The position numbers and the translations under genes are program-made. 64,000 nt of DNA from an uncultured Clostridia bacterium (GTDB taxonomy: Bacteria; Bacillota; Clostridia; Oscillospirales; CAG-272), in assembly GCA_947631245.1 (NCBI GenBank), contig CANRKP010000004.1, positions 6,147 through 70,146 of the forward strand. The letters run 5' to 3'. Below the pieces are notes generated by a model that searched no databases, was not told the origin of the DNA, and worked only from the letters and a program-made list of their open reading frames with translations. This document shows, piece by piece, positions 1 to 64,000 of this stretch. Position 1 is the first letter of the stretch. Every line of letters begins with the position of its first letter.

Positions 1-930
1 TTCGACTCGCCCTCCGCACTCATAATGGAGTTTTACCGCGAGCGCGGCAGGGTGGACAGAGTATCCCAGCGCGGGCACGACGTCGTGAAGCTCGTCGCGG
101 CGGCGAGACGCCGGATCGAGCGGAAGCTCGAAAAGCTCTCGGAGGAAATGGAGCGCGCAGGCGAGGGAGAAGAATATAAGCGCATGGGGGACATCATCAA
201 CTCAAATCTCCATCTGCTCTCGCGCGGGATGACGGAGGCTGTGCTCGTCGATTATTACGACCCCGACTGCAAAACGGTCGGCGTCACGCTCGACCCGAGG
301 CTCTCCCCTGCGGACAACGCCCAGCATTATTACAAAAAATACGCGAAGTGCAAGACCTCGCGCGTCATGACGGCAGAGCAGATAAAGCTCGCGGAGGCGG
401 AGCTTGACTATATCGCGACGGTCGAGGACGCGCTCTCGCGCGCCGACGGCGACGCCGCGATCGACGAGCTGAGGGCGGAGCTCTCGGCGGCGGGCTACGC
501 GAAGGCCGTCAAGCAGTCGGTAAAGGGGCGGATGAAGTCCCAGCCGCAGAAGCCGGACAAATACGTCACCTCCGGCGGATACACCGTTCTCTGCGGGAAG
601 AACAATCTCCAAAACGACGCCCTGACGATGAAAACGGCGGAGGGGTGCGACTGGTGGTTCCACGTCAAGGGGGCGGCAGGCAGCCATACCGTGATGATAA
701 CGCCGCACGGCGAGGAGCCGTCTGAGCTCGACTTCACCGAGGCGGCGATGATAGCGGCAGTCAATTCGAGCGTTTCATCGGGAGAGAACGTTCCCGTCGA
801 CTATACGCAGGTCAAAAACATCAAGAAGCCGTCGGGCTCAAAGCCGGGGTTTGTGACATACAAGACGAACTGGACGGCATACGTCACGCCCGACCGCGCG
901 CGCGTTGACGCGATGCGCGTGAAAAAATGA
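1..930 (+). CDS. rqcH: RqcH/NFACT (FbpA-like) ribosome quality control protein, 5'-truncated by window edge
   Basis: Frame open from base 1; motifs LSPADNAQHYYKKY, GKNNLQND, WFHVKGAAGSH, VDYTQVKNIKKP. Confidence 0.88.
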   Translation, partial: FDSPSALIMEFYRERGRVDRVSQRGHDVVKLVAAARRRIERKLEKLSEEMERAGEGEEYKRMGDIINSNLHLLSRGMTEAVLVDYYDPDCKTVGVTLDPRLSPADNAQHYYKKYAKCKTSRVMTAEQIKLAEAELDYIATVEDALSRADGDAAIDELRAELSAAGYAKAVKQSVKGRMKSQPQKPDKYVTSGGYTVLCGKNNLQNDALTMKTAEGCDWWFHVKGAAGSHTVMITPHGEEPSELDFTEAAMIAAVNSSVSSGENVPVDYTQVKNIKKPSGSKPGFVTYKTNWTAYVTPDRARVDAMRVKK

Positions 931-957
931 GCGGAGCAAGGTTTTCGGGAGGAGAAA

Positions 958-1524
958 ATGGGAAAGGCGCACGGATTTGAGCCGGAAAAGCTCTTCTGCG
1001 GCATCCTTTATACGGACGCGTCCGCATATGAGCGCGCGAAAGCTGAGCTTTCGGAGCTTTACGGCGAGGCGGACGGCGAGTCTGAGGAGCTGTCGTTTTC
1101 AGGCTGGAGCGATTATTACTCATACGAGATGGACGGCGAGGTGTACCGCCGCTTCATTTCATTTAAAAATTTCGTCCCGCCGGACACGATAGCGGACATA
1201 AAAATACGGACGAATACGCTCGAGGAGCAAATGTCCGTCGGCGGGAAGCGCACGGTCAATATAGACCCCGGGCTCATCGGGCACGGCAGGCTGCTTCTGC
1301 CGACGACAAAGCCCGCAGGGCACAGGATAGCGCTGCGCGACGGGATCTATATCGAAATGACGCTCTTCTACTCGCGCGGCGAGTGGCACACGTTCCCGTG
1401 GACGTACCGCGACTTCGCCTCGGCGGACGTGCAGGCGATCATGACGAAATTCAGAAAGAGCTATATAAAGGCGCGGCGGGAGATGCTGCGCTGTGGCGAG
1501 AAGGAGGCAGGGGAGACGAAATGA
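958..1524 (+). CDS. DUF4416 family protein
   Basis: GGAG RBS; motifs YYSYEM, IKIRTN, RTVNIDPG, TFPWTYRDF. Confidence 0.75.
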   Translation: MGKAHGFEPEKLFCGILYTDASAYERAKAELSELYGEADGESEELSFSGWSDYYSYEMDGEVYRRFISFKNFVPPDTIADIKIRTNTLEEQMSVGGKRTVNIDPGLIGHGRLLLPTTKPAGHRIALRDGIYIEMTLFYSRGEWHTFPWTYRDFASADVQAIMTKFRKSYIKARREMLRCGEKEAGETK

Positions 1525-2261
1525 AAGAAACGCTTTCGATAACGGAATATTCGGTCAAAACGAACGGACGCGCCGCGTTTACCGCGGCGGTCGTTTCAGA
1601 TACGCACGAGGCTGACCCGGAGCCGATACTCGCGGCGGTGAGGACGATATCGCCCGACATGATACTTGTCCCCGGGGACGTCGTCGAGGCAAAGACCGAG
1701 CTCTCGGCGGCGCTGCACGACGGCGCGAAGAGCGCCGCCGCATACGAGCTTCTGCGCGGACTGAACAGCATGGCGACCGTCTATTATTGCCTCGGGAATC
1801 ACGAGGCGCACCTGACGGAGAGGCAGAGATTTGAGATATCGAAAACGGGCGTTCATCTGCTCGAGGACAAATACGCCCGCGTCCGCATAAAGGGGTGCGA
1901 GGCGGCGATCGGCGGCGTCTCCCCGGGACTGCCTCACGAGGCGCCGGGCGCGCATACATGGCGTATGCTCGAAAATTTCCGTAAGCAGGACTGCCTTCGT
2001 ATACTGATGTGCCACGAACCGCAGAGATACGCGCGCGAATTTGTCGACGCGCGCGACGACGTTGTTTTGGCGGGGCACGCGCACGGCGGGCAGTGGCGGC
2101 TTTTCGGGCGCGGCGTATACGCGCCGGGTCAGGGGCTTTTCCCGCTTTACACGAAGGGCTGGTACGGAAATATGCTCGTGTCCGCGGGCGCGCACAACAG
2201 CGAGATAATACCGAGGATAGCAAACTGCTGCGAGGTGCTGTCCCTGAAATTTGAATTGTGA
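1521..2261 (+). CDS. Calcineurin-like metallophosphoesterase
   Basis: SDTH, GD, GNHE, CHEP, GHAHGGQ motifs; ATGA overlap with upstream stop. Confidence 0.85.
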   Translation: MKETLSITEYSVKTNGRAAFTAAVVSDTHEADPEPILAAVRTISPDMILVPGDVVEAKTELSAALHDGAKSAAAYELLRGLNSMATVYYCLGNHEAHLTERQRFEISKTGVHLLEDKYARVRIKGCEAAIGGVSPGLPHEAPGAHTWRMLENFRKQDCLRILMCHEPQRYAREFVDARDDVVLAGHAHGGQWRLFGRGVYAPGQGLFPLYTKGWYGNMLVSAGAHNSEIIPRIANCCEVLSLKFEL

Positions 2262-2281
2262 GAAAAACGGGGGAATTTTAT

Positions 2282-3538
2282 ATGGAAAGCATAATAAGGG
2301 ACGCAGCTCTTTCGCCCGAGGGAAAAAAGAAGATAGAGTGGGCGAGGGCGCACATGCCCATCCTTTCGATACTCGAGGAGCGCTTTATAAAGGAAAAGCC
2401 GCTCGCGGGCAAAAAGCTCGCGATGTCGATACATATGGAGGCGAAAACGGCGAGAACGGCGCTGCTTCTGCGCGCGGCGGGAGCCGACGTTTACGCGACG
2501 GGCTGCAACCCGCTCTCGACGCAGGACGACGTCGCCGCGGCGCTGAGTGAGGCGGGCGTTCATGTCTTCGCGGTACACGGGGCGACGCCGGAAGAATATC
2601 ACGACCACCTCTGCAAAACGCTCTCATGCCTGCCCGACGTCTTTATTGACGACGGCGGCGACCTCACGGCGATCCTCTGCGACGAGCACCCCGAATACGG
2701 CGTAAATCTCGTCGGCGGAAGCGAGGAGACGACGACGGGCATCATGAGACTGCGCGCGAGAGCGGCGGCGGGTTCGCTCCCGTTCCCGATGATATCGGTC
2801 AACGACGCGCAGATGAAGTGCCTTTTCGACAACAGGTACGGCACGGGGCAGTCCGTGCTCGACGGAATAATGAGGACGACGAACGTTTCAATCGCCGGCA
2901 GGGTCTTCGTCGTCGCCGGATACGGCTGGTGCGGCAAGGGAGCCGCGATGAGGGCGAAGGGCATGGGAGCCCGCGTCGTCGTCTGTGAGGTCGACCCGGT
3001 CCGCGCGGTCGAGGCGTTGATGGACGGCTTTGACGTGATGAGGATGGAGGAAGCCGCCGAGGTCGGCGATATATTCCTTACCGTGACCGGCTGCCGCGAC
3101 GTCATAACGACCCGTCATATCGCGAAAATGAAGGACGGCGCGATCCTCTGCAACGCAGGTCACTTCGACGTTGAGGTCGCCGTCGCCGAGATGAGGGCGC
3201 GCGCGACGCGCGTTTACGAGGCGCGGCACAATATAGAGGGGTTTGAATTTGACTTCGGCGGGGAAAAGAAGACGGTATACCTGCTCGCCGAGGGCAGGCT
3301 CGTCAATCTCGCTTCGGGCGACGGACACCCGGCAGAGATAATGGACACGAGCTTTGCGCTGCAGGCGCTGTCTGCGGAATATCTCGTAAAGCACGGCGCG
3401 CAGCTGTCGCCGGGTGTCAACGACGTGCCTGAGGAGATAGACAGAAGCGTTGCCGAAATGAAACTCTATTCCGTCGGGAAGAGAATAGACGCGCTGACGG
3501 AAGAACAGAGAGCGTATATAAATTCAACGGGCGGTTAA
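2282..3538 (+). CDS. ahcY: Adenosylhomocysteinase (short archaeal/Thermotoga-type; possibly an S-inosylhomocysteine hydrolase)
   Basis: CNPLSTQD, EETTTG, FDNRYGTGQS, GYGWCGKG, NAGHFDVE, GRLVNL, GHPAE. Confidence 0.93.
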   Translation: MESIIRDAALSPEGKKKIEWARAHMPILSILEERFIKEKPLAGKKLAMSIHMEAKTARTALLLRAAGADVYATGCNPLSTQDDVAAALSEAGVHVFAVHGATPEEYHDHLCKTLSCLPDVFIDDGGDLTAILCDEHPEYGVNLVGGSEETTTGIMRLRARAAAGSLPFPMISVNDAQMKCLFDNRYGTGQSVLDGIMRTTNVSIAGRVFVVAGYGWCGKGAAMRAKGMGARVVVCEVDPVRAVEALMDGFDVMRMEEAAEVGDIFLTVTGCRDVITTRHIAKMKDGAILCNAGHFDVEVAVAEMRARATRVYEARHNIEGFEFDFGGEKKTVYLLAEGRLVNLASGDGHPAEIMDTSFALQALSAEYLVKHGAQLSPGVNDVPEEIDRSVAEMKLYSVGKRIDALTEEQRAYINSTGG

Positions 3539-3541
3539 AAA

Positions 3542-4804
3542 ATGTATTATTTTAAAAATATAAGGCTTTATACGGGCGAGGAATCGTTTGAAAACGGCGC
3601 CGTTTTGACTGACGGCAGTCTCATCGTTTACGCGGGAGACGAAAAAGGCTGTCCCGCGCATGAAGGCGCCGAGGTAATAGACGGTCGAGGCGGCATATGT
3701 ATGCCGGGGCTCGTCTCGGCGCATTCGCACGCGCCGATGGTGCTCCTTCGCGGAGAGGGCGCGGACCTGCCGCTTATGGAATGGCTCGGCTGCGTTCAGA
3801 AAATGGAGGAAAACTTCACGTCCGAGACGATATATACGGGCACCGCTTTGGCGATCGCGGAGATGATAAAAGGCGGCGTCACCGCGTTTGCGGACATGTA
3901 TTTCGAGTGCCGCGACATGATACGCGCCGTGCTTGACACCGGCATCCGCGCCTCGATCTCGCGCGGCTCGACGTCGCTGGAAGGAATAGCCTCGCACGAG
4001 GCGCTCTTCCGTGAATTTGACGGGGCGGACGGGCGCGTCCGAGTGCTCGTCGGGCTGCACGGGGAATACACCTCCGACGAGAAAACTGCGCGCGCCGCGG
4101 CGGAGCTTGCGGCAAAGCTCGGGACGGGCGTTCACGTCCACATGTCGGAGAGCATATCGGAGGTGGAGGGCTGCGTCTCGCGCCACGGCGTGACGCCTCC
4201 CGAATATTTCGAGCGGATAGGGCTCTTCGACGTGCCCGTCACGGCGGCGCACTGCGTGCATCTTACAAACGAAGATATTGACATCATCGCGCGTCACGGT
4301 GTCATTCCCGTGCACTGTCCGGCGAGCAATATGTACCTTGCGAGTGGAGCTGCGCCCGTGAATGAGCTTCTTTCGCGCGGAATACCCGTTGCGCTCGGGA
4401 CGGACGGCGCGGCGAGCAACAACACGCTCGATATGTTCCGTGAGATGAGGCTCGCGGCGCTGCTTTCGAAGGTGAAAACAATGCGGGCGGACGCGCTTCC
4501 GGCAAGAACCGCGGTCGAAATGGCGACGAAAAACGCTGCCAAAGCCGCGGGATTTCCCGAGGTCGGGATCCTTGCCGCGGGCAGACCTGCGGATTTGATC
4601 CTTCTTGACGGGGAAGCGCTGCATCTCAACGCATGCGATATCCCGACGGCGGTCGTTTATTCCGCCTCGGGCGCCGACGTTAAGCTCACGATGGTGGACG
4701 GACGCGCGCTCTTCCGTGACGGCGAGTACACGACGGTTGACATTGAGCGCCTCCGCTATGAGGGGAGACGGGCGTCGGCGCATTTGCGGGGAAGTCAAAA
4801 TTAA
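3542..4804 (+). CDS. Amidohydrolase, MTA/SAH deaminase (MtaD/DadD-like)
   Basis: HSH, HMSE, AHCVH, LGTDGAASNN motifs; 3 bp after ahcY. Confidence 0.8.
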   Translation: MYYFKNIRLYTGEESFENGAVLTDGSLIVYAGDEKGCPAHEGAEVIDGRGGICMPGLVSAHSHAPMVLLRGEGADLPLMEWLGCVQKMEENFTSETIYTGTALAIAEMIKGGVTAFADMYFECRDMIRAVLDTGIRASISRGSTSLEGIASHEALFREFDGADGRVRVLVGLHGEYTSDEKTARAAAELAAKLGTGVHVHMSESISEVEGCVSRHGVTPPEYFERIGLFDVPVTAAHCVHLTNEDIDIIARHGVIPVHCPASNMYLASGAAPVNELLSRGIPVALGTDGAASNNTLDMFREMRLAALLSKVKTMRADALPARTAVEMATKNAAKAAGFPEVGILAAGRPADLILLDGEALHLNACDIPTAVVYSASGADVKLTMVDGRALFRDGEYTTVDIERLRYEGRRASAHLRGSQN

Positions 4805-4966
4805 GGCAAACGCCTTTCGGGAATAAATTGGATCGGCATGTGCCAAGGATTTTACATCATACATATGCAATGCAACATTGTTTTAATTCATAAAGTGTGA
4901 TATTATTTAGAAAAATTGATGAGTAGAAAAGCATCAAACTCAAAAAAATATGGAGGTTTTCTACAT

Positions 4967-5743
4967 ATGAGAAAACACATGAAGCTCATCGTCAGCGCAA
5001 TCGCGCTCATCTCTCTTGTTGCTGTTATGATGGTCCCCGCTTTTGCTGCGGACACAGGCACTCTCGCCATCGGAGACGGCGCTGTGGAGGCTGACGGTGT
5101 TTCCACCCTTACTCTTGCAGACGGCACCATCACTTGGGCAGGCCTTAACGACCCGCTTCAGGAAAAAGAGGGCGCAAAGCAGCTCGGTCTTAAGCCGAAG
5201 GATGCTTCCAACCTTGACAGCGCTTATATCGAGTTCAAGTTCACGGTAGAGAAAGCCGGTGAATATGAGCTTACCGTTTCTTTCGCTGCTGACAATGTCA
5301 ACAGAAAGGCAAACGTTATCGTTAACGGCGACAAGGATCATGCTGCCGCTTTGACTGTTGCTGACGGAAAGGGCTGGAGCACCCAGACTAACACGATCAC
5401 GGCGAAGCTCGCTGCAGGCAGCGTCACCGTCCGCCTTGTAAACGACCCCGCGTTCGACGGCTCTACCGTTAAGGCTCTCAACGTTGTGTCTCTCGGCTGG
5501 AAACTGACAAAGGCTGATACGGCTGATACGGATGACACTCAGAAGCCTGCTGACTCTCAGCAGCCTGCAGATTCACAGAAGCCCGCTGACACGCAGAAGC
5601 CCGCTGACACACAGCCCTCCGGCGGCACTCAGCAGCCTTCCGGCGGTACGCAGCAGTCTCCTCAGACCGGTGTTGCTACCGTAGCTCTCGCAGTTGCAGC
5701 AATCGGTAGCGGCGCGTTCGTCGTGAGCAAGAGAAAGCACTGA
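4967..5743 (+). CDS. Secreted, cell-wall-anchored protein with a CBM6/35-like domain and low-complexity linker
   Basis: GGAGG RBS; signal peptide ending AFA; beta-sandwich-like middle; C-terminal SPQTG + hydrophobic stretch + KRKH sortase-type signal. Confidence 0.7.
5534..5660 (+). repeat. Coding tandem repeats (4 x 18 bp D[TS]Q[KQ]PA, then 2 x QPSGGTQ)
   Basis: Seen directly in DNA and translation. Confidence 0.85.
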
Positions 5744-5791
5744 GCTTTATAATAAGCATATTATCCAAAGGGGCGCATTTAACGCCCCTTT

Positions 5792-5846
5792 GCCTGTCTC
5801 TTCCGCCTCTCCCTCCCCTGCGGAAGAGACAGGCTTTTTCTTTTTT
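5792..5846 (+). terminator. Intrinsic terminator
   Basis: 15-bp stem gcctgtctcttccgc/gcggaagagacaggc followed by T tract; second hairpin at 5767-5791. Confidence 0.85.
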
Positions 5847-5877
5847 GCAAAAGGGAAAATTTTATTGCCGAAAATTC

Positions 5878-5906
5878 TTGACACGGGCGGGATATTCTGA
5901 TATAAT
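5878..5906 (+). promoter_or_regulatory. Sigma-A promoter of rpsU
   Basis: TTGACA-17-TATAAT perfect consensus. Confidence 0.9.
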
Positions 5907-6006
5907 GACCGATGTCGGTCGGAGGACGGGCGCGTTCGGGCGCGTTGCGCTTGCACCTCGCCGATATAAAAACGGAGATCTTTTTTGCGAAGGGGGGGAT
6001 ACGGAA

Positions 6007-6183
6007 ATGGCAGAAATCAGAGTCAAGGAGAATGAATCTCTCGACAGTGCGCTTCGCAGATTTAAGCGTCAGTGCGCGAGATCGGGCGTCCTCGCTGAAC
6101 TTCGCAAAAGGGAGCACTACGAAAAGCCCAGCGTGAAGAAAAAGAAGAAAGCGGAAGCCGCTAGAAAGCGCAAGTATAAGTAA
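6007..6183 (+). CDS. rpsU: 30S ribosomal protein S21
   Basis: [21 protein letters not shown]...[10 protein letters not shown]. Confidence 0.97.
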
Positions 6184-6199
6184 TATGCGAGAAGCGCGT

Positions 6200-6231
6200 C
6201 ACGCCGACCGGAAACGGTCGGCGTGTTTTTT
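6200..6231 (+). terminator. Intrinsic terminator after rpsU
   Basis: cacgccgaccg-gaaa-cggtcggcgtg-tttttt. Confidence 0.9.
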
Positions 6232-6448
6232 ATCGTGAAAAGAAATACGCCGCGCCATCCGCCCTTCCCGAAAAACAATTGAGTTTTTGCGCCTGTTTTC
6301 GCCGCTTTTTGCATATTGGAAAAACGCGCGCGGCATAATAAGAACTATTATATGCAAAAACAATATTGTAATCAGAAGCAAAACGTGGTAAGATAAAAGA
6401 GCCGGACGGCGGCATGATATGCATTATTTTAGGAGCTGAAATTCAAAA

Positions 6449-7648
6449 ATGAAGTATATAGTCATTTTGGGCGACGGTATGGCGGATCTCCCCATAGAAT
6501 CGCTCGGCGGGCGCACGCCTCTCGAGGCGGCAAATACGCCGAATATGGACGCGCTCGCGGGAATGGGAGAGATGGGACTTGTACGCACCGTTCCCGAAGG
6601 CATGAAGCCGGGCAGCGACGTCGCGAATCTCGCTGTGCTCGGATATGACCCGAAAAAGAATTATTCGGGCCGCTCGCCGCTCGAGGCGCTGTCGGTCGGC
6701 GTGCCTATGGCGGACGGCGATATCGTCTTCCGCTGCAACCTCGTCACGCTGACGGAGGACGGTCCGTATGAAAAAAAGACGATAACGGACCACAGCTCGG
6801 GTGAAATTTCGACCGCAGACGCCGATATTCTTATGGACGCCGTGAGAGAGCGCTTCAACTCCGACGTGTTCTCGTTTTACACCGGCACATCGTACCGCCA
6901 TATAATGATATGGCACGGCGGACGCATGCCGGAGCTTATCCCGCCTCACGACCATCTCGGAGACGTTATCGGCATGTATCTTCCCGAAGAGCCCGAGCTT
7001 CTCTCCATGATGAAGGAGAGCTTTGACCTTCTCAACCTTCATCCGCTCAACAAAAAGCGCGCGGAGGAAGGAAAAAACAAGGCAAACTCGCTTTGGTTTT
7101 GGGGCGCGGGCGTAAAGCCGTCGCTTTCCTCGTTCAAGGAAAAGACGGGACTGTCGGGCGCCATGATATCTGCCGTCGACCTTCTGAAGGGGATTGCCGT
7201 CGGCGCTGGAATGAGGGTCATAAACGTCGAGGGCGCGGACGGTACGCTCCACACGAATTACGAAGGAAAGGCGCACGCCGCCGTGAAGGCTCTGCTTTCC
7301 GACGGAGACGATTTCGTATACATACATGTCGAAGCCCCGGACGAGATGGGGCATCAGGGCAGCGCCGAGCGCAAGGTGCGCTCGATAGAGTACATAGACG
7401 AAAAGATTTTGGGCACGGTCCGCCGCGAGATGGACGCTTCGGGCGAGCCTTACAGACTGCTCCTTCTGCCCGACCATCCGACCCCCGTCGCTTGCAGGAC
7501 GCACACCGCGGACCCCGTGCCGTATGTCCTTTACGACAGCAGGCGGCAGCTTAAGCGGGTCGCACGTTATTCTGAGAGAGAGGCGGCGGAGACAGGCATA
7601 TTCCGCCCCGAAGGATATAAAATGATCGATCTTCTGACCGAGGAATAA
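6449..7648 (+). CDS. apgM: Cofactor-independent phosphoglycerate mutase, ApgM family (proposed homoserine kinase subgroup)
   Basis: GDGMAD, TPLE, PGSDVAN, EAPDEMGH, PDHPTP; adjacent to thrC. Confidence 0.85.
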   Translation: MKYIVILGDGMADLPIESLGGRTPLEAANTPNMDALAGMGEMGLVRTVPEGMKPGSDVANLAVLGYDPKKNYSGRSPLEALSVGVPMADGDIVFRCNLVTLTEDGPYEKKTITDHSSGEISTADADILMDAVRERFNSDVFSFYTGTSYRHIMIWHGGRMPELIPPHDHLGDVIGMYLPEEPELLSMMKESFDLLNLHPLNKKRAEEGKNKANSLWFWGAGVKPSLSSFKEKTGLSGAMISAVDLLKGIAVGAGMRVINVEGADGTLHTNYEGKAHAAVKALLSDGDDFVYIHVEAPDEMGHQGSAERKVRSIEYIDEKILGTVRREMDASGEPYRLLLLPDHPTPVACRTHTADPVPYVLYDSRRQLKRVARYSEREAAETGIFRPEGYKMIDLLTEE

Positions 7649-7649
7649 A

Positions 7650-9152
7650 ATGATGAAAGACTTACTTTACAAAAGCACACGAGGAGGCGGCGAGGCGCTG
7701 ACGGCGTCGCGCGCGATCCTCTCGGGACTTGCGGACGACGGCGGTCTCTTCGTGCCGGAACGCATTCCCGAGCTCGGCATCTCGCCGGAGGAGCTTTCGA
7801 GGCTCGACTACAAAAAGACGGCTTTTTCCGTGATGAGGCTTTTTCTCACGGACTATACCGACGAGGAGCTTTGGGACTGCATAAACGGCGCGTATGACTC
7901 GAAATTTGACACCGAAAACATCGTTGAACTGAGACGCGCGGGCGGCGCTTACTATCTCGAGCTTTACCACGGCGCGACAATAGCGTTCAAGGACATGGCG
8001 CTCTCGATACTGCCGCGTCTCATGACGACGGCGGCGAAAAAGAACGGTGTTTCGGAAGACGTCGTCATACTGACGGCAACGTCCGGCGATACGGGCAAGG
8101 CGGCGCTTTCGGGGTTTGCCGACGTGAACGGCACGCGCATCATAGTCTTCTATCCCAAAAACGGCGTTTCCGCCGTTCAGGAGCGTCAGATGGTGACGCA
8201 GCGCGGAGACAACACCGCCGTCGTCGGCGTTCACGGCAACTTCGACGACGCGCAGAACGGCGTCAAGGCGATCTTCGAGGACGCGGAGCTGAAGGCGCGT
8301 CTAAAAAAACACGGTTTTGTTTTCTCGTCCGCAAATTCGATAAACATAGGGCGGCTTGTGCCGCAGATAGTGTATTACGTTTACGCATACGGTCGTATTT
8401 TGGCGGACGGCGCGGTAAACGCGGGCGAGCCGATAAACGTCGCCGTTCCGACAGGCAATTTCGGCAACATCCTCGCCGCGCACTACGCAAAGCGGATGGG
8501 GGTGCCGATAGGGAAGCTGATATGCGCGTCGAACGACAACCGCGTGCTCACGGATTTCTTCAGCAGCGGCGAATACGACAAAAACCGTCCATTCTATACG
8601 ACGAGCTCGCCATCTATGGACATCCTCATTTCGAGCAACCTTGAGCGCCTCATATACGAGATGACGGGGACGGGAAACGACCCCGAGGCATGCGCCGCTT
8701 ATATGCGCCTCTTGCGCGAGTGCGGGCGGTATTCGCTCACCGACGCGGAGCGCGCGCGGCTCGGCGAATTTTTCGGAGGCTGCGCCTCGGAAAAAGAGGC
8801 CTCGGAAGAGATAGGGCGCGTGTGGCGCGAGTACGGCTACGTTATAGACACGCACACCGCCGTCGCCTCCCGCGTATACAGAGATTATGCGTCGTCGACG
8901 GGCGACACTGTGCCGACGGTCATTGCGTCAACGGCGAGCCCGTACAAATTTGCCGGCAGCGTCATCGAGGCGATATGCGGCGGGCGCGTTCCGGGCGATG
9001 ATTTCGCCCTCGTCGACGAGCTTTCGCGCGTATCGGGTACGAAGGTGCCGCAGGCAGTCGAGGAGATAAGGACAGCGCCGGTGCGGCACACCCGCGTCTG
9101 CGAAAAGGACGGTATGCGGAAAGCCGTGTGCGATATCCTCGGAATAAATTGA
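7650..9152 (+). CDS. thrC: Threonine synthase
   Basis: YKSTRG, AFKD (PLP lysine), ATSGDTG, NSINIGR, PTGNFGN. Confidence 0.95.
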   Translation: MMKDLLYKSTRGGGEALTASRAILSGLADDGGLFVPERIPELGISPEELSRLDYKKTAFSVMRLFLTDYTDEELWDCINGAYDSKFDTENIVELRRAGGAYYLELYHGATIAFKDMALSILPRLMTTAAKKNGVSEDVVILTATSGDTGKAALSGFADVNGTRIIVFYPKNGVSAVQERQMVTQRGDNTAVVGVHGNFDDAQNGVKAIFEDAELKARLKKHGFVFSSANSINIGRLVPQIVYYVYAYGRILADGAVNAGEPINVAVPTGNFGNILAAHYAKRMGVPIGKLICASNDNRVLTDFFSSGEYDKNRPFYTTSSPSMDILISSNLERLIYEMTGTGNDPEACAAYMRLLRECGRYSLTDAERARLGEFFGGCASEKEASEEIGRVWREYGYVIDTHTAVASRVYRDYASSTGDTVPTVIASTASPYKFAGSVIEAICGGRVPGDDFALVDELSRVSGTKVPQAVEEIRTAPVRHTRVCEKDGMRKAVCDILGIN

Positions 9153-9171
9153 TTTTTGGGAGAGAGTAAAA

Positions 9172-10251
9172 GTGAGAGTTTATAATTTTTCTGCCGGTCC
9201 GGCGATGCTGCCGGAGGAGGTTTTGAGGGAAGCCGCGGACGAGATGCTCGACTACCGCGGAACGGGAATGAGCGTTATGGAGATGAGCCACCGCTCAAAG
9301 GCTTATGCGGAGATAATAGAGACCGCGGAGGCCGACCTCCGCTCGCTGCTCGGAATCCCCGACAACTACCGCGTCCTCTTCCTTCAGGGCGGCGCGTCGC
9401 AGCAGTTTGCGATGATACCGATGAATTTGATGAAAAACCGCGTCGCGGACTACATAATCACGGGTCAGTGGGCGAAAAAAGCACACGCGGAGGCAAAGCT
9501 CTACGGCGAGGCAAACGCGATAGCGTCGAGCGCGGACAATACGTTTTCATACATTCCCGACTGCTCGGATCTGCCGATAAGCGAGAACGCGGACTACGTC
9601 TATATCTGCGAGAACAACACGATATACGGCACGAAATTCCATGAGCTGCCGAATACGAAGGGCAAACCGCTCGTCGCGGACGTCTCCTCCTGCTTTCTCT
9701 CCGAGCCGATGGACGTGACGCGGTACGGCGTCGTCTACGGCGGAGTTCAGAAGAACATAGGTCCCGCGGGCGTCGTCATCGTCATCATCCGCGACGACCT
9801 TGTGACCGAGGACGTTCTCCCCGGCACGCCGACGATGCTGCGCTATAAGATACACGCCGACAACGGTTCGCTTTACAACACGCCGCCCGCATACGGCATC
9901 TACATCTGCGGCAAGGTCTTCAAATGGCTGAAGGCGCGCGGCGGGCTCCCTGCGATGAAAGAATACAATGAGAAAAAGGCGGCGATACTTTACGATTACC
10001 TCGACGCCTCAAAGCTTTTCCGCGGCACGGTCGAAAAAAAGGACCGCTCGCTGATGAACGTCCCGTTCGTGACGGGGAGCGACGAGCTCGACGCGAAATT
10101 CGTCAAGGAAGCGACAGCCTCAGGTCTTGTCAATCTCAAAGGTCACCGCACGGTCGGCGGCATGAGGGCGAGCATTTATAACGCAATGCCGACCGAGGGC
10201 GTTTGCGAGCTCGTCCGTTTCATGGAGAAATTCGAGGCGGAAAACGCCTAG
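9172..10251 (+). CDS. serC: Phosphoserine aminotransferase
   Basis: YNFSAGPA, EMSHRS, QKNIGPAG, GHRTVGGMRASIYNA. Confidence 0.96.
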   Translation: MRVYNFSAGPAMLPEEVLREAADEMLDYRGTGMSVMEMSHRSKAYAEIIETAEADLRSLLGIPDNYRVLFLQGGASQQFAMIPMNLMKNRVADYIITGQWAKKAHAEAKLYGEANAIASSADNTFSYIPDCSDLPISENADYVYICENNTIYGTKFHELPNTKGKPLVADVSSCFLSEPMDVTRYGVVYGGVQKNIGPAGVVIVIIRDDLVTEDVLPGTPTMLRYKIHADNGSLYNTPPAYGIYICGKVFKWLKARGGLPAMKEYNEKKAAILYDYLDASKLFRGTVEKKDRSLMNVPFVTGSDELDAKFVKEATASGLVNLKGHRTVGGMRASIYNAMPTEGVCELVRFMEKFEAENA

Positions 10252-10275
10252 AGAGCATAAAAAAGGAGAGCCGCA

Positions 10276-11439
10276 ATGCACAAAATATATTATTTCAACC
10301 CGATATCAAAGGCGGGAACGTCGCTTCTTCCTTACGGATACGAAACGACCGGCGACCTTGCCGAGGCCGACGCCGCGTTTGTCCGCTCCGCCTCGCTGCA
10401 TGAAGCGGAGCTGCCGAAATCTCTTCTCGCGATAGCGCGCGCGGGCGCGGGCGTCAACAATATCCCGCTCGACAAGTGCGCGGAGGAGGGCATCGTCGTC
10501 TTCAACACGCCTGGCGCAAACGCTAACGGAGTAAAGGAGCTCGCGATATGCGGGATGCTGCTTGCCTGCCGCGATATCATCGGCGGCGTGAACTGGGTCG
10601 GCGAGATAAAGGACGAGGCGGGCGTCGCGGCGCTCGTTGAAAAGGGAAAGAAAAAATTTGCAGGCACCGAGATAGCGGGCAAAAAGCTCGGCGTCATAGG
10701 GCTTGGCGCTATCGGCGGTCCTCTCGCGAACGCGGCGGAGGCGCTCGGTATGGAGGTCTACGGCTGCGATCCGTTTTTGTCCGTCGACGCCGCATGGCAC
10801 CTCGACAGCAAAATAATAAGGGCAAAGACGCGCGAGGAGATTTTCGCGGAGTGCGACATAATCACGCTTCACGTCCCGCTCCTCGACGACACGCGCGGAA
10901 TGATAAACGAGGACACGCTCTCGCTCATGAAGGACGGCGTTGTCATACTCAACTTCGCCCGAGACCTGCTCGTCGACGACGACGCGATGGAAAAGGCGCT
11001 CGCCACGGGCAAGGTAAAAAGATATGTGACCGACTTCCCGAACGACAGGACGGTGAAAATGAACGGCGTTATCGCGATCCCGCACCTCGGTGCGTCTACC
11101 GAGGAATCCGAGGACAACTGCGCCGTCATGGCAGTGCGCGAGATGACGGACTATATTGAAAACGGGAACATCAAAAATTCCGTCAATTATCCGAACTGCG
11201 ACATGGGCATGCCCACAAAGGCGGGGAGGATCGCGGTGCTCCACGAGAACATCCCGAACACGATAAGCCGCTTCACGGCGGTGCTTGCCGCGGAGGGCAT
11301 CAACATTTCCGACATGATCAACCGCAGCCGCAAGGATCACGCCTACACGATGCTCGACATCGACAGCGAGGCGACGCCGGCGGCGATCGAGAGCATGTGC
11401 GCGCTCGAGGGCGTGCGCCGCGTCAGAGTCATAAAATGA
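10276..11439 (+). CDS. serA: D-3-phosphoglycerate dehydrogenase with ACT domain
   Basis: RAGAGVNNI, GLGAIG, NFARD, PHLGAST; follows serC. Confidence 0.92.
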   Translation: MHKIYYFNPISKAGTSLLPYGYETTGDLAEADAAFVRSASLHEAELPKSLLAIARAGAGVNNIPLDKCAEEGIVVFNTPGANANGVKELAICGMLLACRDIIGGVNWVGEIKDEAGVAALVEKGKKKFAGTEIAGKKLGVIGLGAIGGPLANAAEALGMEVYGCDPFLSVDAAWHLDSKIIRAKTREEIFAECDIITLHVPLLDDTRGMINEDTLSLMKDGVVILNFARDLLVDDDAMEKALATGKVKRYVTDFPNDRTVKMNGVIAIPHLGASTEESEDNCAVMAVREMTDYIENGNIKNSVNYPNCDMGMPTKAGRIAVLHENIPNTISRFTAVLAAEGINISDMINRSRKDHAYTMLDIDSEATPAAIESMCALEGVRRVRVIK

Positions 11440-12158
11440 CGGAATCGGAAGAGGCGCGCTCGAGAACGGAGCTTTTGCTCGGACAGGACGGTGTTTTGAG
11501 GCTGTCGCGCGCGCGCGTTGCCGTATTCGGCGTCGGCGGTGTCGGCGGGTACGTCACGGAGGCGCTTGCGAGGGCGGGTGTCGGCGCGCTCGACCTTGTC
11601 GACTATGACACCGTGAGCATATCGAACATAAACCGCCAGCTCTGCGCGCTACGCTCGACGGTCGGGAGGTACAAGGTCGACGTCTTTGCCGAGCGGATAG
11701 CGGATATCGACCCCGAAATCAAGGTGCGCGCTTATAAGATCGCATTCTCGCCCGAAACGGCGGCGGAATTCGATTTTTCCGTATATGACTATGTCGTCGA
11801 CGCGATAGATCAGGTCTCGGGCAAACTCGCGCTCGCCGAGTGTGCAAAATCGGCGGGGGTGCCGATAATAAGCTCGATGGGCGCGGGAAACAAGCTCGAC
11901 CCGACGAAATTCCGCGCGGCGGATATTTTTGAGACGACGACGGACCCGCTCGCCCGCGTCATGCGGCGCGAGCTGCGGCGGCGGGGGATAGAAAAGCTCC
12001 GCGTCGTCTATTCGACGGAGCCGCCGATACCGTGCGCGGGCGAGGCGGGAGGCTCGGGTCGTCCCGTGCCGGGCAGCGTTTCTTTCGTGCCGTCCGCCGC
12101 GGGGCTCGTTATAGCCGGCGAGGTCATAAGGGCGCTCGCGGGCGTCGGGGAGGGCTAG
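11436..12158 (+). CDS. tcdA: tRNA threonylcarbamoyladenosine dehydratase (ThiF family)
   Basis: GVGGVG, SNINRQ, SMGAGNKLDP, DPLAR, FVPSAAG. Confidence 0.85.
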   Translation: MTESEEARSRTELLLGQDGVLRLSRARVAVFGVGGVGGYVTEALARAGVGALDLVDYDTVSISNINRQLCALRSTVGRYKVDVFAERIADIDPEIKVRAYKIAFSPETAAEFDFSVYDYVVDAIDQVSGKLALAECAKSAGVPIISSMGAGNKLDPTKFRAADIFETTTDPLARVMRRELRRRGIEKLRVVYSTEPPIPCAGEAGGSGRPVPGSVSFVPSAAGLVIAGEVIRALAGVGEG

Positions 12159-12166
12159 GCTGCGAA

Positions 12167-13033
12167 ATGAGGGAAATGGAAAAATACCGCCTCGTCGAAC
12201 GGAGCATAGTCAAAAAATACCGCCGCGAGCTTTGGAACCCGTTTATAGCCGCCGTCAAAAGATACGAGCTCATCTCGGAGGGCGACAGGATCGCCGTCTG
12301 CATCTCGGGCGGGAAGGACTCGATGCTGATGGCAGTCATGCTCCGCCTTTTGCAGCGCATAAGCGAGACGAGGTTCGAGCTCGTGTATCTCACGATGGAC
12401 CCGGGATACAATGAGGAAAACAGAAAGAAGATAGAGGATAACGCCTCTCTTCTCGAGATACCTTTGACGGTATTCGAGACGGACATATTCCGCGTCGCCG
12501 AGGCGGAGACGAAGTCTCCGTGCTATCTCTGCGCGAGGATGAGAAGAGGACACCTCTACGCCGAGGCAAAGCGCCTCGGCTGCAACAAGATCGCGCTCGG
12601 GCACCACTTCAGCGACGTTATCGAGACGACGCTGCTCGGGATGTTCTACGGCTCGCAGCTTCAGGCGATGATACCGAAGGTGCACAGCATGAATTTTCCC
12701 GGGATGGAGCTTATAAGACCTCTCTATTGCATACACGAGGACGACATCGTCGCTTGGAGAGACTATAACGGGCTCTCGTTTTTGAGATGCGCGTGCCGCG
12801 TCGCCGAGAAGAACGAAACGAGCGGGGACAAAGGCTCGAAGCGGCAGGAGATAAAGGAGCTGCTCCGCAGTCTGCGGAAGAGCAACCCCGTCATCGAAAA
12901 GAGCATTTTCAACAGCATCCACTCGGTCTGCCTTGACACTTTTCCGGCGTATAAAACGGAAGGGGAGACGCATTCCTTCCTCGAAAGATATAACAGGCTC
13001 ACATGCGAGCTTTGCGGCGAAAAAGATGAATAA
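12167..13033 (+). CDS. TtcA-like tRNA thiolation PP-loop ATPase
   Basis: SGGKDS PP-loop, CYLC, ALGHH, LIRPL, CAC. Confidence 0.8.
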   Translation: MREMEKYRLVERSIVKKYRRELWNPFIAAVKRYELISEGDRIAVCISGGKDSMLMAVMLRLLQRISETRFELVYLTMDPGYNEENRKKIEDNASLLEIPLTVFETDIFRVAEAETKSPCYLCARMRRGHLYAEAKRLGCNKIALGHHFSDVIETTLLGMFYGSQLQAMIPKVHSMNFPGMELIRPLYCIHEDDIVAWRDYNGLSFLRCACRVAEKNETSGDKGSKRQEIKELLRSLRKSNPVIEKSIFNSIHSVCLDTFPAYKTEGETHSFLERYNRLTCELCGEKDE

Positions 13034-13037
13034 AAAA

Positions 13038-13070
13038 CTTCGGCGCGGACAATTCTGTCCGCGCCGAAGG
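13038..13070. terminator. Hairpin between convergent genes
   Basis: cttcggcgcggac-N6-gtccgcgccgaag preceded by A tract. Confidence 0.65.
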
Positions 13071-13103
13071 CGCTTCCGAAGGCGCTTATTATGGCAATTT
13101 GTT

Positions 13104-14234
13104 TCAGTTGACGGCGCAGAGCGTCGTGCCCCATGCGGGCAGGCAGAGCTCGCGGCGCAGAAAGAGCCGTTTTCCGGGGCAGAGCCTGTTTACGAGCTCG
13201 GGAAGCGCGAGCATATCATTTGTCCTGTGATAAACTGAGACGCAGATATCGGGTCGGCAGCGGAAAAGCAGATTTGATGCGCCGCGCAGCGCCTCCGCTT
13301 CCGCGCCCTCAACGTCGAGCTTGATGAAATCGACGTCACCGCCGACGACACCGTCGAGCGCCAGCGCGTTCACTGCGAGCGTTTTCGTCTTCCTGTGCGC
13401 GCGTCCGGAGCCTGACGAGCCGCGCCCCGAGCCGGAGGTAAAATCAAGCGTCATGTCGCATTCCCACGCCGCGGCGTTGTATGCGAGCAAAGAGACGCGC
13501 GATGTTACATCCGACAGGGCGGCGAGCTTTTTGTATGCGTGAGGCTCGGGCTCGAATGCGTAGACACACTCAAGGTTCGGCATCAGCTCCGCCGCTTTGC
13601 GTACGGTGTCTCCCGTGTACGCTCCGAGGTCGGCAATTGCGCGGTAGTCCTTATACGGAAAAATATCCCGCGCAAGCGAGATGATATCCCCGTCGCCGCC
13701 GCAGGAAAAAAGCGGGTCGAGGTCCCCCGTCAGCTTTGAGGCGAGCACGAGCGAGAGCGTGCGGCGCGACTCGTCATCCGCGAGCATATCGTAAAGGCGA
13801 CGGAATGCACCGTAGTTTTCGGCATAATACTTTCTGTCGAAAAGCCCGTCTCCGAAGACGGGCACGTCGGGGCAGAGGACAACTCTTTCCGAGGCGAGCT
13901 TTTTTATCGCGGCGATGACGTCCGCTCTGTTCGTTCCGAACGCGAGCACCGCCGTAAAGTCACCGAAGCGAGCGCACGCCTCGTTATAGGAGAGGACATG
14001 ATATCCGCGGAACTCGCGGTCGCGGACAAATTCGTCCGAGGCAAAGACGCCTGCGACATGGATATTGCGCGCGGCGAGCACGTCCATAATTTTGTCCGCC
14101 CCGTTGCCCGTGCCGTATATGCATATGGGTTTATTGCAGGACGCGAGCCGCTCCCAAACGTCCGAGGTGTCGGGCGAGGGCAGAGGCGACACGCGGTCAG
14201 TCTTCAAATCCGAAGAAGCGCGCGGCATTGTCAT
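13104..14234 (-). CDS. FkbM family SAM-dependent methyltransferase
   Basis: DLGAYTGD, AFEP, FIKLDVEGAE, SVYH. Confidence 0.85.
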   Translation of the reverse strand: MTMPRASSDLKTDRVSPLPSPDTSDVWERLASCNKPICIYGTGNGADKIMDVLAARNIHVAGVFASDEFVRDREFRGYHVLSYNEACARFGDFTAVLAFGTNRADVIAAIKKLASERVVLCPDVPVFGDGLFDRKYYAENYGAFRRLYDMLADDESRRTLSLVLASKLTGDLDPLFSCGGDGDIISLARDIFPYKDYRAIADLGAYTGDTVRKAAELMPNLECVYAFEPEPHAYKKLAALSDVTSRVSLLAYNAAAWECDMTLDFTSGSGRGSSGSGRAHRKTKTLAVNALALDGVVGGDVDFIKLDVEGAEAEALRGASNLLFRCRPDICVSVYHRTNDMLALPELVNRLCPGKRLFLRRELCLPAWGTTLCAVN

Positions 14235-15012
14235 AAAGCACCATGCGGCGCTCGCTCTCAGTGAGCGGGAGCCGGTCGAACATTTTCAGATACTCGGACG
14301 CCTCGAGAACGGGGTAGTCCGTTCCGAACATCACGTTTTCGACGCCGAGCTTCCGTATTATTTCGGCGGCGAACTCGGGCGTCATAGCCCAAAGCGAGCT
14401 TGACGCGTCGTAAACTATGTTTTCGCGTCCGGCAAGGCATGAAAGAGCCTCGTCCCACGCGCGCCAACCGCCGAGATGTGAGGCGAGCACGCGCAGGCGC
14501 GGAAACATATCGAGCACGCGAACGAGCCTTTCGGGCTCGCTGTACCTGTATTCCGGTCTGTCGTCCCCCATGTGGAAGCATATCGGCAGCGAACACTCCG
14601 ACAAAAGCTCATAAAGAGGGAAGAGGCGCTCGTCGTCTATGTTCACGCGCTGTATGTCGGGATGTATCTTCGCGCCCGTAAGTCCGATGGAGACGGCGTG
14701 CTCGAGCTCGCCTGAAAAGTCCTCCATATCCTGATGGAACGCCGCGTATCCGAAGGCTTTGAGCCCAGCCTCTCTCGCGCGCATGACGTCTGAGGCGACG
14801 GCGTCGTTGACGTGGCGCACCTGCCGCGCGTTCGTCGCGACGCCGAGAATGAGAAATCCGCCGACGCCTGCGCGCTTCGATGTGTCGATAAGGTCGTCGA
14901 CGGTGCCTTCGCGCGTTACGCGGAAGTTGTAGAATGCGCCGAGATTGACGGTCGCCTTCTGTGCGATCGCCGCTGGATATGTGTGCGTGTGCGCGTCAAA
15001 TACTTTTTCCAT
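14197..15012 (-). CDS. Amidohydrolase_2 family metallohydrolase
   Basis: DAHTH, KIHP, HMG, SHLGG, FGTDYP. Confidence 0.85.
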   Translation of the reverse strand: MEKVFDAHTHTYPAAIAQKATVNLGAFYNFRVTREGTVDDLIDTSKRAGVGGFLILGVATNARQVRHVNDAVASDVMRAREAGLKAFGYAAFHQDMEDFSGELEHAVSIGLTGAKIHPDIQRVNIDDERLFPLYELLSECSLPICFHMGDDRPEYRYSEPERLVRVLDMFPRLRVLASHLGGWRAWDEALSCLAGRENIVYDASSSLWAMTPEFAAEIIRKLGVENVMFGTDYPVLEASEYLKMFDRLPLTESERRMVLYDNAARFFGFED

Positions 15013-15104
15013 TTCGATTTTGCAATTCCTTTTGCCCGAAAACGGTTGATGCCGGGGATTTTTTATGGTACAATATACTAAAAAAGCACGGGGGTAATTT
15101 TATT

Positions 15105-15455
15105 ATGGACTGCTTATTCTGCAAGATAGTAAACGGGGATATTCCTTCAAACAAGGTCTATGAGGACGACAAAATACTCGCGTTCCGCGATATCGCGCCG
15201 GAGGCGCCGTGCCATGTCCTCGTCGTACCGAAGACGCATATCTCATCAACCGACGAGGTGACGCCTGAAAACAGCGCCGTCGTCGCCCACATATTCGAGT
15301 GCGTCCCGAAGATAGCGAAGCTCGGAGGCGCCGATAACGGGTACCGCGTCGTGACGAATTGCGGACCCGACGCCTGCCAAAGCGTGCAGCACATGCATTT
15401 TCACATAATAGGCGGAAAGCAGCTTCCCGCCCACGTTTTCCCCGAAAACGACTGA
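15105..15455 (+). CDS. HIT family nucleotide-binding protein
   Basis: DCLFCKI and HMHFH histidine triad; TTGATG-17-TACAAT promoter at 15046-15074. Confidence 0.92.
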   Translation: MDCLFCKIVNGDIPSNKVYEDDKILAFRDIAPEAPCHVLVVPKTHISSTDEVTPENSAVVAHIFECVPKIAKLGGADNGYRVVTNCGPDACQSVQHMHFHIIGGKQLPAHVFPEND

Positions 15456-15541
15456 AAAGGGATGGCGCTTTTGAAAAATGACCTGATACCGAAACGGGAG
15501 GGCATGCGCCGCTCCCGTTTTTCGCTCGGGGATCGTGAACG

Positions 15542-16861
15542 TCAGTCCTTGACGAATTCCGCGTATATCGCGCGGAGCGCCGCTTCAAAATCCTGTTCGG
15601 CGACGCCGACGATGATGTTTATCTCGCACGCGCCCTGATCTATCATGCGGACGTTTATCCCAGCCTTTGCGAGCGCCTCGAACACGCGGGACGCGATACC
15701 GTAGCTGCCGACCATGCCGCGCCCGACGACGGCGACCAGCGCGAGACCGTCCTCAATGACGATGTAGTCGGGGTTGACGGCGTGCGATATCGACTCCGTT
15801 ATGATGTCGTACTTCCCCGAGAGCTCGTTCGTGTGGACGACGACGGACATCGTATCTATACCGGAGGGAAGGTGCTCGACGTGAACTCCGTTGTAGTCGA
15901 GTATCTCCACTATCCTGTGGAGCATGCCGCGCTGGTACGCCATTCTGTCCTTGTCTATGCGTATGACGGAGAAGTCCTTCTTGCCCGCGATGCCGGTGAT
16001 GATGTGATCGCGGTCGTAAACGTCGGTCCCCGCGACGATCATCGTGCCGGGATCCTCGGGGCGGTTCGTGTTCCTGATGTTTATCGGAATGCCCGCGGAG
16101 CGGACGGGGAAAACGCTATCCTCATGGAGCACGCCCGCGCCCATGTAGGAGAGCTCGCGCAGCTCGCGGTATGTGACTGTCTTGATTCCGAGAGGGGACT
16201 TTACGATGCGCGGGTCAGCCATGAGAAAGCCCGACACGTCTGTCCAGTTTTCGTATATCGTCGCATTCGCGGAGCGGGCGACGATCGCGCCCGTCACGTC
16301 GGAGCCTCCGCGGGAGAACGTCTTTATCGTGTAGTTCGGCATCGAGCCGTAGAAGCCGGGGATCACGGCGCGTTCGTGCATGCGGAGCTCCGCCGCGAGC
16401 GTCGTGTACGTCCTCTGCTCGTCGAGCGAGCCGTCGTCACGGAAGAAGATGACGCCTGCGGCGTCTATCATGTCGTAACCGAGGTACTCGGCAAGTATCT
16501 TTGCGTTGAGGTATTCCCCGCGTGAGGCGGCGAAATCGCGTCCCGCGCCGCGGCGGAACGAGGTCTTTATGGATTCGTATTCCGTCGAGAGGTCGAGGTC
16601 TATGCCGAGCCCGTCTATGATGGCGTCGAAGCGGGCGCTTATCCCGTCAAAGAACGTGCCGAAGTCGAGACCGGCGACGGCCATATCGTAGCAGGCGTAG
16701 AGCATGTCGGTGACCTTCGTGTCGCTGTCGAAGCGCTTTCCGGGAGCCGACGCGACGACATAACGCCTTGTCGGGTCTGATGATATTATTTCATGAACTT
16801 TTTTGAACTGCTCGGGGTCGGCGAGCGACGAGCCGCCGAATTTAACTGCCTTGACCTGCAC
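15542..16861 (-). CDS. Aspartate kinase
   Basis: KFGGSS, SRGGSD, WTDV, C-terminal ACT domains. Confidence 0.93.
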   Translation of the reverse strand: MQVKAVKFGGSSLADPEQFKKVHEIISSDPTRRYVVASAPGKRFDSDTKVTDMLYACYDMAVAGLDFGTFFDGISARFDAIIDGLGIDLDLSTEYESIKTSFRRGAGRDFAASRGEYLNAKILAEYLGYDMIDAAGVIFFRDDGSLDEQRTYTTLAAELRMHERAVIPGFYGSMPNYTIKTFSRGGSDVTGAIVARSANATIYENWTDVSGFLMADPRIVKSPLGIKTVTYRELRELSYMGAGVLHEDSVFPVRSAGIPINIRNTNRPEDPGTMIVAGTDVYDRDHIITGIAGKKDFSVIRIDKDRMAYQRGMLHRIVEILDYNGVHVEHLPSGIDTMSVVVHTNELSGKYDIITESISHAVNPDYIVIEDGLALVAVVGRGMVGSYGIASRVFEALAKAGINVRMIDQGACEINIIVGVAEQDFEAALRAIYAEFVKD

Positions 16862-17030
16862 GAAGGATACCTCACGGAATCTATGTTTTCATTTTATTAT
16901 ATGCGAAAGGCAGACCCGTGTCAATCCATGAAATGCGAAAATAAACGGCGACGGATGATGACCTTTTTTGGCAAAAATAGTCCGTTTTTATACGGCGGAA
17001 GAATATCGAGATGAAAGTGTGGAGGAAAAC

Positions 17031-18125
17031 ATGACGGAAAAAAAGAATTATGAGGCGAAAAGGCTCCGCTTGCCGTCGGGCGCGGAGAAAAAAGGTAGGA
17101 CATGCGGCAACGCCTCGCTCAAAGAGGCGTACAGGGATTATTTTTATATCGGCGCGGCGCTGCCCGGCTCGGTTTTTGACGATTTCGAAAAATACCGCGA
17201 GGTCGTGACAGGAAATTTCAACAGCATGACGTGCGAAAACGAGATGAAGCCGGAGTTTCTGCTCGACAGAGAGGCGACGGCGTCATGCGCCGCAAATGAC
17301 AGGGCAGCCGTGAAGCTCAACTTTTCCTCGGCGAAAAAGGCGGCGGATACGGCAGCCGCGCTCGGAATGCGCGTCAGGCTGCACACGCTCGTTTGGCACG
17401 CGCAGACGCCCGGCTGGTTCTTCACCGAGGATTATACGGACGGCGGCGCGCCGGCGGATCGCAGTCTCATGCTCGAGCGGATGGAGAACTATATCCGCTC
17501 TGTCCTGGAATATTACGGCGAAAATTATCCCGGTCTCATATACGCCGTCGACGTCGTGAACGAGGCGTTCGACGTCGGCGACGGGGACGCGGACGGGATA
17601 CGGAAAAAGAACAGCAAATGGTACGAGACAGTAGGACCCGACTTTGTATATTACGCGTTTTTGTACGCAAGAAGATACGCGCCGACGGGCGTCTCCCTCT
17701 TTTATAACGATTACTCGTGCATGTGGAAAACCGAGCTTATCTTGAAAAACCTTGCCCGCGCAAAGGCGGAGGGAAAAATAGACGGCATCGGTATGCAGAG
17801 CCACCTTTCGGTCGGCGACAGCGTGGAGAAATTTCTTGACGCCGCGCGCGCGTTTTCCGCGGCAGGGTATGAGCTTCAGATAACGGAGCTCGACGTCGGG
17901 ATAAAGTCAGAGGAAGAGAAGGAGGCGCAGGGCGAATTCTACCGCGAACTTATGCGAGGGCTTGTCCGCCTGAAAAAAAGCGGCGTCAACCTGACGTCCG
18001 TTACTGTGTGGGGACTGACCGACGCCCTCTCGTGGAGACGGCGCGAGACGCCGCTGCTCTTCGACCGTGATATATCGAAAAAGCCCGCGTACACGGGCTT
18101 TCTCGAGGGCGCGGAAGCCGAGTAA
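17031..18125 (+). CDS. GH10 endo-1,4-beta-xylanase, no signal peptide
   Basis: ENEMKP, HTLVWH, DVVNE (acid/base), GMQSH, ITELDV (nucleophile); GGAGG RBS before 17031. Confidence 0.88.
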   Translation: MTEKKNYEAKRLRLPSGAEKKGRTCGNASLKEAYRDYFYIGAALPGSVFDDFEKYREVVTGNFNSMTCENEMKPEFLLDREATASCAANDRAAVKLNFSSAKKAADTAAALGMRVRLHTLVWHAQTPGWFFTEDYTDGGAPADRSLMLERMENYIRSVLEYYGENYPGLIYAVDVVNEAFDVGDGDADGIRKKNSKWYETVGPDFVYYAFLYARRYAPTGVSLFYNDYSCMWKTELILKNLARAKAEGKIDGIGMQSHLSVGDSVEKFLDAARAFSAAGYELQITELDVGIKSEEEKEAQGEFYRELMRGLVRLKKSGVNLTSVTVWGLTDALSWRRRETPLLFDRDISKKPAYTGFLEGAEAE

Positions 18126-18130
18126 AACCT

Positions 18131-18166
18131 AAAAAGACCGCCGTTTTTTTCACGGCGGTCTTTTTT
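18131..18166. terminator. Bidirectional terminator
   Basis: aaaaagaccgccgt/acggcggtcttttt between convergent genes. Confidence 0.85.
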
Positions 18167-20222
18167 ACTGTTCCGTGCGGCTGCCGCGGTGAGGCGGTGC
18201 ATTTTTCGGGCGCGCGTCGTCGGCGTCCAGCCGGTCGTTTTCGTCGACCTCGGTTAGATACCGCTTTGCCTGCGTCGTAAAGAGCTCCCAGTAGCGGCCG
18301 TGTTTGTTCATGAGCTGGCTGTGGTTGCCTTCCTCGATTATCTCTCCGTATTCGAGAACGAGGATCTTTGAGGCGACCGTCGCGCTCGAAAGGCGGTGCG
18401 AGACGAAGATAGTCGTTTTGTCGGCGCGGAGCATGTCGAACTGATTGAAAATCTCCTGCTCGGCAATTGCGTCGAGCGACGCCGTCGGCTCGTCGAGTAT
18501 CAGAAAATCGGAGTCGGAATAGAACGCGCGTGCGATAGACAGCTTCTGCCACTGACCTATCGAGAGCTCGATGCCGTTCTCCTCGAAGTAGCGCATCAGC
18601 GGAGTGTTGTACCCGTCGGGCAGCTTTTCGATAAAGTCGTCGGCGGAGGACTGTTTTGCCGCCTCGACGACGTCGCCTTCGGTGTGCTCCCGCGATATGT
18701 CGCCGAACCGTATGTTTTCGGCGACGGAGACGGCGTATTTGCCGAAGTCTTGGAAGATTATGCCGAACATCTCGTAGAGCTCGTCGGTGTCGTATTCGCG
18801 GATGTCGTGCCCGTCGAGGAGGACGGTGCCTTCGGTCGGGTCGTAAAGCCGCGTCAGGAGCTTGATGAGTGTCGTTTTTCCGGCGCCGTTCAGCCCGACG
18901 AGCACGCAGGTCTCGCCGGCGTCGAGCTTGAAGTTTATGTCCTTCAGCACCATGCGCTCCGTCCCGGGGTAACGGAAGCTGACGTGGCGGAACTCGACCG
19001 TGTGCCCCGTGTGGCGCGCGACGCGTCGCGGTTCTTTGAGCTCCGGGTCGGTGAGCACCGGCACGATGTGCTTCTTTTCCGCCATAAAGAGGATCATATT
19101 GTCGATGAACAGCGCGCCTTCGTAAATCGAGGACGTCGTAGTTATAAGCGACGACACGCCGCCCGATACGTTTGAAAGCGAGCTTGTGTAAAGCGAATAG
19201 TCGCCGAGTGTGAAAATGCCGGTGAACACATTCTTCGCTATCACGAGATAGAGGATGCAGTTGACGACGGACGTCACGATAGAAATGGCGATATGCCATG
19301 CGTTTTCGTTTATAATAAGGCGCTTTATGCCCGCGTAATAATTGCGGAACGTCTCGCGGAAGCGTCCTATGAACGTATCCGAAAGCCCGAAGAGGCGGAT
19401 CTCCTTGACCATGTCCTTGTTTACCATCAGATTGCTGTAATAATCCATCTGGCGGCGGTCACGGCTGCGGCGTCGCATGTAGTAGAACGTCTTTCGCCTG
19501 TATGTGAAGTTGATGACGGCGGATGGGACGGCGAGCAGTATGACGACGAGAGGCATCCACGCGCCGACGGCGGAGAGAATGACGATGAAGCTGACCATGC
19601 TGATGACGGTGCTGACGAGCGAGAACGTCGAGCGCATGATGTTTATCGGGCGCATGCCCGCCTCACGGTTTGCGTTCTCGAGCTTTTCGTAAAACTCCGG
19701 CAGATCGAAGCTCGCGACGTCGACCTCCTTCGCCTTTGTGATTATCTTCACCTTTATGTGGTTCGTCACGACCTCGCCCGAGATGCTGACGAACATGTTG
19801 TAAAGGGTGGATACGACGGAGTTGAAGAGCATGTACGCGAACTGGAGTATCAGAAGCGAGATGATCACCCTCCACCCGTTGCCCGAGCCGACGGCTCCCG
19901 TGGCGTTGACGACGAAGCGTCCTATCACGGAATAATTTTCAACGGAAAGGGGAGATACGAGAGAGTTTAAAAGGTCGGCGGCAATTCTTGCGCCGACGAC
20001 GGGTATCACGCCGTTGAACACGCTCATGAAAAGCATTATGAAGAGAAGCGAAGGCTGCGCCTCCCACACGAGCTTAAATATGTATATGAGCCGGTAGAAA
20101 AATCCCGAGACGACCTTTTTTAAATATCCCGGAACCTCGCCGAGGCTTTTCGGTTTCGGAGGCTTCAGCTTGTCGTTCTGACCTCGCCCCGCGCCGGGCG
20201 GCGGTCCCATCATTGGTCCCAT
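18165..20222 (-). CDS. ABC exporter, fused TMD + ATPase
   Basis: Multiple TM segments; GLNGAGKT, LSIGQ, LILDE, SHR. Confidence 0.92.
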   Translation of the reverse strand: MGPMMGPPPGAGRGQNDKLKPPKPKSLGEVPGYLKKVVSGFFYRLIYIFKLVWEAQPSLLFIMLFMSVFNGVIPVVGARIAADLLNSLVSPLSVENYSVIGRFVVNATGAVGSGNGWRVIISLLILQFAYMLFNSVVSTLYNMFVSISGEVVTNHIKVKIITKAKEVDVASFDLPEFYEKLENANREAGMRPINIMRSTFSLVSTVISMVSFIVILSAVGAWMPLVVILLAVPSAVINFTYRRKTFYYMRRRSRDRRQMDYYSNLMVNKDMVKEIRLFGLSDTFIGRFRETFRNYYAGIKRLIINENAWHIAISIVTSVVNCILYLVIAKNVFTGIFTLGDYSLYTSSLSNVSGGVSSLITTTSSIYEGALFIDNMILFMAEKKHIVPVLTDPELKEPRRVARHTGHTVEFRHVSFRYPGTERMVLKDINFKLDAGETCVLVGLNGAGKTTLIKLLTRLYDPTEGTVLLDGHDIREYDTDELYEMFGIIFQDFGKYAVSVAENIRFGDISREHTEGDVVEAAKQSSADDFIEKLPDGYNTPLMRYFEENGIELSIGQWQKLSIARAFYSDSDFLILDEPTASLDAIAEQEIFNQFDMLRADKTTIFVSHRLSSATVASKILVLEYGEIIEEGNHSQLMNKHGRYWELFTTQAKRYLTEVDENDRLDADDARPKNAPPHRGSRTEQ

Positions 20223-20312
20223 TTTATTTTTTTCCTTTCGTATAATTTAGGGTTTCACATAGGAGCTGAGACCCCGTGCGGGCGCATCAAAGTCTTAATG
20301 TTCCCGCATTTA

Positions 20313-20341
20313 ATTATACATTAATAAATTTTTTCGGGCAA
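20313..20341 (-). promoter_or_regulatory. Sigma-A promoter of the ABC exporter
   Basis: Minus strand TTGCCC-17-TATAAT. Confidence 0.65.
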
Positions 20342-20432
20342 GCGGTCGTGACGAAAAAAATAAAAGTTTACCAAGGATATGTAATTATGAACTTTTTGTG
20401 AACGAAACTGTGGGAGCCTCGCGGCGCGCCGT

Positions 20433-20786
20433 TCATGTTGCGCTGCTCTGTTCGCTCATCGTTTTACCGAGCGCCAACTTTATTTTTTTGACGGTCTCCG
20501 CAAGCGCGCGACCCACAGCAGAACGGCTCTCGGAAATTTCAAGCTCCCGTCCCCTCGAGATCATTCCGCCCTTTATGACCCACGCCGTAATATTTACGGA
20601 TGGGTCGCTGTACGTCGCCTTGATGTAGCCGACGTCGCCGAGCGGGACGCCCGTCTTCTCCCAGACGCTCTCGCCCGACATCATGAATTTTTCTCTGTAG
20701 CCCTCTTTGTGAAGTATATCGCGAATTATGCCCCTTGCGGCATAATATCCGCAACCGAATGAAAACCTGTAAGCAGAGCGAGACAT
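20433..20786 (-). CDS. Hypothetical protein (117 aa)
   Basis: Protein-like composition; start overlaps (TAATG) the stop of an 11-codon ORF that has an AAAGGA RBS. Confidence 0.55.
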   Translation of the reverse strand: MSRSAYRFSFGCGYYAARGIIRDILHKEGYREKFMMSGESVWEKTGVPLGDVGYIKATYSDPSVNITAWVIKGGMISRGRELEISESRSAVGRALAETVKKIKLALGKTMSEQSSAT

Positions 20787-20949
20787 TACTGTAATACCCT
20801 GTATGATATAGCTGCCGCCATATATCCTTTCTTAAGATTTACGCTCGCCTCGGTTCGGTACACGGAAAAAGTTGAGGGAGCGGCAAGACTGAGACTTTTT
20901 TCGTGCGCGGCGCGCCCGCGCCGCCGTCCGTCAGCGAACCGACGATTTT

Positions 20950-21303
20950 TCAATCATTAGCGACCCGTTTTTCGCGCACCGACCGTGTGATCTCTTCTCT
21001 CAGCCCCTTTGTCGACCGAAACGAAGGCTTAAAGCTTTCCGGAATGAGATGATCCTCCATCGTTTTTGGATTGCGCCCAATTTTACTGCTGATCGTCCGA
21101 AGCTCAAATACGCCGAAGTTTTTGATGCAGACGGCATGTCCATGGTTCCACGTTTCTTTCAGGATATCAAGAAATGCCAAAAGAATGGCGTCCGCGTCTT
21201 ACTCGTTGACGTCGAGCCTGTCCGCCAGCATCTCTGCGTATTCCTTTCGGTACAGTTCTGCCGCTGTTTCGCTATAACGCGCCTCCCATTGCCCGCATTT
21301 CAT
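20950..21303 (-). pseudogene. HU/IHF family DNA-binding protein interrupted by in-frame TAA
   Basis: LYRKEYAEMLADRLDVNE*DADAILLAFLD...NFGVFEL...GRNPKT...IP...PSFR; stop at 21199-21201 splits one frame. Confidence 0.8.
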
Positions 21304-21385
21304 CTTTTCGGCACAATAAAGGCTTCTACCGGTAAGACCGAATAAAAAAGCTAAAAAACGGGCATCCTGTATATGTCTCCACACG

Positions 21386-21410
21386 GTCGCAGAGTTCTTT
21401 ACTCTGCGTC
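21386..21410 (-). repeat. Left inverted repeat / recombinase core site
   Basis: gtcgcagagttctttactctgcgtc; internal dyad cgcagagt..actctgcg with asymmetric spacer. Confidence 0.9.
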
Positions 21411-21477
21411 AGCGCCGGCTCAAACGCAGCCGATTTCCTTATGCCGCGGGTAAATGCCGCCTCCTTTTCCCCTTTCG

Positions 21478-21497
21478 TGACTGAAAAGTCTGACTGC
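21478..21497 (+). repeat. Two TGACTG repeats (13-bp period), putative arm-type integrase sites
   Basis: tgactg at 21478 and tgactgc at 21491. Confidence 0.55.
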
Positions 21498-21503
21498 TGT
21501 TGT

Positions 21504-22619
21504 TCACAGAACCGCGACAGCCAGCTTGTCCATATTTTCGCGCTTCAGCTCCATGGAGGAATGGACGTATCTGTTGAGCGTTATAGACGTGTCCGCATGA
21601 CCGAGTATCTCGCTGAGACTCTTCAGCTCAAATCCCGCTTCCACACAGCGCGTAGCGAACGTGTGGCGGATCGTGTGAAAATGGACTCCCTCAAGTCCGC
21701 ACTCCTCAGTATATTTCGTAAACCGCTTCTGCACTTGACGCGGCTCCATGAACCGCTCAGTGCCCGTCAAAAGAAACGCGGCCGGACTGTGCGGATCATA
21801 CAGTCCGCAGAGCCTGACCGCGCTCTCCGCAAGAGGGATCGTCCTGACCGATGTGCTGCTCTTGGGGCTGCCGATCGTTACCTTTGTTTTTCTGTTCCCC
21901 GTGTGCTCATAATCATGCAGCCTCTGCATCGTCGCGTCTATGTGTATCGTACTGTCCGAAAGCGAGATATTCTCCCATTTCAGGGCGCAGAGCTCTCCGA
22001 GCCGAAGGCCTGTAAGCAGCGCTAGAATGACGCCGAGCTTGCATTCGTCCATGTCAGTCAGAAGATAGGACACAAAGCGCCGCTGCTCGTCAAGGCTGAG
22101 GACGCGGGCCTCCCTTTTCTGCTCCCTCGGGTATGATATCTCAACGGCGGGGAACGTACCGGGAGACTGCGCCTCGGCGTATTTCAAGACCGCGCGCAGC
22201 ACCGTGAGGATATCCCGAACTGTCTTGGCTGAAAGCCCCTCGGACAGAAGCTCCTGCTTGAAACGCTCCGCAAGCTGCGTTGTGATTCCCTGCGGAAAGC
22301 ACCCGCCGAGCTTGGGCATTATGTGATTTTTTAGGATAGTGTCGTATTTTATATATGTGGATTCTTTCACTTTCCCTTTTTCGAGGCGCAGCCACTCCCC
22401 GCAGAAAAAGGAAAGCCTGCGGCGGCGGTTTCCCGCGGGCACAGGCGCCCCCGCCAAAAGCGCCGCTTTGCACAGCGTGACCTTTTCTTTCGCCTCACTG
22501 TAGGTTTTGCCGTAGCAGAACCCGTACCTGATCTTGCCGGAAAGCTCGTAGCATTTGACATACCTCGCCTCCCAGCGTCCGTCCTTGCGTTTAAAAATGT
22601 TTTCTCCTTTTTTCGGCAT
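21504..22619 (-). CDS. Tyrosine recombinase/integrase with N-terminal arm-binding domain
   Basis: N-term IFKRKDGRWEARY; catalytic R (GLRLGE), K (PKS), HxxR (HTIR), LGH, Y (NRYVH) all present; GGGAG RBS. Confidence 0.95.
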   Translation of the reverse strand: MPKKGENIFKRKDGRWEARYVKCYELSGKIRYGFCYGKTYSEAKEKVTLCKAALLAGAPVPAGNRRRRLSFFCGEWLRLEKGKVKESTYIKYDTILKNHIMPKLGGCFPQGITTQLAERFKQELLSEGLSAKTVRDILTVLRAVLKYAEAQSPGTFPAVEISYPREQKREARVLSLDEQRRFVSYLLTDMDECKLGVILALLTGLRLGELCALKWENISLSDSTIHIDATMQRLHDYEHTGNRKTKVTIGSPKSSTSVRTIPLAESAVRLCGLYDPHSPAAFLLTGTERFMEPRQVQKRFTKYTEECGLEGVHFHTIRHTFATRCVEAGFELKSLSEILGHADTSITLNRYVHSSMELKRENMDKLAVAVL

Positions 22620-22656
22620 TGTTTTTTCTCCCTGTGTCGGAAACTGTCGTATTTCA

Positions 22657-22665
22657 AGTATATCA
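22657..22665 (-). promoter_or_regulatory. Extended -10 (TGATATACT) candidate promoter for the integrase
   Basis: Minus strand TG-A-TATACT about 40 bp upstream of ATG, poor -35. Confidence 0.5.
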
Positions 22666-22685
22666 GAACTTTGGTCCGCGTGCTT

Positions 22686-22716
22686 TGACTGCTTTTCTGA
22701 CTGCGATACAGACTGC
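22686..22716 (+). repeat. Three GACTGC repeats (12-bp period), putative arm-type integrase sites
   Basis: tgactgc 22686, tgactgc 22698, agactgc 22710. Confidence 0.7.
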
Positions 22717-22816
22717 CAAAAGCCGATTTTGGGCGGATAAACTGGCTTTTTGTATTTTTAGCCGCCGCCCTTGCGGTATTTTTCGAATGATTTTTTTGTT
22801 TTTTCGCCGCAAGCTA

Positions 22817-22845
22817 TTGAAAATCCACGCTGGGCGTGCTATACT
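22817..22845 (+). promoter_or_regulatory. Outward-facing sigma-A promoter inside the invertible cassette
   Basis: TTGAAA-17-TATACT with extended -10 TG at 22837-22838. Confidence 0.8.
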
Positions 22846-22873
22846 ATATATGTTTCGACAACGATAAAATGCG

Positions 22874-22898
22874 GACGCAGAGTAAAGAACTCTGCGAC
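22874..22898 (+). repeat. Right inverted repeat / recombinase core site
   Basis: gacgcagagtaaagaactctgcgac. Confidence 0.9.
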
Positions 22899-22909
22899 TA
22901 TGCGGACAT

Positions 22910-22946
22910 AAAAAGCGCGCTCGCGTGAAAAACGAGCGCGCTTTTT
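22910..22946. terminator. Bidirectional intrinsic terminator
   Basis: aaaaagcgcgctcg-N9-cgagcgcgcttttt. Confidence 0.88.
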
Positions 22947-22952
22947 ATGTTG

Positions 22953-22986
22953 AACGGCGGGAGCGTCATGCTCCCGCCGTTTTATT
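22953..22986 (+). terminator. Second hairpin terminator
   Basis: aacggcgggagc-N5-gctcccgccgtt followed by T-rich tail. Confidence 0.7.
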
Positions 22987-24910
22987 CTCTTCTGATAAAG
23001 CCGTCGTCGCCGCGCTCGAAGTAAGCTCCGAACGGCGCGCCGAGCAGTCCCTTTATTTCGGGGTCGTAGTTGCATACGGTGTTGAGGTCGTAGGTGTCGA
23101 GCACGTCGTCTACGGGGTTCGGGTCGTCGCCGCCCGCGTATTCGTCGTACTCATCGAGCGTCATGAACCGCCATCCGCTGTCCCATCCCTTGTCCGCGGG
23201 AGCAGGGCGCTCGCGGAAGCAGACCTCGACGGGGTGCCCGTCGAACATTATGCTGTCCGTCGCAAGGCAGCCGCGCGGTCCTCTGAGCCCGGGAAGCAGG
23301 TCCCGCATCTCGTCCTCGGGCAAAAACAGCTCGTCTTCTTCGACGTCGCCGGCGCCCTCTCCCGCGAGCCATTCGTCAAAGCGCGCGTCGAGAACTGCCG
23401 CCATATCGGCGTAATATTGCTCGCTCCACGGGATAAAAAGGTACGCCTCGCCCGAAAATTCGCTGCTGCGGCACCGAGAAACGCCGAACACGCGCTCCGC
23501 GTACATCGCAAGGTCGCTCATATAAGAATGGGAAGCATCCCCGCTCATGTAGTACCAGTGGGTGAAATCGACGCCGTCGCAATTAAAGCAGGGGAGCGTG
23601 AGCTCTCCGTCCATGTATCTGTCGGCTCTGAGAAAGAAGCGCAGATCCGTGGCTGCGCGTCCGCGCCTCACGGATTCCGAAAGATAACCGTACCTGTCGA
23701 GGAACACATCGCTCATGAGGTCGCGCTCCATGCACCAGCGCAGGTAGACCGCCATGTGGTTGTATGCGGAGAGCGGATTTAACGGCAGCTTTTTCTCCTC
23801 GATTTTCTTTATGTGAAACTCCGCCGTGTCGACCGTTATCCCGTATTCGATCGGACGGCCGAGGCTGTCTATGACGGATGGGCGATGCTCGTCGACGACG
23901 GCGAGCATATCGTCAGAGAAGCAGTCGAGCAGAGCGTCCGCGTCCGTTTTGAGCTTGTAGTCAATCTCCTCGGGGTAGAGCGGGACGAGCTGGAAGAAGC
24001 TGACCCCGTCGCCGGAGGGCAGGTCGCAGATGTCGGCGTCGCGGCAGAACTTGCCGGGGGTCACGAGTATCGCACCGTTGAACCTGACGTCCTCGGTATC
24101 GGGACCGCGGGACGTGACGACGGTGCAGCCCCAGTCGAGCCGCGCGTCAGACGAGGCAGCCCTGCGGGCGATGCCGCGGAGCATGTGGAGCGCCCACGGC
24201 GGAACGACGTCTCCGTCGTTCTGTGCCGAGAAATCGGCACATTCGGGCGGCAGGCAGAGGAGCAGTTCGATGCGGCACAAGCGGTCGGGCTCAAATTCGT
24301 CGTCCTCGGTATTTTTCTTCATTACGTGCGCGCCCGCGCCGAGCGTTGCGAGCGTCACCCAGCCGTAATCACCCTTCGGGGGTATGACGAGGACGTCTAT
24401 GTCCACGAATTCCGGCAGCGGGTCGTGAATGACGCGCGCCGCCTCGCCGAAATAATCCTCTATATGCGCGCGCACGGCGTCGGCGTCGCGTGAGTCGTAA
24501 AGCTCGAGGGAGTCGAGGCGCGCCTTCTCGCGCTCGCGGCATTCCTCAATATAAGGAATAAGGTCGACGTCGCCGGGGTCGAGCCTCTGCGCGTGCTCAA
24601 AAAACGAAACGGCGTCCGAGAAAACGCCGAGGTTGAAAAGAGTGAAGCCGACGAGCTTGTTCCACGCCGCGTCGGCGCAGCCGTCCTCCACGAACGGCGT
24701 GAGGATGGAAAACGCGTGCTTGAGCATGTCTCTGTCGGGAGACGAAGCGTCCGCCGAGACGGCGAGCATTGCGTATGCTCGTGCGAGCAAAAGGGAAAGA
24801 CGGTAGTCGCGGTCGCCGTCCGGCAGCGCCTCAATTACGCCGATGACTATGCGGTGTTCGCCGTTCTTTGCCCATTCTTCGAGCTGTTCGTAAAAACCGC
24901 GTCCGTTCAT
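22982..24910 (-). CDS. Multidomain TPR + SUFU-like + DUF2185-like protein (immunity-type domains)
   Basis: N-term TPR-like helices; IDVLVIPP..TLATLG..RIELLLCLP..FFQLVPLYPEE; C-term GCLATD..RERP..DSGWRF..YDLNTVCNYDP; GAGG RBS before 24910. Confidence 0.75.
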   Translation of the reverse strand: MNGRGFYEQLEEWAKNGEHRIVIGVIEALPDGDRDYRLSLLLARAYAMLAVSADASSPDRDMLKHAFSILTPFVEDGCADAAWNKLVGFTLFNLGVFSDAVSFFEHAQRLDPGDVDLIPYIEECREREKARLDSLELYDSRDADAVRAHIEDYFGEAARVIHDPLPEFVDIDVLVIPPKGDYGWVTLATLGAGAHVMKKNTEDDEFEPDRLCRIELLLCLPPECADFSAQNDGDVVPPWALHMLRGIARRAASSDARLDWGCTVVTSRGPDTEDVRFNGAILVTPGKFCRDADICDLPSGDGVSFFQLVPLYPEEIDYKLKTDADALLDCFSDDMLAVVDEHRPSVIDSLGRPIEYGITVDTAEFHIKKIEEKKLPLNPLSAYNHMAVYLRWCMERDLMSDVFLDRYGYLSESVRRGRAATDLRFFLRADRYMDGELTLPCFNCDGVDFTHWYYMSGDASHSYMSDLAMYAERVFGVSRCRSSEFSGEAYLFIPWSEQYYADMAAVLDARFDEWLAGEGAGDVEEDELFLPEDEMRDLLPGLRGPRGCLATDSIMFDGHPVEVCFRERPAPADKGWDSGWRFMTLDEYDEYAGGDDPNPVDDVLDTYDLNTVCNYDPEIKGLLGAPFGAYFERGDDGFIRRE

Positions 24911-25196
24911 GTCCCTCACCTCTCTTTTTTTCATCGTTTCAAAAGTATATCACAACCGCAATATGAAGTCAATCATGCACATTGCCGAAAAAAGAATGTT
25001 TTTCCTGCTCTGACCTCTCTCTTCTCGGGAAATAGCGTGCGCTCGCCGGGTATTTGCGCCTCTCGCCCGCAACGCGCAGGAAAACAGCGTATGCGCCCGC
25101 ACACAGCGACCGCCTCCGCGCACGCCCGAGGCTTATACTGTTCTATGTGACGGGGACCGTGCGGTCCTTGCAGAACATTAAAATGGGGGTGGTAGA

Positions 25197-26069
25197 GTGA
25201 CCGTTTACGCGGACGTGCTTTTTCTCGTGAATTTCAGCCTTGACTATGTTTCGCTTTACATAACCGGCAGGCTGATGTCGCGCCCGCTCTATGTCCGGCG
25301 GCTCGCCGCGGCGTCGGCGCTTGGCGCGCTTTACGCCGTGTCGGCGCTGTTTTGGAATATTCCCGAGCCGCTTTACATAGCGGCGACGCTCGCGGTCAGC
25401 GGAATTATGTGCCTTTTCGCTTACAGGCGTGCCTGCAAAGGAGCGCTCGCTTCCGCCGTCGAGACGGCTGGTTCGGCTCTGCTGCTCTTTTCGGTCGGAT
25501 GCGCGCTCGGCGGCGCGATGACGGCGATATATTCCCTCGGTAAAGGATATTCCGCAGGCGAGCCCGGGGGCGGGGGCGCGGGAACGATGACAATGACGGC
25601 AGTAGCCGCCGCCGCGGTCACGGTTACGGCGCTTGCGGGACGGGTCGCAAAAAAGCGGCGAGGCGTCAAACATGCGCGGGTAACGCTGACGGATGGCGGG
25701 AAGAGCGTGACGCTTGACGCCCTCTCGGACAGCGGCAATCTGCTTTTCGACCCGACGTCCGGCAGACCGGCGCTCATCGTGTCGGCGGACGCGGCAGCGG
25801 ACGTTCTCCCGCAGAAGATAAGGGAGGCGGCGCTGTCGGAGGACGTTGCGGGCTCGGCGGCGGCGCTCCCGCCCGAGCTTTTGACGCGGGTGCGCCTTTT
25901 GCCGGTGTCAAACGTTTACGGCAAGGGGCTGCTTCTCGGCTTTCGACCCGACGCGGTGACTGTCGAGCAGGGAGGCAGCGAAAGAGAATATGACCTTATC
26001 GTCGCGGTCTCGGGCAAAAAGGGCGGTTTCGGCGGATTCGGCGCCGTGCTGCCTGCCGAGCTTTCGTGA
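25197..26069 (+). CDS. spoIIGA: Sigma-E processing peptidase
   Basis: VYADVLFLVNF, multiple TMs, DSGNLL.DP aspartyl motif; upstream of sigE. Confidence 0.9.
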   Translation: MTVYADVLFLVNFSLDYVSLYITGRLMSRPLYVRRLAAASALGALYAVSALFWNIPEPLYIAATLAVSGIMCLFAYRRACKGALASAVETAGSALLLFSVGCALGGAMTAIYSLGKGYSAGEPGGGGAGTMTMTAVAAAAVTVTALAGRVAKKRRGVKHARVTLTDGGKSVTLDALSDSGNLLFDPTSGRPALIVSADAAADVLPQKIREAALSEDVAGSAAALPPELLTRVRLLPVSNVYGKGLLLGFRPDAVTVEQGGSEREYDLIVAVSGKKGGFGGFGAVLPAELS

Positions 26070-26133
26070 CAAATGAAAACCGACAACTATAGGAGCGATC
26101 GGCGGTAAAAACGCGCGCGGAAAGGTGGACAAA

Positions 26134-27117
26134 ATGAAGCGGACGCACAGACGACAGAAAAAATACAGGGCGAAGAAAACGGCGCGCCGCGCCGTCGCAA
26201 AGGCAAAGAGAGCGGGCGCAAAGCGAAAGGGAGGCGGGGACCGCATTTCGTTGAAGGAATTATTTTCCCGAATGGGAAAAGCGTTTGTGAAGGCGGCGCA
26301 CGCCGTGAAAAATCGGCTCTCTGCCGCGGGCAGCTGTCTCGTCTCGGCGTGCGGCGCGGCGTCTGCACGGGTATGGCTCTTCTTTGGCGGAATACGGGAG
26401 CGCGCCGCGCGGGCGGCGTATGTGCTCCGCGTCTATGCACAGCGCTGTCTGCGCTTCATCAGGGACGGGGAGGAGCAGTACTACATCGGCGGCAGCGAGG
26501 TCCTGCCGCCGCCGCTCAGCGCCGAGGAGGAGGCGGACATTCTTTCCCGCCTGACAAAGGAGCGTGAGCTGACGCAGGTGCTGATAGAGAGAAATCTGCG
26601 CCTTGTCGTTTACATTGCAAAGAAATTCGAGAATACGGGGACCGACATCGAGGACATAATAAGCATAGGCACGATAGGGCTGATAAAGGCCGTCAACACC
26701 TTTAATCCCGAGCGGGGGATAAAGCTCGCGACTTACGCGTCGCGCTGCATCGAAAATGAGATACTGATGCACATAAGGAAAAACTCCGGCAAGCGCGCGG
26801 ACGTCTCGATAGACGAGCCGCTGAACGTCGACTGGGACGGCAACGAGCTGCTCCTCTCGGACGTGCTCTCGGGCGAGGAGGACGAGGTATACGGCGCGAT
26901 AGAGCACGACGAGGACTACAGGATACTTCACCGCGCCGTCGAGGACCTGCCGGAGAGGGAGCAGATAATAATAACGCTGCGGTTCGGTCTCGGAGGCGGA
27001 CCGGAGCGGACTCAGGCGGAGGTCGCGAAGATGCTGGGCATATCTCAGTCATACATATCGCGGCTTGAAAAAAAGATACTTTCTGACCTGCGACGGACGA
27101 TAGGCTCGGGCATCTGA
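26134..27117 (+). CDS. sigE: Sporulation sigma factor pro-SigE (start uncertain, long N-terminus)
   Basis: [67 protein letters not shown]. Confidence 0.92.
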
Positions 27118-27147
27118 AATTTTTTATAAGAAAATTCGGCAAAGCTA

Positions 27148-27176
27148 TTGCAATTTGCCCGCAGGCGTGATACAAT
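27148..27176 (+). promoter_or_regulatory. Sigma-A promoter of rpmE
   Basis: TTGCAA-17-TACAAT with TG. Confidence 0.75.
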
Positions 27177-27221
27177 ACATCGTAATGCGAAAGTATGAGT
27201 CTAAGAGAAGGGGACAGTGCG

Positions 27222-27428
27222 ATGAAAAAGGGGATCCATCCTGACTATAAGGAATGCACCATAAAATGCGCTTGCGGTGAAACCGTCGTAACGAGATCGA
27301 CCAAGGGCGATATGCGTGTTGAGATATGCTCGAAATGTCATCCGTTCTTCACGGGCAAGCAGAAGTTCGTGGATACGGGCGGACGCGTTGATAAGTTCAA
27401 GCGTCGTCTTCAGTCGAGCGGCAAATGA
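27222..27428 (+). CDS. rpmE: 50S ribosomal protein L31 (Zn-binding type)
   Basis: [22 protein letters not shown]. Confidence 0.97.
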
Positions 27429-27454
27429 GCGCATATCAAAAGGCATGGTAAACT

Positions 27455-27493
27455 CGCGGATGTCACACGCAATTGTGTGACACCCGCGTTTTT
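27455..27493 (+). terminator. Intrinsic terminator after rpmE
   Basis: cgcggatgtcacac/gtgtgacacccgcg + ttttt. Confidence 0.75.
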
Positions 27494-27540
27494 GCGTCAT
27501 GTCGGATAATGAAAAAACAAGGAGCTTACGAAAGAACAGT

Positions 27541-28839
27541 ATGCCGGAAAAGTACGAAAACGAAAGCGAAGCGGAAGAGACGCGGCGATGTGCGCTTGTC
27601 GGCGTTTACGACGGGCAGAACGTGACCGAGGACGAATGCGAAAGGCTCGCGGACGAGCTCGAATGCCTCGCGTTCACCGCGGGCGCCGTCGTCATATTCA
27701 GGCTGACGCAGCAAAGACCGTCTCCCGACAACAGGACATATATCGGAAAAGGCAAGCTCACGGAGCTCTCGTCCCTCTGCGAGCAGAACGAGGTCGACCT
27801 TGTCATATTTGACGACGAGCTCTCCCCGTCCCAGATAAGGAACATAGAGGACGGTCTTCCCGACGGGGTCGACGTAATCGACCGCTCGATGCTCATCCTC
27901 GACATTTTCGCGCGTCACGCTGTCACCGGAGAGGGAAAGCTCCAGGTCGAGCTCGCGCAGCTGAGATATTCCGCGCCGAGGCTCGTCGGTCACGGCGGCG
28001 AAATGTCGCGTCAGGGCGCGACGGGAGGAAATCCCATAGGGACAAGAGGTCCCGGCGAGACTAAGCTCGAACGCGACAGGCGGCGCATGAGGGCGCGCAT
28101 AGCGTCCCTTGAGGCGGAGCTCCGCGAGCTTGAAAAGAACAGGCGGACGATGCGCGCCGCGCGCGAGCGCTCGGGGACTGTCCGCGTGTCGATCGTGGGA
28201 TATACGAACGCCGGCAAATCGACGCTTCTTAATCTTCTGACGGACGCCGGCATCCTTGCCGAGGACAAGCTGTTCGCGACGCTCGACCCGACGACGCGCA
28301 AATACAGGCTCCCGTCAGGGGCGGAGATACTTCTGACCGACACGGTCGGCTTCATCCGCAAGCTGCCGCATCATCTCGTCTCCGCGTTCCGCTCGACGCT
28401 CGAGGAGGCGGCGAGCGCGGACATCATCCTCATAATAGTGGACGCCTCCGATCCCGAATACGCGGAGCATATCGCGGTCACCGAGGATATTTTGATATCG
28501 CTCGGAGCCGAAGGGAAGCCAGTCATATACGCCTTCAATAAATGCGACCTTCCGGCGAGCTTCATTCCGCGTGTCGGCGCGGGGAAGCGCTCCGTATATA
28601 TCTCCGCAAAGACGGGCAGGGGCGTAGACGAGCTTTTGGCTGCGCTTGAGACGACCGTGCGCGCGGCGCGCCGAGTGACGACGTTCCTTTTCCCGCCGTC
28701 GGCGTCGTCAGAGCTTTCGCGCCTCTACCGCGCGGGCGCCGAGGTCGTCAGTACCGAATACCTCCCGGACGGATCCGTCCGCGTGACGGCGACCGTCGAC
28801 GAGGCAACGCGCGGCCAGCTCTCGGATTTTGCGGTCTGA
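27541..28839 (+). CDS. hflX: GTPase HflX (alternative start 27499)
   Basis: LILDIFA, GPGETKLE, GYTNAGKS, LFATLD, DTVGFI, NKCD. Confidence 0.95.
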   Translation: MPEKYENESEAEETRRCALVGVYDGQNVTEDECERLADELECLAFTAGAVVIFRLTQQRPSPDNRTYIGKGKLTELSSLCEQNEVDLVIFDDELSPSQIRNIEDGLPDGVDVIDRSMLILDIFARHAVTGEGKLQVELAQLRYSAPRLVGHGGEMSRQGATGGNPIGTRGPGETKLERDRRRMRARIASLEAELRELEKNRRTMRAARERSGTVRVSIVGYTNAGKSTLLNLLTDAGILAEDKLFATLDPTTRKYRLPSGAEILLTDTVGFIRKLPHHLVSAFRSTLEEAASADIILIIVDASDPEYAEHIAVTEDILISLGAEGKPVIYAFNKCDLPASFIPRVGAGKRSVYISAKTGRGVDELLAALETTVRAARRVTTFLFPPSASSELSRLYRAGAEVVSTEYLPDGSVRVTATVDEATRGQLSDFAV

Positions 28840-28840
28840 T

Positions 28841-29464
28841 ATGGCGGGCGAAACTTATACAACTCTCGGCGCGTTCGGAAAAGGCGAGTTTGAGGACAGG
28901 CGCTCGACTTTCATCGGCAGCGCCGCCCACGTCGGCAGCGAGGAGGAGGCGCGCGAATTCGTCGCCGGAATAAAGAAGAAATATTCCGATGCCCGCCACA
29001 ACGCGTGGGCGTATATGATGGCGGAGGGGAACATCGCCCGCTTTTCCGACGACGGCGAGCCGCAGGGAACGGCGGGCGCGCCGATCCTCGGCGTCATAAA
29101 AGGGTCGGGAGCCGTCGACTGCGCCGTCGTCGTGACGAGATATTTCGGCGGCATACTGCTCGGCACAGGCGGTCTTGTGAGGGCGTATGCAGAGGCGGCA
29201 AAGCTCGCCGTTGAGGACGCGGGCGTCGCCGTGTATCGCGAGTACGCGGAGATGTCGCTTACAGTCTCGTATTCGGAATACCAAAGGCTCTCGCCGGAGC
29301 TGACGAGGCTCGGCGCCATTATCGACGGCGTAGATTTCGGCGCGGAGGTGGAGGTTCATGCCGCAGTCCTCTCGGGGCTTGCGGACGAGCTGTGCCGATG
29401 TGTGGCGGAAATAACGTCAGGAAAGGGAGCTGCTGTCCGCACGGGCTCACGATTTGACATATAA
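28841..29464 (+). CDS. YigZ/IMPACT family protein
   Basis: SDDGEPQGTAG, VTRYFGGILLGTGGLVRAY. Confidence 0.92.
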   Translation: MAGETYTTLGAFGKGEFEDRRSTFIGSAAHVGSEEEAREFVAGIKKKYSDARHNAWAYMMAEGNIARFSDDGEPQGTAGAPILGVIKGSGAVDCAVVVTRYFGGILLGTGGLVRAYAEAAKLAVEDAGVAVYREYAEMSLTVSYSEYQRLSPELTRLGAIIDGVDFGAEVEVHAAVLSGLADELCRCVAEITSGKGAAVRTGSRFDI

Positions 29465-29577
29465 CTGTGAGTTTTTTTTCAAAAAACCAAAAAAATTCGA
29501 TTTATACGCAAGTGTTTTGACCGGCGCTTGCGTATATTATTTATGTGAATGTCGGAAAACAGGCGGGAGGCGGTATT

Positions 29578-30612
29578 ATGGACAACATGACTGTTCGCGA
29601 TATGTTCCTTTTGAGGGAACGGAATATTCTGTCGCCGTATGCGTTTCTGACCGAAAACACGCGCGGACGCGACCATCCGTACGTTCCGTGCGTCAACAGG
29701 ACCGAGTTCCAGCGCGACCGCGACAGGATAATACACAGCAAGGCGTTCCGCAGGCTGATGCACAAGACGCAGGTGTTCCTTCTGCCGAAGGATGAGCATT
29801 ACAGGACGCGCATGACGCACACGCTCGAGGTGGCGCAGATCGCGCGCATCATCTGCCGCGCGCTCCGCCTGAACGAGGACCTCTGCGAGGCGGCGGCGCT
29901 CGGTCACGACCTCGGGCACACCCCGTTCGGACACGCGGGCGAGGATGTCATGAGGCGGTGCTTCGACCCGTCGTTCACTCACTACGCGCAGAGCCTGCGC
30001 GTCGTCGAGTTCCTCGAGCACAACGGCGAGGGGCTGAATCTGACGTGGGAGGTGCGCGACGGCATCGTACATCATTCGGGCGGCGACCTTTCAGGCGGGC
30101 ACGGCGCCTCGACGCTCGAGGGTGTTATCGTGAAATTTGCGGACAAAATAGCGTACATAAATCATGATATAGACGACGCGATACGTGCCGGCATACTGAC
30201 GAACGATGATATCCCGAAGCGCCTGCGCGACACGCTCGGGAATACCCACAGCGGCAGGATAAACACGATGGTGACGGACGTTATCGACGCCTCCACCGAC
30301 AAGCCCGAGATAAGGATGTCGGACGGGATCTGCGAGGCGACGATGGAGCTTCGCCAGTTCCTCTTCGAGCATGTTTATCTTGACAGCGCGGCAAAATCGG
30401 AGGAAGCGAAGGCTAAAGACCTTTTGGCGCGGCTTTACGAGTATTTTTACGAGCATCCCGACAAAATGCCCGAGTTTTACAGAAACAACGCGGAGAGCTG
30501 CGGCATCGGAAGATCCGTCTGCGACTACATTTCGAGCATGACGGACAGATACGCCATAGACAAGTACAACGAGCTCTTCATCCCTGCCGCATGGCAGCGG
30601 GTGTCCGATTAG
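29578..30612 (+). CDS. dgt: dGTP triphosphohydrolase-like HD protein
   Basis: FQRDRDRI, KTQVF, RTRMTH, HDLGHTPFGH. Confidence 0.9.
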   Translation: MDNMTVRDMFLLRERNILSPYAFLTENTRGRDHPYVPCVNRTEFQRDRDRIIHSKAFRRLMHKTQVFLLPKDEHYRTRMTHTLEVAQIARIICRALRLNEDLCEAAALGHDLGHTPFGHAGEDVMRRCFDPSFTHYAQSLRVVEFLEHNGEGLNLTWEVRDGIVHHSGGDLSGGHGASTLEGVIVKFADKIAYINHDIDDAIRAGILTNDDIPKRLRDTLGNTHSGRINTMVTDVIDASTDKPEIRMSDGICEATMELRQFLFEHVYLDSAAKSEEAKAKDLLARLYEYFYEHPDKMPEFYRNNAESCGIGRSVCDYISSMTDRYAIDKYNELFIPAAWQRVSD

Positions 30613-30620
30613 GTGACGTC

Positions 30621-32402
30621 ATGCCGATGATACCCCTTTCGGTAATAGAAGAGATAAAGGCGCGCAGCCCGATAGAGGACGTTGTTTCGCGCTACGTTTC
30701 CCTGAAGCGCGCGGGCAGCAATCTTTCCGCCTCATGCCCGTTCCATTCGGAGAGGACGCCGTCGTTCGTCGTTTTCCCGGCGACGCAGTCGTTTTACTGT
30801 TTCGGATGCGGCGCGGGAGGCGACGTCATATCGTTCGTCATGAGGATAGAGAACCTCGAATATCCGGACGCTGTCCGCGAGCTCGCAGACAGGTGCGGCG
30901 TGTCGATACCGGAGAGCGGCGAACGCGAGGAACAGGGCGTTTCCCGCAAGAGGCTGTACGAGCTGAACCGCGAGGCAGCGAGATTTTACAGGGACAATCT
31001 GTTTGATGAAAAGAAGGGCGCCGCCGCGCGCCGTTATCTTGCGGAGCGAGGGCTGACGTCCGCAGTTGTGAAGCGCTTCGGTCTCGGCTTTGCGCCGGAC
31101 GATTTTTCGATGAGCGACACGATGCGGGCGAAGGGATTTACCGACGACGAGCTCGTCGCCGCGTTCCTCTGCAAGCGGAGCGAGCGCACCGGCAGACCGT
31201 ATGACCTTTTCCGCGGGCGCGTGATGTTCCCGATAATAGACACGTCGGGCCGCGTCATCGCGTTCGGCGGGCGCGTCATGGGGGACGGTGCGCCGAAATA
31301 CCTCAACTCGTCGGACACGCCGGTGTTCAAAAAGAGCAGGAACCTATTCGCGCTCAATTACGCAAAGTCGTCGTCTGCGGAGGAAATGATCCTCTGCGAG
31401 GGATATATGGACGTCATTGCCCTGCACGCCGCGGGCGTTGAAAACGCTGTCGCGACGCTCGGAACGGCGCTGACCGAGGAGCAGGCGCGCATCATCGCGA
31501 AATACACGAAGCGCGTCGTCCTCTGCTACGACAGCGACGACGCGGGACAGCGTGCCGACAGCCGCGCGCTCGAGCTTCTCGGAGCCGTCGGGCTCGACGT
31601 GAGGGTGCTGAAGCTCCAAGGCGCGAAGGACCCCGACGAATTCATCAAAAAGTTCGGCGTCGACGCGTTCAGAGACGCGCTTTCGGGCAGCAGCTCGAAG
31701 TTCCGCTATACGATGGATAAGGTCCTGTCGAAATACGACGTCTCCTCTGATGAGGACAAGATACGCGCGATGCGCGAGATAAACGAGTATATCGCGGGCT
31801 TCTCAAGCGAGGTCGAGCGCGAGGTGTATATCGGTCAGGCGTCAGATAAGCTCGGGATCTCGCGGGATAGTATAAAAAACGACGTTTCGCTTATCATAAG
31901 AAAGAAGCGGCGTTCGGACAAAAGGGCGGAGGCTTTGGAGATCGCGAGAGACGCCGCCGGCTTCGGCGACCGCGTCAACCGCGATAAGTTGACGCATCTG
32001 CGCTCCGCGTCGTGCGAGGAGACCGTGCTCGGTATGCTCGCGGCGTATCCCGAATACATAAAGGAAGTGTCGTCGGGCGGCGCGCTGTCGCTTTCGCCCG
32101 AGGATTTCACGACCGAATTCGGCCGCCGCGTGTTTGAGACGATACTCCGCGTATACGGCGAGACCGGCGGATTTGACATAGGCCTGCTCTCGGCGGAGCT
32201 CACGCAGGACGAGGTCTCGCGCGTAACGAAGCTCGCGGTATCCCGCGACAAGCTCGACAACGGGCGCGAGGTCTTTGCTGAAAACGTCCGCGCGCTGAAG
32301 GACGAGAGGCAAAGGCAGCAGTCAAAGACTGACGACGCCTTCGAGGCGATAATGAGGCTGAGAGAAAAAAATTCGGCGAACAACGAAAACGAAGAAGAAT
32401 AA
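30621..32402 (+). CDS. dnaG: DNA primase
   Basis: CPFH..CFGC zinc finger, KYLNS, EGYMD, YDSDDAG. Confidence 0.97.
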
Positions 32403-32428
32403 AGTTGTACATAACAAGGAAGGTAAAA

Positions 32429-33523
32429 ATGGAAAAGGAAACCGTAAACGAAAGAGAGCTTGAGCTTATCGAAAAGGGCAGAGTGGACGGCATGCTCACC
32501 GAGGGCGACATCGAAGACGCAATCGCGGGCGACGAGGACATCGATATTGAAAGCATCGAAAAGCTCTACGACACTCTCGAAAGCAACGGAATAGGCATCG
32601 AATCCGACGCGGCGAGCGCGCTCGACATCGAAAACGAGGTCGAACGCATGGGCAGCGGGGAGGACATGGAAAAGCAGCTCTCGCAGGAGGGGCTCGCGAT
32701 CGACGACCCCGTAAGAATGTATCTTAAGGAAATCGGCAAGGTGCCGCTGCTCGACTCCGAACGCGAGCTTGAGCTCGCAAAGCGCATGGCGGAGGGCGAC
32801 GAAAGCGCAAAGCAGGAGCTCGTCGTCGCCAACCTCAGGCTCGTCGTCAGCATCGCAAAGCGCTACGTCGGCAAGGGAATGTTCTTCCTTGATCTGATAC
32901 AGGAGGGCAACCTCGGTCTGATGAAGGCCGTCGACAAGTTCGACTACACGAAGGGATACAAGTTCTCAACATACGCGACGTGGTGGATACGCCAGGCGAT
33001 AACGCGCGCTATCGCGGATCAGGCGAGGACGATACGAATACCCGTCCACATGGTGGAGACGATACACAAGGTATCGAGATATTCGCGCCAGCTCCTTCAG
33101 GAGCTCGGTCACGAGGCGACGCCCGAAGAAATAGCCGAAAAGCTCAACATGACGCCCGAGAAGGTGCGCGAGATAATGAAGATCGCGCGCGACCCCGTCT
33201 CGCTCGAGACGCCTATCGGCGAGGAGGAGGACTCCCATCTCGGAGACTTCATCGAAGATCAGGAGAGCCCGGCGCCGCCGGACGCCGCGTCATACGCCGT
33301 GCTCCGCGAGCAGATAGCGGAGGTCCTGCACACGCTGACACCGCGCGAGGAGCTCGTGCTCAAGCGCCGTTTTGGACTTGACGACGGAAAGACGCGCACG
33401 CTCGAAGAGGTCGGGCGCGAATTCAACATTACGCGCGAGAGAATACGTCAGATAGAGGCGAAAGCGCTTCGCAAGCTCCGCCACCCGAGCCGTTCGAAAA
33501 GACTGCGCGATTTCCTCGATTAA
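32429..33523 (+). CDS. rpoD: Primary sigma factor SigA/RpoD
   Basis: [39 protein letters not shown]. Confidence 0.97.
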
Positions 33524-33710
33524 AAAAGTTTTTCTCGCGAATTGCACGAATTTTTCCTCGTTCAATTGTGAATTTCAGACAACTGAAATGTGAAAAACTA
33601 CAAAAAATCCGCGGCATGTTTTGTGAAACTGTGACAATAAACTGTGGTATAAAGTGATGCCGGACGGTAAAATCGGTGCAGTCGAATTCATCAACTTTGC
33701 CAAATTACGC

Positions 33711-33739
33711 TTGACAGTTTGGACCTTTTGATGTAAAAT
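33711..33739 (+). promoter_or_regulatory. Sigma-A promoter
   Basis: TTGACA-17-TAAAAT. Confidence 0.75.
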
Positions 33740-33810
33740 ATCATAAGAATATCTCGGTGTCGTCGATTTGTGCAACGGTACACTGCAGTATATTAGGAGG
33801 ATGTTCCATA

Positions 33811-35601
33811 ATGAATAAGAAACTTGTAAGTCTCGTGCTCGTTTTTATGATCATCTTTTCATTTGTTCTGTCGAGCTGCTCTATTCTGAGCTCCGGCAAC
33901 GGCGAGGACAGCGACACCGGAGAAGAGGAGCAGACAGACCTCAGCAACCGTACCCCGGTAACGCTGACTCTTTGGCTCCCCGCGCTTGAAGGTACGACCG
34001 AAAAGGCCGTGGCCGAAGTCGAGACGGAGATAAATAAGATCCTCAAGCCGATGTATACGACCGCCGTTGAGTTCCGTACGATCCCCGAGGATCAGTACAC
34101 CGATGCCGTCTATGCTCAGATACAGAAGATACAGCAGAAGCTCGACGACGATGACGCCGCCGTGTCCGTCAGCCGCGAGCTCGAACAGAGCCGCCGTCTC
34201 GATGGTATCACGGATGACAAAAAGGAGACGGAAGAGGTTTCCGAGACCGTCGTTGAGACGCTCGAGAACTCATTCGGTCAGTCGGAGAAGAGATATCCTT
34301 CCGTCGGAGAATATCAGTTCGACATTTTCCTTGTCACGAGCTATGACATGTATCTCGACCTCATAGAGAAAGAAGCCATAATGGATCTTGAGGACAGCCT
34401 CAAGAGCACGGGCAAGGTGCTCCCGAAGTACATATACCCGAGCTTCCTTGAAGCCGCGCGCTTTGAGTTCGGCGATGCATACGCTATCCCGAACAACCAC
34501 GGCATGGGAGAATACAGGTTCCTTCTCACGAACAAAGAGCTTATAAACAAGTATCACTATGACGTCGATACGCTTCTTTCGATGGCGGACTGCGAGGACT
34601 TCATCCGCGACGTTGCTGAGGGCGAGAACGACAAGGCGCTTGCGCCGCTGCTCTCCTGGGTCGAGCCCGCGGGAATGCACTACTGGTCCGAAGACGGAAA
34701 GTGGAGCGTCCTCGCCTCCTATATCGGCAGCAAGTCCGAGCCGTCCGCACAGTCCGTTGTGACGGATATTTTCTCGATTCCTCAGTACAGGGAGAACTTC
34801 AAGCTCATGAAGTCTCTTGAGGAAGACGGGCTTATCGCAGAGGATCCCGATTCCGTTGAGAAGTTCGCGGTCGGCGTTGTCTCCGCAGGTTCCCTCGACG
34901 AAGTTGAGGAGCTTTACGGCGAGGAATACAACATAACCGTTTTTGACTATCCGAAGGCGACGCAGGAAGAGCTCTTCGACAGCGCGTTCGCAGTCAGCGC
35001 GGCAACGAGAGACCTCACGCGCTGCATGGAGGTCATAACGGCCATCAACACTCAGCCCGAGCTTCGCAACCTGATCCAGTACGGCGTTGAGGGCGTACAC
35101 TACAACCGCGATGATGACAACAGAGTTGTCCGTGTCCGCGATGAAAACGGCAATGCCGCATACAACATGGATATCGCTCATACAGGAAACACCTACATCG
35201 CATATCCCGAGGAAGGAATGAGCGATGATCAGTGGGAGCGCGATATGGAGAGGAACCTCGATTCGTGCCTGACTCCGTTCTCCTTCTGCAGCGGTCTATA
35301 TAACGAAAGCAATAAGGCAAACTATGAGGAAATAGCAAAACTCTCCGCGGATCTCTACGATCGTATGATGAAGGTGTCCGCAGATGAGGTCGACCAGTTC
35401 TTTGCCGCCGCTCGCAAGGAGCTCATAGCAAACGAAAAGTTCACGCAGATGACGGGCATGACGTGGGAATACGGCACGGCCTACATCTACAACACATTCT
35501 ACGCAACGTACTATGCGACCGACGAGCCCGGTGACGACACCGGCGAGGCGGGAGCCGAGACAGGCGACGCAGGTGAAGCTGGCGGAGAGGCTCAGGAGTA
35601 A
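33811..35601 (+). CDS. Lipoprotein, ABC-type solute-binding protein (DUF3502-like sugar SBP group)
   Basis: AGGAGG RBS; lipobox LSSC; VTLTLW, NLIQYGVEGVHY. Confidence 0.7.
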   Translation: MNKKLVSLVLVFMIIFSFVLSSCSILSSGNGEDSDTGEEEQTDLSNRTPVTLTLWLPALEGTTEKAVAEVETEINKILKPMYTTAVEFRTIPEDQYTDAVYAQIQKIQQKLDDDDAAVSVSRELEQSRRLDGITDDKKETEEVSETVVETLENSFGQSEKRYPSVGEYQFDIFLVTSYDMYLDLIEKEAIMDLEDSLKSTGKVLPKYIYPSFLEAARFEFGDAYAIPNNHGMGEYRFLLTNKELINKYHYDVDTLLSMADCEDFIRDVAEGENDKALAPLLSWVEPAGMHYWSEDGKWSVLASYIGSKSEPSAQSVVTDIFSIPQYRENFKLMKSLEEDGLIAEDPDSVEKFAVGVVSAGSLDEVEELYGEEYNITVFDYPKATQEELFDSAFAVSAATRDLTRCMEVITAINTQPELRNLIQYGVEGVHYNRDDDNRVVRVRDENGNAAYNMDIAHTGNTYIAYPEEGMSDDQWERDMERNLDSCLTPFSFCSGLYNESNKANYEEIAKLSADLYDRMMKVSADEVDQFFAAARKELIANEKFTQMTGMTWEYGTAYIYNTFYATYYATDEPGDDTGEAGAETGDAGEAGGEAQE

Positions 35602-35675
35602 ACGCTCGGGTCCGTTCGGATACCGCATATGCTCCGAAAAAACGCAGCAATTCCGTAACGATACAGCATAACGGC

Positions 35676-35712
35676 AGCCGACCGAAAGGATGACCTTTCG
35701 GTCGGCTTTTTT
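35676..35712 (+). terminator. Intrinsic terminator
   Basis: agccgaccgaaagg-atga-cctttcggtcggct-ttttt. Confidence 0.9.
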
Positions 35713-35760
35713 GCCGGCGGCAAACAGCAGTTTTTTATAAATAAAATTATATTTGCGGTG

Positions 35761-35789
35761 TTGACAACGAGACCGTTTTATGGTATGAT
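35761..35789 (+). promoter_or_regulatory. Sigma-A promoter of rpsB-tsf
   Basis: TTGACA-17-TATGAT with TG. Confidence 0.85.
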
Positions 35790-35817
35790 ACCAAGTGTGC
35801 GCCAAGGCGCAAAAAAA

Positions 35818-35905
35818 TAATTCACACACGTCTGCGGGATGTGCGGTCGGTGCCGGAACTCGGCTGCCGCATATATGCCGGCGTGGTGGAAAAACCGAAG
35901 GAGGA
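35818..35905 (+). ncRNA. rpsB 5' leader (t44/S2-leader-like)
   Basis: cacacacg...gcgtggtgga pairing in rpsB leader; position typical of the S2 autoregulatory element. Confidence 0.55.
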
Positions 35906-35913
35906 CATTAAAA

Positions 35914-36669
35914 ATGTCTGTTATCACTATCAAGCAGCTGCTTGAAGCCGGCGTCCATTTCGGACACCACACAAGAAGATGGAACCCGAAGATGTCTGAG
36001 TACATCTTCACGGAGCGCAACGGTATCTACATTATCGACCTCCAGAAGACGGTCAAGAAATTCGATGAGGCGTATATGTTCGTGCGCGACCTTTCCGCGC
36101 AGGGCGGAACGATACTCTTCGTCGGAACGAAGAAGCAGGCGGCCGACGCCATCAAGGAAGAGGCGAAGCGCTGCGGACAGTTCTATGTCAACGTTCGCTG
36201 GCTCGGCGGCATGCTCACGAATTACAGAACGATAAGACGTTCGATCTCCCGCCTCTATCAGCTTGAGAAGATGCAGGAAGACGGCACGTTCAATTCGCTT
36301 CCGAAAAAGGAAGTCGCGTCCCTTCAGAAGGAGATGGACAACCTCGAGCGCAACCTCGGCGGTATAAAGGAAATGGACCGTCTGCCTGACGCCGTTTTCA
36401 TCGTCGACACTCGCAAGGAGCATAACGCAGTGCTCGAAGCGAAGAAGCTCGGAATTCCCGTCGTTGCAATAGTCGATACGAACTGCGACCCCGAAGATGC
36501 CGACTATATCATTCCCGGCAACGACGACGCCATCCGCGCGATCAAGCTCATTTCTTCCGTCCTTGCAGACGCCGTTATCGAGGGCAAGCAGGGCGAGTCG
36601 TTTGACGCGGCAGAGACCGAGAAGACCGAGGCCGAGGCTGAGGAAGACGCCGAAACTGCGGCTGAATAA
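35914..36669 (+). CDS. rpsB: 30S ribosomal protein S2
   Basis: [33 protein letters not shown]. Confidence 0.98.
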
Positions 36670-36702
36670 ATAGCACAAGAGCATATTTTAAGAGGTATTT
36701 TC

Positions 36703-37644
36703 ATGGCAACCACAATAACAGCTAAGATGGTATCCGAGCTCCGCGCCAAGACCGGCGTCGGCATAATGGACTGCAAGCGCGCGCTGACCGAGGCGGACGG
36801 CAACTTTGACGAGGCGGTAAAGCTCCTTCGCGAGAAGGGTCTGTCCGTCGCAGCGAAGAAGGCATCCCGCGTCGCCGCTGAGGGCGTCGTAGACATCATG
36901 GTTTCCGAGGACGGCAAGACCGCGGCGATGATAGAGGTCAACGCCGAGACGGACTTCGTCGCCAAGAACGCGACGTTCCGCGAATTTGTCACAGGCATCC
37001 TTTCCGTAATAATAAAGAACAGACCCGAGAGCATCGATGCCCTCAAGGAACTGCCTTACGACGACAACTTCACCGTTGACGGCAAGCTGAAGGACATGGT
37101 CTTCACGATAGGCGAGAACATGAACATCCGCCGTTTTGTCATCGTTGACGGCGCGTTCTCGACGTATATCCACGGCAAGGGCACAACGGGCGTCATCGTC
37201 AGATTTGACACCGACGACGCGACGGCGGAAAAGCCTGAGTTCGCAGAGTTCGCAAAGAACATCGCGCTCCAGATCGCCGCAGGCACGCCTCCCACATATA
37301 TCGCAAAGGCGGACGTCCCGCAGAGCGTTATAGACGAGGAGCTCGAGGTTCAGATAAAGGCCGCAAAGACGGACGAAAAGCTCGCCAACAAGCCTGACGC
37401 AGTCCTCCACAAGATCGTAGAGGGCAAGCTCGACAAGCTCTTCTTCGAGCGCGCCTGCCTGCTTGAGCAGCCTTATGTCAAGGATGACTCGATGACGGTC
37501 GGCAAGTACGTTGCCGCGACCGCGAAAGAGCTCGGCGCCGACATAAAGGTCACGGGCTTCTGGCTCTACGAAAGAGGCGAGGGCCTCGAGAAGCGCGAGG
37601 ACAACTTCGCCGAGGAAATTGCATCGCTCGTAAAAGGCAACTGA
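36703..37644 (+). CDS. tsf: Elongation factor Ts
   Basis: LRAKTGVGIMDCKRAL, ETDFVAKN. Confidence 0.97.
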   Translation: MATTITAKMVSELRAKTGVGIMDCKRALTEADGNFDEAVKLLREKGLSVAAKKASRVAAEGVVDIMVSEDGKTAAMIEVNAETDFVAKNATFREFVTGILSVIIKNRPESIDALKELPYDDNFTVDGKLKDMVFTIGENMNIRRFVIVDGAFSTYIHGKGTTGVIVRFDTDDATAEKPEFAEFAKNIALQIAAGTPPTYIAKADVPQSVIDEELEVQIKAAKTDEKLANKPDAVLHKIVEGKLDKLFFERACLLEQPYVKDDSMTVGKYVAATAKELGADIKVTGFWLYERGEGLEKREDNFAEEIASLVKGN

Positions 37645-37652
37645 CACACATC

Positions 37653-37684
37653 GGGAGGCGATATCTTCGCCTCCCTTGTTTTTT
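37653..37684 (+). terminator. Intrinsic terminator after tsf
   Basis: gggaggcga-N5-tcgcctccc-ttgtttttt. Confidence 0.8.
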
Positions 37685-37881
37685 AGAGATGCGACCTGTG
37701 TGGTATCGGTTAAATGCAGGCGGATACGCTTTGCCGCGACGGTCGCCTGCGCTGTGCCGTCGGCATCTCTTTGCCGGTCGACGGCGGAGCACAGCGCGCC
37801 CCGCGCTTGTCCCGTGCGCTCTCCCGAATGCTTCCGATATCTTAAAAAACGCATTTATTTCTCATAATCGGTAATTTTGTG

Positions 37882-37910
37882 TTTACAAGCGGCAAAAAAA
37901 TCGGTATAAT
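37882..37910 (+). promoter_or_regulatory. Sigma-A promoter of pyrH
   Basis: TTTACA-17-TATAAT. Confidence 0.75.
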
Positions 37911-37960
37911 AGTAAGAGGGCGAGTTTGTCGCTCCGAAAAAGTTCAAAGGATGAAGACAT

Positions 37961-38671
37961 ATGCAGGCGAAGTACAAACGTGTCCTAATAAAGCTGTCGG
38001 GCGAGGCGCTTTCCGGCAAGGACTGCGTGCTCGATTTCAAGATGCTTGACGAGGTCGCAAAGGCAGTAAAAACATGCGTAGACATGGGTGTCGAGGTCGC
38101 GATACTTGTCGGAGGCGGCAACATTTGGCGCGGCGCGAAGGGAGTCGGCATGGACCGTTCGCGCGCCGACCACATGGGCATGCTCGCCACGGTCATAAAC
38201 GCGCTCGGCATCGAAGACGCGCTGCTGCGGGCAAACGTCAAGGCCGTCGTGATGTCGGCGATAGAGATGACGGAGTTCGCTCAGGTATTCGTGCGTGACA
38301 AGGCGGTTAAATACCTCTCGGAGGGAACCGTCGTCGTGCTCGGAGGCGGCATCGGAAATCCGTTTTTCACGACCGACACGGCAGCCGTCATTCGTGCGGC
38401 GGAGCTCGGCGTCGACGTTGCAATACTCGCGAAAAACATAGACGCCGTCTATGACCGCGACCCGCGCCGTTTTCCGGACGCAAAGCCTTTCCGAACGGTG
38501 GATTATGATTTCATAATCGAAAACAAGCTCGGCGTCATAGACCTCGCAGCGGCGACGCTCTCGGGGGAGAACAATCTTCCGCTGCTCCTGTGCGCGCTCG
38601 AGGATCCGAACAACATCGTCAAGGCCGTCTGCGGCGACGACATAGGAACCGTCGTAACACATACGAAATAA
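37961..38671 (+). CDS. pyrH: UMP kinase
   Basis: KLSGEAL, GGGNIWRG, ADHMGMLAT, FFTTDT. Confidence 0.96.
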   Translation: MQAKYKRVLIKLSGEALSGKDCVLDFKMLDEVAKAVKTCVDMGVEVAILVGGGNIWRGAKGVGMDRSRADHMGMLATVINALGIEDALLRANVKAVVMSAIEMTEFAQVFVRDKAVKYLSEGTVVVLGGGIGNPFFTTDTAAVIRAAELGVDVAILAKNIDAVYDRDPRRFPDAKPFRTVDYDFIIENKLGVIDLAAATLSGENNLPLLLCALEDPNNIVKAVCGDDIGTVVTHTK

Positions 38672-38751
38672 ACAGCCGCAAACTTCCGATAGAAAAATTT
38701 CTTTCGGGAGAGCGCTGAGGCATATTAAATAAAAAAACGGAGGAACAAAAG

Positions 38752-39306
38752 ATGAAACTCAAGACGGACGAATTTGAAACCAAAATGAAGAAATCTATCT
38801 CCGCGTATTCGGAAAACCTCGGAACGATCCGCGCGGGGAGGGCAAATCCCGAGATTCTCGCGCGCGTGAACGTCGATTATTACGGCGCGCCAACGCCTGT
38901 CTCTCAGATGGCGGAGATACGCGCGGCAGACGCAAGGACGCTCGTCATATCGCCTTATGACCCGTCATCACTGAAGCAGATCGAACGCGCAATTCTCACC
39001 TCCGACGTGGGAATAACGCCTCAGAGCGACGGCAAGCTCATACGTCTTGCAATACCGCAGCTCAACGAGGAACGCCGCCGCGAGCTGAAAAAGCAGGTCG
39101 AGAGGCTCGGCGAAGAGGCCAAGGTTGCTGTCCGCAACATCCGCCGCGACGCGATGGACAAGGTCAAGGCGCAGAAGAAAGCGGGAGAAATGACGGAGGA
39201 CGAGGAAAAGCTCTCCGAAAAGGACGTCCAAAATCTGACCGACAAGTACATCAAGGAAGTCGACAAGGTCACAGAGGGCAAGGTCAAGGAGATTATGTCG
39301 GTCTGA
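38752..39306 (+). CDS. frr: Ribosome recycling factor
   Basis: IRAGRANP, VDYYG, KVAVRNIRR. Confidence 0.97.
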   Translation: MKLKTDEFETKMKKSISAYSENLGTIRAGRANPEILARVNVDYYGAPTPVSQMAEIRAADARTLVISPYDPSSLKQIERAILTSDVGITPQSDGKLIRLAIPQLNEERRRELKKQVERLGEEAKVAVRNIRRDAMDKVKAQKKAGEMTEDEEKLSEKDVQNLTDKYIKEVDKVTEGKVKEIMSV

Positions 39307-39481
39307 CCGAGGTCATACGTTCGGCTCGGAACTTCATGCAGAAGATTTTGCGGTGCGGCGGGGCGGCTTCGCTCCGCCGGCTGTGTTTTGATTTTTCGGG
39401 CAGTATTTTAACAATATAGACAAACACATCATTGTATATCATGCCGCGCGCGGTATCGGCGCTCGGCAGTGGGAGGCTTTT

Positions 39482-40222
39482 ATGGCTTTATTCTCCCGAA
39501 ACGAAAAAAGCGGCGGCGAGCGGCGCGTCAAGGTCGACGACAGGCTCCGCCACATCGCCTTTATCCTCGACGGAAACGGACGGTGGGCGCGCCGCCGCGG
39601 CATGCCGCGCGAATTCGGGCATTCTGAGGGAGCGCAGGCGTTCAAGCGCATCGTCCGTTACTGCGGCGACATAGGGATAAAGATAGTGACCGTCTACGCT
39701 TTTTCGACCGAGAACTGGTCACGGCCGAAAAAAGAGGTCGACAGAATAGTATCTCTGCTCGACGAATACATAGACGGTGCCGAGCGTGAGCTCACCGAAA
39801 ACGAGATAAGATACACTTTTCTCGGCGACAGGTCCGTTTTCTCGCCCGAAATGGCGGCGAGGATGACGCGGCTTGAAGAGGCGTCTGCTCACTACGAGAA
39901 GAGACTCAATATCGCGCTGAACTACGGCTCCCGCGCGGAGATCGTCCGCGCAGCGGCAGAGCTCGCCGCGTCAGGCGAGCCGATAACGGAGGAGAGCTTC
40001 GCGTCACATCTTTATACCGCCGGATGTCCCGACCCCGATCTCATCGTCAGGACGGCGAACGAGCGTCGGCTCTCGAATTTTCTTCTGTGGCAGGCGGCTT
40101 ATTCCGAGTTGTATTTCACGCCGACTTTGTGGCCCGATATGCAGCCCGAGGACGTTGACCGTGCCGTCGAGGATTTCTACGCGCGCGAGCGCAGGTTCGG
40201 CGGAGTTACGGATTCTAATTAA
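39482..40222 (+). CDS. uppS: Undecaprenyl diphosphate synthase
   Basis: DGNGRWA, FSTENW, RLSNFLLWQ, RRFGG. Confidence 0.96.
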   Translation: MALFSRNEKSGGERRVKVDDRLRHIAFILDGNGRWARRRGMPREFGHSEGAQAFKRIVRYCGDIGIKIVTVYAFSTENWSRPKKEVDRIVSLLDEYIDGAERELTENEIRYTFLGDRSVFSPEMAARMTRLEEASAHYEKRLNIALNYGSRAEIVRAAAELAASGEPITEESFASHLYTAGCPDPDLIVRTANERRLSNFLLWQAAYSELYFTPTLWPDMQPEDVDRAVEDFYARERRFGGVTDSN

Positions 40223-40242
40223 ACAAAAAGGAATTATATATA

Positions 40243-41085
40243 ATGCTGAAGCGTATAGCGACCGGAGCGGTGCTCGTTTTAGTACTCGTCCCGGCACTCA
40301 TATTTTATGATACTGCCCTAACGCCGGCTGTTTGGGCGCTCATATCCGTCATCTCGCTTTATGAGACGGCGAGATGCGTTGGAATAAAGAAAGGGGCGGG
40401 ACTTGCCGTCGCCGTCTTTTTCTGCATATGCAGCGCGGCGTTTCCCGCGATGCAGTTTATCAGCGGTTGGAGCAGCACGGGAAACTCACCCCTTGTCCCC
40501 ATACTGATCTCCGTCGCGTTTTTTGCGGTGTACTGCCTCTACGCGGCGGGCGTTTTCGGGCTGCTCTCGCCGAAGCTGTCGCCTACGTCGGAGCTGTCGC
40601 TCATGACGATATACGTCTCAGCCGCCTCTGTCGCGGCAGTCGCGATAACGCAGTCGGCAAACGGCGGTCTCATACTGCCGCTCGTGTTTCTGTGTTCCTG
40701 GATAACGGACAGCTTCGCGTACTTCTGCGGCAGCTTTTTCGGAAAGCACAAGCTGATTCCGAAGATATCGCCCAAAAAGACGGTTGAAGGCAGCGTCGGC
40801 GGAACGTTGTTCTGCGGCATATTCTGCGCCGTTTACGGAATAATTGTCGCGGCGGTATTTCATCTGACGGTGAATTATGCGGCTCTTCTGATATCGGGGA
40901 TATTCCTGTCCGTCGTCTCGCAGATAGGCGACCTGAACGCGTCCTATATCAAGCGTTCGCACGATATAAAGGATTTTGGAAATATATTCCCCGGTCACGG
41001 CGGTATGCTCGACCGCTTCGACAGCGTCATTGCCGTCGTTCCGTTTCTCTATATTCTGACGCGGTTCTTTACATATTTTGCTTAG
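40243..41085 (+). CDS. cdsA: Phosphatidate cytidylyltransferase
   Basis: ISPKKTVEG, IKDFG, PGHGGMLDRFDS. Confidence 0.95.
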   Translation: MLKRIATGAVLVLVLVPALIFYDTALTPAVWALISVISLYETARCVGIKKGAGLAVAVFFCICSAAFPAMQFISGWSSTGNSPLVPILISVAFFAVYCLYAAGVFGLLSPKLSPTSELSLMTIYVSAASVAAVAITQSANGGLILPLVFLCSWITDSFAYFCGSFFGKHKLIPKISPKKTVEGSVGGTLFCGIFCAVYGIIVAAVFHLTVNYAALLISGIFLSVVSQIGDLNASYIKRSHDIKDFGNIFPGHGGMLDRFDSVIAVVPFLYILTRFFTYFA

Positions 41086-41102
41086 AGAGGACGTAAAATA
41101 AC

Positions 41103-42275
41103 ATGAAAAGCAGTACGGAGCGCCGGCTCACGACGGCGATTTTCGGCGCGACAGGCTCGATAGGAAAACAGACGCTTTCGGTCGTCGAGTCGCTCGGCGC
41201 GCGTGTCGATGTTCTCACGGCAGGCAGCCGCGACCGCGAACTCGAAGACGCCTGCCGCAAATTCATGCCGAGGATCGCGGCGCTCGCGGACGAGTCCGCC
41301 GCAAACAGGCTGAAGCTCGCGCTCGCCGATACGGATATCAAGGTTTTCGGCGGAGACGAGGGCGTCGTATGCGCCGCGGCAGAGGCTGACGCCGATGCGG
41401 CGGTTATGGCGATATCGGGAATGGCGGCGTGCGCCCCGATGATAGAGGCGTCGCGAAGCTGCCGTCGGATATGCATGGCGAACAAGGAGGCGATCGTTGC
41501 CGCGGGAGATCACCTCCTCTCAAAAATAAAAGAAGGCGGCGCCGAGCTGATCCCCGTAGACAGCGAGCACAGCGCGATCTTCCAAAGCCTTTCGGGAGGC
41601 AGGAGGGAAGACGTTTCAAAGCTCATACTAACGGCATCGGGCGGCCCGTTCTACGGCAAAAAGCGTTCCGAGCTCGAGGGGATAACGCCCAAGATGGCGC
41701 TCTCTCATCCGACATGGGACATGGGTCCGAAGATAACGGTCGACAGCGCGACGCTCATGAACAAGGGCTTTGAGGTCATAGAGGCGATGCGACTGTTTTC
41801 AGTGCCCGCCGACATGATAGAGGTCGTCATCCACCGCGAGAGCATAATCCATTCGATGGTGCAGTTCCGCGACAACGCGATAATAGCCGAGCTCGGCGTG
41901 CCCGACATGAGAACGGCGATACAGTACGCCATGACGTATCCCGAGCGCATGAACGGATGCGCCGGAGAGGTCGATTGGAAAGCGCTCTCGAAGCTGACAT
42001 TCGGTGTGCCCGACACGGACGCATTTCCGCTGCTTGCCTTCGCGTTTGAGGCGGCGCGCAGGGGCGGAACGTATCCCGCGGCGATGTCCGCGGCGGACGA
42101 GGTCGCCGTCGGCGCTTTTCTTTCCGAAAAGCTCGGCTTTACAGACATATTCGATATCGTAAAGGAGACTGCGGATATCGTGGGACACCCCGGGCAGACT
42201 TCGTTTGAAGACATCGTTTCCGCGGACGCCGAGGCGAGGCTGCGCGCGGCGGAGCTTATAGACAGCCGAGCGTGA
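41103..42275 (+). CDS. dxr: 1-deoxy-D-xylulose 5-phosphate reductoisomerase
   Basis: GATGSIG, ANKE, PVDSEH, HPTWDMG, TLMNKG. Confidence 0.96.
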   Translation: MKSSTERRLTTAIFGATGSIGKQTLSVVESLGARVDVLTAGSRDRELEDACRKFMPRIAALADESAANRLKLALADTDIKVFGGDEGVVCAAAEADADAAVMAISGMAACAPMIEASRSCRRICMANKEAIVAAGDHLLSKIKEGGAELIPVDSEHSAIFQSLSGGRREDVSKLILTASGGPFYGKKRSELEGITPKMALSHPTWDMGPKITVDSATLMNKGFEVIEAMRLFSVPADMIEVVIHRESIIHSMVQFRDNAIIAELGVPDMRTAIQYAMTYPERMNGCAGEVDWKALSKLTFGVPDTDAFPLLAFAFEAARRGGTYPAAMSAADEVAVGAFLSEKLGFTDIFDIVKETADIVGHPGQTSFEDIVSADAEARLRAAELIDSRA

Positions 42276-42302
42276 CCGCATCATAAAGGAGGCTCACTGA
42301 CG

Positions 42303-43349
42303 GTGAACATTTTTTCCGTTATAATAGCGATATTGGTTTTCGGACTTCTCATCTTCATCCATGAGATGGGGCACTTCATAACGGCGCGCCTTTGCCATGT
42401 GACAGTGACGGAGTTTGCCATAGGGATGGGACCGAAGATATTCTCGTGGGTCGGCAAAAAATCCGGCACGCGGTATTCGCTAAGGCTGTTTCCTTTCGGA
42501 GGATTTACGGCGATGGCGGGCGAGGACGAGGAGTCTGACGATCCAAACGCCCTCTCGGCAAAGCCTTTGTGGCAGCGCTTCATCATAACGGCGGCGGGCT
42601 CGCTTTCAAACATAACCATCGGAATAATCCTTATGACGGCGCTCGTCATCTTCTCGGGCTCCCTCGGCAGCACGGTTATATATCAGTTCACGGAGGGCGA
42701 GAACGGGGAGACGGCGCTTTCAAAGGCGTCGGGACTGCGCGAGGAGGACAGGATCGTCGCCGTTGACGGCGAACGCGTCCATACGGCAAACGAGCTCGCG
42801 TATGAAGTCATGCGCCGCGGCATCGAGCCCGTTGACGTGACCGTCGAGCGCGACGGCACCGAGATAACACTTGCGGACGTAAAGTTTCCGCTTGCGTCGG
42901 AGGAGGGGATAGCGTTCGGCTCGCTCGATTTCTACGTCTACTCAGAGCACAGGACGTTTTCGACGGTCGTGAAGCATGCGTTTTTCCGCTCGGAGCTGAC
43001 TGTCGAGATGATATGGGAGTCCCTTTTCGACCTTGTCACCGGAAGATACGGCGTCGAGGCGGTGAGCGGACCTGTCGGCGTCACACAGGTGCTCGACGAG
43101 GCGGCGAAGAGCGGATTTTCCGACCTCGTTTATATCGCCGTCGTCCTGTCGCTCAACCTCGGCATCGTGAATCTGCTGCCGATACCGGCGCTTGACGGCG
43201 GGCGGCTGCTCTTCATGATAGTCGAGCTGATCCGCGGCAAAAAGATAGACCCGGAGCTCGAGGCGAAGATACACTTTGCCGGCATCGTGATACTGCTCGG
43301 GATAATGGTGCTCGTGACATTCAAGGATATCGCAAATCTGTTCCACTGA
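42303..43349 (+). CDS. rseP: RIP metalloprotease RseP/RasP
   Basis: HEMGH, PDZ-like region, NLLPIPALDGG. Confidence 0.93.
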   Translation: MNIFSVIIAILVFGLLIFIHEMGHFITARLCHVTVTEFAIGMGPKIFSWVGKKSGTRYSLRLFPFGGFTAMAGEDEESDDPNALSAKPLWQRFIITAAGSLSNITIGIILMTALVIFSGSLGSTVIYQFTEGENGETALSKASGLREEDRIVAVDGERVHTANELAYEVMRRGIEPVDVTVERDGTEITLADVKFPLASEEGIAFGSLDFYVYSEHRTFSTVVKHAFFRSELTVEMIWESLFDLVTGRYGVEAVSGPVGVTQVLDEAAKSGFSDLVYIAVVLSLNLGIVNLLPIPALDGGRLLFMIVELIRGKKIDPELEAKIHFAGIVILLGIMVLVTFKDIANLFH

Positions 43350-43361
43350 GGTAAAAAATAA

Positions 43362-44447
43362 ATGAGCGTTATAATAAGACGTAAGACCCGCGCCGTCAGG
43401 GTGGGCAAGGTCACAATAGGAGGCGGCGCGCCCGTCAGCGTCCAGTCAATGACGAACGCGGACAGCCATGATTTTGCCGCCGTCGCGGCGCAGACGGAAG
43501 AACTCGTCTCCGTCGGCTGCGACATCGTCCGCATTGCGGTGCCCGACCGCGACTGCGTCGGAGTTTTCGAATATATCAAAGCGCGCGGTGTCGATGTGCC
43601 GCTCGTCGCAGACATACATTTTGACTATAAGCTTGCGCTCGCTGCGGCGGAGAGGGGAGCCGACAAGGTGCGCGTCAATCCCGGAAACCTCGGCGGCATC
43701 GACAATCTTTTGCGCGTCGCTGACGCGTGCGCGAAATGCGGCACGGCGATGCGCGTAGGCGTGAACGGCGGCTCCGCCGAGAAAAAGTTCGTCGAAAAAT
43801 ACGGCGGCGCGACGCCCGAGGCGCTCGCGGAGTCCGCTCTTTCATACATAGACGCGCTTCATAAGCACGACTTTTTCGATATCGTCGTTTCCGTAAAATC
43901 GTCGAACGTGAAAACGATGATAGACGCGACACGTCATATCGCCGCCGGCTGTGACTGCCCGATACATCTCGGCGTGACGGAGGCGGGGACCGTGCGGATG
44001 GGGACGCTCAAAAATGCCGTCGGCATAGGCGCGCTGCTTTGCGACGGCATAGGCGACACGATACGCGTCACACTGTCGGCGCCGCCTCGCGACGAGGTGC
44101 CGACCGGACGCGACATTCTCCGCGCCTGCGGTCTTTACGACGAGGGGATAGAGCTCGTTTCGTGCCCGACGTGCGGGAGAACGCAGATAGATCTTTTGGG
44201 GATCCTCGACTTGCTCGAGCCCGAGCTTATGAAGATAGACACGCACGGCAAAAAGCTGAAGGTCGCCGTTATGGGATGCGCCGTCAACGGCCCCGGCGAA
44301 GCGAGGGACGCGGACGTCGGCATCGCGGGAGGAAAGGGAGAAGCCGTCCTTTTCCGCCACGGTGAGATAGTCGGCAAGCTCCGCGAGGATGAGGCCGTGT
44401 CGGTTCTGCTCCGCGAGACGGAGGCGCTTGCGAAGGGGAAGGGCTGA
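43362..44447 (+). CDS. ispG: HMBPP synthase
   Basis: VQSMTN, ADIHF, HLGVTEAG, CPTCGR, MGCAVNGPGE. Confidence 0.96.
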   Translation: MSVIIRRKTRAVRVGKVTIGGGAPVSVQSMTNADSHDFAAVAAQTEELVSVGCDIVRIAVPDRDCVGVFEYIKARGVDVPLVADIHFDYKLALAAAERGADKVRVNPGNLGGIDNLLRVADACAKCGTAMRVGVNGGSAEKKFVEKYGGATPEALAESALSYIDALHKHDFFDIVVSVKSSNVKTMIDATRHIAAGCDCPIHLGVTEAGTVRMGTLKNAVGIGALLCDGIGDTIRVTLSAPPRDEVPTGRDILRACGLYDEGIELVSCPTCGRTQIDLLGILDLLEPELMKIDTHGKKLKVAVMGCAVNGPGEARDADVGIAGGKGEAVLFRHGEIVGKLREDEAVSVLLRETEALAKGKG

Positions 44448-44512
44448 CGCGCCGAAAGACGGGACAAAACGAGAAATGAAATAAAGTAAAGAAACGGTTA
44501 TAATAAAGCGAA

Positions 44513-47500
44513 ATGGTAAGTATTTTAGAGAAATTTTCACGTTACATCCCGGACGAGCTGTCAAAAAGCATACTTCTGTCCGTCACGGATTACACGGTCA
44601 AGGTCGACCGCGAGCGCCGCATCATAGAGGTGCGCGCGAGTTTTCCCGAGCTAATTAAAAAACGGGAGCTTTACAGGATAGAAAACGGCATACGCGAGGC
44701 GTACGAGCTCTCGGCGATGCGGCTTTTGCCGTCGTATCCGCCGGAGCTTTTCAATACTTCGTACCTGCCGGAGATCTTTGCCGAAGCCGTCAACATCGGC
44801 GCCGTCACAAACGGCTTTTTCAACGACTACACGGTCACCGAGGAGGACGACGGCACGCTGCAGGTAGAGATACCGTTCACGCAGAGCGGGCTCGACCTGC
44901 TGCGCGACGCGAGCACGGCGGAGCTTGTCTCATCCATAATCAAGAGCGAATTTTCGATTGAAAAAAAGATAAAAATAGCGCAAAGGGATGATTACGCCGA
45001 GGTCTCGGAAGCCCACAGGCGCGAGCGCGACGCTTATCTTCTCGCGGAATATGAGGCGGCGCGCCGCGAGACAGAACGAGCCGCCGAGGAATCTGCCGCG
45101 AACGAGGCGGAGATGGCGAAGGCGTACTCCACGCCGCTCACGGGAGGCGCCGACGTTATCTCCCGCGACGCAGAGACGGGATATATCGAATACGGCGGGC
45201 TGACGCTCGACGTTTCGGAGCCGTCGGGAATATGCGGCGACCTCATAGACGCCGCCTCCCTCGCCCCTCTTTCGGCGCTTGACCACGAGACCGCGCATAT
45301 CACGGTCGCGGGCGAGATATTCGAGGTCAATTCAAAGGAGACGCGCACATACGACAAGCTCAATATTACGATAGGCATCACGGACAACAAGCTGTCCGCT
45401 TTTATAAGGACAACGAAGCCTAAGGAGGAGGGCGAGGCGCTGCTCGGCAAGCTCAAGGTCGGGACGTGCGTGCTCATCGAGGGCAGCGTGCGTGCCGACG
45501 ATACTGGGGCATTCAAGAAAAAGCAGACAGTACAGCCCGATGAGGACAGATTTGACCCGCTGCCGAAGATCGAGTACAACATCAGGCTGCGCTCCGCGGC
45601 GAAGATCTCGCGCGTCATAAGGCAGGACAAGGCGGAGAAGAAGCGCGTCGAGCTCCACCTTCATACGACGATGTCGCAGATGGACGCGCTCATCGTGCCG
45701 AAGGAGGCGCTGCGCCGCGCGAAGTACTGGGGGCACCCGGCAGTCGCCATCACGGATCACGGAAACGCTCAGGCGTTTCCGGACGCAATGCTTGAGCTTG
45801 ACGCGATGAGAAAGGCCGGCGACAACGATTTCAAGGTGATCTACGGGATGGAGGCATATTTCGTAGACGACGAGGCGCGCGCCGTTTGGGGCGATATAGA
45901 CGGTCTCGGTTTTGACGACGAATTCGTTGTGTTCGACATAGAAACGACGGGCCTTTCCTCCGTCACCGACGAGATAATAGAGATAGGTGCAGTCCTTATG
46001 CGCGGCGGCGAGGTGTCGGAGACGTTCTCGGAATACGTCGACCCGCGCCGCCCGATACCGAAAAACATTACGGAGCTGACGGGCATTTCGGACGAAACTG
46101 TGAAGGGCGCGCCTCCGATAGACGAGGTGCTGCCGAAATTTTTCGAGTTCTGCGCCGGAAGACCGCTCGTGGCGCATAACGCCAGCTTTGACACGGGCTT
46201 TATCCGCGCCGCCTCGTCGCGCCTGCGTCTGCCGTTTGACAACGCGTACATAGACACGCTCGCAATGTCGCGTTACGTCAACACCGATCTCAAAAATCAC
46301 AAGCTCGACACGCTCGTTGAGTACTACGGGCTCGGCGGATTTGAGCACCACCGCGCGTTTGAGGACGCGCGGGTGACGGCGCTCCTTTTCAGAAAAATGA
46401 CGGACCGCCTCGTTGAGGACGGCGTCGGCGACGTCTCTGACATGGTCCGCCAAATGAGCGAGCACGCGGATCCGCTCACACTGCCGACGTATCATCAGAT
46501 AATACTCGTCAAAAATCAGACGGGGCTGAAAAATCTGTATCGTCTCATCTCGGACAGCTACTTGCAGTATTTCCGCAAGCATCCGCGCATACCGAAGAGC
46601 GTCTTAAACGAGCATCGCGACGGGCTCATCATCGGTTCCGCCTGCGAGGCTGGGGAGCTCTACCGCGCCATACTCGACTCAAAGCCCGAGGCGGAGCTCG
46701 AGCGCATTGCGGAATTTTACGATTATCTTGAGATACAGCCGCTTACGAACAATACCTTCCTGATTGGCGGAGGACGCGTCGGCGGGGAAGACGAGCTGCG
46801 CGACATAAACAGAAAGATCGTCGAGCTCGGGAAGAAAACGGGACGCCCTGTCGTTGCGACGTGCGACGCGCACTTCCTCGACGAGGAGGATGAGATATAC
46901 CGCAAGATACTACAAAAGGGAATGAAATTTCAGGACGCGGACCGCGACACGCGGCTCTATATGCGTACAACTGACGAAATGCTCGAGGAGTTCTCATATC
47001 TCGGAGAAGAGACGGCTTACGAGGTCGTCGTTGAAAATACGAACCTCATTGCAGACATGATAGAGGACGTTCGCCCTATACCGAAGGGGACGTATACGCC
47101 GAAAATCGACGGAGCTGAGGACGAGCTGAAATCCCTGTGCTGGCAGCGCGCCAACGACTGGTACTGCCACGACGGAAAGATACCCGATATCGTCACCGAG
47201 CGCCTCGAGCGCGAGCTTGGCTCCATAATCAAAAACGGGTACGCGGTGCTTTACATAATCGCGCAGAAGCTCGTGTCGTATTCCGAGAGCCTCGGCTACC
47301 TTGTCGGTTCGCGCGGTTCCGTCGGGAGCTCTATCGTCGCGTCGTTCTCGGGCATATCGGAGGTGAATCCGCTTCCGCCGCATTACAGGTGCCCGAAATG
47401 CCGATACAGCGAATTCCATAAGGACGAATATGCCTCGGGCTTCGATATGCCGGACAAAAACTGCCCCTGCTGCGGCACGAAGATGATAGTCGACGGGCAC

Positions 47501-48967
47501 GATATCCCATTTGAGACATTCCTCGGCTTTTACGGAGAGAAGTCTCCCGATATCGACCTCAACTTCTCGGGCGACGTGCAGGGAAAGGTCCATAAATACA
47601 CTGAGGAGCTTTTCGGCGCGGAGAACGTGTTCCGCGCGGGGACGCTCGGCACCGTCGCGTCAAAGACCGCATACGGCTTTGTGATGAAGTATCTCGAGGA
47701 CAAGGGCGCGAGGATGACAAGGGCGGACGTTGAGAGGTACTGCGTGCGCTGCTCCGGCATAAAGCGGAGCACGGGACAGCATCCGGGCGGGATCATAGTC
47801 GTTCCGAGCGAATACGACGTTTACGATTTCACCCCCGTCCAGCATCCCGCGGACGACGCAGACTCGAACATTATAACGACGCACTTTGCATTCTCGTATC
47901 TGCACGACACGATACTGAAGCTCGACGAGCTCGGTCACGATATTCCGACAAAGTACAAGATGCTCGAAAAGTACACGGGCACGAGCGTCATGGACGTTCC
48001 GATGAACGACCGCGACGTTTACAGCCTCATGACCTCGAGCCGCGCTCTCGGACTCAACAAAGAGCACGACGAGCCGGGAACATACGGTCTGCCTGAGCTC
48101 GGAACGCGCTTTGTCATGCAGATGCTGACGGACTGCAAGCCGCAGACGTTCGGCGACCTTTTACAGATATCGGGGCTGTCGCACGGGACGGGCGTGTGGC
48201 TCGGAAACGCGCAGGAGCTCATAAAGGACGGCACCTGCGACATACGTTCCGTCATCGGATGCCGCGACGACATAATGCTCCGTCTGATAAGGTACGGTCT
48301 CGACCCGTCGCTCTCTTTCAATATAATGGAGAAGGTCAGAAAGGGAAAGGGCGTATCTGCCGAATTTGAGACGGAGATGCTGAAGGTCGGCGTTCCCGAA
48401 TGGTACATAGCGTCGTGCAAGAAGATAAAGTACATGTTCCCGAAGGCGCACGCCGCCGCATACGTCATGTCCGCGATACGGCTCGGCTGGTATAAGATAA
48501 ACTATCCCGTCGAGTTTTACGCCGCGTATTTCACCGCGGCTCCGGACGGATTTGACGGTGAGCTCGTGCTGAGGGGTCCCGCCGCCGTCAGAGCTCAGAT
48601 AGAGGAGTATTCGGACAGGGGAGCCGACGCGACGCAGAAGGAGGAGACGCAGCTTGCGGCGCTCCAAATAGTGAACGAGTACTTTATGCGCGGATACAAA
48701 TTCCTGCCCGTCGACATATACAAGTCGGACGCGACGGCGTTTCTGCCCGAGGACGGGAAGATACGCGTTCCGTTTATGTGTCTTTCGGGCGTCGGCGCAA
48801 GCGCCGCCGAGAGCCTCGCGGAGGCGCGCGACAGCTTCGGAGGGGAAGTGTTCTCAATAGAGGAACTCCGCGACAGCGCGAAGGTGTCGAAATCCGTCAT
48901 AGATACGCTAAAAAGAAACGGTGTACTCGACAAAATAGACGAGTCGAACCAGCTTTCAATGTTCTGA
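44513..48967 (+). CDS. polC: DNA polymerase III PolC
   Basis: ELHLHT PHP, DIETTG exonuclease, GSRGSVGSS, PDIDLNF, YMFPKAHA. Confidence 0.97.
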   Translation: MVSILEKFSRYIPDELSKSILLSVTDYTVKVDRERRIIEVRASFPELIKKRELYRIENGIREAYELSAMRLLPSYPPELFNTSYLPEIFAEAVNIGAVTNGFFNDYTVTEEDDGTLQVEIPFTQSGLDLLRDASTAELVSSIIKSEFSIEKKIKIAQRDDYAEVSEAHRRERDAYLLAEYEAARRETERAAEESAANEAEMAKAYSTPLTGGADVISRDAETGYIEYGGLTLDVSEPSGICGDLIDAASLAPLSALDHETAHITVAGEIFEVNSKETRTYDKLNITIGITDNKLSAFIRTTKPKEEGEALLGKLKVGTCVLIEGSVRADDTGAFKKKQTVQPDEDRFDPLPKIEYNIRLRSAAKISRVIRQDKAEKKRVELHLHTTMSQMDALIVPKEALRRAKYWGHPAVAITDHGNAQAFPDAMLELDAMRKAGDNDFKVIYGMEAYFVDDEARAVWGDIDGLGFDDEFVVFDIETTGLSSVTDEIIEIGAVLMRGGEVSETFSEYVDPRRPIPKNITELTGISDETVKGAPPIDEVLPKFFEFCAGRPLVAHNASFDTGFIRAASSRLRLPFDNAYIDTLAMSRYVNTDLKNHKLDTLVEYYGLGGFEHHRAFEDARVTALLFRKMTDRLVEDGVGDVSDMVRQMSEHADPLTLPTYHQIILVKNQTGLKNLYRLISDSYLQYFRKHPRIPKSVLNEHRDGLIIGSACEAGELYRAILDSKPEAELERIAEFYDYLEIQPLTNNTFLIGGGRVGGEDELRDINRKIVELGKKTGRPVVATCDAHFLDEEDEIYRKILQKGMKFQDADRDTRLYMRTTDEMLEEFSYLGEETAYEVVVENTNLIADMIEDVRPIPKGTYTPKIDGAEDELKSLCWQRANDWYCHDGKIPDIVTERLERELGSIIKNGYAVLYIIAQKLVSYSESLGYLVGSRGSVGSSIVASFSGISEVNPLPPHYRCPKCRYSEFHKDEYASGFDMPDKNCPCCGTKMIVDGHDIPFETFLGFYGEKSPDIDLNFSGDVQGKVHKYTEELFGAENVFRAGTLGTVASKTAYGFVMKYLEDKGARMTRADVERYCVRCSGIKRSTGQHPGGIIVVPSEYDVYDFTPVQHPADDADSNIITTHFAFSYLHDTILKLDELGHDIPTKYKMLEKYTGTSVMDVPMNDRDVYSLMTSSRALGLNKEHDEPGTYGLPELGTRFVMQMLTDCKPQTFGDLLQISGLSHGTGVWLGNAQELIKDGTCDIRSVIGCRDDIMLRLIRYGLDPSLSFNIMEKVRKGKGVSAEFETEMLKVGVPEWYIASCKKIKYMFPKAHAAAYVMSAIRLGWYKINYPVEFYAAYFTAAPDGFDGELVLRGPAAVRAQIEEYSDRGADATQKEETQLAALQIVNEYFMRGYKFLPVDIYKSDATAFLPEDGKIRVPFMCLSGVGASAAESLAEARDSFGGEVFSIEELRDSAKVSKSVIDTLKRNGVLDKIDESNQLSMF

Positions 48968-48986
48968 CGCGCGGACACAAAAAACG

Positions 48987-49015
48987 CGGGGGCGCTTAAT
49001 TAACGAGCGCCCCCG
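48987..49015. terminator. GC-rich hairpin after polC
   Basis: cgggggcgct/agcgcccccg; A tract before, no T tract on +. Confidence 0.45.
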
Positions 49016-49056
49016 AATGATAAGACACACAATTTTTTTAAAAGAATGGTAAGCGT

Positions 49057-50115
49057 ATGAAAGAAAAAATGATCGAATTTTTACTCGCAAATGCAAATCC
49101 GTCTATCCGGTACCGTGTCAGGACGGAGGTCATGCATGAGGAAGTACCTGCCGCCGAAAAAGATGAATTGCAGGCAAAAATTTTGGAAGAGCCGATCATA
49201 AAATCTATCATTGCTTGCCAAAAGGAAAACGGTTGGCTCGGCAACGGCTTTCACGGACCGAACAAAAACGCAGGCCCCTTTGAAAATCAGGAGGTGGGGA
49301 CAAAATATTTAGGCGAAAAGCTTGTTTATAAAGACACGCCTGTTCTGAAAAGGGCTATGGAGGCATTTGTAACGACAGAGCTTACAGACCTTTGCTATCG
49401 CACAAAGGGTAAATATTTTGACGAGTTCCGCTATGCCGCAAACGGTCAGAATATCATCCGCTGCGCCTGCATTGCCCGCGCCGGTTACGATGACGTGATA
49501 GATATAAAACCGCAGATACAGTTGGCGCTTGACTCGTTCAGGCGCGTGCTTGAGGTGGATTCCGCTTTAGACATAACGAGGGTGAGAAAGAGCGGCGGGA
49601 GGGAGAAGCGCGTATTCAACGATTATGAAAAATGGCCCTGCTACTATCATCTTGATATCCTCGCACATACTGATTCATGGAAAAAAGAAGAAAATATTCG
49701 GATGCTCGCCGAATCTTTCAGAAAACTGATGCGGACAGACCGCCCCGAAAAGCAGGTCGGCGGAGATTCTTGGGTCGGCTATGTGCTTGGAACGATCGGC
49801 TGTTTAAAAGAAGGGTATCAGCTTGGTTATGAAGAAAACGGGGTGCACTATACTTATTTTGACAGGGTAGAATGGCTGTGCCGGTGCGGGTGTGCGCCGT
49901 ATCTCGAGTAGCTGCAAAGGGAAGCGGAGCTTCTTTTGAGCTTCGTTGACGACGACGGCATTTGCAAAGCGCCGATTGCGGAGAATCAATTAAAGGGCTT
50001 CAGCACATACGGCGGTCAGCAGCTCGAGGTCGATTGGAAAACAGAGACACGAAAGTTCTGCGACATCACGTTCAGGGCGCTTTTGATTTTGCATTATTCG
50101 CAGGAGACGACATAA
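49057..50115 (+). pseudogene. Hypothetical protein with internal TAG (49909-49911)
   Basis: Frame continues 67 codons past TAG (LQREAELL...LEVDWK...CDITFRALLILHYSQETT) to TAA at 50113-50115. Confidence 0.7.
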
Positions 50116-50154
50116 AAAGATACCGTTTTTCGCGATTTGCGGAGGTTTATGAGT

Positions 50155-50601
50155 ATGAGAGCACCGTTTCAGATATTGGCGATCCCTTTTAGAAAAGCAG
50201 CGCCGGCAGAGCCGCAGTTTTGCGTTTTTCATCGCTCGGATTTGGACCAGTGGCAGTTTGTTTCAGGCGGCGGTGAAGATGATGAAACGCCGACAGAGGC
50301 GGCAATCAGAGAAATTTCAGAAGAAACGGGAATCAAAACGGACAATATTATAAAGCTGACATCCATGGCTTATGTTCCTGCGAACGTTATTTCGGAACGG
50401 CACCGGAAACATTGGTCAAAGGATACTTATGTTCTTCCCGAATATCACTTCTCATTTGAATGTGCTCGGGACATAAAGCTGTCTGATGAGCACACCGGTT
50501 GCGAATGGCTGAGCTTTGATGACGCTATGTCGCGCCTGACTTGGGATTCAAATAAAACAGCATTGTATGAATTACACTGCCGTCTGCTTGAAGAAGGCTA
50601 A
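50155..50601 (+). CDS. Nudix hydrolase (NudB/dATP pyrophosphohydrolase-like)
   Basis: Nudix box GGGEDDETPTEAAIREISEETG, LSDEH; GGAGG RBS. Confidence 0.9.
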   Translation: MRAPFQILAIPFRKAAPAEPQFCVFHRSDLDQWQFVSGGGEDDETPTEAAIREISEETGIKTDNIIKLTSMAYVPANVISERHRKHWSKDTYVLPEYHFSFECARDIKLSDEHTGCEWLSFDDAMSRLTWDSNKTALYELHCRLLEEG

Positions 50602-50833
50602 ACCGATAAAGAAAGATTTTTTGCTTGTATTAAAATCAGCAAAAACATAGATATCAACTTGCAGAGTTTGATACAAAGCCGAGGAAAATCCCAAAGTGCG
50701 CCTTTGCGGTGTAATTTTCGCTTGCGGTGTATAATGTGTGCTGTGGTGCGGCAATTGTAGATTTCTTTTGCATTTTTGTGTTATTCTTGGGCGGAGCTAA
50801 GAGCGAGAAATTGCGATTTTCGGAGGAATGAAT

Positions 50834-50944
50834 ATGTTGGACAAAAAGGGATTTGATCGGATATGTCCGTCCGGTAAGTCGTTATTTAGGAAAATATTTG
50901 ATTATGAGCAACAGAGAAGGAATAGTGAGTGGCTAATACGATAA
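50834..50944 (+). pseudogene. Short ORF, possible methyltransferase N-terminal remnant
   Basis: GGAGG RBS then MLDKKGFD followed by apparently unrelated sequence; 36 aa. Confidence 0.3.
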
Positions 50945-51017
50945 TCTTACTGAAGCGAAATTGCCGCCATTAATTAGTAAAAGAGTTTGCATATAGTGTG
51001 CCTAAAGGAGACAAAGA

Positions 51018-51731
51018 ATGATTTTTAATAACCCGGAGTATATTACAATAGTAGTTCTTTCGGCAATAGCCGTTGCATTAATTCTTTATTTAATTTTTCG
51101 TTCTCCCTTTGATTATCCTTATTTTGTACATCAATTCGATATTTCAGGAAAAAGAAATCCATGTATCGAGGATTGGATAGACGAGTTTATAATTGATGGA
51201 AACTTCTATTTAATTCAACTACACAATGAAAAGATAAAAAGATGGAAAAATGATTGTGAAAGAAAAATAGATAAAAGTATATTGAAAAATTATCGAAATG
51301 ATCAGTTTCAAAAATGTTTGGACGATAAAAATGCTTTTTGTTTCATGTTTGTTAGGATGCAGACAAGATATCACCAACACAATTACGTTAAAACGCCATA
51401 TAAGGTCTCTCAAGTCGTAAGTGAATATTCTTACGATTATACATATCTTTTGAGCCGTAATAATCTACTGAAGTCAATTGATTATGAGATGCCGCTTCGA
51501 AAGTATTATAGCAAAAATCAAAGAAAATTAATGACAAAGGAACTACGGGAAAAAGTTATTCTCCGTGATAATTACACTTGCAGGATTTGCGGGAAGTATA
51601 TGCCTGACGGGGTGGGATTGCAGATCGATCATATTGTGCCGATCTCAAAAGGGGGAAAAACAGTTTTGTCCAATTTGCAGGTAACGTGCTCAAAATGCAA
51701 CGGTCATAAGAAGGACAAACTTGAATATTAA
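51018..51731 (+). CDS. Membrane-anchored HNH endonuclease
   Basis: N-term TM; RDNYTCRICG, IDHIVPISKGG, NLQVTCSKCN; AAGGAG RBS; markedly AT-rich. Confidence 0.88.
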   Translation: MIFNNPEYITIVVLSAIAVALILYLIFRSPFDYPYFVHQFDISGKRNPCIEDWIDEFIIDGNFYLIQLHNEKIKRWKNDCERKIDKSILKNYRNDQFQKCLDDKNAFCFMFVRMQTRYHQHNYVKTPYKVSQVVSEYSYDYTYLLSRNNLLKSIDYEMPLRKYYSKNQRKLMTKELREKVILRDNYTCRICGKYMPDGVGLQIDHIVPISKGGKTVLSNLQVTCSKCNGHKKDKLEY

Positions 51732-51871
51732 TATGAAAGTTCGATAGTGATTTTACATAATAATCGCGAGTAAATTGTTTTTATGAAGATGAGATTCAAA
51801 ATGATATGGTGCTCGCCTTCTTTAAAATAATAGGAAACACAGATCTACAAATGAAAAACGGAGGTATTTTT

Positions 51872-52282
51872 ATGAATATACTTATAATCGACGCGCAGGG
51901 GGGCGGGGTCGGAAGACAGCTTGTCGCCGCGGCTAAGGAGGCGGCGCCGGGAGCGCGCGTCACCGCAGTCGGCACGAATACATCCGCGACCGCCGCTATG
52001 CTGAAGGCCGGAGCGGACAATGCCGCGACGGGAGAGAACGCGGTCGTTGTCGCCTGCCGAAGCGCCGACGTAATAATGGGCCCGCTCGGCATTGCGATAC
52101 CGGACTCGCTGCTCGGAGAGGTCACCCCCACTATGGCGTCCGCTGTCGGCGGGAGCCGCGCTGTACGCATACTCATTCCGTTCTCGGGCTGCGACAACAT
52201 TGTCGTCGGCGTGGGAGAAGCTTCGACGGGAAAACTCATCGAGCTTGCAAAAGATGAGCTTTTAAAGCTCGTAAGGGCTTGA
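51872..52282 (+). CDS. DUF3842 family protein
   Basis: IIDAQGGGVG, AVGTNTSAT, ATGENA, GEVTP. Confidence 0.8.
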   Translation: MNILIIDAQGGGVGRQLVAAAKEAAPGARVTAVGTNTSATAAMLKAGADNAATGENAVVVACRSADVIMGPLGIAIPDSLLGEVTPTMASAVGGSRAVRILIPFSGCDNIVVGVGEASTGKLIELAKDELLKLVRA

Positions 52283-52307
52283 CAACAGGCGGAATACGAT
52301 GTAAAAT
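52279..52307 (+). promoter_or_regulatory. Sigma-A promoter of ECF S-component
   Basis: TTGACA-17-TAAAAT. Confidence 0.75.
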
Positions 52308-52313
52308 ATAGAA

Positions 52314-52450
52314 AAGCGGCAAGAATGCCGCACGGATTGGCGCAGCAGCGCCGCCGATGTGCAGAAGCACGGTGAAAAAAACAAAAAAAGCACTTATATG
52401 TGCGCCATGAAGGCGCGCACGCGCGGCAAGCGCGGGCGCGCTTTTTGCTT
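52314..52450 (+). promoter_or_regulatory. Structured leader / attenuator with premature terminator
   Basis: Three hairpins, A-rich linker, antiterminator overlapping terminator 52413-52446. Confidence 0.65.
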
Positions 52451-52468
52451 TTAAAGGAGGAAAAAATA

Positions 52469-53032
52469 ATGAAAAGTGTAAAAAAGCTGACTTTTTCTGC
52501 GATGTTTCTTGCGATAGCGTACGTTCTGCCGTATCTTACGGCGAACAATCAGCAGCTTGGGACAATGCTGTGCCCGATGCACATCCCCGTCATGCTCTGC
52601 GGATTTGTGTGCGGGTGGCAGTGGGGTCTTGTCGTAGGTGCTGCGGCGCCTATCCTGCGCTCGCTCATAGCGGGCATGCCGACGTTGTTCCCGTCTGCGA
52701 TAGGAATGGCGTTTGAGCTTGCGACATACGGGCTCGTATCAGGGCTACTTTATAAACTGCTGCCGAAGAAGTTGCCGTACATATATCTCGACCTTATCGT
52801 TGCAATGGTTTCGGGACGCCTCGTCTGGGGCGCGGCAAGGCTCATTATGGCTGGCGTCACGTCCGGCTCGTTCGGATTTGCGGCGTTTTTGTCGGGCGCC
52901 GTCACATCCGTTATCCCCGCGATCGTGATACAGCTTGCGCTCGTGCCGCCCGTCATATACGCGCTGACGCGCGCGGGTCTTGTGCTGAACACAGATTCCC
53001 GCGAGATAAAAAAAGAGCCTGCGAGCGCATAA
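52469..53032 (+). CDS. ECF transporter S component
   Basis: KKLTFSAMFLA, PMHIPV, ~6 TMs; AAGGAGG RBS. Confidence 0.85.
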   Translation: MKSVKKLTFSAMFLAIAYVLPYLTANNQQLGTMLCPMHIPVMLCGFVCGWQWGLVVGAAAPILRSLIAGMPTLFPSAIGMAFELATYGLVSGLLYKLLPKKLPYIYLDLIVAMVSGRLVWGAARLIMAGVTSGSFGFAAFLSGAVTSVIPAIVIQLALVPPVIYALTRAGLVLNTDSREIKKEPASA

Positions 53033-53096
53033 ATTTGCCCCGGACCCAAAACAATAATGCCGCCGCACAAATCCAAGGGAAGATTTGTGCGGCGGT

Positions 53097-53996
53097 TTAA
53101 AATTCGTTCATGTGTTCGCCGAAGAAACGGGCGTATGTCCGCATGCCGCCAAGCTCAGACCACTTTTTGGCGCAGATATGCTCCGCGTCGAGATCGTAGA
53201 CGAGCGCGCCGTTTATGGCGGCGAAAAAAGGCGAATGCGTCGCTATGACGAACTGGCAGTCAAAGCCCCTCGCGGAGCTTTCGATATAACGCGAAAGATC
53301 GAGCTGCCGCATCGGCGAGAGGCTGTTCTCCGGCTCGTCTATGAGATACAGGGCGGGGGACGATGTTCTGTCGATGAAATACCGGAACGCCTCCTGCCCG
53401 TTTGAATTGCCGCGCGCCTCAAGCCCGCCGAGCTCTCCCGCAATAAATCGGGAGGGCGTTTTTCTGTTTGCGGCGTTTTTCCTTCTGAACCGGGCCTCGT
53501 CCTCACTTGAAAGCGAGCGGAGTGTGACGTTTTGCTCACGGTAACGCAGCGCGAAGTATTCTTCCGAAAGCTCGTCTCTCCGTTTGCCTATGCCGTCATT
53601 TTTCCGGCGGCGGGACAAAAGCGCGTCAAAAACATCGTCGCTCGTGATAACGGCGGAGCCCGAGGGCAGCTTTTTCCCGTAAGTGAGATTTGCGCCGCAC
53701 ATCGAAATGTAAGAGGCGAAGTGATGTGTTTTGTTGAACTCCGAGACGCGCTCGAGCCCGAGCGCCTCGGCTATCACGTTCAAAAGCGTCGATTTGCCTG
53801 AACCGTTGCTCCCGCATAAAACGGTTATGTTTGAAAAGCGCAGCTTTCCCGTCACCCGCGCCCCGAAAATGCCGAAGGGATATACGTTGTCGGGGTCGTA
53901 GTCCGTCATATTCATGTGCGGGTTGCCGGTGTCAAGAATGTATCCAGCCTCGTCCTCTTCCGTCGGAAGGGTGAGACTGTCGAGGTATTGAAGCAT
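53097..53996 (-). CDS. Soluble ABC/AAA-type ATPase (predicted ATPase)
   Basis: GSNGSGKS, SNGQ signature, LIDEPENSLS, ATHSP. Confidence 0.85.
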   Translation of the reverse strand: MLQYLDSLTLPTEEDEAGYILDTGNPHMNMTDYDPDNVYPFGIFGARVTGKLRFSNITVLCGSNGSGKSTLLNVIAEALGLERVSEFNKTHHFASYISMCGANLTYGKKLPSGSAVITSDDVFDALLSRRRKNDGIGKRRDELSEEYFALRYREQNVTLRSLSSEDEARFRRKNAANRKTPSRFIAGELGGLEARGNSNGQEAFRYFIDRTSSPALYLIDEPENSLSPMRQLDLSRYIESSARGFDCQFVIATHSPFFAAINGALVYDLDAEHICAKKWSELGGMRTYARFFGEHMNEF

Positions 53997-54005
53997 ACCG
54001 TGTCC

Positions 54006-54815
54006 TTACGAGCGGCGGGGGAGCCTTCCGATGACGCGGCCTCGGCATATGACGGAGGCAAAGCCGTCAAGCGGGATATCGTCGTATTTCGGATTAAGGG
54101 AAATGAGGCGGTCGCCGCCGAAGCGCTTGAAGTAGCCCTCCTGCGTCTCCCCGTCGGAGCAGACGAATATCCCGAGCTCGCCTTCCTCGACGGACGTCTG
54201 CTCATGCACGAGGATGATATCCCCGTCGATATAGCGCGGTTCCATACTGTCGCCGCTGACGCGGAGAGCAAAGTCCGCGCCTTTTGCCTCTCCGCCCGAA
54301 GTTATCGTTATGAAATCTGAGCTGCTGCCGTCGAGCAGCGCGCCGCGACCGGCGGAAGCGGGGAGGTCGTAGAGCGGAATAGACAGCGTTTCGGACGATG
54401 GATCTCTTCTTGTGAGCCTGTCCGCGGAGAAAGAATATCTGCCGGATGTGAGAATTTTTGAGTTGGCGGGGACGTTCAAAGGCGCGGCATCGGAAACGCG
54501 CTCGTATTCCATGTCGAGCACGGCGCGGACGAGCTTTTTTCCGTGCACGTCGAGACTGCGGAGCCTGTAAAGATGGGAAGCCTCCTCGCGGCTCGGACGG
54601 ACGCCGCCGTCCTCTCCGAAGGCGATGTAGTCGAGGGAAATATCGAATACGTCAGCAAACGCCGTCAGCGTTGAGAGCTTCGGGTCGTCGGAGACGCCGG
54701 AAAGTATTTTGTTAAGTGTGCCGAGCGGTATGCCTGCGGCGGCGGACAGCTCCTCGTTAGTCATGCCGGAAGCGCGTTTTTTCTGCTTTATCCTTGTGAG
54801 CCACGTTTCGTTCAT
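54006..54815 (-). CDS. XRE-family HTH repressor with S24 peptidase (CI/LexA-like)
   Basis: N-term HTH; ASAG cleavage site, GDSMEP Ser, YFKR Lys. Confidence 0.9.
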   Translation of the reverse strand: MNETWLTRIKQKKRASGMTNEELSAAAGIPLGTLNKILSGVSDDPKLSTLTAFADVFDISLDYIAFGEDGGVRPSREEASHLYRLRSLDVHGKKLVRAVLDMEYERVSDAAPLNVPANSKILTSGRYSFSADRLTRRDPSSETLSIPLYDLPASAGRGALLDGSSSDFITITSGGEAKGADFALRVSGDSMEPRYIDGDIILVHEQTSVEEGELGIFVCSDGETQEGYFKRFGGDRLISLNPKYDDIPLDGFASVICRGRVIGRLPRRS

Positions 54816-54867
54816 TTCGGTATCGTGACGCTCCTTATAATATGAATATGATTGCGTTTACGATTAC

Positions 54868-54896
54868 ATTATATCACAGCGTCAGCACAATGTAAA
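54868..54896 (-). promoter_or_regulatory. Promoter of repressor-ATPase operon
   Basis: Minus strand TTTACA-17-TATAAT with TG. Confidence 0.8.
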
Positions 54897-54939
54897 CCCT
54901 TTTTCGGAAAAATAATTTCGAAAAAATTATAAAAATCGG

Positions 54940-54968
54940 TTGACAAATACCGAAAACGGTGATATGAT
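54940..54968 (+). promoter_or_regulatory. Divergent promoter containing operator ACCG-AAAA-CGGT (54949-54960)
   Basis: TTGACA-17-TATGAT with TG; palindrome in spacer. Confidence 0.8.
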
Positions 54969-54981
54969 AAAGAAAAGCAAA

Positions 54982-54993
54982 ACCAAAAACGGT
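54982..54993. promoter_or_regulatory. Second operator copy ACCA-AAAA-CGGT
   Basis: 11/12 identical to 54949-54960, 33 bp downstream. Confidence 0.65.
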
Positions 54994-55009
54994 AAAAAAA
55001 GAGGTCGCA

Positions 55010-55330
55010 ATGAATAACACGGGAAGTTTAAACGGCATGAGAGGATATAGCTCGTCGGGATACGGCAGCGCGAGGACACTCGGATACAACAGAGGGAGAA
55101 GGACTGAGGCAAAGAAAGCTCCGGCTTGGCTTGTCGCCGTCTGCCGCTTTATCCTCCGACTTACAAGTGAAGAAACGATGGAGACGGTCCGTCCCGCGTT
55201 TGCGATAGCGGCGGTCACGGCTGTTGCCGTTATTGCCGGCGCCATTGGGAACGGCTCGATACCGCTTTTGCAGGGCGGTATCATCTGCGGCTGCCTTTCT
55301 GCTTTGGCGCTTGCCGCCGCTAGAGACTGA
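55010..55330 (+). CDS. Small membrane protein (two C-terminal hydrophobic segments)
   Basis: GAGG RBS, own promoter, hydrophobic C-terminus. Confidence 0.65.
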   Translation: MNNTGSLNGMRGYSSSGYGSARTLGYNRGRRTEAKKAPAWLVAVCRFILRLTSEETMETVRPAFAIAAVTAVAVIAGAIGNGSIPLLQGGIICGCLSALALAAARD

Positions 55331-55398
55331 AACGGGCGATAAAAATCGTTGCGTTTTTTATAAAATAATGTTTTTTGTGCGATATGAACACAATGGCG

Positions 55399-55427
55399 TT
55401 GACAAGACGAAAATAATGTGGTAGAAT
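55399..55427 (+). promoter_or_regulatory. Sigma-A promoter
   Basis: TTGACA-17-TAGAAT with TG. Confidence 0.75.
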
Positions 55428-55468
55428 GTAAATAATGAGACTACCATATTATTCGGAGGAAAATTACT

Positions 55469-56812
55469 ATGGTAAAAAGAATACTCGCTTTTCTTATCGT
55501 CGCCGTTATGATCACATCGCTCATAGCATGCGATAATTCGAAAAAGCCCGGTCCCGGAGGCAACACGCCCGGCAACGAGTCGACAGACGGCACGTCCGAC
55601 GAGACGAAAGCTCCCGAGACATCAAAGAAGGATGAAGAGACAAAGGCTCCCGACAAGGTGTATCAGCCGAATGCCGACTGCAAATTCATCGGCAAGGTAG
55701 GCGTCGGCGCCGTCGGCGGCACGGTCTATTTTGATGACATCAAGGTCAATGACCGCGGTCCGTCCAACATGGAGCTTATTCCGACGAACGGATTTGAAGG
55801 CGAGCCTGAAGTGCCTGCATTTACGGGTCTTGCATCTGCAGACGCCGTGACGCCCGAGATAGTTGCAGACCCGCTGAAGCCCGAGAATAACAAAGCTCTC
55901 TCGGTTTCCGACGGCACGGTACTTATCACAGGTGACAAGATTTGGAACTACTATCAGTACGGCATGAAGGTCCTTCTCGCCGATGAGAATGCTCAGGCCG
56001 ATATCTACTTCGCAGTGACCGACGATAAGAACTACTTTGTTCTTTCTCTCGGCGAGCAGGGCAACACGAAGGCTACCTGCTACAAGGTGACCGACGGCAA
56101 GAAGGAGAACGCGCAGTTCACCGTTCCGCTTACGCTCGACCTTGAGAAATGGACAACTATCGGCGTCAACATCAACGTTGACACGATAACGATCTTCGTT
56201 TCCGGCAGCACGATACTCGATCTCTACAACCCCGAGATGGTCAATGATTACTATGACTACAACGGGACCGTTATCCCGGCGTCCATAGCACAGGCGGGTC
56301 TCGGCGCACCGGCAGAGAACGCACAGTTCTATGAAGTGAAGCCCGAACAGGTCATCCACGACGGTAAGGGCACATGGGGCGACAATGGCGCCAACGTTGC
56401 AACGAACGCTTTCGATATGGACAGAACGACGTTCTACGACTGCGATGAAAAACTCGATACGCCTCTTGACACTAAGGTGAACAGCGTCAATGTCGGCATC
56501 CCCGGTGACGGCAAGTTTGCGACCGGCTACGTCGGAGTCAAGTTCGACGCTCCCACAAAGGTTTCGCATTTCCGTTACTGCGCTCGTTCCGCTAACCTTG
56601 ACCGTATGGCAGGCGGTATACTCCAGGGCTCCAATGACGGCGAGAACTGGACCGACCTCTACACGATCCCTTCAGACGCGGTCTGCGTTGCCGACAAGTT
56701 CTACACTGTCGCCCTCGAAGAGGAAGCAGAGTTCACTTACTACCGTTATGTCGGCGCTACCGAAAAGTACTGCAACATTAGCGAGCTTGAGCTTTGGTAT
56801 GCTGCGAAATAA
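55469..56812 (+). CDS. Lipoprotein with lectin-like beta-sandwich and C-terminal discoidin (F5/8, CBM32-like) domain
   Basis: Lipobox LIAC; linker; NAFD, LQGSNDGENWT, YYRY, ISELE. Confidence 0.7.
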   Translation: MVKRILAFLIVAVMITSLIACDNSKKPGPGGNTPGNESTDGTSDETKAPETSKKDEETKAPDKVYQPNADCKFIGKVGVGAVGGTVYFDDIKVNDRGPSNMELIPTNGFEGEPEVPAFTGLASADAVTPEIVADPLKPENNKALSVSDGTVLITGDKIWNYYQYGMKVLLADENAQADIYFAVTDDKNYFVLSLGEQGNTKATCYKVTDGKKENAQFTVPLTLDLEKWTTIGVNINVDTITIFVSGSTILDLYNPEMVNDYYDYNGTVIPASIAQAGLGAPAENAQFYEVKPEQVIHDGKGTWGDNGANVATNAFDMDRTTFYDCDEKLDTPLDTKVNSVNVGIPGDGKFATGYVGVKFDAPTKVSHFRYCARSANLDRMAGGILQGSNDGENWTDLYTIPSDAVCVADKFYTVALEEEAEFTYYRYVGATEKYCNISELELWYAAK

Positions 56813-56851
56813 TCGGACAGCTTTTTCCGGTAAGTCATATATAAAATCTTC

Positions 56852-56924
56852 ACGCCGGCGGGAAATACCCGCCGGCGTACTTTTTGCAGTCGAAAAAGAC
56901 CCGCACCGCCGTGAGGCGGTGCGG
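56852..56924. terminator. Tandem hairpins / terminators between convergent genes
   Basis: acgccggcggg/cccgccggcgt + ttttt; ccgcaccgcc-gtga-ggcggtgcgg. Confidence 0.75.
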
Positions 56925-56948
56925 GGAAGCGTTTGAAATGCGTTTATC

Positions 56949-57033
56949 TGCGCCTGCGCGGTTCGCTGCTGGATACGAGAGCTCGGAACTGACCGTCTCG
57001 GATATGTGTTCACATGCGCCTGCGCGGTTCGCT
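56949..57033. repeat. 19-bp direct repeat x2
   Basis: tgcgcctgcgcggttcgct at 56949-56967 and 57015-57033. Confidence 0.8.
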
Positions 57034-57124
57034 TTGGTTTGCGGTGCGTATAAGTGTTGCAAGACCTTTTTGCGGTTTGCACATGGACATTCACACCGGT
57101 TTGCCGTACTTTTTCGGTCGGATC

Positions 57125-57877
57125 TTATCCTGCGGCGTCAGTCCCGGGCGTCGATGGCTTTGTATTTGACAGGTACTCGGATTTGATATATGCTACAGCA
57201 CCGTTGTATGTGACCTGATACCATCCGTTGTCGGTCTCGCCCGTGACGGTCACCTCTGTTCCCATCTGTATCAGCTCGATGCTCTTGGAATTTGTTGTGT
57301 AGCTCTCACGGACGTTGACGTTGGACGTCGCATACATCGTCTTTGCGGCTGTGTATGTCGTTATCGATACCTTTGTTTTTTCCGCGTCATCGGTAAGAAG
57401 GTCTGAGCGGATATATGCGGTATGGCTGTTGAATTTGACCTGATACCAGCCGTTGTCTGTCTCGCCTGTCACTGTGACCTCTTCGCTTTTGTAGAACATC
57501 CCGAGAATCACGCTCGTCGTCGAATAGCTCTCGCGTGCGTTCACGTTTGAGGTGGCGTACATTTTTCTCGGAGTGTCATATACTGTCACGTTGACGGGAG
57601 GCTCTGTCACGGGCGGCTGCGTAACGGGCGGCGAAGTCGTCTCCGGCGTACCCGTGTCGCCGGTTTCGGGCGCTTTTCCAGTAGTCTCGGGCGGCTCCGT
57701 GTTTTTAGGCGGCTCCGTTTTTTCGTCCGTCTGCTCGACGGTGTTATTTTTTCCGTCTCCCGTGTCGGGTTCGCGCGTGAGCTGAAGTATCAATGCTATC
57801 GAGCCTGCGATAAGCGCGACGGAAAGGATGATGATAAGGGTGTAGATCACGGTTCGTTCAACGTTCGGACGGTCCAT
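57125..57877 (-). CDS. Membrane-anchored protein with two bacterial SH3 domains
   Basis: N-term TM, PT-rich linker, 2 x MYATSNVNxRESY..VTVTGETDNGWYQV. Confidence 0.85.
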   Translation of the reverse strand: MDRPNVERTVIYTLIIILSVALIAGSIALILQLTREPDTGDGKNNTVEQTDEKTEPPKNTEPPETTGKAPETGDTGTPETTSPPVTQPPVTEPPVNVTVYDTPRKMYATSNVNARESYSTTSVILGMFYKSEEVTVTGETDNGWYQVKFNSHTAYIRSDLLTDDAEKTKVSITTYTAAKTMYATSNVNVRESYTTNSKSIELIQMGTEVTVTGETDNGWYQVTYNGAVAYIKSEYLSNTKPSTPGTDAAG

Positions 57878-57937
57878 ACGGTTCTCCTTTATCTTTAGTT
57901 CTTTATATTGATTATTGCCTCAAAAAATTTCGGAATT

Positions 57938-58756
57938 TCAGCTCTGACCGAAAACGGCTGCGTCAGCCTCGGCGAGCGACGGAAAGATCAGATCGGGGCG
58001 GCACTCCGGATCGGCGGTCAAAACGTCCTCCTTTGTCGTCTCGCCCGTCAGGACAAGGCAGGAGAGGATCCCGCTCTTTTTTCCGAGAGCGATATCGGTA
58101 TAAAGCCTGTCGCCGAACACACAGCATTCGTCGGGCATAAGCCGTGTTACCTCAAGTATCATGTCGACCGTTTCCGCGCCGGGCTTTCCGAAAAATCTCG
58201 GGACAACTCCGGTTGCCGCGGTGAGCGCCGCCGCAATTGCGCCGCTGTCGGGGATAAAGCCGTCCTCGGTCGGGCATACGCGGTCGGGATGAGTGCAGAT
58301 ATACTCGGCGCCGAGGCGTATCAGTCTTGCCGCGTGCGTCAGCCTTTCGTATGTAAGCTCGGTGTCGAAGCTCGAAACGACGATGTCGGCGCGCTCGCCG
58401 TCCGTAATATTGTCGTCGGTCAAAAGGCGGATACCTCTTGCACGCCAGTCGCGGCGGAGCTCGCCCGTGCCGAGCAGATATACGGATGCGCCGGGTCTGT
58501 GGCGGATAATGAATTCAGCCGTAACGTCGCCTGCTGTCATTATCTCCTCGCGCCTCGGCTCAAAGCCGAGAGCCGACAGCTTCGTGAAATAGAACTGAGA
58601 GCTGTGCGAGGCGTTATTTGTAAAGAAGAGCACACGTCTGCCCGAGCGGCGAAGCCTGTCTATGAACCTTACGGCGAAGTCAAACGCTTTGCCGCCGATA
58701 TAAACAGTCCCGTCAAGGTCAAAGATAAAAAGTTTTTTCGCTTCGAGGTTGCCCAT
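57938..58756 (-). CDS. HAD-IIA (NagD-like) phosphatase
   Basis: FDLDGT, TNNA, GKP, GDRLYTDI. Confidence 0.92.
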   Translation of the reverse strand: MGNLEAKKLFIFDLDGTVYIGGKAFDFAVRFIDRLRRSGRRVLFFTNNASHSSQFYFTKLSALGFEPRREEIMTAGDVTAEFIIRHRPGASVYLLGTGELRRDWRARGIRLLTDDNITDGERADIVVSSFDTELTYERLTHAARLIRLGAEYICTHPDRVCPTEDGFIPDSGAIAAALTAATGVVPRFFGKPGAETVDMILEVTRLMPDECCVFGDRLYTDIALGKKSGILSCLVLTGETTKEDVLTADPECRPDLIFPSLAEADAAVFGQS

Positions 58757-58870
58757 GCAGACGCTTTTGCCTCACTTCTTTCTGAATATGATATAAGTAT
58801 ACCACCGTCTTGCATTTTTTTCAACTGTATGTTATCATAAAGAAGACCTTTTTGGCTGCAGGGAGATAAC

Positions 58871-59722
58871 ATGAGAGCAATTATAGGAATCGACGTCGGC
58901 GGCAGCACAACGAAAATCGTGGGCTTTCGCGATGCCGAGAACATGAACGAAGAAACAATAATCAGGCCGCTGTTCGTCCGCGCGACGGACCCTTTGACCT
59001 CGCTTTACGGCGCTTTCGGCAAATTCACGGACGAGAACGGACTTACGCTTTCGGACATAGAATGCGTCATGGTGACGGGGGTCGGCTCGTCCTTTCTTGA
59101 GAAGCCGATATATTCGCTGCCATGCATGCATTCGGGCGAGTTCGAATGCATAGGTCTCGGCGGACTTTATCTTTCCGGTCTTGAACGCGCCGTCGTCGCA
59201 AGCCTCGGTACGGGAACTGCGCTCGTATATTCCGAACGCGGACGCGCGCCGCAGTATCTAGGCGGCACGGGAGTTGGCGGCGGCACGCTGCTCGGTCTTT
59301 CGAAAAAGCTGCTCGGGACCGACAGCATCGAGGACATAGAGGCGCTCGCAAAAGAGGGAAACATAGAGAACATAGACCTTTTCGTCGGAGATATGACGAG
59401 AAAAGACCTTGCCGGAGTGTCGTCAAGACTGACGGCGTCAAATTTCGGCAAGCTCAGCAGCTTTGCGACGAACGGCGATATCGCGCTCGGTCTTTTCAAT
59501 ATGGTATATGAAACCGTTGCGATGATGGCGATATTCGCGTCGCGCAGCTTCGGCGTTTCCGATATCGTGCTAACCGGCAACCTCACAAAGGCTGCCCCCG
59601 CGCGCTCAATATTCAAGGCGCTGTCGGATTATTTCGACATAAACTTCATGATACCCGAGCATTCGCGCTTCGCGACCGTCATAGGCGCGGCGCTCTCGTA
59701 TAAGGATGCCTGCCGTGGCTGA
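58871..59722 (+). CDS. Type II pantothenate kinase (CoaW-like)
   Basis: GIDVGGSTTK, TGVG, EF, GTGT, GGTGVGGGT, ASNFG. Confidence 0.82.
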   Translation: MRAIIGIDVGGSTTKIVGFRDAENMNEETIIRPLFVRATDPLTSLYGAFGKFTDENGLTLSDIECVMVTGVGSSFLEKPIYSLPCMHSGEFECIGLGGLYLSGLERAVVASLGTGTALVYSERGRAPQYLGGTGVGGGTLLGLSKKLLGTDSIEDIEALAKEGNIENIDLFVGDMTRKDLAGVSSRLTASNFGKLSSFATNGDIALGLFNMVYETVAMMAIFASRSFGVSDIVLTGNLTKAAPARSIFKALSDYFDINFMIPEHSRFATVIGAALSYKDACRG

Positions 59723-60635
59723 CGCGCCGAAGCTCATAATTCCGAGACAGCAGATAAGGGAGTACAATTCAAAGACCGCCGAGCTCGTCTCGCTTTACCT
59801 CAATCTCTCGCCAGACGCTGTAAAGCCCGAGACTGTCATCGAGCTTTCGGAAGAATGCGGCTTCAGCCGAGAACGCGCGTTTGCGGAGATACTTGCCGTG
59901 ATCTGCGGACTCGATGCGGCGGGAGCCGACAAGGCGCTTTTCAGGAATTATTTCATCCCGATGGTGCATGAGCTCGACACCGCGGAGTTTGAGGCGGACG
60001 CGTACTATAAAAATATAAAGATAAAAGAAAAAAAGCTCGGAAAATGGGAGCTTTCAAACGGATGTATTTCGCCATGCGAGGCGTTTGTATGCCGCGATTT
60101 TGTCGTTACCGAAAGGGGCGAGCTCATACCGCAGCTCGGATTTTTCATGAAGAGCTTTTCATATCCCGCCGTACTCGAGGGCGGCAGGGAATGGATGACG
60201 CTCATGCCGAACGAGACCGTGACGACGCTGCCCGCCGTCAGGTGCTCACACGGGCGCGTGCTCACATACGGCCTAGGTCTCGGGTACTTCGCTTATATGT
60301 GTTCCGAAAAGGAAAACGTCGCCTCCGTGACCGTCGTCGAGCGGTCGGAGGAAGCGGCGGAGCTGTTCCGCACCGTGATACTCCCGCAGTTTTCACATCC
60401 GGAAAAGGTGGAGCTCATAATAGGCGACGCCGTGGAGTTTGCGGAGAGGCGCGCGCCCGCCGGGGGGTTTGATTTCATCTTTGCCGACATTTGGCACGAT
60501 GTCGGAGACGGGCGCGGCCTTTACCGCAAATTCAAGTCGCTCGAAGATGCGTACCCGCCGTCGACGGAGTTCTCGTATTGGCTCGAGGACACTATTCTTT
60601 GTTACGAGAGAGAAGAGCTTTGGGCTCACGGCTGA
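59706..60635 (+). CDS. Hypothetical SAM-binding protein (spermidine synthase-like fold)
   Basis: WMTLMPNE, VLTYGLGLGY, VTVVE, GDA, FADIW. Confidence 0.65.
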   Translation: MPAVADAPKLIIPRQQIREYNSKTAELVSLYLNLSPDAVKPETVIELSEECGFSRERAFAEILAVICGLDAAGADKALFRNYFIPMVHELDTAEFEADAYYKNIKIKEKKLGKWELSNGCISPCEAFVCRDFVVTERGELIPQLGFFMKSFSYPAVLEGGREWMTLMPNETVTTLPAVRCSHGRVLTYGLGLGYFAYMCSEKENVASVTVVERSEEAAELFRTVILPQFSHPEKVELIIGDAVEFAERRAPAGGFDFIFADIWHDVGDGRGLYRKFKSLEDAYPPSTEFSYWLEDTILCYEREELWAHG

Positions 60636-60879
60636 TGTGAGCCGCGAGCGCTTTCATCACGCGCTCCGCGTCGCCGGACGGGATCGTCACCGTAAGCTCT
60701 ATCTCGGACACCTCGGCAGATGAGGCAAAGCTCCCGCAGTCGAGAATGACGCGGAGCAGCATCGGAAGCGCGCCGCGCATTCCGTATCCGAGAATACTGA
60801 CGGGAACGAAGCCGGGCACGTCCTTTTGACGCGCCGGGCGTATCAGCACGGCGTCTATAATATATTTCTCGCTTTTCAT
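60592..60879 (-). CDS. Small ACT-like domain protein
   Basis: VSILGYGMRG..SEIELTV resembles aspartokinase ACT; downstream of hom. Confidence 0.45.
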   Translation of the reverse strand: MKSEKYIIDAVLIRPARQKDVPGFVPVSILGYGMRGALPMLLRVILDCGSFASSAEVSEIELTVTIPSGDAERVMKALAAHISREPKALLSRNKE

Positions 60880-61031
60880 TTCATTTTGGAGTGCCTGTTT
60901 TTTGCTCAGTCCTAAAAATTCATACCGCCCCGGTTTTTGCCGGGGCGGTCGCAGTTTTCCGATATCGTACCGCTGACGCCCGGCGACAGCGGCGGGTAGC
61001 TCCGGCTTTTTGTCGGCAGGAACACCTGCTT

Positions 61032-62222
61032 TTATATTATGCGGTAAACGGATATCTGTGAATTTTCCTTTGTGAGGCGTTCGACATCGCCGTGTTTGCA
61101 CGGCGGGAGGATGAACGCGGTCGTGTCGCCGCCTGTGACGCAAAATTCGGGCTCGGAGAACTTTGTGACTTCGGCGGAAAAAACGGTCGGAACGGTGACG
61201 AAGTGGCGGCAGACGTGCTCGGTGTAGGGGAGGAGCAGGTCATCTCCGTCCTTTTTGAACGGGCGGCAGCGGCGCGCCGTGCCTGACGCGACGGCAACGA
61301 TGTCGGCGATAATGCTGCCGGCGGTCGGATATTTTCCGGCGCCCTGTCCGAAGAACATAAGCGTCCCTGAGCGCGAGCAGTCGAGAAGGATGCCGTTGTA
61401 GACGTCGGAGATGTACGCGAGAGGCGAGGAATGCGGGACGAAGCAGGGCGCGGCGAATATGTCTACCATGCCGTCCTCGGTCGGGGCGGCGTGAGCTATG
61501 AGCTTTATCGTGCCGCCGAACTCGGACGCAAGCGATATCGTGTCGGGCGTGACGCCTCGTATCGACTCGGCGCGCACGCGCGACGGGTCATGCAGCTTGC
61601 CCGATGCGAGCGCCGCGAGGATCGTTATTTTTCTCTGCGAGTCTATTGCGTCGACGTCGGCGGACGGGTCGCGCTCTGCGTACCCCAAGCGCTGCGCTTC
61701 CGCCAGCGCGTCCTCAAACGGGACGCCTTCCGATACTTTTGTAAGAATATAGTTCGTTGTTCCGTTTACGATGCCGTTTACGGCGTTGATCTGTTCTGAC
61801 GCAAGGGAGTCCGTTATCGGACGGATAAGGGGGATGCCTCCGCCGACCGAAGCCTCAAAGAGATAGAAAACGCCGTGCGCCTCCGCCTCCGCGAGAAACT
61901 CGTCTCCGAAATTGGATACGACCTCTTTGTTTGAGGTGACGACGTGCTTTCCGGCGCAAAGCGCCGCCAGGGTGTATTCGCGTGCCGGATGGGAGCCGCC
62001 CATAGTCTCGGCGACAAGCTCGACCTCCGGGTCGTTTATGATGGTATCTATCGAATGGACGACCTTGTCTTCGAGCGGATGACCGGGAAAATCCCTCAGG
62101 TCGAGGATGTACTTTATATCGACGGGCTGACCGCTTGCCGCGGTTATTTCGGCTCTGTCGCGGATGAGCTCGTCCGCGACGCCTCCGCCTATATTTCCCA
62201 TCCCGAGTATGGCTATTTTCAT
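61032..62222 (-). CDS. hom: Homoserine dehydrogenase
   Basis: GMGNIG, VVTSNK, EASVGGGIP, NGTTNYIL, GYAERDP, GAGKYPT. Confidence 0.94.
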   Translation of the reverse strand: MKIAILGMGNIGGGVADELIRDRAEITAASGQPVDIKYILDLRDFPGHPLEDKVVHSIDTIINDPEVELVAETMGGSHPAREYTLAALCAGKHVVTSNKEVVSNFGDEFLAEAEAHGVFYLFEASVGGGIPLIRPITDSLASEQINAVNGIVNGTTNYILTKVSEGVPFEDALAEAQRLGYAERDPSADVDAIDSQRKITILAALASGKLHDPSRVRAESIRGVTPDTISLASEFGGTIKLIAHAAPTEDGMVDIFAAPCFVPHSSPLAYISDVYNGILLDCSRSGTLMFFGQGAGKYPTAGSIIADIVAVASGTARRCRPFKKDGDDLLLPYTEHVCRHFVTVPTVFSAEVTKFSEPEFCVTGGDTTAFILPPCKHGDVERLTKENSQISVYRII

Positions 62223-62779
62223 CTTTGTGCTCCTTTTTCGTCGAGGTATTTGCTTAATAATGAATATAATGTTTTGTCGGGCTCAAAGGAAATGACGGCA
62301 AGTCCGCCGTCCGCCTCGAGCACGATGCGGCAGTATTCCGCGGGGCACATAGTCGCTCGGAAATCATACCGCGACGCGGCGCCGTATCCTGTGACCTCCG
62401 CGTTGTGCGGGTCCTTGTGGGTGCAGGGGATAAGAGCCTTTATCCCGCAGAGATCGGCCTTCGCAAGCGTTGTCTTGCGCTTGCCCTGAACGCGGTATAC
62501 GACGAGCGAGACGCCCGTCACCTCTCCGCTGTTTTTGTTTTCCGACGGTATCACCCCGTAGATGTAATATACCCATGTGTAGCGCTGGTTTATATAGATG
62601 CCCGCGACGAGGCAGACGAGCGCGAGAAACTGGAGTATAGGGACGAACCTGACGCCTTTGACAAAGATGGGGTAGAGGTAAAGAAAAGCGGCGGAAATAT
62701 AGCAGACGACGGAAAAGACGATGTCAGTTTTGTTTGCCCGTGCAGCCCTGTACGTGTAGTCAAAGTCCGAGTTGCTCAT
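62219..62779 (-). CDS. Hypothetical membrane protein
   Basis: Two N-terminal TMs; ATGA overlaps with both neighbours. Confidence 0.7.
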   Translation of the reverse strand: MSNSDFDYTYRAARANKTDIVFSVVCYISAAFLYLYPIFVKGVRFVPILQFLALVCLVAGIYINQRYTWVYYIYGVIPSENKNSGEVTGVSLVVYRVQGKRKTTLAKADLCGIKALIPCTHKDPHNAEVTGYGAASRYDFRATMCPAEYCRIVLEADGGLAVISFEPDKTLYSLLSKYLDEKGAQR

Positions 62780-63555
62780 GACAGCCCTTTCTTTTCACTG
62801 CCGGAGAGGGAATATTCCTCTCGGCTGCGCTCCGTGCTGTATACCCTCATCCTGCCGAGCACCATCGAATAGTCGGGCGTGCCGCCGTAGGAGGGATATA
62901 TTTCAAGATAGTAGTCGACGTTGTCCTCGGGCAGCCCGTCAAACGTCAGCTTGTGGTATACGTAAAGAATGCGCGTCAGCCTCTCCGCGTCGTTTGGAGT
63001 GTATGTGTGCCCCTCGTCGTCTGTCAGGCGGAAGGCGAAGAAATCGCCGTTTCGCATCTCGCCCTCGGAATATGTGACGGTCGAGGCAACCTGGCGCTTT
63101 ATTACCTCGGCGGATAAGGACGGTACTCCGAACCGCCCCGCCTCGAAGAGCGCGTCCGCGAGCATGTTGCCCTCGGGCGTGCCGTTTATGACTGTGTCTG
63201 CGGTGCGTACGTTATATCTGACGGATACCTGAAGCTCGCCTGCTGACGGGCAGAAGAAGAGCCCCGTCGCGTAATAGACGCCGTCCTGAGTATACATATC
63301 GTATACGGACTGCGTGTATATTTCAAGCTCGTCGCCCTTTTCGGCGTAAGCGGCGCGCAGCGCGTCCGTCAGCTTCAGGTTTTTTACGGCCTTCGGGTCC
63401 TCCGCCATGCAGACGCGGAATATGATGGCGCAGTTCACGAGAAGAATCATGATATAGAAGATTATGCGGACCACGGTGCCGGCTCGGGACGGATGATGTT
63501 CTTCAGTTACTTCGTATTCCTCGAAGTCGTCTATAAAGCGCTTTTTTTCCGCCAT
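62776..63555 (-). CDS. Hypothetical single-TM protein
   Basis: MAEKKRFIDD..., TM segment, coupled to downstream gene. Confidence 0.7.
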   Translation of the reverse strand: MAEKKRFIDDFEEYEVTEEHHPSRAGTVVRIIFYIMILLVNCAIIFRVCMAEDPKAVKNLKLTDALRAAYAEKGDELEIYTQSVYDMYTQDGVYYATGLFFCPSAGELQVSVRYNVRTADTVINGTPEGNMLADALFEAGRFGVPSLSAEVIKRQVASTVTYSEGEMRNGDFFAFRLTDDEGHTYTPNDAERLTRILYVYHKLTFDGLPEDNVDYYLEIYPSYGGTPDYSMVLGRMRVYSTERSREEYSLSGSEKKGLS

Positions 63556-63695
63556 GACAGCAGGACCTTTGCAAAAATTCAGTATACAAAGACAGTATAC
63601 CACAAACCGCAGACTAAAATCAAGTGTGTAAAGCAAAGAGAACGAAAAAAGGCGAAAAAAGCGTTCCTTAGCGGCGGGACGGCGCCTGCCGCGTG

Positions 63696-63724
63696 TTGAC
63701 ATGACGCCCTAACTGTGATATAAT
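63696..63724 (+). promoter_or_regulatory. Sigma-A promoter of proS
   Basis: TTGACA-17-TATAAT with TG. Confidence 0.85.
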
Positions 63725-63775
63725 CTATTGAAAATTACGACAAAAATCAGCCTTGATTGGGGGTCATAAAAGAAT

Positions 63776-64000
63776 ATGGGCAACGATAAAAAAATGGTGT
63801 CCGCCGTAACTTCGATGGAGGAGGACTTTGCCCGCTGGTATACGGACATATGCATGAAGGCGGAGCTCATCGACTATTCGAGCGTCCGCGGCTGCATGAT
63901 AATCCGTCCTTACGGTTACGCCATTTGGGAGAATATACAGAAGATACTCGACGCGAAATTCAAGGCGACGGGACACGAGAATGTCTATATGCCGATGTTC
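63776..64000 (+). CDS. proS: Prolyl-tRNA synthetase (archaeal/eukaryote-like type), 3'-truncated by window edge
   Basis: Manual translation: [40 protein letters not shown]...GHENVYMP. Confidence 0.93.

Follow-up and report, generated by a model that had tools for sequence, protein, structure and literature searches.

A putative self-inverting promoter cassette with its own tyrosine integrase in an uncultured Clostridia bacterium and its relatives

In a 64,000-nucleotide stretch of DNA from an uncultured Clostridia bacterium, hereafter the window, positions 21386-22898 very probably represent a self-contained invertible promoter cassette, which most likely acts as a gene on/off switch. The integrase encoded inside the cassette would recombine the two core sites, which are inverted and consist of 9-bp arms around a 7-bp asymmetric overlap, and would flip the 1.5-kb segment that holds both the integrase gene and a predicted strong outward promoter, P. 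In the sequenced orientation, P would read through the right site into the terminator T1, where its transcript would stop, so that the promoter is 'parked' (OFF); after a flip, transcription from P would pass the other site and a leader, X, and enter a minus-strand HU/IHF-like gene and a 117-aa ORF, and it would be the integrase transcript that runs into T1 and is stopped there. The flipped state would be recognisable by two junctions: one would join the promoter, via the site, to CGTGTGGAGACATATAC, the other the 3' end of the integrase gene, via the site, to T1. From the features described below we infer that P is active and that the window copy still flips, and the interpretation put forward in the original prediction is supported at the level of the family to which the cassette belongs.

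Results

The features of the locus, with positions counted in the window, are:

20421-22956: inserted segment of 2.5 kb that contains the whole cassette and is absent from the orthologous locus of the sister species (genome G002)
20433-20786, minus strand: 117-aa ORF, second gene on the ON side, no family match, reading frame open
20950-21303, minus strand: first gene on the ON side, HU/IHF-like, its reading frame interrupted by a TAA at 21199-21201
21293-21385, minus strand: leader X, which lies outward of the left site and is conserved at the G002 cassette
21386-21410: left core site (IR3) on the integrase 3' side, exact reverse complement of the right site; extended repeat 21378-21413
21478-21496, minus strand: two CAGTCA motifs, 13 nt apart, right behind the integrase stop codon; candidate arm-type sites
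21504-22619, minus strand: tyrosine integrase, 371 aa, intact, sole long ORF between the repeats
22686-22703, minus strand: pair of CAGTCA motifs spaced 12 nt apart, some 70-85 nt upstream of where the integrase gene starts; candidate arm-type sites
22817-22845, plus strand: predicted outward promoter P, TTGAAA-17-TATACT with TG, 10/12 consensus matches
22874-22898: right, promoter-proximal core site (IR5), GACGCAGAGT-AAAGA-ACTCTGCGAC; extended repeat 22871-22906
22906-22950, plus strand: terminator T1, a perfect 18-bp hairpin followed by a T-run
22952-22982, plus strand: terminator T2, a hairpin native to the locus

The 25-nt repeat GTCGCAGAGTTCTTTACTCTGCGTC at the left end of the cassette is the perfect reverse complement of the one at its right end, and the pair can be extended to 36 nt (89%). 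The underlying dyad, CGCAGAGT-N5-ACTCTGCG, has just two matches in the 64-kb window, both at the repeats, against a chance expectation of 0.02, and two matches were reached in 0 of 100 shuffles. Since the centre of the site (TCTTT / AAAGA) is asymmetric, the two sites are inverted and not direct. The right site can also be read as a 7-bp asymmetric centre between 9-bp arms, and the family consensus of the core site is TTTCGCAGAGT-N5-ACTCTGCGAAA. Repeat search and pattern count hence confirm the exact inverted 25-nt repeat, with each copy a dyad around an asymmetric centre, from which the original prediction had started.

The integrase gives Pfam matches to Phage_integrase (PF00589, E 1.6e-26) and Phage_int_SAM_3 (E 6e-8), and consists of an N-terminal domain of about 65 aa that has no Pfam assignment, a SAM-like core-binding domain and the catalytic domain. 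Residues R206, K253 (by its place in the residue pattern of these enzymes the presumed catalytic lysine), H315, R318, H341 and Y351 are invariant in an alignment of 49 sequences, and together with the Pfam matches this bears out the claim that an integrase with the full catalytic set lies between the repeats. The Pfam result comprises solely tyrosine-integrase domains and no resolvase-type serine catalytic domain. The orthologue in G002 is 94% identical, and the nearest solved structure is the Tn1549 integrase (6en0; E 3e-17 with the single sequence, 2e-31 with a profile). Neither a Pfam model nor a solved chain matched the N-terminal 65 residues; an AP2 match to this domain (E 0.014) occurs in one homologue only. 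The NCBIfam model NF007370 ('tyrosine-type DNA invertase') does not retrieve the window protein at E up to 0.01, and the integrase of the related L112 cassette reaches 29 bits against it, with a cut-off of 221. A promoter belonging to the integrase itself was not recognised in the promoter scan.

P is the best of six promoter-like sites in 3 kb (shuffle mean 1.9), which confirms, as the top-scoring site, the predicted TTGAAA-17-TATACT (+TG) promoter pointing out through the right repeat. The end of its -10 hexamer lies 28 nt from the right core site, and the promoter is conserved at the G002 cassette. Just outside the right repeat, both predicted terminators were located. T1 is also found at the G002 cassette and at a solo unit on another contig of the window genome G000 (G000:C3), and thus travels with the cassette, whereas the T2 hairpin is native to the locus, where it is interrupted by the 2.5-kb insertion and has an unbroken version in G002. 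Because T1, which faces P, travels with the cassette, 'OFF state' is a fair description of the sequenced orientation. Once the segment is flipped, leader X would form the 5' part of the P transcript. No tRNA genes were found near the cassette. A SUFU/Imm33 gene is situated beyond the terminators, at about 23100.

At least 586 relatives of the integrase are present in species-representative genomes. Isolates with family members include Butyricicoccus pullicaecorum DSM 23266, Flintibacter porci P01025, Eubacterium sp. OM08-24 and Thomasclavelia saccharogumia DSM 17460. A first look at homologues in G002, G040, G019 and G013 (94, 55, 46 and 37% identity) revealed flanking inverted dyads at matching distances in 4 of 4 complete loci, a fifth locus at a contig end being left out. 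The census itself comprised 80 species-representative loci, 70 of them with enough flank, and a repeat pair was called at a score of at least 16, between -400 and -50 of the integrase start and between 0 and +250 after the stop. By this measure an inverted dyad pair flanks the integrase at the same distances in 55 of 70 homologues, compared with 0 of 70 loci in shuffles (20 each) and 3 of 70 for a direct-repeat control. In the remaining 15 no repeat pair was detectable, and a motif search of these 15 returned single sites in L069 and L090 only. The site centres vary from locus to locus (53 distinct ones in 60, none palindromic), and the same centre occurs in both copies of a locus in at least 47 of 60, as strand exchange between the two copies requires; this automatic count is a lower bound, as the dyad-calling script miscalls 13 of the 60 loci.

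The promoter is likewise a property of the family. An outward sigma-70-like promoter within 130 nt inside the 5' repeat was found at 49 of 60 loci, 38 of these with at least 10/12 consensus matches, against 18 (3 at this level) for the inward-strand control and 2 of 60 for outward promoters at the 3' repeat; the gap between -10 hexamer and repeat is mostly 23-37 nt. The proposed check of integrase homologues for flanking dyad repeats together with an outward promoter thus came out in favour of the prediction (55/70 and 49/60, respectively). Terminators within 120 nt outside the repeat occur on the promoter side at 23 of 60 loci versus 5 on the other side. CAGTCA motifs upstream of the integrase lie on the sense strand at 47 of 60 family loci and on the antisense strand at 4, and those past the stop codon at 41 versus 2; these repeats are presumably arm-type sites bound by the N-terminal domain of the integrase.

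The genes that adjoin the cassettes all face outward and include Tad pilus, TasA/camelysin-like, signal peptidase, capsule sugar-transferase and regulator genes. Identical neighbour families recur, with outward orientation, on one side of some cassettes and on the opposite side of others: HTH_3 neighbours number 7 on the promoter side and 1 on the other, TetR neighbours 2 and 4, signal peptidases S26 1 and 4, and sugar transferases 1 and 1. At L120, camelysin-like paralogues with an identical 5' UTR and N-terminus flank a single cassette, both facing outward, and the L112-type cassette adjoins erm(B). When L112 was compared with the plasmid collection, the erm(B) part alone was matched and the cassette was not. 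The phage collection yielded only unannotated 'Bacteriophage sp.' fecal contigs of at most 44% identity, and the degenerate dyad pattern had five unrelated single sites among the viral_contigs.

Direct evidence for inversion comes from the L112-type cassette, whose integrase is 40% identical to that of the window. Among 120 loci of this site in human-gut metagenomes, the two junctions were seen 79 and 74 times in the reference form and 8 and 6 times in the flipped form. By locus, 11 show flipped junctions only and 100 reference junctions only; in 3 a reference junction is accompanied by one that is unclassified, and the other 6 loci are unclassified. In L144, L150 and L166 the whole 1411-bp segment is inverted, both flipped junctions are present and the flanks are 99.4-100% identical to those of L112. 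The L112-type segment therefore inverts in nature, exactly at the repeats, and the search for flipped forms in relatives that had been proposed as a check has found them in 11 of 120 metagenome loci. We consider an assembly artefact unlikely, because the repeat measures just 25 bp. The flipped contigs may stem from strains in which the other orientation is fixed, and they alone do not prove ongoing switching within a clone. Three contigs, one of them from an isolate assembly, terminate within a repeat, as would be expected of a sample in which both orientations are mixed.

For the window cassette itself, contigs that bridge the repeats in the reference orientation were found in Logan (left repeat in two runs, right repeat in three). 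A flipped junction was absent from these Logan contigs, which derive from one sample and four runs at a depth of 3-7 and are too shallow to decide either way. The 25-nt site of the window has no match in metagenome_contigs and none in viral_contigs, and the window genome holds no contig with an alternative junction. Relative to T1 and X, the G000 and G002 cassettes are oriented alike.

Cassette, terminator and leader travel as part of inserted, mobile DNA. In G002 the cassette resides at a different locus, and the homology between the two cassettes extends 93 nt and 48 nt past the repeats; the ends of the 2.5-kb insertion in the window carry an imperfect 11-nt direct repeat (GTGGGAGCCTC / GCGGGAGCGTC) that is unlike the core sites. 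G000 contains one full copy of the cassette, and none was found in the other 17 genomes of the genus that were searched. As repeat-flanked integrases recur at unrelated loci in many genomes, one could imagine a minimal transposon that has these repeats as its terminal inverted repeats and the tyrosine recombinase as its transposase. We consider this very unlikely, as the G000/G002 homology reaches beyond the repeats, the insertion boundaries lie at 20421 and 22956 and not at the repeats, the genome has only the single full copy, each repeat is a dyad with the asymmetric centre of a recombinase core site, and the L112-type segment inverts in place with its flanks unchanged.

The same setting could suggest that the integrase mainly serves the integration and excision of a small island, with a size of 2.5 kb in the window and of some 10 kb in G002, the inverted sites being incidental or otherwise used. 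The fact that the inserted DNA with the cassette occupies one locus in G000 and another in G002, the 11-nt direct repeat at the ends of the insertion and the Tn1549 conjugative-transposon integrase as nearest solved structure would all be in line with such a role, which we nevertheless regard as improbable. The direct repeat does not resemble the core sites, the boundaries do not coincide with them, and a third, directly oriented core site that could bound an island exists neither in G000, where core-pattern sites amount to the two inverted sites and one solo site and nothing else, nor on the cassette contig of G002, where further matches lie on other contigs. Moreover, the deletion junction at G000:C3 shows microhomology only, the inverted pair is kept around the integrase in 55 of 70 loci regardless of the neighbours, and the natural polymorphism, in the L112 type, is inversion and not excision.

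The solo unit at G000:C3 is a remnant of 141 nt (promoter, site and T1) at a place where about 10 kb retained in G002 have been lost. It is best read as the promoter-side end that a deletion of some 10 kb, with microhomology at its junction, has left behind. A preserved 'flipped junction' was considered for it and rejected, since the outer flanks all have the extended repeat (CGTGTGGAGA.ATATA-like). Here, in G002 and in this solo unit, promoter, site and T1 form a complete promoter-hairpin-terminator unit, and a terminator follows the promoter-side repeat at 23 of 60 loci. It is thus conceivable that the unit serves to make a functional small RNA, about 100 nt long, in which the site forms the hairpin, and that the association with the integrase is secondary. 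We give this little credence: Rfam returned no family and only chance-level matches for cassette and solo unit, the solo unit is conserved at 86-91% of nucleotides and hence no better than its flanks (93-96%), and 37 of 60 loci have no detected terminator outside the promoter-side repeat. Furthermore, the promoter faces a gene in the sampled L112 and L120 loci, and the -10 hexamer of L120 lies 3 nt from the site, so that transcription would start inside the site.

As to the genes that would be under control, the predicted layout, in which a flip aims P leftward at the HU-like gene and the 117-aa ORF, stands, but the HU-like gene is a pseudogene with a premature TAA. An intact homologue occupies the equivalent position beside the L057 cassette and has Glu where the window has the stop codon. 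The 117-aa ORF is a paralogue of G000:C2:34707-35084 (82% nt). With its first ON-side gene broken, the switch may control nothing useful in this genome. It is possible, although we find it doubtful, that the window copy is a decaying relic, i.e. a member of the family whose useful regulation is gone here and which is perhaps heading for loss like the C3 remnant. The premature stop codon, the 141-nt remnant left by the loss of about 10 kb and the absence of the cassette from the other 17 genomes of the genus would agree with decay. On the other hand, the integrase is intact, 94% identical to that of G002 and keeps all catalytic residues, the two 25-nt inverted sites are still identical to each other, promoter and T1 are intact and the 117-aa ORF is open. 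Decay and the reading as a switch overlap, the former concerning present-day function only.

Discussion

The cassette represents a known principle, the invertible promoter, in a Hin-like layout with a tyrosine enzyme. The comparison with Salmonella Hin made in the original prediction is apt, save that a tyrosine enzyme replaces the serine one: in Hin / hix, too, the recombinase gene and an outward promoter lie inside a segment bounded by short inverted sites. Hin, however, is a small serine invertase, whereas the window encodes a 371-aa tyrosine integrase (PF00589) with dyad core sites, and, in contrast to Hin, nothing in the window cassette points to a Fis-type enhancer. FimB/FimE-type invertases and those of Bacteroides are small and not known to have an additional N-terminal domain. 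Like the cassette, the fimS switch of E. coli, on which FimB/FimE act, and the switches of the Bacteroides tyrosine-type DNA invertases rely on promoter inversion between short inverted repeats, which turns surface structures ON and OFF; these invertases are, however, encoded outside their short segment and the window integrase inside. In an excerpt of a published account, Hin is cited as an example of a recombinase within the invertible segment, the length of fimS minus its repeats is put at 296 bp (a separate abstract gives fimS as 314 bp), and the tyrosine recombinase RecV of Clostridioides difficile is described as inverting regulatory segments such as those of cwpV and flgB (PMC5903667). 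RecV is one enzyme that acts in trans on several short switches, whereas in the present family each cassette has its own enzyme and its own centre (53 distinct ones in 60 loci).

A putative fimbrial switch of Providencia stuartii also encloses a recombinase ORF (Sekulovic et al., 2018), but, as far as the excerpt of that source goes, it is one predicted case in a proteobacterium, beside fimbrial genes, and no family, promoter census or site analysis is described, nor is the type of the recombinase given. Supplementary inverton tables aside, the literature searched yielded no description of the present cassette family, in agreement with the suggestion that an invertase role of such integrases may be undescribed.

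By its length and its extra N-terminal domain the window protein resembles the integrases of Tn916 and Tn1549. The N-terminal domain of the Tn916 integrase binds arm-type sites, and by analogy the paired CAGTCA motifs could serve as arm-type sites as well. In Tn916/Tn1549, however, an element is integrated and excised between direct ends, whereas here the sites are inverted around the gene, and inversion is what is seen in the L112 type.

On balance, we lean towards the view that gut Clostridia (Oscillospiraceae, Lachnospiraceae and others) carry a large unrecognised class of portable, five-part phase-variation modules with outward cargo. Such a module would be an invertible cassette of 1.2-1.5 kb built around the gene of a Tn916-like integrase, with a pair of CAGTCA arm-type motifs at either end of this gene. 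It would further comprise an outward promoter close to consensus, a private crossover sequence of 7 bp and, often, a terminator of its own. The private crossover sequence would keep the cassettes of one genome from recombining with each other. The module would move between loci and species together with its outward-facing cargo, probably comprising genes for the Tad pilus, TasA/camelysin-like fibre, signal peptidase, capsule sugar-transferase and regulators, with erm(B) adjoining in one lineage. Bacteroides and a few pathogens have been mapped well for phase variation through promoter inversion, but the Clostridia that dominate the gut only poorly. Standard inverton finders generally limit the distance between repeats to well under 1.4 kb, and such cassettes would therefore be missed.

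If most of the at least 586 relatives invert themselves, many 'orphan phage integrases' would be switches for surface structures and regulators. They could then be found by a simple search rule, namely an integrase with flanking TTCGCAGAG-N7-CTCTGCGAA dyads and an outward promoter, and inverton surveys should admit segments of more than 1 kb. The cassettes would further offer synthetic biology compact, self-contained and mutually orthogonal tyrosine-recombinase switches. Lastly, the expression of acquired neighbours, such as erm(B) next to the L112-type cassette, may vary within a population.

A similar arrangement exists in the yeast 2-micron plasmid: the tyrosine recombinase FLP recombines a pair of inverted repeats, and its gene occupies a unique region enclosed by them. 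FLP/FRT is a eukaryotic plasmid copy-number device and not a promoter switch, and the likeness is one of layout.

Anatomy of the cassette

The cassette (21386-22898) and its right-hand surroundings comprise the following features:

21386-21410, left core site, 25 nt, exact reverse complement of the right site
21478-21496, minus strand, paired CAGTCA motifs at one end of the integrase gene (after the stop)
21504-22619, minus strand, tyrosine integrase ORF (Pfam), the sole long ORF between the repeats
22686-22703, minus strand, paired CAGTCA motifs at the other end of the integrase gene (upstream of the start)
22817-22845, directed toward and through the right repeat, predicted promoter P (TTGAAA-17-TATACT with upstream TG)
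22874-22898, right core site, 25 nt, exact reverse complement of the left site
22906-22950, hairpin terminator T1, beyond the right repeat
22952-22982, hairpin terminator T2, beyond T1

Both repeat copies consist of the dyad CGCAGAGT-N5-ACTCTGCG, which has no third match in the 64-kb window (0.02 expected; two matches in 0 of 100 shuffles), and a repeat search of the window extends the inverted repeat to 36 nt at 89%. Since the dyad centre is asymmetric, reading TCTTT in one copy and AAAGA in the other, the core sites are inverted and not direct. The ORF matches Phage_integrase (E 1.6e-26) and a SAM-like domain (E 6e-8) in Pfam, and residues R206, K253, H315, R318, H341 and Y351 are invariant among 49 homologues. 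The anatomy as first described from the sequence, namely an exact inverted repeat of dyads around an intact integrase, an outward promoter and two terminators outside the right repeat, is thus confirmed. Convergent with the cassette lies the gene of a 650-aa protein (22982-24934, minus strand) that combines SUFU, DUF7832 and Imm33 (immunity protein) domains.

Conservation in a family of integrase loci

Of the five homologous loci looked at first, four have flanking inverted dyads at matching distances, and the fifth starts at a contig end. The integrase has at least 586 relatives in species-representative genomes; 80 loci were kept, and the repeat census covered the 70 whose flanks reached 400 nt or more upstream and 250 nt or more downstream. 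An inverted repeat scoring at least 16, whose two arms fall 50-400 nt before the integrase start and at most 250 nt past the stop, was present in 55/70 loci among the matches listed, and 15 loci were without such a pair. None of the 70 reached this score in shuffled controls (20 shuffles each), and the direct-repeat control gave 3/70.

The family consensus site is TTTCGCAGAGT-N5-ACTCTGCGAAA, which is also readable as 9-bp arms with a 7-bp centre. Within a set of 60 loci (the 55 census loci, the window and four of the loci examined first) 53 distinct centres occur, none palindromic, and the two copies share their centre in 47 by automatic call, the remainder being heuristic miscalls. Some loci (L053, L059, L078) carry tandem double core sites on both sides, and their inverted repeats span 54-73 nt. 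In 49 of the 60 loci an outward sigma-70-like promoter is found at most 130 nt inside the repeat on the integrase-5' side (38 of these match at 10/12 or better, several at 12/12), compared with 18 on the opposite strand (3 at 10/12 or better) and 2 at the integrase-3' repeat. The original prediction had suggested a check of homologues for both features, flanking dyad repeats and an outward promoter, and most loci carry them.

On the sense strand, the motif C[AC]GTCA is found shortly before the integrase start in 47 of the 60 loci, soon after the stop in 41 and at both ends in 38 (antisense control: 4, 2 and 0); in the window it is doubled at each end. These paired motifs are candidate arm-type sites, which the N-terminal domain of the integrase (65 residues) may bind; neither a Pfam model nor a solved chain matched this domain.

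Evidence for inversion

The core site of the window had no match in metagenome contigs, and its repeats are bridged in the reference orientation only, by low-depth contigs from one sample. L112 is a family member from Butyricicoccus pullicaecorum DSM 23266 whose integrase is 40% identical to that of the window and whose site occurs at 120 loci in human-gut metagenomes. The DNA flanking every site was classified against four L112 pieces.

Orientation of L112-type sites in human-gut metagenomes
Of the junctions, 79 + 74 were in the reference orientation and 8 + 6 were flipped. Of the loci, 100 showed the reference orientation alone and 11 the flipped one alone; 3 combined a reference junction with an unclassified one, and 6 were unclassified.

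Three contigs (L144, L150, L166) each contain both flipped junctions, the 1411-bp segment between the 25-bp repeats being inverted at 99.7-100% and the flanks collinear at 99.4-100%. Assembler word sizes normally exceed 25 bp, and we therefore take the flipped contigs as real molecules. The original reading as an invertible promoter switch is supported at the family level; the window copy itself is a putative switch.

Further observations fit inversion. Contigs end inside the repeat in L075 and L011 (at their start) and in L123 (at its end; isolate Thomasclavelia saccharogumia DSM 17460), as would be expected if a sample contained both orientations. Outward-facing neighbours of one family are found on the promoter side of some cassettes and on the other side of others (promoter side/other side: HTH_3 7/1, TetR 2/4, signal peptidase S26 1/4, sugar transferase 1/1). 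At one locus, L120, paralogous camelysin/TasA-like genes point outward on both sides of a single cassette (2515-2785 and 3923-4193); they are identical in the 5' UTR and ribosome-binding site and over the first ~50 codons, so that one promoter could serve either gene. Judged from this arrangement, L120 resembles a two-allele toggle rather than an ON/OFF switch.

L112 (4530-5400) and L113 have an erm(B) module with 100% identity to annotated plasmid copies; it starts ~320 nt outside the integrase-3' repeat and faces outward. In the flipped minority form of L112 the cassette promoter would point toward erm(B).

Proposed mechanism and genomic setting

From our point of view, the integrase would recombine its two inverted core sites, with inversion as the fixed outcome because the asymmetric centre matches in both. 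In the present state P would be transcribed into T1; a flip would direct its transcription across the other site and the leader outside the left repeat (X) into the genes on the minus strand, with T1 then ending the integrase transcript. Where one genome has several cassettes, the private centre of each would prevent recombination between them.

The window represents contig C4 of a 2.08-Mb genome (G000). In the sister species G002, an integrase 94% identical to that of the window is found at a different locus, and window 21293-22946 aligns at 89% to the G002 cassette and flanks, so that homology exceeds the left repeat by 93 nt (X) and the right by 48 nt (T1). At the window's own locus G002 has an empty site that joins 20420 directly to 22957, and 20421-22956 is therefore a 2.5-kb insertion. 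It interrupts the hairpin of T2, the terminator native to this locus, is bordered by an imperfect 11-nt direct repeat, and holds a 117-aa ORF (paralogue of G000:C2:34707-35084), an HU/IHF-like gene (Pfam Bac_DNA_binding, E 5e-14), X, the cassette and T1. It unites halves of two different terminator hairpins (20410-20420 / 22957-22967), and its left boundary is the start of homology to the terminator of the C2 paralogue (G000:C2:34690-34720). Window 20800-20870 is ~80% identical to the first 74 nt of G002 contigs C8 and C125 and to a place in C115, apparently as a multi-copy repeat of that genome.

That a flip would aim P at the HU-like gene and the 20433-20786 ORF agrees with the layout, but the HU-like gene is broken by an in-frame TAA (21199-21201), where the intact homologue beside the L057 cassette has Glu. 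With the first ON-side gene broken, the window cassette may be losing its use.

Relation to known systems

Standard inverton callers typically limit the repeat distance to near 750 bp. The closest solved relative of the window integrase is the Tn1549 integrase, and NCBIfam gave no fitting invertase model, only generic Xer and integron models far under their cut-offs. As predicted, the layout is like that of Salmonella hin, where the recombinase lies inside the invertible segment (PMC5903667, available text), except that the enzyme is a tyrosine integrase. The nearest printed precedent in the available text is a predicted 844-bp segment of Providencia stuartii that encloses a recombinase ORF (PMC5903667). 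The available text of PMC11892184, PMC5903667, PMC12823448, PMC9881135 and PMC11602134 holds no account of the Clostridia cassette family, and full-text literature searches gave no description of it, although supplementary tables may list such loci. This is consistent with the suggestion that the invertase role is undescribed for this tyrosine-integrase family, the hin-type layout being already known.

A solo unit and further cassettes in the genus

A 141-nt solo unit in the genome holding the window (G000:C3:55260-55406; L002 1500-1650) has the same promoter, a core site whose centre (GAGAA) differs from that of the cassette, and T1, without an integrase. G002 carries a full cassette and ~10 kb at this locus, and the G000 junction shows microhomology only; the solo unit thus appears to be a remnant after loss of the ~10 kb still present in G002. 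The ends of the 2.5-kb (window) and 10-kb (G002) segments are not core sites. In the other 17 genus genomes searched, the promoter-site part had no match and the terminator part one 37-nt match, in G007. G002 also has a second cassette type with an integrase 35% identical, split over two contigs (G002:C120:1687-2852 and G002:C10:36-56, the break at the latter lying inside or beside the core site), and with its own site, CGCAGAATAATATATTCTGCG.
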